33,565 nucleotides of DNA from Candidatus Thorarchaeota archaeon (lineage in GTDB: Archaea > Asgardarchaeota > Thorarchaeia > Thorarchaeales > Thorarchaeaceae): the NCBI GenBank assembly GCA_046758445.1, contig JBHIAE010000030.1:1-33565 (forward strand), given 5' to 3'. Below, in pieces: positions 1 through 33,565 of the stretch; position 1 is the stretch's first letter, and each line of letters begins with the position of its first letter. A program made the position numbers and the translations under genes. The notes beneath the pieces were generated by a model. That model saw nothing but the letters and a program-made list of their open reading frames with translations. It did not search any database and had not been told where the DNA came from.

Positions 1-957
1 TTGATTTCTATGGTTCTGTTCTTCGTTGTTTGGGGTCTGGGTTGGCTCCTGGAACGCCTTTCTCAGGCACTTCTTAGCACAACAAGGAATCCGGGTTCAA
101 GATCCTGGTACCTGCTGGTGGGGCCTGGCGTAGCACTCCATGAGTCATCACATGCTCTGGGTTGCGTATTCACACGGACCAAGGTTGTAGAGTTCAAACC
201 TATCAACGTGACTGAGCAGGATGACAGAGTGGTTCTGGGATACGTACGCTACGTCAACCCGGAGAGCACTATCAAGCGAGCCATAATCAATCTTGCTCCA
301 GTAGCGGTGTCGCTGGTGCTGCTGATTTTCTTTGCATTGGGGGCCACATATCTTGTACCTGAGTCGCCAGGCATTGGGGGAGAGGCACTGAATCTGCTGC
401 AGGACTTGATCGACTTGAAGTCGAACCCGACGATTCTTGCTGATCCCACGTATCCGCTTACACAGATTGGAAGCTTTGTCTATCTGTTCCTCTACACATT
501 TGCAGGGCTCACTGTGATCAGCCCCGTCTTCTGGATTGTCGCGTTTCTAGCTATGACCATTATGTTCAGCAATGCCCCGTCTGAGGTAGATATCAGGAAC
601 GCGGTCGGGGGTCTGAAGTACATCATCCTGTTTGACTTGATTTGGCTGGTGGTGGCCTACTTCGTACCCGGAGCGGGTTGGCTGCTTCCGGGACTCTTTG
701 AACTGACTGCAGTGATGTTTGCACTAGCATTGGCCTTTGCGGCTGTTGCCTACGGATTCTTCATTCTTGTAGCAGCAATGGCAAGGATTAGGGCACCGTT
801 TCAGCTGATACCCTTTCTGGCATGTCTTCTGACTGGCATAGCCCTTTGGTACTTCTCAATAGGTACCGCCGCTTTTCAAACAGTTGCTGCCCTCGCTGTA
901 TTCATCGTTCTGATACTCCCAATGCTCGCAACAGGGAGTCTAAGGGCAAGAGGGTAA
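1..957 (+). CDS. Membrane-embedded HExxH zinc metallopeptidase-like protein (M50/M50B-like); may be 5'-truncated by the window edge
   Basis: ALHESSHALGC HExxH motif within a hydrophobic segment, followed by NLAP and SNAPSEVD motifs; multiple TM helices. Confidence 0.7.
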   Translation: MISMVLFFVVWGLGWLLERLSQALLSTTRNPGSRSWYLLVGPGVALHESSHALGCVFTRTKVVEFKPINVTEQDDRVVLGYVRYVNPESTIKRAIINLAPVAVSLVLLIFFALGATYLVPESPGIGGEALNLLQDLIDLKSNPTILADPTYPLTQIGSFVYLFLYTFAGLTVISPVFWIVAFLAMTIMFSNAPSEVDIRNAVGGLKYIILFDLIWLVVAYFVPGAGWLLPGLFELTAVMFALALAFAAVAYGFFILVAAMARIRAPFQLIPFLACLLTGIALWYFSIGTAAFQTVAALAVFIVLILPMLATGSLRARG

Positions 958-1005
958 TACCTGCCCTCTTATTCTGTTTCAGTCGATGATACTCGGGTAT
1001 TGGGT

Positions 1006-1353
1006 ATGGCAAAGATACACATTGTTCGTCGTCCTTCTCTCATCAGCCCTCGGCACCTCTTGCGTTACGTGTTCACCACAGAGATGCAGGTTGAACAGGC
1101 GGCAAAGATTCTGAACCAGATAGTAGATTCAAATGGAGTCGTCCCGGACAGCGACTGGAGAAGATTTGTCATGTCAAGTCGCGGTCTCTATGTTAAGGTG
1201 ATGAGAAAGCTGCGTGATGTGGGTCTCGTGGAGAAGCGAATGGGCGAGTTCAGATTGGCTAACGATTTCTCCAACTCGCTGGGTAAGATGGCTGAATACT
1301 GGACTCAGATTGTTAGCTCTTATCAGGGTGGAGATAGGGCAATAGCTTTCTAG
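1006..1353 (+). CDS. Small hypothetical protein, probable winged helix-turn-helix fold
   Basis: SRGLYVKVMRKLRDVGLVEKRMGEFRL resembles a wHTH recognition helix plus wing; ATG at 1006 (alternative TTG at 1000). Confidence 0.6.
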   Translation: MAKIHIVRRPSLISPRHLLRYVFTTEMQVEQAAKILNQIVDSNGVVPDSDWRRFVMSSRGLYVKVMRKLRDVGLVEKRMGEFRLANDFSNSLGKMAEYWTQIVSSYQGGDRAIAF

Positions 1354-1363
1354 GACCAGAGTA

Positions 1364-2947
1364 TCAGTCTACCTTGACCTCTCCTTCCTTGAGTTTGAGG
1401 TTTCGAAGTGTCGAAACTGCCCGGTCACCCTTCAGTTTCAGGACGCCTAGCTTGTCAAGTTGCCTGACCCACTTTGTCACCAGACCAACCGGCTGTCCTA
1501 TAGACTTGGCAAGTTCTGCAAGTGTGACGGAACCAACTTCGTCCACCATGACGAGCACTTTCATGTTTGACTCGGTATTCATGACCTGGATATAGCGCTT
1601 GGTTCTTTCATCTGCGAGGTTTCTCTGTTCAAGGGCGATATCTCTCTCCTTCTCCATGAGCCTGGTTGCCGTCTCGAACGCTTCTTTCTGCATCTCTAGC
1701 ATTGGAATCTTGTCTTGAGTTGTCTTCAGTTCTCCCTCCAAGTCATAGACGCGCTGTTCTAGATCCTTTATGCCCTTAATCTTGTCCTGTATTGAATCCA
1801 GTTCATCTCGGCGAGCTTGACTTTCCTTCTCCGCGGCGTCTTTCTCTGTTTCAAGACTCTTAGTTAGGCGTTCGAGCTCCTTTATCTGAGCGACACTCTT
1901 GTCTGCCTCAGCTCTCTTCTCTTCAACCGTCTGCTCAAGCAGCGAGATCTTGGACTCAAGTGCCTTGTACTCGGCGTCAGTCTTGGTGCTGGTTGTCTTT
2001 GCCGCGGTGGCTTCAGCCTTGTAGACCTCAACTTCACTCTGGGCCTCGCCGAGCTTCATCGTGAGCTCTTCCATTTCGCCTTGGACTGATGAGAGCTCCT
2101 TGCTGGTCGTTTCAATCATTGAGTCCTTCTTCGCAATGTCCTGTCTGAGTGCCTCAACCTTCTCATCGTACTCGGCAAGCTTAAGCTTTAGCTCCTCTGT
2201 TATGGTGTCCGCTGTCTTAGCCGTGTCTAGTTGGGACTGAAGTGTCTTGATCTCGCGTTCAAGCTTAGCAATCTCTGTGTTCTTCGCTTCCAGCCCCTCT
2301 TGGAGAGAAACTCCATCTTCTTCAAGACTGGTCATGAACGATCTTACAATATCCTGTTGCTCAACAATCGTTGTCCTTAGGTCCAGCTCCGACTCTCTCA
2401 CCCGTTGGGCAAACTCCTTGAATCGTTCCTGAGTCTGTTCGACAATACGATCCACGAGCTCTCTCTCCAACGCTGCGAACTCATTATCGACGATGTCAAC
2501 GAAAGTGGATTCGATGAAAGTCTTGAAGAACTTCATCCGAAGCCGTTCTACCATCTCTTCTGAGATTCGAGACTTGAGTTCGACAACCTTGCCTCTGAAA
2601 GTGAGCAGCTGAGCGGCAAAGACGCCTACCACTCCTCTCTGAAGTGAAGATATGTCCGAACGCAATGTTTCCAGCTTCTTGAGAAGGGCATCGAAACCTG
2701 CCACCGCTTCCTCCCCTTCCAGCGGACTCTCACGACCCTCCGGAATCTCCATTCCTTCTACGAACTCGAGGGCAACCGCTGCCGCCGATAGCAAATCATC
2801 ACTCGAATCCACAGGCATCATCAAGGGTTCAGACTCATCTAGGCCTTGAGCCATGCCCTGGACTTCTAAATCATCAAGGGCCGCTTTTCGAAGTGACTTT
2901 TGGAGCTCTTCCTTCTCATCATCAGTCAGTTTATCGTCAGGTGACAT
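1364..2947 (-). CDS. Long coiled-coil protein with C-terminal winged-helix domain
   Basis: ~350 aa of E/K/L-rich heptad sequence; C-terminal GSVTLAELAKSIGQPVGLVTKWVRQLDKLGVLKL is wHTH-like; no Walker motifs. Confidence 0.75.
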   Translation of the reverse strand: MSPDDKLTDDEKEELQKSLRKAALDDLEVQGMAQGLDESEPLMMPVDSSDDLLSAAAVALEFVEGMEIPEGRESPLEGEEAVAGFDALLKKLETLRSDISSLQRGVVGVFAAQLLTFRGKVVELKSRISEEMVERLRMKFFKTFIESTFVDIVDNEFAALERELVDRIVEQTQERFKEFAQRVRESELDLRTTIVEQQDIVRSFMTSLEEDGVSLQEGLEAKNTEIAKLEREIKTLQSQLDTAKTADTITEELKLKLAEYDEKVEALRQDIAKKDSMIETTSKELSSVQGEMEELTMKLGEAQSEVEVYKAEATAAKTTSTKTDAEYKALESKISLLEQTVEEKRAEADKSVAQIKELERLTKSLETEKDAAEKESQARRDELDSIQDKIKGIKDLEQRVYDLEGELKTTQDKIPMLEMQKEAFETATRLMEKERDIALEQRNLADERTKRYIQVMNTESNMKVLVMVDEVGSVTLAELAKSIGQPVGLVTKWVRQLDKLGVLKLKGDRAVSTLRNLKLKEGEVKVD

Positions 2948-3111
2948 GTCAATCCCTCAGGAGCCGACCAAGATGAACTGAACAACCTGCTACTTCATAA
3001 GGTTTGTGAGACTGTAGGTGGAAAAGTACAGGGTTTCACTTTGGGGGGGCGCCTACGGGCTTCGGGAAAATGAAAGGCCTTATGAGAAGTTCCTTTTCAA
3101 TAGCGCTGACA

Positions 3112-4341
3112 ATGCCTTCAGAAGAGCCTCTTCTCAAGGGGAAGACCGTCGCCGTGATTGGCTTCAACGCAAGACCCCTTGCATGCTCGGCTAGACGAGC
3201 CGGAGCAGAAGTGATAGTATCCGACTACTGGGGAGACGAAGACCTAGCTGACTGCTCTTCTCAATGGAAAGCAGTCTTGGCGCCTGAGCGTGGTCAAAGA
3301 CAAAGAAGGTCCCTTGAAGAACCTCCTCATGAGACACTCGCAAGGAATCTGCTCGAAAGTATCCAGGGCAGGCAAGTCGACTTTGTATTCGTAGGAAGTG
3401 GCTTCGACGACAATACGAATTCGCTGAGGTTGTTGGAGAGGGAAGTTCCAATAACTGGCAATTCTAGTGACTTAATGTCGAAGTCTCGCGACTTTGAGGC
3501 TCTCTCCAGACTTGCCCACGAGTTGAATCTAGGATTTCCTATCAGATTGACGGCAAAGAGTGTGGCTGAGGCACTTGACCTGTGTGAGGAGATTGGCTAT
3601 CCTTGCGTGATACGACCTCCTAGATCTGGTGGCGGCAGAGGTATCACTCTAGTTTCGAATCCGGTCCAGGCCGAATCAGTGTCGTGGAAGCTGGAATTTG
3701 ATGAAACTGTGGAAGAGATTGTTGTCCAAGAATACATTCAAGGGATAGATGCAAGTTGCAGCGTTCTCTCGACCGGCGATGGTGCGAAGGCTGTGTCGGT
3801 TCAAGGGCAGCTAATTGGAATACCTTCTTCCGGTCGGCACAATGACTTCGTATACTCCGGCAACTACATTCCATTTGAAGTAACTGGAGTCGCGAAGAAC
3901 AAGATCGAACGAGCATCAGAGCAGATTTGTGAAAGCTTCAAGCTGGTTGGCTCAAATGGCGTAGATTTCGTGGTGGACAACAATGGCTCGGTTTGGCTAT
4001 TGGAGGTCAATCCTCGTTTTCAAGGCACCTTGGAAATGTTGGAACACTCAGGCAATGTTTCGATGACCGAACTTCACGCATCAGCATGCTTGGGTGACCT
4101 CCCGTCTCAAGTGCCTACCTTTGTCCCTGCGGTAAGACTTGTCGTATTCGCAAGGAGAACGGGGTTGACTCCTGACCTCTCCAGTTATCCAAGTGCAGTT
4201 GACAGGACTCCCAAGGGTGTGCTAGTGAAACGTGGTGACCCAGTTTGCTCCTTGGTCCTTAGAGGAGAGTCTCTGGCATCATGCTACCTAGAAGCCATGT
4301 CAGTCGCCACGTCAATCCAGAATGGTGTCACTCCTCCTTAG
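3112..4341 (+). CDS. ATP-grasp carboligase (COG2232-like; family associated with H4MPT/methanofuran C1 pathways)
   Basis: GYPCVIRP..GGGRG, VQEYIQG, GSNGVDF, LEVNPRFQGT ATP-grasp motifs; N-terminal GFNARPLA..A..AG and DYWGDEDL; start uncertain (3070 or 3112). Confidence 0.8.
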   Translation: MPSEEPLLKGKTVAVIGFNARPLACSARRAGAEVIVSDYWGDEDLADCSSQWKAVLAPERGQRQRRSLEEPPHETLARNLLESIQGRQVDFVFVGSGFDDNTNSLRLLEREVPITGNSSDLMSKSRDFEALSRLAHELNLGFPIRLTAKSVAEALDLCEEIGYPCVIRPPRSGGGRGITLVSNPVQAESVSWKLEFDETVEEIVVQEYIQGIDASCSVLSTGDGAKAVSVQGQLIGIPSSGRHNDFVYSGNYIPFEVTGVAKNKIERASEQICESFKLVGSNGVDFVVDNNGSVWLLEVNPRFQGTLEMLEHSGNVSMTELHASACLGDLPSQVPTFVPAVRLVVFARRTGLTPDLSSYPSAVDRTPKGVLVKRGDPVCSLVLRGESLASCYLEAMSVATSIQNGVTPP

Positions 4342-4466
4342 TATGGTCCTGAACTGTTTGATGCAGCAATGGTCAACAACATTAGTACAGTGCCGTGTGT
4401 AGAGAGTCGGCAAATGTATATGAGTCCAAGTGCACATCAGATGCAGCTGTTGAGGAGCCTAATTTC

Positions 4467-5489
4467 ATGAGGGTTTGCTCGAAGTGTAACAAGGCGAATC
4501 TGCCAACTCGGAAGTACTGTATTCGATGTGGTACTACACTCATTACTCCTCCCAAGAGGGCCCGCGCCGAAACATCACCTGCGGCAGAAGTTCCCGAGAT
4601 CGGGAAAGTGACAACGGAGGCATCAATCGCAAGAGAGGCCGAAGCAGCAAGAGTAACGACCGATGACCGCTGGGTTCGTCCAAGCGAAGTTGCGAAGAAT
4701 CGAGTTCGTGCCGCTGCAAAAGCAAAACGCAAGACAGAGCTCGAGAAGGCTCAGGAGGCATTTGCCAGAGCGGAGGAGGTCGGAATTGAGGAAGAGGGAT
4801 CTGGAGTAATAGAAACTCGGATGCTCCGGGCCAGCGAGGTCAGAGAGCTCCTCGAAACATCGGCTGAGCTGGAAGCAGAAGTGTCATCTCCAGAGGTTCC
4901 CGCACCAAGGATGATGGAAGGATCAGAGCCCCAACCTCCAGAGGCAGCTGAGCTAATGAAACCTGAAGTGACAAAGCCGGAAGAGGTTGAAGAGCAGATT
5001 CTCGGAGCCAAATCGGCATTTGTCGCGCCAAAAGAAGAAGCACCGTCGGAAGTTACTGGACCTCCATCAGAAACTGGCTTCTCTCCGAGTGTTTCAGACG
5101 ATTTCACATCTGCAAAGTACGAACAGGTAGAGGCAGCTCCCGGAGTCACCTCCCCTTCTGACATTCCAGAAGTACAAGCTGAAACTGTGGCATCTCCTTC
5201 AGCCACAGGGCAAGCACCAGGAGCCGCTCTAGAGCAAGGACTTGACAGTGTAACTATATGCCAGAAGTGTGGAGAGGCCACAAACGTCGATATGTTCGAG
5301 TACCCGGCAGAAGTCTATAGTGCCATGGGAGCTGCTCGATTGAAGCAGGCCAGATTCATGGTCGTACAGGGGAAGTCCGAAGAGACAGCGCAAGTTCTTC
5401 GGATAGCGATAGGAATGTTCCTGAAGGCAAATGACGAAACTGGTCTCGCAGAAACGAAGCGTCTGGTCGATTCACTCACGCAGGGTTAG
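4467..5489 (+). CDS. Zinc-ribbon protein with acidic low-complexity linker and C-terminal CxxC plus helical domain
   Basis: CSKC...CIRC directly after ATG 4467, which is preceded by GAGGAG; E/P/S/A-rich middle; CQKC near the C-terminus. Confidence 0.7.
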   Translation: MRVCSKCNKANLPTRKYCIRCGTTLITPPKRARAETSPAAEVPEIGKVTTEASIAREAEAARVTTDDRWVRPSEVAKNRVRAAAKAKRKTELEKAQEAFARAEEVGIEEEGSGVIETRMLRASEVRELLETSAELEAEVSSPEVPAPRMMEGSEPQPPEAAELMKPEVTKPEEVEEQILGAKSAFVAPKEEAPSEVTGPPSETGFSPSVSDDFTSAKYEQVEAAPGVTSPSDIPEVQAETVASPSATGQAPGAALEQGLDSVTICQKCGEATNVDMFEYPAEVYSAMGAARLKQARFMVVQGKSEETAQVLRIAIGMFLKANDETGLAETKRLVDSLTQG

Positions 5490-6281
5490 CTAGGCTCTAA
5501 GCCAAATCTCCATGAACCTGGCCCTCTCCTCAGGAAATCTTGAGGGGTCTTTGCACATCATCAAGAATCTTCCAGAATACGAGCGTTGTTTGAGGTCTCT
5601 GAGAATGGGCTCGAAATCTATCGAGCCTCCTCCAATACAAAGATGCTCATCGTATCTTCTGGCAATCACAAGCATCTCTTCTCTAGATACTGTCCTCTCG
5701 TTTCGCAATTGGCGCACTTCTTCGACCATCTTCATTCCATTGTTGTCGTGAATGTTGGCCATTCTGATCCGATCATAGAACGACTGGACTATTCCAGGGG
5801 CTCGATTCCTCAGCGCCATGATCTGACCGTGGCCAATATCGAGAGAGATGTCAATCAGTGGACATCTGTCCAGTAGCAGCGACAGCTCAGTATAGTACAG
5901 CCCAAGCGTTTCGACTGCAAGCTTCACTCCTCTCTCTCGTGCAGCATCGCAGACAAGCGGAAAGGACTCCAAGAATTCGTCGATTTCTCTGTCGCTGTAA
6001 AATAGTGTCGACAGTGCAGTATGGCATGTCACGAGTTCAGCTCCAATCTCCGATCCTATATCGACGAAGGGTACAATCTCCCTTGCGATGTCCATCGGCC
6101 TCCAGCATGGATCACTTGGAAGATGTAGAGTACAGCTAATGCCAGAATCTGATAGCATCTTCGTGACCTCCCTAAAGTCTAGGCTATAGTTGAAGTCCAT
6201 CCTTAGGTCAATGAAGTCTGGTTCATGAGGGATGGCATTCTTCACCTGATCTGTATGCCTAGCAAAGGTCCCGATCTGCAC
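5490..6281 (-). CDS. Xylose isomerase-like TIM barrel / sugar phosphate isomerase-epimerase family (AP_endonuc_2)
   Basis: TLHLP, AVE, LDIGH, HDNNG...DEHL.IGGGSIDF motifs. Confidence 0.75.
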   Translation of the reverse strand: MQIGTFARHTDQVKNAIPHEPDFIDLRMDFNYSLDFREVTKMLSDSGISCTLHLPSDPCWRPMDIAREIVPFVDIGSEIGAELVTCHTALSTLFYSDREIDEFLESFPLVCDAARERGVKLAVETLGLYYTELSLLLDRCPLIDISLDIGHGQIMALRNRAPGIVQSFYDRIRMANIHDNNGMKMVEEVRQLRNERTVSREEMLVIARRYDEHLCIGGGSIDFEPILRDLKQRSYSGRFLMMCKDPSRFPEERARFMEIWLRA

Positions 6282-6467
6282 GGAGCGCCACCTAGCACGA
6301 GGTCATTGAGAGTGGCTTTTGTGGGTTTTGGTCGCATGAATGAGCAATTCTCTCTTGAATCAGGCAGATTTATTGCTCAGAATTCAAACACGTCATGCAC
6401 CCCCGTAATCATTATTAGATGAGCAATGAATCGTGTCCAAACAACCTGTTTGTGGAGAGTCTGAATC

Positions 6468-7001
6468 CTGCCGGAGAACATCGCCTACCTGTTCAAGCTT
6501 GTATTCTTGGGTGAGGGGGCAGTAGGCAAGACTAGTCTAGTCGGGCGCTATGTGTACGATTCTTTCGAGGGTGACTATCTTGCAACCATCGGCACCGACA
6601 TTCACGTGAAGACGGTGCAGGTTGACGATACCGCAGTCAAGCTTGTAGTCTGGGACATTGCTGGTCAGGATGATTTCGCACAACTCAGAAAGGCCTATTA
6701 TCAGAACGCTTCAGGAGCGTTCTTTGTATACGACTGCACTCGTCCAGATACCATCTCCCGCATGGAAGAGTGGATAGATGCCCTTTTTGCGGTAACAGAC
6801 AAGATACCACTAGTCCTTGTTGAGAACAAGATCGACCTCGATTCAAAGATCGATAAGAAGGACGTAGCGAAGACCATTAAGAAGCACAAGTTGACACATA
6901 TCAGAACTAGTGCCAAGGAAGACACCAACGTAGAAGAGGCCTTCATGCAGATGACTCGGGAGATACTTGAGCGAACCCGGAACAAGGAGCCCGAAATCTG
7001 A
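6468..7001 (+). CDS. Rab-like small GTPase (Ras superfamily)
   Basis: G1 GEGAVGKTS, G2 TIG, G3 WDIAGQ, G4 NKID, G5 SAK; the beta1 strand YLFKLVFL lies upstream of the ORF-track start, so the true start is probably CTG 6468. Confidence 0.92.
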   Translation: MPENIAYLFKLVFLGEGAVGKTSLVGRYVYDSFEGDYLATIGTDIHVKTVQVDDTAVKLVVWDIAGQDDFAQLRKAYYQNASGAFFVYDCTRPDTISRMEEWIDALFAVTDKIPLVLVENKIDLDSKIDKKDVAKTIKKHKLTHIRTSAKEDTNVEEAFMQMTREILERTRNKEPEI

Positions 7002-7062
7002 CTTTCATTGCATAGCGGAAGCTTAACATATGAATCTTCTATACTTTGATAGGGGTGCCACC

Positions 7063-7575
7063 GTGTCCGACCCGGACTTTGTCTACAAATTTGTCTTCCT
7101 CGGTGACTCAGGTGTGGGCAAGACCTCTCTGGTTCAGAGGTACGTGTATGACAGTATGGACCCCGATATTGGTCGGACCATCGGAGCGATTCTTCACGTG
7201 AAGACAGTCAGGCTTGATGATACCCACTACAAGCTCATCTGCTGGGACATAGCAGGCCAAGAGTCATTCAGGCAGATGCGTATGCAGTATTGCGCCAATG
7301 CCAGCGGGGCATTCTTTGTATTCGACCGTACTCGCCCGGAAACACTTGGAAGCATTGACGGATGGTTAGAGTCTTTGTACTCATCTACTGGCAAGGTTCC
7401 AGTTGTGGTCCTCGAGAACAAGATTGACTTGGACCCCGCGGTTTCGATGGAAGACGTTAAGCGCGAGATAGAAAAGAGAGGCCTTAGATTCGTACAGACG
7501 AGTGCAACTGAGGGTCGAAACGTGAACCAGGCCTTCGAGGAGCTTGTTAGGAGCGCCAGGTCTCGGAAGTCCTAA
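7063..7575 (+). CDS. Rab-like small GTPase (tandem paralog)
   Basis: GDSGVGKTS, TIG, WDIAGQ, NKID, SAT; GTG 7063 preceded by SD-like GGGGTG. Confidence 0.92.
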   Translation: MSDPDFVYKFVFLGDSGVGKTSLVQRYVYDSMDPDIGRTIGAILHVKTVRLDDTHYKLICWDIAGQESFRQMRMQYCANASGAFFVFDRTRPETLGSIDGWLESLYSSTGKVPVVVLENKIDLDPAVSMEDVKREIEKRGLRFVQTSATEGRNVNQAFEELVRSARSRKS

Positions 7576-8267
7576 TGAGGTGCGTCGGGCGAGCTACCTT
7601 TGTAGGCAAGGCCCAACTTTCGTTTCTTGCCAGTGACCATGTATACAGCTCTCTCCGCTATTGAGAAGGCCTGGTCAGCCGCCCTCTCGCAGTATCGACC
7701 AACAATCACATAGAACATGGCCATTGTAGTTATGTCGGTCCGTTTCCTGAGGTACTCAGCAATCTCCTCGAACATCTCTGAGGTTTCTTTGTCGCTGGCA
7801 GCCTCCATCTTCTCCAACTCGTCTATTTCCGAAAGATCACCATTGAGGATCCCATTCATTGCAATGTTGAGAGTCTTATTAGCGAGCTCTGCCATGTAGG
7901 GTAGAGACTCCAATTCCTTGAAGTGTTCAAGCCCTTCACAAAGCTTCACAATGTGAGCAATCTTGTATGCATACCTGCCTACTCTATACAGATGATGCGC
8001 GACCTGTAGATAGGTTGCGAGTCGTCTGAGGTCTGATGCCACAGGTTGACGCCTCGCGATCGTTTCAAAGACATTAGCCTCAACCTTCTCGACGAGCTCA
8101 TCGATACTATTAGACTTCTCTTTCACAAGTGCTGCCTGCTGAGGGTTGAGGTTCTCAAATGCGACCATTGATTCGCTGAATGCTCCACTGGATACCTCGT
8201 GCAGATGTTTGATCCGACTCGCAATCTCATTAATCCGAATCTCTAGCTGTGTTTCAGTCTTCTTCAA
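7572..8267 (-). CDS. phoU: Phosphate transport regulatory protein PhoU
   Basis: ARRQPVASDLR and ERAAD motifs in two helical repeats; last gene of the pst operon. Confidence 0.93.
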   Translation of the reverse strand: MKKTETQLEIRINEIASRIKHLHEVSSGAFSESMVAFENLNPQQAALVKEKSNSIDELVEKVEANVFETIARRQPVASDLRRLATYLQVAHHLYRVGRYAYKIAHIVKLCEGLEHFKELESLPYMAELANKTLNIAMNGILNGDLSEIDELEKMEAASDKETSEMFEEIAEYLRKRTDITTMAMFYVIVGRYCERAADQAFSIAERAVYMVTGKKRKLGLAYKGSSPDAPH

Positions 8268-9029
8268 TTACCCAATCCTCCCTGTAATGAATGCCTCTGT
8301 CCTTTCATCGGTAGGGGCTTCTGCAATCCTACTGGTCTTGTCAAACTCTACCAACTCTCCAAGGTACAAGAACGCAGCCTGGTCAGAAACTCGGAACGCC
8401 TGTTGCACATTGTGTGTGACGAGTATGATGGTATAGTCCTCCTTCAATCTGACAATTAGCTCTTCAATCTTCCCAGCGCTCATGGGGTCCAGTGCTGAAA
8501 CCGGCTCGTCCATCAAGAGGACTGGAGGATCAACTGAGAGCGCCCTGGCAATGCAGAGCCTTTGCTGTTGTCCTCCTGAGAGATTCGGTGCAGGTTCTTC
8601 CAATGAGTCCTTTACTTCGTCCCATAGTGCGGCTCTCTTCAGCGAATCTTTCAGAATCCTTTCCAACTTGCTCTCGTCCTTGGTCCCATGAAGCTTAGGT
8701 CCATAGGTAACATTCTCCCTAACGCTCATGGGAAAGGGGTTCGGTCGTTGAAACACCATTCCGACCTTTCTCCTGAGCTCGTAGACATCTGCGTCTATCG
8801 CATAGACATTCTCTCCCTCAAGAAGAATCTCCCCTGACATTCTAAAGCTGCCAATCGTGTCGTTGAGCCTGTTTATGCTCCTCAGGAATGTAGACTTACC
8901 ACAGCCGCTAGGACCCATGACTGCTGTGACAGAGTTGTCTTCAAAATAGCAGCTTATGTCTTTCAGTATCTTCTTCGCACCAAACCACGTGGTCAGATTT
9001 CTGGCCTCAATCTTGTGTTCGTACGCCAT
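8268..9029 (-). CDS. pstB: Phosphate ABC transporter ATP-binding protein
   Basis: GPSGCGKST, VFQRPNPFPMS, LSGGQQQRLCIAR, LLMDEP. Confidence 0.96.
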   Translation of the reverse strand: MAYEHKIEARNLTTWFGAKKILKDISCYFEDNSVTAVMGPSGCGKSTFLRSINRLNDTIGSFRMSGEILLEGENVYAIDADVYELRRKVGMVFQRPNPFPMSVRENVTYGPKLHGTKDESKLERILKDSLKRAALWDEVKDSLEEPAPNLSGGQQQRLCIARALSVDPPVLLMDEPVSALDPMSAGKIEELIVRLKEDYTIILVTHNVQQAFRVSDQAAFLYLGELVEFDKTSRIAEAPTDERTEAFITGRIG

Positions 9030-9032
9030 GTT

Positions 9033-10013
9033 CTATACGACCCTCCTAGTGATTCTGCGAAGGACTATGTTAGCAATCACATCTACAGCCAGTACCATGA
9101 GCATCAGGACTAGAGCTGCACCATGGGCCTTTGCCTGTAAATACTCTCTTGGATCGGTGATGTATGACCACACTGTATAAGGAAGCGAGGCCACCCACGA
9201 GCCTCCTCCTGTCAAACTGGTTGGAACCCCTAGAGTGTTTCCTGCAGTGAATATCAAAGGTGCCGTTTCACCCATTACTCTCCCAATAGCCAGCAGAACT
9301 CCTGTCACAATCCCGGGGAACGCTGCTCTGAGTGTGACATTCCAGGTTGTTGCCCACTTTGTGGCACCCAATGCAAGAGACGCTTCCCTAAGAGCCATGG
9401 GCACCTGTTTAAGAGCCTCCTGAGTTGTACGAAGGACTGTTGGAATCATCATAAAGGCGAGAGTGAATCCACCCGCAATGAGTCCCATACCAAGATGAAG
9501 GAAGTCAACAATGAAGGCAAATCCGAATGCACCGAACACAATCGATGGGATTCCTGCCATAACGTCCGCTGTAAACTCGATTGCACTAGTCACTCTACCG
9601 GCTCTCGCATACTCTGTGATGTAGACCGCTCCCAGTACGCTCAGGGGAATACCAACTGCGCCCGCAACGACCATGAGAATGACTGACCCCGCAATCGCAT
9701 TTCTTATGCCACCTTGCAGTCCGGGACCTGGAAATGTTCCGAAGAAATCTAGCCCTTGACCATGCCCGGTGCCGAATACCTCAGGGACTCCAATCGAGAG
9801 GACTTGAATCAGAACAAGGAAGAAGGGGGTCACGATTATTGCGGCCACTATAGCCAGAAGCACTTTGAACAGGAAGTCAGACAAGGTCCTTCTAGACCGG
9901 GTCTGTCTTCTAAGATACCTTGTCAGCAGCCTCAGCGGGGACTGCTGACCGGAGGGTGCTGGGCCATTGTTCTGCTCGTGGTTGGATTCAGAGTTCATAG
10001 TGACCTCGCTCAA
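9033..10013 (-). CDS. pstA: Phosphate ABC transporter permease PstA
   Basis: GIPSIVFG, REASLALGATKW, GETAPL motifs; operon position. Confidence 0.93.
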   Translation of the reverse strand: MSEVTMNSESNHEQNNGPAPSGQQSPLRLLTRYLRRQTRSRRTLSDFLFKVLLAIVAAIIVTPFFLVLIQVLSIGVPEVFGTGHGQGLDFFGTFPGPGLQGGIRNAIAGSVILMVVAGAVGIPLSVLGAVYITEYARAGRVTSAIEFTADVMAGIPSIVFGAFGFAFIVDFLHLGMGLIAGGFTLAFMMIPTVLRTTQEALKQVPMALREASLALGATKWATTWNVTLRAAFPGIVTGVLLAIGRVMGETAPLIFTAGNTLGVPTSLTGGGSWVASLPYTVWSYITDPREYLQAKAHGAALVLMLMVLAVDVIANIVLRRITRRVV

Positions 10014-10017
10014 TGTA

Positions 10018-10971
10018 CTAGCTCAACCCCCTTGTCTTCATCCCCCAGCGAATGAACAACCTGGCCATGATTGTGAAGGAGACCGACATCAATAGAAGTA
10101 CAAGCGCTACCGAAAACAAAGCAGACCTCCAAAGAGGAAACACAAAGGCGTACCCAAGTTGGTTCGTTATGATGGAGGTCATCACATATGCTGGGTCAAA
10201 GAGCGAGAATGGTATTTGAAGGGAATTCCCAGTTACCATTAGGACCGCCATTGTTTCCCCTACGGCACGACCAAGAGAGAGAACAATTGCAGCACCTATC
10301 CCTGGCATTGCCGCCCCCAAGACGATCTTCTTGGCAGTTTCAGTGCTTGTGGCACCTAGGGCAAGAGAAGCCTCCCTTAGACTTCTCGGGACAGCTCTGA
10401 GTGCATCATCAGAGACCGTTACGATAGTAGGAAGGAGCATGATGGAGAGGATGAGTCCTCCTGCTAGCAGTGAGAGTCCATTAGATTCGATACCAAGAAC
10501 CGGTGCAAGGTAGCCTCCTATCCAGGGCACGATGACGACGTAGGCCCAAAGCCCATAGACAATCGATGGAATGGCTGCCATCATCTCGATGACCATACGG
10601 ATTGGGCCTCTAAGTCTGTGTGGACAGAACTCACTAAGAAAGATGGCACCTCCAAGACCTAGTGGCAAGGCAATTCCAATTGCAAGCAATGTACACATGA
10701 AAGAGCCAACGATGAAGATAGCGATGCCATAGATGTCACGGTTTGGGTCCCAGATAGTGTTGAAGACTATCCCGATTCCTCCTTCGGGACTGGTAAGTAT
10801 TGGTGCCGACTCGAACCAGAGAAATGTGAAAATGAGCACGATTATTCCAGCACTCGTTAAGGCAGGGAAGAGCAGCCCAAAACGGCCTAAGAGATCTATC
10901 TTGGCAGGGCCTCTTGCAGTTCTTATCTCGGACACAATTTGAGATAGCGATTCTCTCAATGATCTACTCAT
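10018..10971 (-). CDS. pstC: Phosphate ABC transporter permease PstC
   Basis: IPSIVYGLW, REASLALGAT, GRAVGETMAV motifs. Confidence 0.94.
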   Translation of the reverse strand: MSRSLRESLSQIVSEIRTARGPAKIDLLGRFGLLFPALTSAGIIVLIFTFLWFESAPILTSPEGGIGIVFNTIWDPNRDIYGIAIFIVGSFMCTLLAIGIALPLGLGGAIFLSEFCPHRLRGPIRMVIEMMAAIPSIVYGLWAYVVIVPWIGGYLAPVLGIESNGLSLLAGGLILSIMLLPTIVTVSDDALRAVPRSLREASLALGATSTETAKKIVLGAAMPGIGAAIVLSLGRAVGETMAVLMVTGNSLQIPFSLFDPAYVMTSIITNQLGYAFVFPLWRSALFSVALVLLLMSVSFTIMARLFIRWGMKTRGLS

Positions 10972-10984
10972 TAGTCCATCCTCG

Positions 10985-12037
10985 TTATTCCGTAGTTGGA
11001 TCTAGTGATGCAACCGTGTCGATTGAATACTGAATTGCAGAGGTCCCATTTATCGGAACATATCCTACTCCTGCAACGTATGTCTGCCCTTTGACTAGGA
11101 CCCAGTTCAAGAAGACCAAGACGTGCCAGCCGACGTTCTCTTCATGAACCATGTAGTAGAGGAGCCTTGCGATGGGATATGCTCCTGGGATGTCAGAGTT
11201 CATGAGGTCTGCACCTGGATCCGACAGTTCCTCAGGTAATGCCTTCAACGCATTTGTAAGCGACGGGGTGACAAACTCCTCGGTTGTCGGGTTGTAGAGA
11301 TCGACTGGTGTGAGGTCTGACATGAAAGCAAGTCCCACATAGCCAATGCCATTTCCATCGCTTAGAACGCCCGCTGCGACACCTGGGTTCCCATCAACTG
11401 AGCTAATACCAGCAGCCCATGACAAGGTTTCACTGTGACCAAGCTTCCATGTATAGTTGGCATTCGGGTTGGGATTTTGGTTTGCAGTTTCAAGCCATCG
11501 GGCAAATGTGGCTGTTGTTCCACTTGCGTCTGACCTGACATAGACGTTGATGCTACCGGTCTGCTGGACACTCACACCAAATACTGTGGAGAAACTCTCC
11601 CAAGTCGTGATATTGCGCTGAAAGATGGCAACTGCCATATCACTGTCCAAGCGAAACATGCTTCCGTTCACTAGAGGGTTTACAACGATTCCTAACGCGT
11701 CGGCAGACACGGGCAGTATCTTGACGCTTGGGTTGGCATCGATGTATTCCTGAGTTGGGTATGAGCTTGTTGCTCCTATGTCAATCAGCTTCTGCGCAAC
11801 TTGAGACTGACCCAAGCCCGATCCTCCGGCAGTAGGATTGACGGTGAAAGGAGGGTAATCAGATTGGAACCAAGTAGCCCACACCTGGGACAGTGAGAAG
11901 ACCGTGGTTGATCCTGCAGTTGTTATGGTATAAGGCCCGCCTCCAGCACTTGGTGGAGGCGTGAGTAGCACCATGAAGCCAACTCCAATCAAGAGCCCAA
12001 GTGTAAACACAACGAGCTGTCGCCTTATGCTAGGCAT
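10985..12037 (-). CDS. pstS: Phosphate ABC transporter substrate-binding protein
   Basis: N-terminal TM anchor; AGSTTV, GGSGLG, RSDASGTT, GIGYV, YPIAR motifs; SD GGAGTGA upstream. Confidence 0.93.
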   Translation of the reverse strand: MPSIRRQLVVFTLGLLIGVGFMVLLTPPPSAGGGPYTITTAGSTTVFSLSQVWATWFQSDYPPFTVNPTAGGSGLGQSQVAQKLIDIGATSSYPTQEYIDANPSVKILPVSADALGIVVNPLVNGSMFRLDSDMAVAIFQRNITTWESFSTVFGVSVQQTGSINVYVRSDASGTTATFARWLETANQNPNPNANYTWKLGHSETLSWAAGISSVDGNPGVAAGVLSDGNGIGYVGLAFMSDLTPVDLYNPTTEEFVTPSLTNALKALPEELSDPGADLMNSDIPGAYPIARLLYYMVHEENVGWHVLVFLNWVLVKGQTYVAGVGYVPINGTSAIQYSIDTVASLDPTTE

Positions 12038-12247
12038 TCATTATCACTCCGATATCTGGCCTGCCCGGGATGAACCAGTAGTTAAGGGATACGGATGCAC
12101 TCATCAGTGAATCGGTTGGCACGGACTCGGGGGCGCCCCCGTGTCGGCAAATGAAATGCTCTTGTGGTTAGCAGTCGGTTGGGTACCGAGGCTCGTCCTT
12201 ACGTACTTGGCATAGGTTTATGACATTTCCAAGTCTACGGCTATCCG

Positions 12248-13105
12248 GTGCGCCATTTGAAGGACAATCGCCCAGCCAAGACGAAACTAAACGAGCTTGA
12301 CGGCAAGGAGTGGGTGAAGAGCACGAAGTCCTGGTTTGTGGTCAATCCGCCATCTCGTGATCGTGCACAGATGCAGCATCCGGCCAAGTTTCCTGAGAGC
12401 CTTGTTGCACGTTTTGTCAAGTTCTTCACACAACTTGGAGCGTGGGTGCTCGACCCCTTTGCAGGAGTTGGCAGCACTCTCGTTGCATGCAAGACCTTGG
12501 AGAGAAACTCGTTGGGAGTCGAGTTGAACCCTGATTTTGTAGAAGTCGGTAGGGCTGCAATTGAGAACGCGAATGGTTCCTGCCGGCAGATGCTTCTAGA
12601 AGGTGACTCGCTGGACATTGCCGCTCTTATGGAAACCCAATATGGAGAGGAGGTTCCTCCGTTCAAATACCTGATCACATCACCTCCATATTGGAACATG
12701 CTTCGCAAGTCGAGAGGGGGCAACGAATCGGCGCACAAGGAGCGGGGTGAGAAAGGACTCCAACAGTTCTATAGCTCATCCGAACTCGACCTTGGCAATC
12801 TCGATTCATATGAGGAATACATAGAGTCAGTTGGCCTAGTCTTCGATGCAGTCTTTCCATACTTGTCTGATGGAGCCTACCTCACTGTTGTAGCACAGAA
12901 TATGAGAGATGAGGACAGTACGGTTCGGCCAATTGCTTGGGACCTAGCAAGACGACTGTCCGAAGTATACGAGCTACGCCAGGAACAGATATGGTGCCAA
13001 GACAACAAGCGTCTTGGATGCTGGGGCTATCCTACAACATACGTTGCGAACGTTCATCATCACTACTGTCTGATACTGCAGAAGCCGCACAGACCATCTG
13101 ACTGA
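12248..13105 (+). CDS. Orphan amino-DNA methyltransferase (N4-cytosine/N6-adenine type)
   Basis: HPAKFP (motif X), VLDPFAGVGST (motif I), ITSPPYW (motif IV). Confidence 0.85.
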   Translation: MRHLKDNRPAKTKLNELDGKEWVKSTKSWFVVNPPSRDRAQMQHPAKFPESLVARFVKFFTQLGAWVLDPFAGVGSTLVACKTLERNSLGVELNPDFVEVGRAAIENANGSCRQMLLEGDSLDIAALMETQYGEEVPPFKYLITSPPYWNMLRKSRGGNESAHKERGEKGLQQFYSSSELDLGNLDSYEEYIESVGLVFDAVFPYLSDGAYLTVVAQNMRDEDSTVRPIAWDLARRLSEVYELRQEQIWCQDNKRLGCWGYPTTYVANVHHHYCLILQKPHRPSD

Positions 13106-13150
13106 CCGCTTTCGAATTGTTCATAAACCAGAGGCTCTTTGCGTGCTAGT

Positions 13151-14038
13151 ATGCCTGAAGAGCTCAGAGTCATGCAACTCTCTGACCACGAAAGTGTGAA
13201 GGACCTATGCGCACTCCTATGGGGAGAAAGGGACTACGTACCCAGGCGCTTTCCGCACTGGATTGAGGACTCTGACTCTTATCCTTTTGGCATCTTCTCA
13301 GGAAGCGACCTGCTAGCGATGGGTTGTCTTGAAGTTGTGCCTGACTCCCGGGTAGCATGGGCAAAAGCTCTGAGGGTAAGCCCTGAGCAACAACGCCGGG
13401 GTCATGGCTCAAGGATTCTACACGAAATGGTCGAGACCGCAAAGATCCAGGGTGTTACGAGAATCAGGTATGCAACCAGTAGTAGGAACAAGGCGTCTAT
13501 TGCGCTGGCAGAAAGATCCGGATTTAGCCTCAGAAACAGCGTTGGATACTACCGTCTAGAGCCCCCATTCCCACAACATCCCAAGCCGAGTCCCAGCATC
13601 GCCCCTTTGAGTGTTGGCCCTGACCATCTTGCAGAGGTGCTTGACTCAAAACCTTTTCTGATTGGTGGGGAAACATTCCCGTTCTCCTGGGAGTTCTACG
13701 GAACGGACGCAGGAAGTCTTGAACGTATTGCACAACTCGGCAAGATTCGCGTCATAAATGATGACAGCGGCGAAGCAAACTCGGTTCTTCTTTCACGAGA
13801 GATGGTAAGGGATGAAGTGAAGACCTCCGTGTATTCATTCTTCTCAATCAACAGGAGTGTCTTCGTTGATACGTTCTCACGAGTCTTGGACGAGCTTGAG
13901 GAATCAAAGACAGACCGTGCCGCGTTCTTCTTTGGCCCGGGGCCTGACGATTGGGTTCAGTATATCGTAGATATTCCCGAGGAGTTCAAGGGAAGACGGT
14001 TCCTACTATTCGAATATAGTATGCAAATGGCTCAGTAA
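13151..14038 (+). CDS. GNAT family N-acetyltransferase
   Basis: LRVSPEQQRRGHG acetyl-CoA motif A; NKASIALAERSGF motif B; start 13139 or 13151. Confidence 0.88.
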   Translation: MPEELRVMQLSDHESVKDLCALLWGERDYVPRRFPHWIEDSDSYPFGIFSGSDLLAMGCLEVVPDSRVAWAKALRVSPEQQRRGHGSRILHEMVETAKIQGVTRIRYATSSRNKASIALAERSGFSLRNSVGYYRLEPPFPQHPKPSPSIAPLSVGPDHLAEVLDSKPFLIGGETFPFSWEFYGTDAGSLERIAQLGKIRVINDDSGEANSVLLSREMVRDEVKTSVYSFFSINRSVFVDTFSRVLDELEESKTDRAAFFFGPGPDDWVQYIVDIPEEFKGRRFLLFEYSMQMAQ

Positions 14039-14043
14039 TCACC

Positions 14044-14081
14044 AAAAAAAAGGGGAATGGCTGAGGGGACCAGCCTATTCC
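14044..14081 (-). terminator. Hairpin plus T8 intrinsic terminator of the 14082-14495 gene
   Basis: GGAATGGCTG...CAGCCTATTCC imperfect inverted repeat followed on the minus strand by CC and T8, immediately after the stop codon. Confidence 0.65.
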
Positions 14082-14495
14082 TCACACGTAAAGGGCTTTA
14101 ATCCGAGGAATGCTCAAATAGAATATAACGAGCGCTGACACGGCGACTCCCCACAGGGAGTACTCCCAATTCGTCACGTACAAGGCAATTGCAATTACAT
14201 TGACTATCATCGCCCAGGTCCAAGCCCTGTTTTGAAGGTTCCATAGACCCATAGTAACCCAGAGTCCTATGACACCAAGAACTACCGCAATTCCCGAAGT
14301 CGCCGCCCAGACTATACCTATCTCTCCATAGTAGTAGATCCAGTCCTCCGCAAAGTAAAGTCCTGCCCCCCCTATTATCAGTCCGGCAAGCGAGTTCAAG
14401 AGCATGAGAATCGTGGCAAGAAGGACCTCCTGGGGCTTTCCAGAGGGTTCTCCAGCGCCAAAAGTGTCTGCTGTAGGAATTTCCGTCATGGTCAT
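14082..14495 (-). CDS. Small 4-TM membrane protein
   Basis: Four hydrophobic segments; GLWNLQNRAW and YLSIPRIKALY pattern; coding-like composition. Confidence 0.7.
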   Translation of the reverse strand: MTMTEIPTADTFGAGEPSGKPQEVLLATILMLLNSLAGLIIGGAGLYFAEDWIYYYGEIGIVWAATSGIAVVLGVIGLWVTMGLWNLQNRAWTWAMIVNVIAIALYVTNWEYSLWGVAVSALVIFYLSIPRIKALYV

Positions 14496-14559
14496 TCACT
14501 AAATCCAGTGTCTGACTATTCGCGTCTAATTACTCTTTCTGAATGCAGTTTAGGGTCCT

Positions 14560-15036
14560 CTATTCTTCATCCTCTTCGTATTCCTCAAGTACTGACCAAT
14601 GGGGTGCATAGGTAATGGAGTCAAGGTCTCTCTGCTGCAACTCAAGATTTTCAATCTCAGCGATTCTCTTTCGTAGTGTGTACGACTTGGCTCCTTCCCA
14701 CCAGAGATATGCACTCAGGTCTCTTGAGAACTCCCCCTGATACCTTTCGCAGGTTCCGCCGCAGAAGACCTTGTTCTCACGTATCTCGAGTGTTCCTCCA
14801 CACCACTTACAGACCGCCTCTCTGCCATGAGCATGAATCTGTCCCTTGACCAGACGTACAAAGAGAACAGTCCCATCGAAGTTGCAGACACCCCAGTCTC
14901 TCTTCTTGTGGATGGTCTTCTCCCAGAGCTGACCTGTTGGAAGTCGAGTCTTCTTAGCCTTAGTGTGAGCAGATCTGCGGCCTTTCTTGGAAGACTCGTC
15001 AAAGTCAGTGAGTCGGGTCTGAATGGTGTGCCCCAT
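14560..15036 (-). CDS. Hypothetical zinc-ribbon protein
   Basis: CKWCGG...CGGTC; basic N-terminus, acidic C-terminus. Confidence 0.7.
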   Translation of the reverse strand: MGHTIQTRLTDFDESSKKGRRSAHTKAKKTRLPTGQLWEKTIHKKRDWGVCNFDGTVLFVRLVKGQIHAHGREAVCKWCGGTLEIRENKVFCGGTCERYQGEFSRDLSAYLWWEGAKSYTLRKRIAEIENLELQQRDLDSITYAPHWSVLEEYEEDEE

Positions 15037-15164
15037 ATCTCACTGTGTCGATGCCTTCTTGATAAACACGTACTTTGCGATAACCTGACAACTGTCATCT
15101 GTTGTTACGGAGCCTCAATCGAACAGAAAACAATACTTCTGCTTCTGGACGACTGAATCCGAGC

Positions 15165-15584
15165 CTAGACTGTCCGTTGCAGCAGTGAACGAAGGATTGG
15201 AAGGATATGGCAAGCAAAGATGACTCCACTGACAGGTAGGTAGATCCACCAGAATAAGAAGGCCGAGAACATATCCAAAGTAGTGCAGATGAGCGAACTT
15301 ACCGCAACGTATCCCATTGTACAGCCCACGACAGCCAGAGTGATGATCTTTCTGTCCACAAGATTCTGCGTCCCATCCGTTGACAAAGCCGTGCCTGAAT
15401 CTGTTGTCTGACGCTTGAGCAGTGAGGTTCCAACCACACCTATGGTCAGAACACCTGCAGCTGCGAGAATCGTCAGATAGTACGTCCAAGGGAGACCTGC
15501 ACCAGCATAGTACCCCCCTATAATGAAGATGACCGTAACTCCTACCAGTATGAGGACTGTGAAAACATGCGTATCCCTTTTCAT
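15165..15584 (-). CDS. Hypothetical membrane protein
   Basis: Four TM segments; start uncertain (ATG 15584 MKRDTH, or 15659). Confidence 0.55.
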   Translation of the reverse strand: MKRDTHVFTVLILVGVTVIFIIGGYYAGAGLPWTYYLTILAAAGVLTIGVVGTSLLKRQTTDSGTALSTDGTQNLVDRKIITLAVVGCTMGYVAVSSLICTTLDMFSAFLFWWIYLPVSGVIFACHILPILRSLLQRTV

Positions 15585-15673
15585 CTGGACCGCTTCGCTG
15601 AGTTCACGTGAAGCCAAAAGAACTCTTCTCTTTCTTTGCTTCAAGAACCGTTTCCACATACAAGTCGATGGCG

Positions 15674-16651
15674 CTATCCTGACAGTTCATCAACAAGACC
15701 CATCATCCATTCATCAAAGGGCTTCTTCTTGGACCAAGTTTCCTCAAATGGAGTCATCATGAGCTCCCCATGTATCTCTCCAACCATTCCTCCGTCTTTT
15801 CCCGACAGTAGGCATTCGACTGCAAAGGCTCCCAGACGCGTGGCCAGAATCCTATCCAGATGAGTCGGATTCCCACCGCGTTGGATATAGCCCAGTACTG
15901 ATACCCGACACTTGTCTCCGATGCGTTTTGATAGTTCTTCCCCGATGACGTTGGCATTCCCAAGTTCATCACCCTCTGCGACCACTACCAGCACGCTTGT
16001 CTTAGCCTTCTCCTTGGCATTGATTACCCTCTGTGCAAGGTCATCAATCTTGGTCGGAGTTTCAGGGATCACTATTGCTGACGCGCCTGTTGCTATGCCC
16101 ACATGAACTGCAATGAATCCAGAGTGTCGACCCATCACCTCCACAAGGAATACGCGGGAGAAGGCCTCGGCAGTATCCCTGATCTTGTCCAGAGCCTCGA
16201 GAGCATTGTTGACGGCTGTGTCAAAACCGATCGTGTAGTCTGTTCCAAAAAGGTCGTTGTCGATTGTTCCGGGCAGTCCAATGAGCCTTCCTTTCCAGTA
16301 CTTGCTTAACGCTGCAAGTCCACGCATCGTGCCATCTCCTCCAATTGCAATAAGTGCATCAAACCCCCTGTCTTCGAGGACCTTGGCAGCTCTCTTTTGG
16401 CCCTCTTCATTCTTGAATTCTTCAGACCTGCCGGTCGTCAAGAAGGTTCCACCCCGATGAAGTATCCTAGACACAGAGAGAGAGTTCAGTTCGCTGATTA
16501 CCTCATCAAGAATCCCTTGGAATCCTCCGTATATTCCGAAGACCTGCAGTCCTCGACATATTCCAACTCGCGTGATGGCACGGACGGCAGCATTCATTCC
16601 CGAGCTGTCGCCGCCACTGGTCAGAACTCCGACTTTCATAATCGTCTTCAT
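15674..16651 (-). CDS. pfkA: ATP-dependent 6-phosphofructokinase (PfkA family)
   Basis: LTSGGDSSGMNA, GGTFL, IGGDGT, TIDND, EVMGRHSG, LGYIQRGG. Confidence 0.95.
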   Translation of the reverse strand: MKTIMKVGVLTSGGDSSGMNAAVRAITRVGICRGLQVFGIYGGFQGILDEVISELNSLSVSRILHRGGTFLTTGRSEEFKNEEGQKRAAKVLEDRGFDALIAIGGDGTMRGLAALSKYWKGRLIGLPGTIDNDLFGTDYTIGFDTAVNNALEALDKIRDTAEAFSRVFLVEVMGRHSGFIAVHVGIATGASAIVIPETPTKIDDLAQRVINAKEKAKTSVLVVVAEGDELGNANVIGEELSKRIGDKCRVSVLGYIQRGGNPTHLDRILATRLGAFAVECLLSGKDGGMVGEIHGELMMTPFEETWSKKKPFDEWMMGLVDELSG

Positions 16652-16685
16652 GGGGCTTGACAGATAAAAAGGGTAGTAGTAGAAT

Positions 16686-17189
16686 CTACAGTCCTGTCTT
16701 GTGTCTGAAATACATCAGATAGTCAGTACACGGTACATCTTTGCCCACCAAGCGTAGAGCCACGGCGAGTTGTCCCCTATGGTGAGTTGTATGTAATAGA
16801 TATTGTAGATAGAAATCCAGTACTTGAATCTCATAGGGGGTTTCAGAGATATGTGGCACCTCAATGGTCCCTTGAGGTATCTCTCTGACAACGGAGCTCA
16901 ATCTGTTGTCAAGGTGCTTCCATCTGTTGATGAGTTCCATCTTTGACGCCTTTCTCACCCATTCATAAGCGCCCTTATCGTCCGAGTTGTCAGCCAGCAG
17001 AAAGCATGTCGTCAAGGCCAGTACAATGTGTTCACAGATCGATTTGACGCTGCTTTCACCCATCACCTTCTTCGTAAACTCTTTGTCTTGCAGTTCCTCT
17101 ACTACAAGTCTCATTTCATTGCCCGCCCAACCATGATACTCGCCTAGATCCTTGAAGGTCAATCCTATCACTCCAATACTTGTGAGCAT
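16686..17189 (-). CDS. DinB/YfiT family metal-binding protein
   Basis: CEHIV and HTTHHRGQ His triad; start may lie a few codons downstream. Confidence 0.85.
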   Translation of the reverse strand: MLTSIGVIGLTFKDLGEYHGWAGNEMRLVVEELQDKEFTKKVMGESSVKSICEHIVLALTTCFLLADNSDDKGAYEWVRKASKMELINRWKHLDNRLSSVVREIPQGTIEVPHISETPYEIQVLDFYLQYLLHTTHHRGQLAVALRLVGKDVPCTDYLMYFRHKTGL

Positions 17190-17275
17190 TAGAGAATCTT
17201 GCAGCCTTCTTTATGATTCCTTTGCCCTAGCCCTATGACCATGCGGAAACCAGAGGAGCCCATCAAGCTTTTTAT

Positions 17276-18235
17276 CTAGACTAAGCCTTTGACCCTCAGG
17301 AAGACAAGTAGCGGTGCCGTGATTATCAGACTTCCTAAAAGAATCACAATGAAAGCAATGGGGTCGTTCTCCAATGGTAGACCGACATTCATGCCATAGA
17401 TCGAGGCTATGAGCGTTGGAACACTGACCAGGAGAGAAATCGAGGTCAAAGTCTTCATCACTTTGTTCAGGTTGTGACTAACAATGCTATCGTACTGACT
17501 CATCGCGTTCTCAATCAGTTCACGGTAGATAGCGCTGAGCTCCATCTGCTGGTGCAAGTCAACTTCGAGCTCTTTGAGTCTGTCCTCATCGAGTAGCATC
17601 CGACCGAACCTCTGAAGTTTCTTCATACGTCGAAGAACCTTCATGTTACTCTTGAGAGCGGCCTCCATGAATATCGCATCACGCGAGAGCTGGAAAAAGC
17701 GGTCAAGCTGAGACGGGTATATCTCTTTCAGAATCCTTTCTTCTGTGTCATTGATGGTGGCCTCTACAATATCGAGCGTTGTTTCAAATGAGTGTATCAC
17801 AATCTCCCAGATATTATAGATTGCACCACTGACCGTAGTTGTACGCTTTAGCACGCCCTTCAGGCGTTTCTTCCGAAGAGGTATCTCGGCGTTTTGGACA
17901 ACAATTATGTCACGCCCATTTGAGAATAAGCCAATAGGAGTGGTGGAATACTCTCTGTCAGGCCTTTCCAGATCAACAGGGACACGCAAGACTATCATGA
18001 TGAATTTGTCTTCAACCTGGAGTCGTGGCCTTTCGTCAAGGTCTTGAAGGTCCTGTAGATCCTCCAGATCGACTTCAAATTTGCGAGAGAGTTCTGCTAG
18101 AATGTCAGGCCATATCCCCACAACTTGGATGAGCAGAGCTTCGTCTGGTGCGCTCTCTAAGTCGGAGTAGTCTATTCCACTCTCCAAGGCTGTGATAACT
18201 AGCTTGCTTTCTTCTGGTTTTTCCACTGTCGTCAT
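17276..18235 (-). CDS. corA: CorA family Mg2+/divalent cation transporter
   Basis: DERPRLQ, NKVMKTLT, YGMNV signature, two C-terminal TM helices; ATG 18235 preceded by AAGGTGA (alternative GTG 18244). Confidence 0.92.
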   Translation of the reverse strand: MTTVEKPEESKLVITALESGIDYSDLESAPDEALLIQVVGIWPDILAELSRKFEVDLEDLQDLQDLDERPRLQVEDKFIMIVLRVPVDLERPDREYSTTPIGLFSNGRDIIVVQNAEIPLRKKRLKGVLKRTTTVSGAIYNIWEIVIHSFETTLDIVEATINDTEERILKEIYPSQLDRFFQLSRDAIFMEAALKSNMKVLRRMKKLQRFGRMLLDEDRLKELEVDLHQQMELSAIYRELIENAMSQYDSIVSHNLNKVMKTLTSISLLVSVPTLIASIYGMNVGLPLENDPIAFIVILLGSLIITAPLLVFLRVKGLV

Positions 18236-18328
18236 CGAGCTCACCTTGTTCCATCTTGTTTCACCTCATTTTCGATGTGTGTGTTACGTGTGAATAGTTC
18301 TATTTTGTGCGAATCTCAGAATGCAGTT

Positions 18329-18419
18329 GGGTGTTAAACCCGGGGGGCATGTAACTTGCCCTCTTGACCCTTTTAGGGTTTTCCGCCGAGGTAGGGCCGT
18401 CCTTCCTCCCCTGACGCGG
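18329..18419 (+). ncRNA. Candidate structured RNA element with four consecutive hairpins (unassigned)
   Basis: Four adjacent stems in ~90 nt; four G.U pairs form only on the + strand. Confidence 0.3.
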
Positions 18420-19736
18420 TCAGATGACAACACTCTCGATTTCTACTTTCCGTTCCTTCTGACTAAGAGTGTTTGAAGGAATCTTCTTTCCACCATACAA
18501 CTCCGCCTCGGGAAGGCCCCGATACAGTGCGTCAGCAATCCTTGCCATTGCGTCTGCCTTCATAATCCCTGAACCGCTCGCACCTGTGAGCACCAACACT
18601 CCATTCTCCATATACACAAAGGGGATGGCATCAGGACTGTAAGAATAACCTCCGGCCCAGCTGCTCACCGGACGAGCGCCTTCAAAGGCTGGAAAATACT
18701 TGGATAGGACTGGGTAGACACTGTTTTCGTAGTATGAGCTTTCTGGATTTGAATAGTCCTCAGGTTGAATGTAGTCATATCTTCGACCCAGCCTATCTCC
18801 GCACCCTATCCAAAAACCTCGTTCCTGGAGTTGAGGTCTGAAGTAAACGCCTGCAGATGGTAGTATGGTAAATGGGACTGAGTTGAATTCATTGAATCCC
18901 TTTGAGTCGAGAATCTCATGTAGACCCTCTTTTTCTTCTGCATGAACCACATAGATGTGCCGCTTCTTCGCTTTGGTTCGGCTATCCATTCCGATCGGAT
19001 CAAGGAGCTCGTTCGCCCAGGCACCAGTAGCAAGGACAGTCTTTTCAGCCCGAATCATTGCGTCGGAAGTCTTCACTCCTTTCACTTTCTTATTCTGCCA
19101 AACAAAGGGCTCTCCAGGAACATCCAGCTTGGGCTCTGCTTCCAGAAGTAGGCTCTCAACTGTGACTCCAAAGCGCGGTTTCACATTGCTGAGCTTCTTG
19201 AACTCCTCGAGATAATACTCTACGAGTCGGGTGGGATCAAGTGCTCCGCAGTCCCCTCCGAAGAGTCCAAAACTAACTTCTTTCAAGTTCATTAGTTTCG
19301 CCTCCTCATCTCCTGAGAAGTCCACGTTGAGGCCGGGCATCATCTTCTTGAGTTGCTCTTTCGTGAATATCTCGTTGTGAATTCTTGACTCATTCATTCT
19401 GTTGATCCACGTCTTAACGCTCTCACTATTGAACTGAGTATCACTTAGCAGCCAGAGGTAGCCTATCTTCTCGAACATGAGATTGTAGCCGATCTCTTCT
19501 TGTACGTGCTCGAAGTACTTGATTGATGTGTTTGTGAGGATTTGGTTAGTAGACGAGGCAAACATGTTCCTCACAGCTGCAGCGCTCATGGCGGTATTTG
19601 CCTGTCCGGCGGCGGAGAGCCTGTCTAGCAAAAGTATGGTCTTGTCCGGGTTGTTCTTTTGCAGGTAGAATGCAGCGGCAACCCCGATTACACCTGCGCC
19701 GACGACAACAATGTCGAAGGATTCCTCGTCTGACAC
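18420..19736 (-). CDS. FAD-dependent oxidoreductase, DAO/sarcosine oxidase beta/proline dehydrogenase family
   Basis: DIVVVGAGVIG dinucleotide fold, VLATGAWA, WAGGY, SGSGIMKA; GTG 19736 preceded by GGAGG. Confidence 0.9.
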   Translation of the reverse strand: MSDEESFDIVVVGAGVIGVAAAFYLQKNNPDKTILLLDRLSAAGQANTAMSAAAVRNMFASSTNQILTNTSIKYFEHVQEEIGYNLMFEKIGYLWLLSDTQFNSESVKTWINRMNESRIHNEIFTKEQLKKMMPGLNVDFSGDEEAKLMNLKEVSFGLFGGDCGALDPTRLVEYYLEEFKKLSNVKPRFGVTVESLLLEAEPKLDVPGEPFVWQNKKVKGVKTSDAMIRAEKTVLATGAWANELLDPIGMDSRTKAKKRHIYVVHAEEKEGLHEILDSKGFNEFNSVPFTILPSAGVYFRPQLQERGFWIGCGDRLGRRYDYIQPEDYSNPESSYYENSVYPVLSKYFPAFEGARPVSSWAGGYSYSPDAIPFVYMENGVLVLTGASGSGIMKADAMARIADALYRGLPEAELYGGKKIPSNTLSQKERKVEIESVVI

Positions 19737-19821
19737 ATTACAATCCTCCGGAGCGACGACCGCCAAGAATGCAGGCCGCCTAAAACGTTTTACCTTGCAT
19801 CTCATGAATAGAGGACCGTTC

Positions 19822-21048
19822 TCATACCTTGAGAATAACCCGCGGCATCAAACGCGCCACAACGCTGCAGAGCCTCAGTTCCACAGCCTTCCAAAGAACC
19901 TCTTGCCCTCTGTATGTGAACTCCAGTTCACGTGGACTTGAAAAGACCTTCTCAGACTCCTGCCCAGTAGCGTGCTCTGTCACGTAGTATCTGGTCCCTG
20001 TTTCTGTTTCCATTACTCTCTTGATGCCCAACATGCTTGGGAACTTGTATCCTCCGCCGTGGGGGAGAATATTGGCATTGAGGAGCCTATCCTTGACATC
20101 ATACTTCTCTGACCGTTTTGTGAATCCCAGATGCTCAATTGAATCCTCCTCGAGATTCGCATTTCCTGTGGCAAGATACGCGGGAAGGTCTGATCTCAGA
20201 GTGATGGGCAGAATCCTGTTCCCAGCAGTCTTCGTATCCTGACATCCGAGTATGTGCTCGTTCATGTTGATGAGTCCCTGATGGATTGGATTGGAAATCT
20301 CAATGAAGTCATCGAACAACAGCTCTGCCGCTCTTCTTCGTTTCTTCTTGCTCAATTCGCATGCGAAGTCGTTCAGGCCAAGGTACCGCGAAGCATTGTC
20401 ATCTGTCAAGATTCGAACAGGTCCATAGGGCGTATTGACTTCTTCCGCCATTTCACTGAGTACGTTGCTCTTGTGGGAATATAGACCAAAGCCGAACCTA
20501 CTGTCGTTGTCACCTTTCAGCTCAGGAACGGAACCATGAACAATGAAGACATATTCGCAATCGAAATCTTCTGATAGAGGCCGCACCTCATAGATGTCGA
20601 TAAAATGGTTGCCAGTATGGAAATCCCATTCGATACGGATGTCATCCAGCACTTCCTCCCTACTTAGGACAGCATTAACATTCCCAAGGAGTTCATCCAT
20701 TGACGGTGCTTCCTCGAGTCCTCCTACCAGCATTCCACATGCATTCGGCATTGAGTCAAGTATGATGAGGTTCTCATTGCCGTCCCCCCATGATAGTTTC
20801 CCGCCATAACCAAAACCGCTCTCCCATCTTCTCACATTGCGCGTTATTGTGGCATCGGGTGCACCGATGAAAGTGGCCGATGGATCCAAACCAAGATTGT
20901 GCTGTACGTGGTGAATCTTGGCCAAGCCGTACTTCATGTTGGCTCTGCACAGCGAGTCAGCTGCATCCTGTAGACCCATTGAGAAGAGATGGCGTGAGGC
21001 TCGTTTCAGTTTCTCTTAGTTGGTCATTGATCCATAGTTGTCGGTCAA
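19822..21048 (-). CDS. Divergent RtcB-fold (RNA ligase-like) metalloprotein; in-frame TAA at codon 11 if the TTG 21048 start is used (intact ORF from ATG 20979)
   Basis: APD, NACGM, GNHF, VHGS, IHQG, PHGGG occur in the order of the RtcB active-site motifs; TTG 21048 overlaps the upstream gene's TGA. Confidence 0.7.
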
Positions 21049-21710
21049 GCCTCCACCCCATCGGATACCAGCCCCTCTTTCTCAAAGATGTGCTCTATGG
21101 ACAACATTCTCGAAGACAGACGGTCCTCCAGAACGAACACGAAGTCCATCAACTCTTGATGTAAGTCATCGCCTAGCTCACGACTATACTCAAAGTTAAG
21201 CTTGTCATAGTCATCCTATCGCTTATCCATGTACTTGGTCAATATGTGCTCCAAACTACCTGTCTTACCAACGAAACCTCTCATGAGCCCCATCAGGCCC
21301 AACCTGTCCAGCGTATCAGAGTCGAAGACCACTCTCTCCTCTGGGGTCTCGGGAGGTATCATTGATGTTGGTGTGTGGCGTATCACAACACGGCATATGG
21401 AGTCGCGGAGGGCCCCCTCTATGTTGAGACCATCCAGATATTCTTCCGTCAACGTGCCTCCGAAGAGTCCGTGAATGTCAGAGAATACTCGATTTGTCTT
21501 TCCAATGTCATGCATCAAGGCGCCGGCAATGCAGACAAACGGATCGACCTTTTCCTGGATATTCTTAGCGATTTGAATGGCATATCTGCATACAGTCAGG
21601 ACATGAGAGTAGTCGTGGCTATCACTTTCGGCATGAGCAGTCCTTACAAAGTCCTGCATGGTCAGAAGTTTCCCCAGTTCTTGCTCTGTTAGTTGACGTG
21701 AGAAGACCAT
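21045..21710 (-). CDS. HD-domain phosphohydrolase (YedJ-like) interrupted by an in-frame TAG at 21218-21216
   Basis: HDYSH, HDIG, RH, DSDTLD motifs; reading continues in frame past the TAG (DDYDKLNFEYSRELG...) to TGA 21047-21045. Confidence 0.82.
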
Positions 21711-21861
21711 CTCGATTCAGTCTGTCTTTGTACGAAACTTGTTAAAGCTTCGGTGAACGCCAAATCAGCCGCTACGGGCTGCCTTTTTTGGGGTTCGCTT
21801 AGTAGAAAGCACAACTATGATAAGGTATGCTATTAGCACGCCGAACGAGCAGTGAAGACAA

Positions 21862-22626
21862 ATGGCTATGGAAAAAAAAGACCACGATGACCTAGAGATG
21901 ACACTCCTGGTTGGTGCTACTGCAACGAAGCAGTATGCGGTAGGAGTGGTACTCGCTGCTGTTTACGGTGTTAGTGCACTGATTCCTATCAGTGCGTTTC
22001 TTGGAGCTGCTGGGCCGCTAGCTCAGCTTACATTGACTATCTGCATCGCCCCGCTATTCGGGATCTTGCTGGGTCCAACAAGGGGGTTCGTCTTTGGGCT
22101 CATTGGGGGAATCATCACCGCTTTTCTGCCGGGAGTTTCACTCATTGTGCCGACCGTTATTATTGGCCCGGCAATATCAGGTCTTCTTACAGGGTTATGT
22201 CTTGAGCCCTATACGAGAATAGGGTCGACTCGGATACCAGGTCCTATTCTGACTTCCATCTATCTTGCGGGAATCATAGTGCTGTACCTGATTCCAAACT
22301 TCGAAGCCTGGTGGTTCATGGTATACTATGTACTAGCAGCAATTGTTGCAGTTACATTGCAGTTTGAACCATTCAGATTCGATCCATCAAAACAGGGCTA
22401 CAAGAGATTCTTGCAGCTCATTCCACTGGCGCTGGTGGGTACAATCACTGACTTCTCAATGATGACAATGGGCGCTGTGTACATACTCAATCTCCCGGCT
22501 GCTGCATTTGGCTTCGCCATCTTCCCATTCATGCTTGTGGAGAGGAGTGCTGCAACGGCCGTTAGTGCAGTAGTTGCGGTGATAGTCCTGTCCACCTTCA
22601 AGGACTTGTTTCCTACGTCAGACTAG
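21862..22626 (+). CDS. Multi-pass membrane protein, ECF transporter S-component-like
   Basis: APLFGILLGPTRG..GLIGG pattern typical of S-components; ~7 TM helices. Confidence 0.6.
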   Translation: MAMEKKDHDDLEMTLLVGATATKQYAVGVVLAAVYGVSALIPISAFLGAAGPLAQLTLTICIAPLFGILLGPTRGFVFGLIGGIITAFLPGVSLIVPTVIIGPAISGLLTGLCLEPYTRIGSTRIPGPILTSIYLAGIIVLYLIPNFEAWWFMVYYVLAAIVAVTLQFEPFRFDPSKQGYKRFLQLIPLALVGTITDFSMMTMGAVYILNLPAAAFGFAIFPFMLVERSAATAVSAVVAVIVLSTFKDLFPTSD

Positions 22627-22630
22627 GCAG

Positions 22631-23290
22631 TCAGAGTATAGCTATGAGAACGAACCATGCACCCAGAACAACCTGAAACAAACCTACTGCAATGTTTATC
22701 CAGTCCAACCCTCCGACAGTTGCTCTTCTCTTCGCTTTGTCAGTTCCTACCGTGAGAAAAGCCCCCCACAGTAGGTCCGTAGATATATGAGTGAAATACA
22801 CCAACACACCAGCGAGGAACACGGTCCCTACTCCCACTTGTAGCTCGGTCATCAGAAGTGTAACACTGCTCAGCCCGACTCCAAACCACCAGAGCAGGAA
22901 GTATGGGCTCAAGATACTGACAGCCGCTCCCTGGACAGTGGCTTCAAAGACAGTTGAGGTGCTTGGCTGAAACCCGATACTTGATTCAGCGGTAGGGCTC
23001 TCATACCGATATTCCTTCAGGGCCAAGAGTCCAAAGAGCACTATTATGATGCCTCCAAAGCCTACAAGAAGATCAATCGTCATATGGTCAAGCGTCAAGG
23101 CCTGTACGCTGATGATTATGGCCGCAATGATGCCAAGCTCCACTATTGCATGCCCCACCATGGGGAGAATTCCGTGCAACCTGCCTCGCTTGCTTGCCTG
23201 CTGAACCACAGCTGCTGAGAGAGGTCCGGGTGCTAGAGCTCCAGTGAGCGATAGGGCGAACCAGACTGCAAGTATCTCAACAACAGCCAT
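22631..23290 (-). CDS. LysE/RhtB family translocator
   Basis: GALAPGPL, GHAIVE, SPYFLLWW, HISTD motifs; ATG 23290 preceded by GAGGT. Confidence 0.85.
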   Translation of the reverse strand: MAVVEILAVWFALSLTGALAPGPLSAAVVQQASKRGRLHGILPMVGHAIVELGIIAAIIISVQALTLDHMTIDLLVGFGGIIIVLFGLLALKEYRYESPTAESSIGFQPSTSTVFEATVQGAAVSILSPYFLLWWFGVGLSSVTLLMTELQVGVGTVFLAGVLVYFTHISTDLLWGAFLTVGTDKAKRRATVGGLDWINIAVGLFQVVLGAWFVLIAIL

Positions 23291-23459
23291 TCGTAGACCT
23301 CTTCGAGCCCTACGAAGAGTAACAAAAAAGGATGCTGATGCGTCCTTTGTGTACCCGTCCTTTGTATCAATTGTAATACAAATCATAAGAAATCGCCCTT
23401 CTAGAAACTCTTAAGAGTGGTATGACGGGAGGCGAGTGTAATCTCGGAGCTGTGCCTAA

Positions 23460-24617
23460 GTGAAGCAGGTTCAGATCGTAGTGCCTTTCGAGAAGACTGA
23501 GGCTGTCTACGACTTCGTTCTTGACGTTCTTTCGGTCAAGAATGTCATGAAGTTCACGCTCGACAATGCACACCTACTTCAATTCAGGATTCCAGACGAC
23601 GCAGCACTTGAAACCATGGAGAAGCTCAAGTCTCGCGGAGTGGGGGTCGAGTATGGGTTCATAGATATTCTCGACCTGAAGGCCTCTCTTCCAAGAGACA
23701 CTGAGGAAACAAAGGAGACTAGAATCCAAAGAGAGGCTACTCTTGCAGTAGAGGAGATCTATGAGAACGTCAAGGCTCAAGCATCTTTGAGCTTCGACTT
23801 CATTGCATTCACGATATTTGCGGCCGTCATGGCGGGATTCGGGCTTGTTCAGAATAACGTGACCATCATAGTAGCTTCGATGCTGCTGAGTCCCTTGATG
23901 GGTCCTATGTTGGGAATGGCTCTAGGCTACGTCGTACAAGACAGAAACCTCTTTGTGAAGGGGACCATGAACGAGCTGATCTCGCTAGGATTGTCCCTAG
24001 CAGTTGGAGTGGTTCTGGCGTTTCTCCTGGCAGGTTTTGATACGGCACTCATGGGCGCGATCGAGAGAGATGTCATCAATGGAAATGTGACCGAGATCAC
24101 ACGAAGAGGAGGTGTAGGCGCTCTTCCATTCTCATCCATAGATATCGGAATCGCCATCTTCTCTGGCGCTGCAGTTGCCATTTCGGTCACCAAGGGCGAC
24201 ATGTCTTCACTAGTTGGCGTCGCCATATCTGCGGCACTGATGCCCCCTGCAGTGAATGCATCTCTCATGGTTGTATTGGGTCTACTCACGGGTTCCCTGG
24301 TGGGTGTCACAATCGGTGTGAACTCCTTCCTTCTCCTAGCGATGAACATAGTTCTGATTGACATTGCAGCCATTATCATGTTCCGTGTGAAGCGATTGAC
24401 AGTCATAGCAGACAAGTCGGCCACCTGGACTGCTGTTACAGAGTTCAGACACACTCGGTCAAGAAGCCTCTATCACGTTTCTCCGAACGAGCAGGGGGGT
24501 ACTAGGCCGGCTTCAGCCGATGCAGCGACTTTCACTCCAGCACCTGCGGCTGCTCCGACAGAACCAACCTCGCCTGGCCCGCCTCCTGACGAGGACGCCT
24601 CATCTGAGAGTAGCTAG
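23460..24617 (+). CDS. DUF389/TIGR00341 family membrane protein
   Basis: IIVASMLLSPLMGP and LVGVAISAALMPPA signatures; N-terminal soluble domain. Confidence 0.88.
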   Translation: MKQVQIVVPFEKTEAVYDFVLDVLSVKNVMKFTLDNAHLLQFRIPDDAALETMEKLKSRGVGVEYGFIDILDLKASLPRDTEETKETRIQREATLAVEEIYENVKAQASLSFDFIAFTIFAAVMAGFGLVQNNVTIIVASMLLSPLMGPMLGMALGYVVQDRNLFVKGTMNELISLGLSLAVGVVLAFLLAGFDTALMGAIERDVINGNVTEITRRGGVGALPFSSIDIGIAIFSGAAVAISVTKGDMSSLVGVAISAALMPPAVNASLMVVLGLLTGSLVGVTIGVNSFLLLAMNIVLIDIAAIIMFRVKRLTVIADKSATWTAVTEFRHTRSRSLYHVSPNEQGGTRPASADAATFTPAPAAAPTEPTSPGPPPDEDASSESS

Positions 24618-24717
24618 ATGCCGTTGCGAGTAGGTTAATCTCGTTTCGCTTGGCTCTGAAGTAATACTAGCATTCTAGAATCCCCGTCAGGCTAGACACT
24701 ATTGAGGAGACTGTCTA

Positions 24718-24993
24718 TTGGGTACTGCCAAGGGAACCAAGAACAAGCTGATAAAGGGACTCACAGAGCATGATGTTCTGACCTTTGAAGAAGAGAAGAT
24801 GAAATACCAGCGCAGACAAGGTCGTAAGGTGACAGACCTCGAGTTCCTCAGATTCCTGCTGATGTATGCATCTCGCCCAGTCATCTCAGGTAAAGAGGGT
24901 GTTTCGAGACGCTTGATCAGTCAGATTCCAAACTACGACAAGAATGAGAATCCTATTGAGAAACTTCGCGAGAGTGGCCGCGTACAGAGGTAG
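24718..24993 (+). CDS. Small basic hypothetical protein (possible ribbon-helix-helix-like regulator)
   Basis: GAGGAG SD before TTG; strand-helix-helix pattern KLIKGL/FEEEKMKYQ/TDLEFLRFLL. Confidence 0.6.
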   Translation: MGTAKGTKNKLIKGLTEHDVLTFEEEKMKYQRRQGRKVTDLEFLRFLLMYASRPVISGKEGVSRRLISQIPNYDKNENPIEKLRESGRVQR

Positions 24994-24998
24994 TGCTG

Positions 24999-26648
24999 CT
25001 ATCCATAGAATCTGGCCAAGAACTCTTTGAAGTAGGGGCACAGACTGCCCATCCAAAACAGGTTGCCAAAGCAGTCCTTGCTAAGTGCCTTGCGTTCCAC
25101 CCGGCACTCAAAGTTGCGTTCGCCATCAAAGAATACACAGAGGTCGCTCTCAATGGAAGGGTCGTCGTAGACTGTCTGTCTGACCTCCCTCATGGGAGTG
25201 GAGTCAATCGACTCAAGCCATCTGTTGGCAGGTCCAACAATCTCCTTCACTGTTTTGGTCAACTCTGCCTCTGGATCCTCTTCCATTGCCCACTTTGTCA
25301 TAAGTTCGCTCACATCCGCGTTGAATGCTGCCAGAGGGTAACCAATCTCTGCTGAGACCTCTCTTGCTCGACGATATATGTTGATGGCATCATCATACTT
25401 CCCAGTCAGGAAGTTCGCATCTCCGGCTAGGAAGAGAGTGAGCACCAAGAGCTTCTTCATGCCGGCTCCATCGACCAAATCAATGGCTTTCTCGTACATC
25501 TCAGTCGCGGCTACTGTGTTTCCCTTCCGAAGCTCGACGTCACCTAGGTTGGCCGTTGCGATGGCAATACCTCTCATGTATTCTGCTTCTTGACTTATTT
25601 CAAGAGCTCGTCTGTTGTAGGTTTCCATCTGGTCTATCTGGCCGAGTGTCCGGTCTATCTCTCCTACATTGATCAGAGTCCCTGCCAACCCGATCTGATT
25701 GTTGAGCCGCTGCTGGATAACGAGCAACTCCTCGAAGGTATCACGAGCTTCTTGGAGTTGGCCCATGTTGAGTAACATGACACCTTCTACATTTCTAGCG
25801 TCAGCCACTCCCTGGAGATAGCCCATGCTGTCATACTTTCGAATGACGTGATCAAGGATTGCTCTTGCTTTGTCGTACTCGTACAACTCTAAGAGAATCC
25901 TCGCTCTATTGAAGCTGATATCAGTGAGGGCAAGAACGTGATCGAGGTGCTTCGCTGTGTCTTCGGCTGAGTCCAAGCGAATGAGCGCCTCTTCTCGTGA
26001 GATTGACTTGCTCGCGGCATAGGCCAAGACGATGCGGGCTCTCAGAAGTGCTGCTTGGACCATTGTACGAATCTCTTGATCTTTGGCCGAGACTATGGTG
26101 ACCTTGTCAATGCTCTCGGTGGCGATATCTGTGGCGTGGTCAGTGTAGCCCAAGTCTATCAGAACGGAGGCAAGCTGTCCGGCCAACTCTGCAAATACGA
26201 TATACTCCTCGGCCTGCCATGCCTGATTTGTGATGTTTCGAAGGTTGTTGAGCCATCTAGGATCGAGGCTTTGACGGCAATAAGCAGCTGCTGCATAGCC
26301 TCTGGACGCGAGGTTTGACGAACCTCTGGCCAGGATTTGATTGTAGCCATACTTTCCTCGCAGAAAACTTGCCTTGGCACACATAGCAAGAAATGCGGGA
26401 CTCCTATTCTTCCATTCCCCGCTGCCGACGAACTCAAGTAGTACGTCAGTAAAAAGCATGAAACGATCCTTGTCTGACCGACCCTCGAGTGACATCCGGC
26501 TGAACAGCTGTTCCTTCTCTGAAGGCTCCAAGTCCTTCAAATACATGGCGAACTCCGGTATCATCAAATCCTCAGTCAAGGTCAACGTTTCTCCGCGCTT
26601 GAGCAAAGGCTCCCAATAGTTTCTCTCCGACAACCGATTCTGCCGCAT
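24999..26648 (-). CDS. Tetratricopeptide repeat protein with C-terminal four-Cys domain
   Basis: Tandem ~40-aa TPR-like units (NVEG, NVGE, NLGD, LAGD); C-x10-C-x10-C-x10-C tail; start uncertain (26648/26633; the ORF-track start 26789 overlaps the upstream gene). Confidence 0.85.
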   Translation of the reverse strand: MRQNRLSERNYWEPLLKRGETLTLTEDLMIPEFAMYLKDLEPSEKEQLFSRMSLEGRSDKDRFMLFTDVLLEFVGSGEWKNRSPAFLAMCAKASFLRGKYGYNQILARGSSNLASRGYAAAAYCRQSLDPRWLNNLRNITNQAWQAEEYIVFAELAGQLASVLIDLGYTDHATDIATESIDKVTIVSAKDQEIRTMVQAALLRARIVLAYAASKSISREEALIRLDSAEDTAKHLDHVLALTDISFNRARILLELYEYDKARAILDHVIRKYDSMGYLQGVADARNVEGVMLLNMGQLQEARDTFEELLVIQQRLNNQIGLAGTLINVGEIDRTLGQIDQMETYNRRALEISQEAEYMRGIAIATANLGDVELRKGNTVAATEMYEKAIDLVDGAGMKKLLVLTLFLAGDANFLTGKYDDAINIYRRAREVSAEIGYPLAAFNADVSELMTKWAMEEDPEAELTKTVKEIVGPANRWLESIDSTPMREVRQTVYDDPSIESDLCVFFDGERNFECRVERKALSKDCFGNLFWMGSLCPYFKEFLARFYG

Positions 26649-26754
26649 CAAAAGGCTTCTAACAAAACTGTCCGCGAAGCTCTTGACCGGCGTTACCGGT
26701 TGCAGCAACTTGTGCAATTGCAGAAAGACAAGTAGTAGCTCCAGTTTTTGAAGA

Positions 26755-27150
26755 TTACGCAGAGGAACGTAGCCTCTTGTCTGGAGCAACTTTACGTATC
26801 AGGTCAATGAGGTCGTACATACTGAAGGGCTTCTGAATGAACGCACGTGCCCCCGCGGAGAGGACCTTCTCACCGTATCCCTCTTCAAGGTCTGCCATAG
26901 CGACTATGGCAACGGCAGTATCAATGTCCAAGAGATCTTCTATCAGCCTCACGCTCTCTTCGTGAGTGAGATTGAGGTCGAGCAACACAATGTCAGGTTT
27001 CTTTCTGATGCATGTGTCAAGAAGCTCGGCCCTATCCATGACCTCATCAATGACAGTGAAACCTGCGTCTTCAATGGCCATCTTCAAGAGAACTCTGAGG
27101 AATGGGACATCTCCTCCAATGACTACTCCTAGGGTCGACCCAACAGACAA
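26755..27150 (-). CDS. Stand-alone receiver domain protein (atypical)
   Basis: PDIVLLDLNL and FIQKPF retained; acidic pair reduced to GGD; conserved Thr/Ser absent. Confidence 0.85.
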   Translation of the reverse strand: MSVGSTLGVVIGGDVPFLRVLLKMAIEDAGFTVIDEVMDRAELLDTCIRKKPDIVLLDLNLTHEESVRLIEDLLDIDTAVAIVAMADLEEGYGEKVLSAGARAFIQKPFSMYDLIDLIRKVAPDKRLRSSA

Positions 27151-27179
27151 AGGATGTCACCTCTGAGAGTTATCTGGAC

Positions 27180-27557
27180 TCACGTTGCCGTACCTCGGTC
27201 AGTAGCCGCTTTCTCAACCAAGTCAAGCATATGTCTGATGGTGACAGGTTTGAGTCCAAACGAACGGGCTCCTCCGTTCAGCGCCTGGTCTCGTACGTTC
27301 GCATCAGCACTTATGAAGACAATCCGAGCTGTGGGCTCCATCTCAAGGATGTCCTTCATTGCCTCCAAACCATCCTTGTTGGGCATGCGATGATCGAGAA
27401 TGATAATCTCAGGCTTTGGATCCATCTCCCGAAACTTGTTGACCGCCTCTTCACCATCAAATGCATCTGCAACAACCTGGTGACCTTTGATCGCAAAGAC
27501 GTCCTTGTAGAGTCGGTGGAGAATCGCTTCGTCGTCGATGATGAAGATACTGACCAT
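27180..27557 (-). CDS. Stand-alone CheY/Spo0F-like response regulator
   Basis: IIDDE, IILDHRMP, ISA, LKP canonical receiver residues. Confidence 0.92.
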   Translation of the reverse strand: MVSIFIIDDEAILHRLYKDVFAIKGHQVVADAFDGEEAVNKFREMDPKPEIIILDHRMPNKDGLEAMKDILEMEPTARIVFISADANVRDQALNGGARSFGLKPVTIRHMLDLVEKAATDRGTAT

Positions 27558-28632
27558 CCGCCTAGTCCACCTCTTGAACGTCTTTTGCTGCTCACTATAT
27601 CATTGGTATCAGTAGAGATCCCTGAGGCCGGTCAACGAGAGGGCATGTCGAATGCCCCTCTTCTCAGCTCTCCGGTGTTTCTTTTGCTAACACTCCCCAT
27701 TCGAGATATAAATGATATGTGGCTCTCATCGGGGTTTTCGACGAGCAAAGTGAGGAGGCACCATTTCATCATCCAGCCGATGAAGAATCCTCCCGCCTGC
27801 CATCTGTGTGGACGTTCGTTGCTCCTCATATCATGGCACAATGTCAACATCTGTTCGACGGTCGAATGACTGATTTCCGGGTCAGTCTTGGTCCTTCACT
27901 ATAGTTTATCAAGCCCTTTTCACCACTCATACCATGTCGATTTATCGACATCTTGGTCGCTATATCTCCACCAGTCATTGTTTCATAGAATAGCTATATC
28001 TCTGATTATATTTCCCCTATTGTTGATTCAATATTCCAAGGAAGGGGAAAAGGTGCATATGATTTGGTAGAGGCTGGCCATGCACTGATCGAATTCCTGG
28101 ATATGTCTTCAGAATGAGAAACTGAATTGAAGTGGTTTGGACTGATCTGGCGTATTCGAAAACCGGGTACACTCATTGCATCTACCGAGCAAGTATGGCT
28201 GCACCTATATTCACTTGCTGTGTACCAGCACCCTTTTTCGAGGATAATCAGGGTTCTTTTCGTCGTTTTTGCACTGGCTCATCATATGCCACGGTTTGTG
28301 AGTATGCGGTGATTGTTGTCGAGTAAGTTGGTGGCTTGGTATTGGTATTCTGATTATTCCAGAGAGGCGCATCCCAGACCTGAATCTGATTTCTGACGGT
28401 TACAGATTACAAGGTACATTTCCTCTTCATGCCGCTAAATGGTACAAACAGGCCCGTTATAGGGAATCCACGAACTAATGAAATACACTAATGAATATCA
28501 CAATAATCTTGGTCCATTATCACTCAGTTTTTGCGGCACGTCCAAAAATAGTAATTTCACTCCAAAAATCGAAAATGTGATGAAACCAGGCATATTACAA
28601 GATGCAATATACGAATGCAGACTTGAGGACAT

Positions 28633-28910
28633 GTACACGTTTGCCTTGTATGGTCAGAGGATCGTTACTACTCCTCCTCTAAATAGACACCGACGCGCGT
28701 TTGTTTGGTTTCTCTCCCTCCGAATGAACATGTACCGTCCAAGGGCAAACGTTTACAGATGGTGCGCTAGGCGATAAGCGTGTACCGCACCTTACACAAG
28801 AAAGAGATGAAGAACGAGCACCATCAGACCCGTGGTCGGCCAGTGCGGGTCAAAGGGGGCGGTACACGCTCACAATCACGACCCTGCTTCTCGCAGACTC
28901 TTGCGTTTAC
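28633..28910. promoter_or_regulatory. Cluster of RCGTKTAC motif copies (putative protein-binding sites)
   Basis: Copies at 28633(-), 28749(+), 28778(+), 28862(-), 28903(+); variant ACATGTAC at 28728. Confidence 0.5.
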
Positions 28911-28968
28911 ATTCTCTAGACACAAATATAGGCGCTGCCGAGTGATGTCTAGACCAGAAGGCGTCAGA

Positions 28969-30224
28969 ATGGAGCCCGATGTAGATGTTGTCATTATTGG
29001 TGCAGGACCAGCAGGTCTAGCCGCTGCGAGAAGCCTTGATGATTCCGACGTTAGTTATCTTCTCTTATTCAGGGAGTCATCTCCATGTGAGACCAAGCCA
29101 TGTGGCGGGTTCATTCCGCGGAGGGCCCTCGAAGAGTTCGACGTGGGCAGAATCCAAGGTTCACACTCAGTTACTGGTGTAAGAATCAAGTTTCCTGGAA
29201 TGGAGATGGCATGCATAGATTTCGAAGAGGATATTGGTGTGAACGTTTCGAGAGCAGACCTCGGACATGCCCACTCTCTCAGATTCAAGACGCGAGAACA
29301 TCCGTCTGGCGCAAATCAGAGGTACACCAAGTCCTTATCGATAAAGAGAGATGCCGGGTTATCTACTCCAGAGAAGGGGAGAGAGGAGTCATCAACTGCA
29401 GCATTGTGATAGATGCTAGCGGGGCTAATCCTGCATCACAGAGATCCACTCCGTTCAGAAAGAGAATTCCCAATTCTCTGATGGGATATGCCGTTCAATA
29501 CCAGATGAAACTCCCGGTGCGCTCGGAGCCTCTGGATGAAGTAAATGATTTCTACTATGGGGGTGAATACTCTCCTCGAGGTTATGCATGGGTGTTTCCT
29601 CGTGGAAGAGAAGTGGCCTTGGGAACGGGGGGACTGATAGCTCGCGTACGGGAGTCGAAGATGCGTGTTGGGGAGTACCTAGACATCCTTGTGAATCAGG
29701 TTGAACCGATACGCACGCTGCTAGAGAACGCAAGAATAGTCCGAAGAGAGGCAGCATTAATGCCACTTTCTGGCATAGTGACGCCATCTTACTCGAACCG
29801 ATTGATGATAGCAGGCGATGCTGCCGGGCATTGCTCACCAATTACGGGTGAGGGCATCTTCTATGCTATGTTAGCTGGTGAAGCTGCTGCTCTGACAGCC
29901 ATAGAATCAGTACAGCGGAAAGACTTCTCCGCTCGTACATTGGCAGACTATGAGAAGAGATGGGTTTCTAAGTTTGGGTCAGATCTCAAGTGGGGTCTAT
30001 GGCTTCAGCACAGATTCCTGAAATCGGGATCGAGTTCTCTTGGTTCCCAGTTTCTGGGCTCGGAAAGATCGAGCAGGATAATTGCCGAAATGCTGGTAGG
30101 AAAGAGGTCTGTGAGAAGTGCAATCGTGAACGCCATCCCCGGCTATATTCGTTCCAAGTTCGGTGTTAAGAAAAGGCAACCATGGTCTTTATCAATCGGG
30201 TTACTCCGTAAGGGGCGCAGGTGA
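28969..30224 (+). pseudogene. Geranylgeranyl reductase family FAD oxidoreductase, frameshifted near 29270-29282
   Basis: DVVIIGAGPAG and KPCGG in one frame; IDASG, GYAWVFP, AGDAAG..SPITGEGI in the other. Confidence 0.85.
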
Positions 30225-30230
30225 GTTAGA

Positions 30231-31268
30231 ATGAGGCGCATTGCACTAATTATGGCTATATCTGTGATTCTTACAGCAACTATGCTTCCTGTTGTAGCAG
30301 CACCTACAGATCAAGGCTTGGATTGGGGCGTTGAAACCCTAGATTCGTTCATCTACAACGTCACCATAGATGACGTACTCGGATTGATGGGCACAGACGG
30401 ATCTGAGAAGATCAATCTAACTGTTGGAACGCTCTCAGCGATTCCTGATGGGATTACAAATTACACTGATATCCCCCCCGTCATGGTTGTTTCTAATTTC
30501 ATCAACGGCTCTCCCGATGTGTCGTCGTGGGGAGGGGTTATGGGATACTACTCGTTTGGTGTGGTGCTACCCATCGGAAATTGGAGTCTGCTTACAGAGC
30601 TTTACAGTGCTGTAGACACATTCTATGGTGAACCTGGCAATGTAACCTTCTTCGAAGACTGGCTCCATTGGGGTTATACCTTGAATTTCACAGCGAATTT
30701 TCAATCTCCATCATTCCTTGCAGATCTCTGGATAACTGTCCGGCAACTAAAAGCAGACGGGGTTCTTGTGTCAATGAATTTTGCCATGTACAACGAGAGT
30801 TCCGTTGACCATAACCTGGTGCTTCGGTACAATTCTTTTCGAGATGGTGATCTACCAGCGATTACTCATCCCCAGGATATCACATATGATGAAGGGGCGA
30901 CGGGATACGAAATATCCTGGAGTGCATCGGACCTGAACCCTGCTGGATACATATTGGAGATTGATGGAGCAGAAGTCGGTCGGGGTTTGTGGAACTCTTC
31001 GTCAGAAATTGTGACATTGTCTGTTGATGGATTCGCGTTAGGCGATCATGAATGTACAATCTACTTCATAGAAGCAAGTGGGCTCAATAGCTCAGACACA
31101 GTGATTGTTTCGGTGAATGGAGATTCGACTACAACCACTACTACAACTACATCAACGGACACTACTACTCCACCTCCTGGTCTTCCAGACACATTGACTC
31201 TGATAGCAGTCGTAGGCGGAGTTGGCGTGCTCTTGATCGTAATTGTGATCTTAGCACGAAGAAGGTAA
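30231..31268 (+). CDS. Secreted cell-surface protein with Ig-like domain, Thr-rich linker and C-terminal TM anchor
   Basis: Signal peptide; multiple N-x-S/T sequons; PAITHPQDITYDEG...ISW...D.NP beta-rich domain; poly-Thr; TM helix ending RRR. Confidence 0.85.
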   Translation: MRRIALIMAISVILTATMLPVVAAPTDQGLDWGVETLDSFIYNVTIDDVLGLMGTDGSEKINLTVGTLSAIPDGITNYTDIPPVMVVSNFINGSPDVSSWGGVMGYYSFGVVLPIGNWSLLTELYSAVDTFYGEPGNVTFFEDWLHWGYTLNFTANFQSPSFLADLWITVRQLKADGVLVSMNFAMYNESSVDHNLVLRYNSFRDGDLPAITHPQDITYDEGATGYEISWSASDLNPAGYILEIDGAEVGRGLWNSSSEIVTLSVDGFALGDHECTIYFIEASGLNSSDTVIVSVNGDSTTTTTTTTSTDTTTPPPGLPDTLTLIAVVGGVGVLLIVIVILARRR

Positions 31269-31453
31269 CAAATCTTCTATAACTCAACGTTTCAGAACAA
31301 TCTGATGCGTTGAGTCACTTCCACTCTTTTCTCCTCAACTCCGAGAGATCTCGGAGGATTGTTGCAGAGATACTTCTCGGAGTCGGGTCTGTTAGAAGTG
31401 CAACTATACAGATGATTCCGGGTTGTGTCCTTTCAAGAATCAGCTGGTCCTGA

Positions 31454-32857
31454 CTACCTATCGTTGAGCATTCCAATAGCATCCTCGATCCATTCAGACT
31501 CAAGCTCCTGAATTGCTCTGTTGAGTCTGGGACTGTGTTGGGAAAGAGCCTTCCTGGCGATTGACACTGCGACATCCTTTGGCAGATGTGGGATTCTTGA
31601 GATGACCTCCAACTGTACTTCGTCGTTCTGATCAGTAACCAAACTCTGGAGAAGCTCATATGCGGAACGCGTTCCATAGCCTCCTATGGCTTTGACGACG
31701 TCCTTTCGCACGCTCGGGCTCCTGTGTCTTGACAGAACTCTTAGTGCTGAGAGACTCCGGTTTCGTCTATGCCCCTTCGCCTTGACCAATCCTAGAATTC
31801 CAGAAACATCAAGTATGCTGGCCTCGATGGGAGAATCCGATATCTCGGAGAGGTTTCGGGACACAATCATTGAGAGGCCCCGGGCGCCCGCCTTCTTTGT
31901 TCCCTCGTTCTTTGACTTAAGCATCTGTTGGAACAGTTCAAGGACTGCAGGGTCGTCTGCCTTTGCCAGTGTTTCAACGGCGAGTTCCTGAACACGATTG
32001 GTTGACCTCTTGGCAATGTCCTTCAGCTTCTCATTGCAGTACCTAGTTCTCAGCGAACGAATGGTTTCCATTGCAGCCATTCTCTGCCTTGGATTGTCAA
32101 AGTCAAGGGCACGTTTGGCCTCGCCCAGCATCTTGATCCATTCTATCTCGGCGGATTCAGGCAATGTCGACGAGCTGCTCGCGTGATGCTTCAAAGTATC
32201 ATACCATTCATCTGCAGGGACCTCTCTCAGCATTTGTTCCGGCTCAAAACCAAGTGAGGTGAGAGCTTCCGAGATCTTCTTCCAGTATCGCTCACCAACC
32301 ACATTGGCTACTCTATGTTCATGTACAACATCGAGGATCATTCGCCCATATGTAGTGTTGAGAAGTTGCTGTAGGAAGTAGTCAGACCTCTTTCTGGTGC
32401 CTGTTAGCACGGTTCTGTACAAGACAATACACGTTTCTACCTCCTTGGCCCTTCGGGAAATCACTTCTGGAGCAAGAACAACATATCTCGAAGCAGAAGC
32501 CCTCTCTAAGTCAAAACCACCAAGATTGAACTTGCTGCTTTCTGTTTCCAACAGGCGATTAGAGTGATCAAGAATGGCTTGGCGCATGTCTTCCAGACTC
32601 TGCATGGTGTCTACCAGTCTGAGAATATCATATGAGGGGGACTCCAGTGCACAAAAGACAGGTTCGATATCCAAGAGAACAGCTATGTGGTCTCTAATCC
32701 TCAGGTCGGGAGTATCGCTTCTTTTGATGATATTCTCCAAGGTTTCTGCGATTTGTTCCGCTCGCCCGTTCTTCACTGCATCAAAGAGAAGTCTTGAGCT
32801 ACCTTCAAAGCTGCCTTTTCTGATTTGGTCAAGGAGGAGGTCAGACGTCGACACCAA
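31454..32857 (-). CDS. HEAT-repeat protein
   Basis: C-terminal repeats such as PSVRKDVVKAIG and LVTDQNDEVQLEVI. Confidence 0.75.
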   Translation of the reverse strand: MVSTSDLLLDQIRKGSFEGSSRLLFDAVKNGRAEQIAETLENIIKRSDTPDLRIRDHIAVLLDIEPVFCALESPSYDILRLVDTMQSLEDMRQAILDHSNRLLETESSKFNLGGFDLERASASRYVVLAPEVISRRAKEVETCIVLYRTVLTGTRKRSDYFLQQLLNTTYGRMILDVVHEHRVANVVGERYWKKISEALTSLGFEPEQMLREVPADEWYDTLKHHASSSSTLPESAEIEWIKMLGEAKRALDFDNPRQRMAAMETIRSLRTRYCNEKLKDIAKRSTNRVQELAVETLAKADDPAVLELFQQMLKSKNEGTKKAGARGLSMIVSRNLSEISDSPIEASILDVSGILGLVKAKGHRRNRSLSALRVLSRHRSPSVRKDVVKAIGGYGTRSAYELLQSLVTDQNDEVQLEVISRIPHLPKDVAVSIARKALSQHSPRLNRAIQELESEWIEDAIGMLNDR

Positions 32858-32959
32858 TGGGCATTCCTACAAATCAGTATAGGTCGGTGCTTAAGTAGAC
32901 GTACCTGACTGCAACGACCTCTGAAGTACGTGGGGTCGTGCACAGACGAAGGAGTCAGT

Positions 32960-33235
32960 CTAGGACCCGACGCCTCTCATTTTGTGCACGATAAAGCATT
33001 TTTTTCGGTAACCCTCATCGTCTAATTGGTTGATGAAGTTCTCAAGTCTCTTGACTCGCGTGAACTCTTCCTCTATTCCAAGGTCTCTGACAGAGATCAA
33101 TGCCTTCTTCTTCTCGATTCTTACGTAGACCCCACCTAGGCCTACCGAATGCTTCATGTATACAGGGTCCTCTAGTCGTCCTTTGACTCTATAGAAGCCC
33201 TGCCTTCTCAACATCCTTGTGACCATATTCATCAT
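32960..33235 (-). CDS. Small basic hypothetical protein
   Basis: 91-aa ORF with GGGAGG SD upstream and coding-like composition. Confidence 0.65.
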   Translation of the reverse strand: MMNMVTRMLRRQGFYRVKGRLEDPVYMKHSVGLGGVYVRIEKKKALISVRDLGIEEEFTRVKRLENFINQLDDEGYRKKCFIVHKMRGVGS

Positions 33236-33271
33236 AGTTGTCGAGCCCTCCCGGCGGCTGACAGAAAAACA

Positions 33272-33515
33272 GTAAACGCATCCCCCAATATAAACACATT
33301 AGGTTTCAAATGGTAAACGTTTGATTTGTGAAGAAAAAGGATGACGCACAAATCATTCACAAGAGCGGCGAAATCTGCACAGAATGCCCATACAGAGCGT
33401 AGGACTGCACAATGCCACTAACCTAGCCTCAAAAAGCTTCCAGCGCGCCAAATGTGTGCAATCACATGGGTTAACGTTTACTAACCATTTTTACCAGTTT
33501 TCGGGTAACGTGTAC
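33272..33515. promoter_or_regulatory. Second cluster of RCGTKTAC motif copies
   Basis: Copies at 33272(-), 33313(-), 33474(+), 33508(+). Confidence 0.5.
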
Positions 33516-33565
33516 TGCAACATGACGTTCTCTTGGCACTCTGATGAGAATGTGTGGTTTGAAGG

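Follow-up and report, generated by a model that had tools for sequence, protein, structure and literature searches.

A divergent RtcB-fold protein family linked to an HD-domain phosphohydrolase, with a stop-bearing copy in a Thorarchaeota genome

The stretch of Candidatus Thorarchaeota DNA analyzed here (33,565 nt; the window) encodes a protein that has the fold of RtcB, is homologous to it, and is distinct from the housekeeping tRNA ligase of the same genome. The best overall explanation, which we hold with evenly balanced confidence, is an enzyme of the RtcB superfamily that would keep RtcB chemistry, is paired with an HD-domain phosphohydrolase, leans toward small-molecule substrates and bears stop codons in this genome. 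To our knowledge, RtcB is the sole enzyme type that joins a 3'-phosphate to a 5'-hydroxyl via His-GMP, and the characterized members that we know of all act on RNA or DNA. The family described here, undetected by every annotation library tried, would add to the RtcB fold a second branch that is strongly conserved and in which the second metal site is rebuilt, and would show the extent to which RtcB chemistry can be re-used.

An RtcB fold outside the RtcB family models

The gene is as follows.

19822 to 20979, minus strand: open part of the RtcB-like gene, 385 aa, ATG start, stop codon counted in.

An earlier reading made from the sequence alone (the sequence-only reading) had proposed a highly divergent RtcB-fold enzyme on the basis of six motifs. 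All six were found on the minus strand in the order claimed, collinear within the 385-aa ORF and with their codons verified: APDAT (residues 40-44), MPNACGM (77-83), TGNHFID (122-128), VHGS (147-150), IHQG (232-235) and LPHGGG (305-310). The predicted structure (pLDDT 96.1, pTM 0.93) matches RtcB structures alone, at Z of about 22. VIA-align superposed model residues 1-385 on ten RtcB entries with Z 19.4-22.9 (rmsd 2.9-3.3 A, 289-304 residues aligned), and the best fold other than RtcB reached only Z 5.4; Foldseek matched RtcB at E 7.7e-10 with a probability of 1.00. Profile comparisons agree with the structure. When the family profile was searched against all PDB sequences, RtcB chains occupied ranks 1-4 (E 0.0026-0.017), in alignments that cover the NHF motif, the next His, HGxG and the C-terminus of RtcB. 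Comparison with a profile of 25 Asgard RtcBs by hhalign gave E 5e-5 over 331 collinear columns in local mode (the global mode alignment is meaningless). Foldseek, which the sequence-only reading had named as a check, VIA-align and hhalign each return an RtcB-like result, and the resemblance is far above chance level. A single-sequence PDB search returned FapF at E 0.7, and its matches are attributable to chance only.

Scanning the protein against Pfam identified no family at E up to 10, PF01139 included, and there was no match in NCBIfam, PADLOC or PHROGs. The protein falls below the PF01139 gathering threshold; the canonical rtcB of the source genome, encoded on contig 6, scores 590 bits to PF01139. 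A canonical rtcB was present in all 31 sampled Asgard genomes. The proposal of a distinct, divergent subfamily is supported: the fold is that of RtcB, yet PF01139 is not matched, and a separate canonical rtcB is encoded. It had also been suggested that automated annotation could easily leave the gene as hypothetical, and homologues are named 'hypothetical protein' in every source. The family comprises more than 1000 clusters from Asgard and other archaea and from sediment bacteria, with archaeal and bacterial members about 50% identical, and was found in 83 of 201 sampled Asgard genomes. A literature search returned no description of it, which is weak evidence of absence given incomplete coverage.

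Compared with the RtcB reference set (PF01139/COG1690; P. horikoshii PH1602, 1UC2/4DWQ; T. thermophilus, 2EPG; human RTCB, 7P3B/8ODO; E. coli RtcB), the family shares the fold and the order of the motifs (bridging Cys, three His ligands, Asn-His-Phe, HGxG, Tyr and Lys). Identity to RtcB is only 12-16%, and the proteins are shorter (385-410 aa vs 480-500 aa): the first 40 residues of RtcB are missing, as are about 60 residues ahead of NHF. The family has no Asp95 and carries a conserved Asn two positions ahead of the Cys; HQ stands in place of HN, HGGGY in place of HGAGR, and of HRKGA the Gly alone is left. The RtcB-like proteins are acidic, have an HD partner and occur beside a canonical RtcB, whereas RtcB is basic and has Archease or RtcA as its partner.

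Active-site residues

Residues were mapped to P. horikoshii RtcB numbering, with metal-ligand and contact roles taken from PMC9745838, and conservation was assessed over 61 diverse members (identity down to 24%). In RtcB, Asn202, His203 and Phe204 provide an M2 ligand and a GTP phosphate contact, and Glu206 contacts guanine (PMC9745838). The candidate counterparts, all on the minus strand, are as follows.

20737 to 20745, minus strand: Asn79-Ala80-Cys81; Cys81 corresponds by alignment to the metal-bridging Cys98 (PMC9745838).
20596 to 20610, minus strand: Asn124-His125-Phe126-Ile-Asp128, corresponding by alignment to Asn202, His203, Phe204 and Glu206.
20536 to 20538, minus strand: His148, corresponding by alignment to His234 (M1 ligand); invariant in the family.
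20278 to 20283, minus strand: His233-Gln234, corresponding by alignment to His329 (M1 ligand) and Asn330 (gamma-phosphate contact).
20059 to 20061, minus strand: His307 of PHGGG, corresponding to the guanylylated His404 (hmmsearch and hhalign); invariant in the family.
19828 to 19830, minus strand: Lys384, corresponding by alignment to Lys480 (guanine O6 contact); Lys or Arg in 47 of 61 members.

The retention of equivalents of Cys98, Asn202/His203, His234, His329 and His404, as claimed in the sequence-only reading, is borne out by the collinear alignment and by conservation: His125, Phe126, His148, His233 and His307 are invariant (61/61), Asn124 occurs in 60 members and Cys81 in 57. The M1 ligands Cys98, His234 and His329 appear to have counterparts in Cys81, His148 and His233 (57/61, 61/61 and 61/61). 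For M2, Cys81 and His125 are kept and the position of Asp95 is taken by Pro78 or Met77, so the ligand set is incomplete. The same reading was right that the DxxC aspartate is replaced, as Asp95 has no counterpart in the alignment. The closest conserved polar residue is Asn79 (Asn in 54 of 61 members, Asp in three), which may replace Asp95. Because this M2 ligand is absent, the GTP-loading step may differ or fail. Tyr356 aligns with the stacking Tyr451 of RtcB. The guanine-contact column at Asp128 is variable (Asp in 20, Asn in 13 and Glu in 10 of the 61 members), so the NTP may not be GTP.

Two further absences that had been reported also hold: no His follows the PD of the RtcB-like protein where RtcB has PDxH, and the Gly alone survives from HRKGA (hhalign, 61-member conservation). 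Pro41-Asp42 of APDAT is nearly invariant; Asp42 is a candidate equivalent of Asp65, and hhalign places the PDGH of RtcB seven residues further on (residues 48-51), at low confidence. The collinear alignment and the 3.0 A superposition of the model suggest that the Cys and His residues share one pocket.

In-frame stops in this copy

The upstream end of the gene and its HD-domain neighbor are as follows.

20980 to 21048, minus strand: remnant of a conserved N-terminal extension (24 residues), with a TTG start at 21046-21048 that overlaps the TGA of the HD gene.
21016 to 21018, minus strand: in-frame TAA; GAA (Glu) in the 90%-identical relative L005.
21216 to 21710, minus strand: open part of the HD-domain phosphohydrolase gene, 164 aa, ending at a TAG at 21216-21218 (Lys in relatives).
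21045 to 21215, minus strand: continuation of the HD gene past the TAG; 56 conserved codons remain, a TGA lies at 21045-21047, and intact orthologues have a homologous C-terminus.

The gene had been drawn by the sequence-only reading as 19822-21048. This is the full-length gene as it occurs in relatives, from the TTG start, but here the frame is broken by the TAA, so the open frame begins at the ATG at 20979. Given the two nonsense codons, the RtcB-like copy is either N-terminally truncated, with a restart at Met25, or becoming a pseudogene. Since relatives have neither stop codon, the pair may be decaying in this genome; both stops could also be assembly errors. Three features had gone unremarked in the sequence-only reading: the TAA within its span, the stop-bearing HD neighbor, and the conserved Asn79 as a possible substitute for Asp95.

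That the window holds a non-functional pseudogene pair, from a module that is being lost as in most relatives, is a serious possibility that we place somewhat short of even. The TAA and the TAG sit where L005 has Glu and Lys, intact copies exist in the same-genus genomes G167 and G149, and the RtcB-like gene survives in only seven of the 43 genomes from the same archaeal family. Among full-length RtcB-like matches in the 201 Asgard genomes, in-frame stops occur in the window copy and in one other (G092). Unique amino-acid changes number 17 in the window lineage and eight in L005, a difference that is not significant in a relative-rate test. Pyrrolysine read-through of the TAG has no support, as no pylS or pylB was found above the cut-off in this 92.7%-complete genome, and the TAA would be beyond its reach in any case. 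Against a pseudogene pair, the 385-codon frame is intact with all conserved catalytic residues present, close relatives also carry Met at the restart position (so that re-initiation is possible), the shortened HD product retains every metal ligand, and substitution errors can arise in metagenome assembly.

HD partner, gene context and candidate reactions

The HD partner matches PF01966 at 42.8 bits (cut-off 22), and its metal ligands His35, His70-Asp71, His83, His115 and Asp133 show no variation among 29 orthologues. It forms the sole neighbor cluster present in more than eight of the 83 RtcB-like loci, occurring in 33. In 29 of the 72 loci with enough flanking sequence the two genes are immediately adjacent; the HD gene is co-directional with the RtcB-like gene, on either side of it, with gaps of tens of bases. 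Of 15 Asgard genomes with an orthologous HD (at least 259 bits), 14 encode the RtcB-like protein. The partner is not obligatory: in the Lokiarchaeia-like family f8, the enzyme is found in 38 of 40 genomes without an orthologous HD. A complex prediction for one RtcB-like and HD pair (L003; score 0.00, mark 0.32) speaks for neither outcome. Nearest to the HD partner are stand-alone HD phosphohydrolases of the YedJ/YpgQ type (PDB 2PQ7, 3GW7, 5DQV; PRK10119), with which it shares a single HD domain, a length of about 210-225 aa and H..HD..H..H..D ligands. The similarity is weak (PRK10119, 38 bits vs a cut-off of 286; PDB E 1.6e-10), and the partner forms its own orthologous group, linked to the RtcB-like gene.

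Several clues bear on the substrate. The window protein has a pI of 5.25 and a net charge of -16, compared with 9.07 and +9 for the RtcB of the same genome, and the median pI is 6.3 for the family and 8.7 for RtcB, net charge being a crude guide to RNA binding. An exhaustive search of representatives identified one member fused to an APH-type kinase, within a cluster of radical-SAM, aminotransferase, SDR and HAD genes; a word-based search for longer, fused forms returned none. One distant member lies in a tight operon of glycosyltransferase, RtcB-like, inositol-1-phosphate synthase and GDPD genes. Adjacency of the synthase is confined to this locus (L112), so it is not a general neighbor: it lies 2.9 kb away on the opposite strand in L017, 7.5 kb from the RtcB-like gene in G102, and at a distance in four further genomes. 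A c-di-AMP riboswitch precedes the RtcB-like gene in 3 of 36 bacterial loci, which does not make it a general feature, and none was found in the window. These small-molecule clues each come from a single locus or a small minority, mostly from members 30-37% identical to the window protein.

No single clue is decisive. Taken together, the acidic protein, the kinase fusion, the inositol-phosphate synthase/GDPD operon and the c-di-AMP riboswitches make a phosphorylated small molecule a more likely substrate than RNA, and the family probably acts on something other than tRNA. The different substrate suggested by the sequence-only reading would be compatible with the acidity of the protein, with its HD partner and with the settings in which distant members occur.

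We predict that Cys81, His148 and His233 bind a transition metal, with His125 at the remodeled second site, and that the bound metal positions an NTP, probably GTP. His307 would attack the NTP to form a covalent His-NMP, and the substrate would receive the NMP on a terminal phosphate monoester; RNA is a less likely substrate than a small molecule such as a nucleotide, a sugar phosphate or a polyol phosphate. The NDP-linked product may then remain, or attack by a hydroxyl may yield a phosphodiester. The HD phosphohydrolase, which accompanies the enzyme in about 40% of loci, would either generate that terminal phosphate or take it away.

A more specific form of this scheme, which we regard as possible and hold only tentatively, is recruitment to metabolism: the GMP- or NMP-loaded enzyme would activate inositol-1-phosphate, glycerol phosphate or a sugar phosphate to give a phosphodiester or NDP-linked product, the HD protein would trim, and this polyol-phosphate route would be switched on at low c-di-AMP. 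The CDP-alcohol route to polyol phosphodiesters uses inositol-1-phosphate cytidylyltransferase, DIPP synthase and a phosphatase. Its logic may be analogous, in that transfer of an NMP to a phosphomonoester is followed by displacement of the NMP by a hydroxyl, which yields a phosphodiester, and by a final phosphatase step, but its enzymes have folds unrelated to RtcB and form no covalent enzyme-NMP intermediate; the analogy is drawn from the one inositol-phosphate synthase/GDPD operon and the c-di-AMP riboswitches. If the substrate is a metabolite, the family would be a new enzyme class in phosphodiester or nucleotide-sugar-like biosynthesis, and metabolic recruitment, if true, would give sediment archaea and bacteria a new way of making polyol-phosphate solutes or head groups.

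Somewhat doubtful, in our judgment, is a specialized nucleic-acid end-joining or repair ligase, in which ends are healed by the HD protein, through phosphate trimming or the opening of 2',3'-cyclic phosphates, and the RtcB-like protein seals 3'-phosphate to 5'-OH on one specific RNA or DNA. Healing of RNA ends is also within the repertoire of HD domains, which makes the partner just as compatible with an RNA role. All functionally characterized homologues are RNA or DNA 3'-phosphate ligases, the metal and nucleophile residues are kept, those of the guanine pocket may be, and the identity between archaeal and bacterial members is as expected with a universal macromolecular substrate. This arrangement would parallel RtcA-RtcB and also RtcB2-PrfH, a second RtcB-type enzyme with a special task and a fixed partner gene (PMC9223846, PMC9304027). 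RtcB2 is, however, an ordinary PF01139 member that acts on 16S rRNA with a release-factor-like partner (PMC9223846, PMC9304027), whereas the present family lies outside PF01139 and is partnered by a phosphohydrolase. The acidity of the protein argues against a ligase of this kind, as do the missing counterparts of the RtcB N-terminus and of the residues between the Cys and NHF strands, and the kinase-fusion, inositol-phosphate and riboswitch contexts point away from it. No RNA-repair neighbor (RtcA, Archease, Ro, PrfH or kinase-phosphatase) recurs among the 83 loci.

Retention of the His nucleophile and NTP pocket, with loss of the RtcB segments thought to hold the polynucleotide, would also suit a nucleotidyl transferase that halts after the first or second step and labels itself, a protein or a metabolite, with the HD protein as eraser. 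Such a transferase would serve in signaling or modification and perform no ligation. HD and HIT proteins both act on nucleotide adducts, and a HIT gene lies next door in seven Hodarchaeota loci, but these belong to one lineage and the gene is on the divergent strand. The RtcB superfamily offers no precedent for such an enzyme and the gene context names no target; we consider it improbable. The family as a whole is experimentally tractable, with a single soluble protein some 400 residues long and a single HD partner.

A further gene lies close downstream in the window.

18420 to 19805, minus strand: FAD oxidoreductase of the DAO family, 17 nt downstream of the RtcB-like gene.

We considered this gene as a general third member of the system. 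It is probably outside the conserved module, because adjacency was seen only within the same archaeal family (the window, G027 and G098; 2 of 83 loci). In G167 and G140 it is encoded elsewhere in the genome, and it was not found in G089. Its nearest solved structures are the archaeal 'putative oxidoreductase' entries 3AXB and 3VQR, followed by sarcosine oxidase beta subunits.

The RtcB-like gene and its relationship to RtcB

The RtcB-like protein has no match in Pfam-A (even at an E-value of 10), NCBIfam, PADLOC or PHROGs, and a single-sequence search of the PDB returned chance matches only. The gene and its surroundings comprise:

18420-19805, minus strand: DAO-family FAD oxidoreductase, 17 nt downstream of the RtcB-like gene
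19822-20979, minus strand: RtcB-like open reading frame, 385 aa, ATG start
21016-21018, minus strand: in-frame TAA in the RtcB-like gene
21216-21218, minus strand: in-frame TAG in the HD gene
21216-21710, minus strand: HD-domain gene (PF01966), upstream of the RtcB-like gene
21862-22626, plus strand: multi-pass membrane protein, 254 aa, divergent from the HD gene, no Pfam match

The six motifs reported by the sequence-only reading (APDAT, MPNACGM, TGNHFID, VHGS, IHQG and LPHGGG) were all found in that order, with codons verified, confirming the observation. The start placed at 21048 is the full-length TTG start of relatives, but in the window this frame is interrupted by the TAA. Homologues are 396-411 aa long and share a conserved 24-residue N-terminal extension, which is still present and conserved here, though broken by the stop; in a genome search, the match to the family model spans 19825-21036, with "1 TAA" within.

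Four independent tests, using profiles and a structure model, agree on homology to RtcB. A profile of 61 diverse family members placed RtcB chains at ranks 1-4 among all PDB sequences (2EPG, E 0.0026; 1UC2, 4DWR and 7LFQ, about 0.015). This alignment pairs the family NHF with Asn202-His203-Phe204 of RtcB, the next invariant His with His234, HGGG with HGAG, and the C-terminal "..ARL.P..LK" with "..AR.RP..V.K". Alignment by hhalign to a profile of 25 Asgard RtcBs, drawn from genomes of the same phylum, gave an E-value of 5e-5 over 331 collinear columns (residues 11-385). The AlphaFold2 model built with the 61-member alignment is very confident (mean pLDDT 96.1, pTM 0.93). In keeping with the RtcB-like fold that had been proposed, all Foldseek matches of the model in the PDB with E below 0.001 are RtcB (best 7.7e-10), and VIA-align superposes model residues 1-385 on ten RtcB entries with Z 19.4-22.9 (rmsd 2.9-3.3 A, 289-304 aligned residues), versus Z 5.4 for the next fold, chlorite dismutase.

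Numbering follows P. horikoshii RtcB, by alignment of the window genome's own RtcB to 7LFQ/1UC2. In RtcB, metal M1 is bound by Cys98, His234 and His329, and M2 by Cys98, Asp95 and His203; Asn202 and Asn330 contact the GTP phosphates, Glu206 and Lys480 read guanine, and His404 is the nucleophile (Jacewicz et al., 2022; PMC9745838).

Table. Active-site residues of the RtcB-like protein (counted from the ATG), RtcB equivalents, and conservation among 61 family members
Cys81; Cys98; 57/61
Asn124; Asn202; 60/61
His125; His203; 61/61
Phe126; Phe204; 61/61
Asp128; Glu206; variable (Asp 20, Asn 13, Glu 10 of 61)
His148; His234; 61/61
His233; His329; 61/61
Gln234; Asn330; Gln 48/61, His 7/61
His307; His404; 61/61
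Tyr356; Tyr451; Tyr 54/61, Phe 5/61
Lys384; Lys480; Lys or Arg 47/61

The claimed retention of Cys98, Asn202/His203, His234, His329 and His404 is thus borne out, with all four histidines invariant. Asp95 has no counterpart, because D-I-N-C of RtcB reads P-N-A-C, as had been noted. Asn79, two residues N-terminal of Cys81 (Asn in 54 of the 61 members, Asp in three), is the natural candidate for completing a remodelled second metal site. Asp42, within APDAT, is Asp in 60/61 members and plausibly equivalent to Asp65; hhalign sets the RtcB PDGH seven residues C-terminal of this position, at low confidence. HGAGR of RtcB is HGGGY here, and the HRKGA motif is absent, as noted from sequence alone, apart from its Gly (the invariant Gly245). 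Compared with RtcB, the protein lacks the first ~40 residues and a stretch of ~60 residues between the Cys and NHF strands. Judging from collinearity and the 3.0 A superposition, the metal ligands would converge in one pocket.

As far as sequence and fold reach, the protein would work like RtcB. It lies outside PF01139 on two counts: the family HMM does not match it, and the Asp95 ligand is missing. In support of the earlier interpretation, it is best described as a newly recognised, family-level branch of the RtcB superfamily outside PF01139, in which the second metal site is putatively remodelled and the partner is another one, an HD-domain protein. The family is of real interest and its function putative.

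The gene is distinct from the housekeeping ligase. A separate canonical rtcB, for which the sequence-only reading had advised a search, is encoded on contig 6 of the same genome (3.25 Mb, 92.7% complete); its PF01139 score is 590 bits, and its alignment with P. horikoshii RtcB (E 1e-185) covers nearly the full length. Canonical rtcB occurs in all 31 Asgard genomes sampled. In two Asgard genomes it lies in an open frame of ~1000 aa (G026:C1:1558351-1561179 and G003:C38:129362-132214) and PF01139 matches in two pieces (model positions 1-50 and 44-426), as would be expected if an intein interrupted rtcB.

Distribution and the HD partner

We identified 1081 relatives in a 90%-clustered database, all named "hypothetical protein", the fate foreseen for the family under automated annotation. 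Searching 1.84 billion cluster representatives exhaustively recovered 239 family representatives and no bridge to ordinary RtcB. Asgard carriers are Thor-, Sif-, Hod-, Hermod-, Hel- and Jordarchaeia; other archaeal carriers are Bathyarchaeia, Methanocellales, Halobacteriota, Nitrososphaeria, Korarchaeota-like and Nanoarchaeia genomes. Among the bacteria that carry the gene are Desulfobacteria, Spirochaetota, Planctomycetota, Anaerolineae, Clostridia, Actinomycetes and Aerophobetes, with ~50% identity between archaeal and bacterial members. Occurrence is patchy (83/201 Asgard genomes): the gene is found in 7/43 genomes of the window's own family and 38/40 of another, and a third carries two copies per genome. 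A literature search of incomplete coverage returned no paper describing the family. A second, less closely related group of paralogues (430-448 aa; E 1e-20 to 1e-43 to the family model) is present in several Asgard families (genomes G003, G015, G026, G074, G086, G127 and others), and most genomes of one family, f22, have both types.

Clustering every protein encoded up to three genes away from the target across 83 related loci, we found the HD gene to be the only neighbour in more than eight loci (33 in total). Of the 72 loci with flanks of 900 nt or more on each side, 29 have it immediately next to the RtcB-like gene. The two genes are co-directional and tens of bases apart; the HD gene precedes its partner in Asgard archaea and mostly follows it in Spirochaetota and Desulfobacteria. 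Orthologous HD genes (259 bits or more) occur in 15/201 Asgard genomes, 14 of which also carry the RtcB-like gene. The reverse does not follow: in many carriers the only HD genes are more distant paralogues, and the HD protein is thus a frequent but dispensable partner. Its nearest characterised relatives, by weak scores, are stand-alone HD hydrolases of the YedJ/YpgQ type.

The FAD oxidoreductase resembles sarcosine-oxidase-type amine dehydrogenases (closest solved relatives 3AXB and 3VQR, "putative oxidoreductase", E 3.5e-69). It adjoins the RtcB-like gene only in the window's own archaeal family (G027, G098), being elsewhere or not found in other carriers, and we regard it as incidental. 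Human RTCB is protected by the flavoprotein PYROXD1; PYROXD1 belongs to another class of flavoprotein, and we therefore propose no connection. The 254-aa membrane protein is matched in only 1/83 loci. A 405-aa HIT-domain protein is a divergent neighbour in seven Hodarchaeota loci of one lineage (e.g., L080:4320-5537).

Interrupted genes in this copy

Past the TAG, another 56 conserved codons of the HD gene stay in frame before a TGA at 21045-21047, and this stop overlaps the TTG start of the RtcB-like gene (TTGA). One relative (L005, 90% nucleotide identity) has AAA (Lys) at the TAG site and GAA (Glu) at the TAA site, and both genes are intact in same-genus genomes. Among full-length matches in the 201 Asgard genomes, only one other (G092) has an in-frame stop. 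Recoding by pyrrolysine finds no support: PylS and PylB were not found in the 92.7%-complete genome, and a TAA could not encode this residue anyway.

The two stops are either real nonsense mutations or assembly errors. If real, the module may be in decay, which is consistent with its loss from most of the window's archaeal family, or the genes may yield shortened proteins (164 and 385 aa) in which every catalytic residue is retained. Unique amino-acid changes number 17 in the window lineage versus 8 in L005, a difference that is suggestive, not significant. The window copy may thus be damaged.

Candidate substrates

The clues to substrate point weakly in one direction. With a pI of 5.25 and a net charge of -16, the protein in the window is acidic, and the RtcB of the same genome is basic (pI 9.07, +9); the family medians are pI 6.3 versus 8.7. 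One member (P0141, 743 aa, 36% identity) retains all motifs and carries a fused APH-type small-molecule kinase; with two radical-SAM genes, an aminotransferase, an SDR and two HAD hydrolases around it, the locus looks like a small-molecule biosynthetic cluster. A distant member (P0185, 462 aa) is encoded in a tight operon (L112:3-3669) in the order glycosyltransferase, RtcB-like protein, myo-inositol-1-phosphate synthase and glycerophosphodiester phosphodiesterase (GDPD), the first two junctions being overlaps or gaps of 1-4 nt. A 625-aa protein without a Pfam match follows the GDPD gene. In three actinobacterial-type loci a c-di-AMP riboswitch (RF00379; 98-106 bits against a gathering score of 38) precedes the RtcB-like gene on its coding strand; none was found in the window or in the other 33 bacterial loci:

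L033:5587-5716, coding strand: directly upstream of the RtcB-like gene
L028:4747-4877, coding strand: HEAT-repeat gene intervenes
L023:4762-4892, coding strand: HEAT-repeat gene intervenes

We lean, at somewhat short of even chances, toward a phosphorylated small molecule, as the charge, kinase fusion, inositol-phosphate operon and riboswitches suggest, together with the lack of recurrent RtcA, Archease, Ro/Y-RNA, PrfH or kinase-phosphatase neighbours in the 83 loci; the supporting contexts, however, are single loci. RNA or DNA ends seem somewhat less likely as substrate; in their favour, all characterised relatives are polynucleotide ligases and HD domains are able to heal RNA ends. Other acceptors are improbable, and the probability that is left falls to the family not being a nucleotidyl transferase at all.
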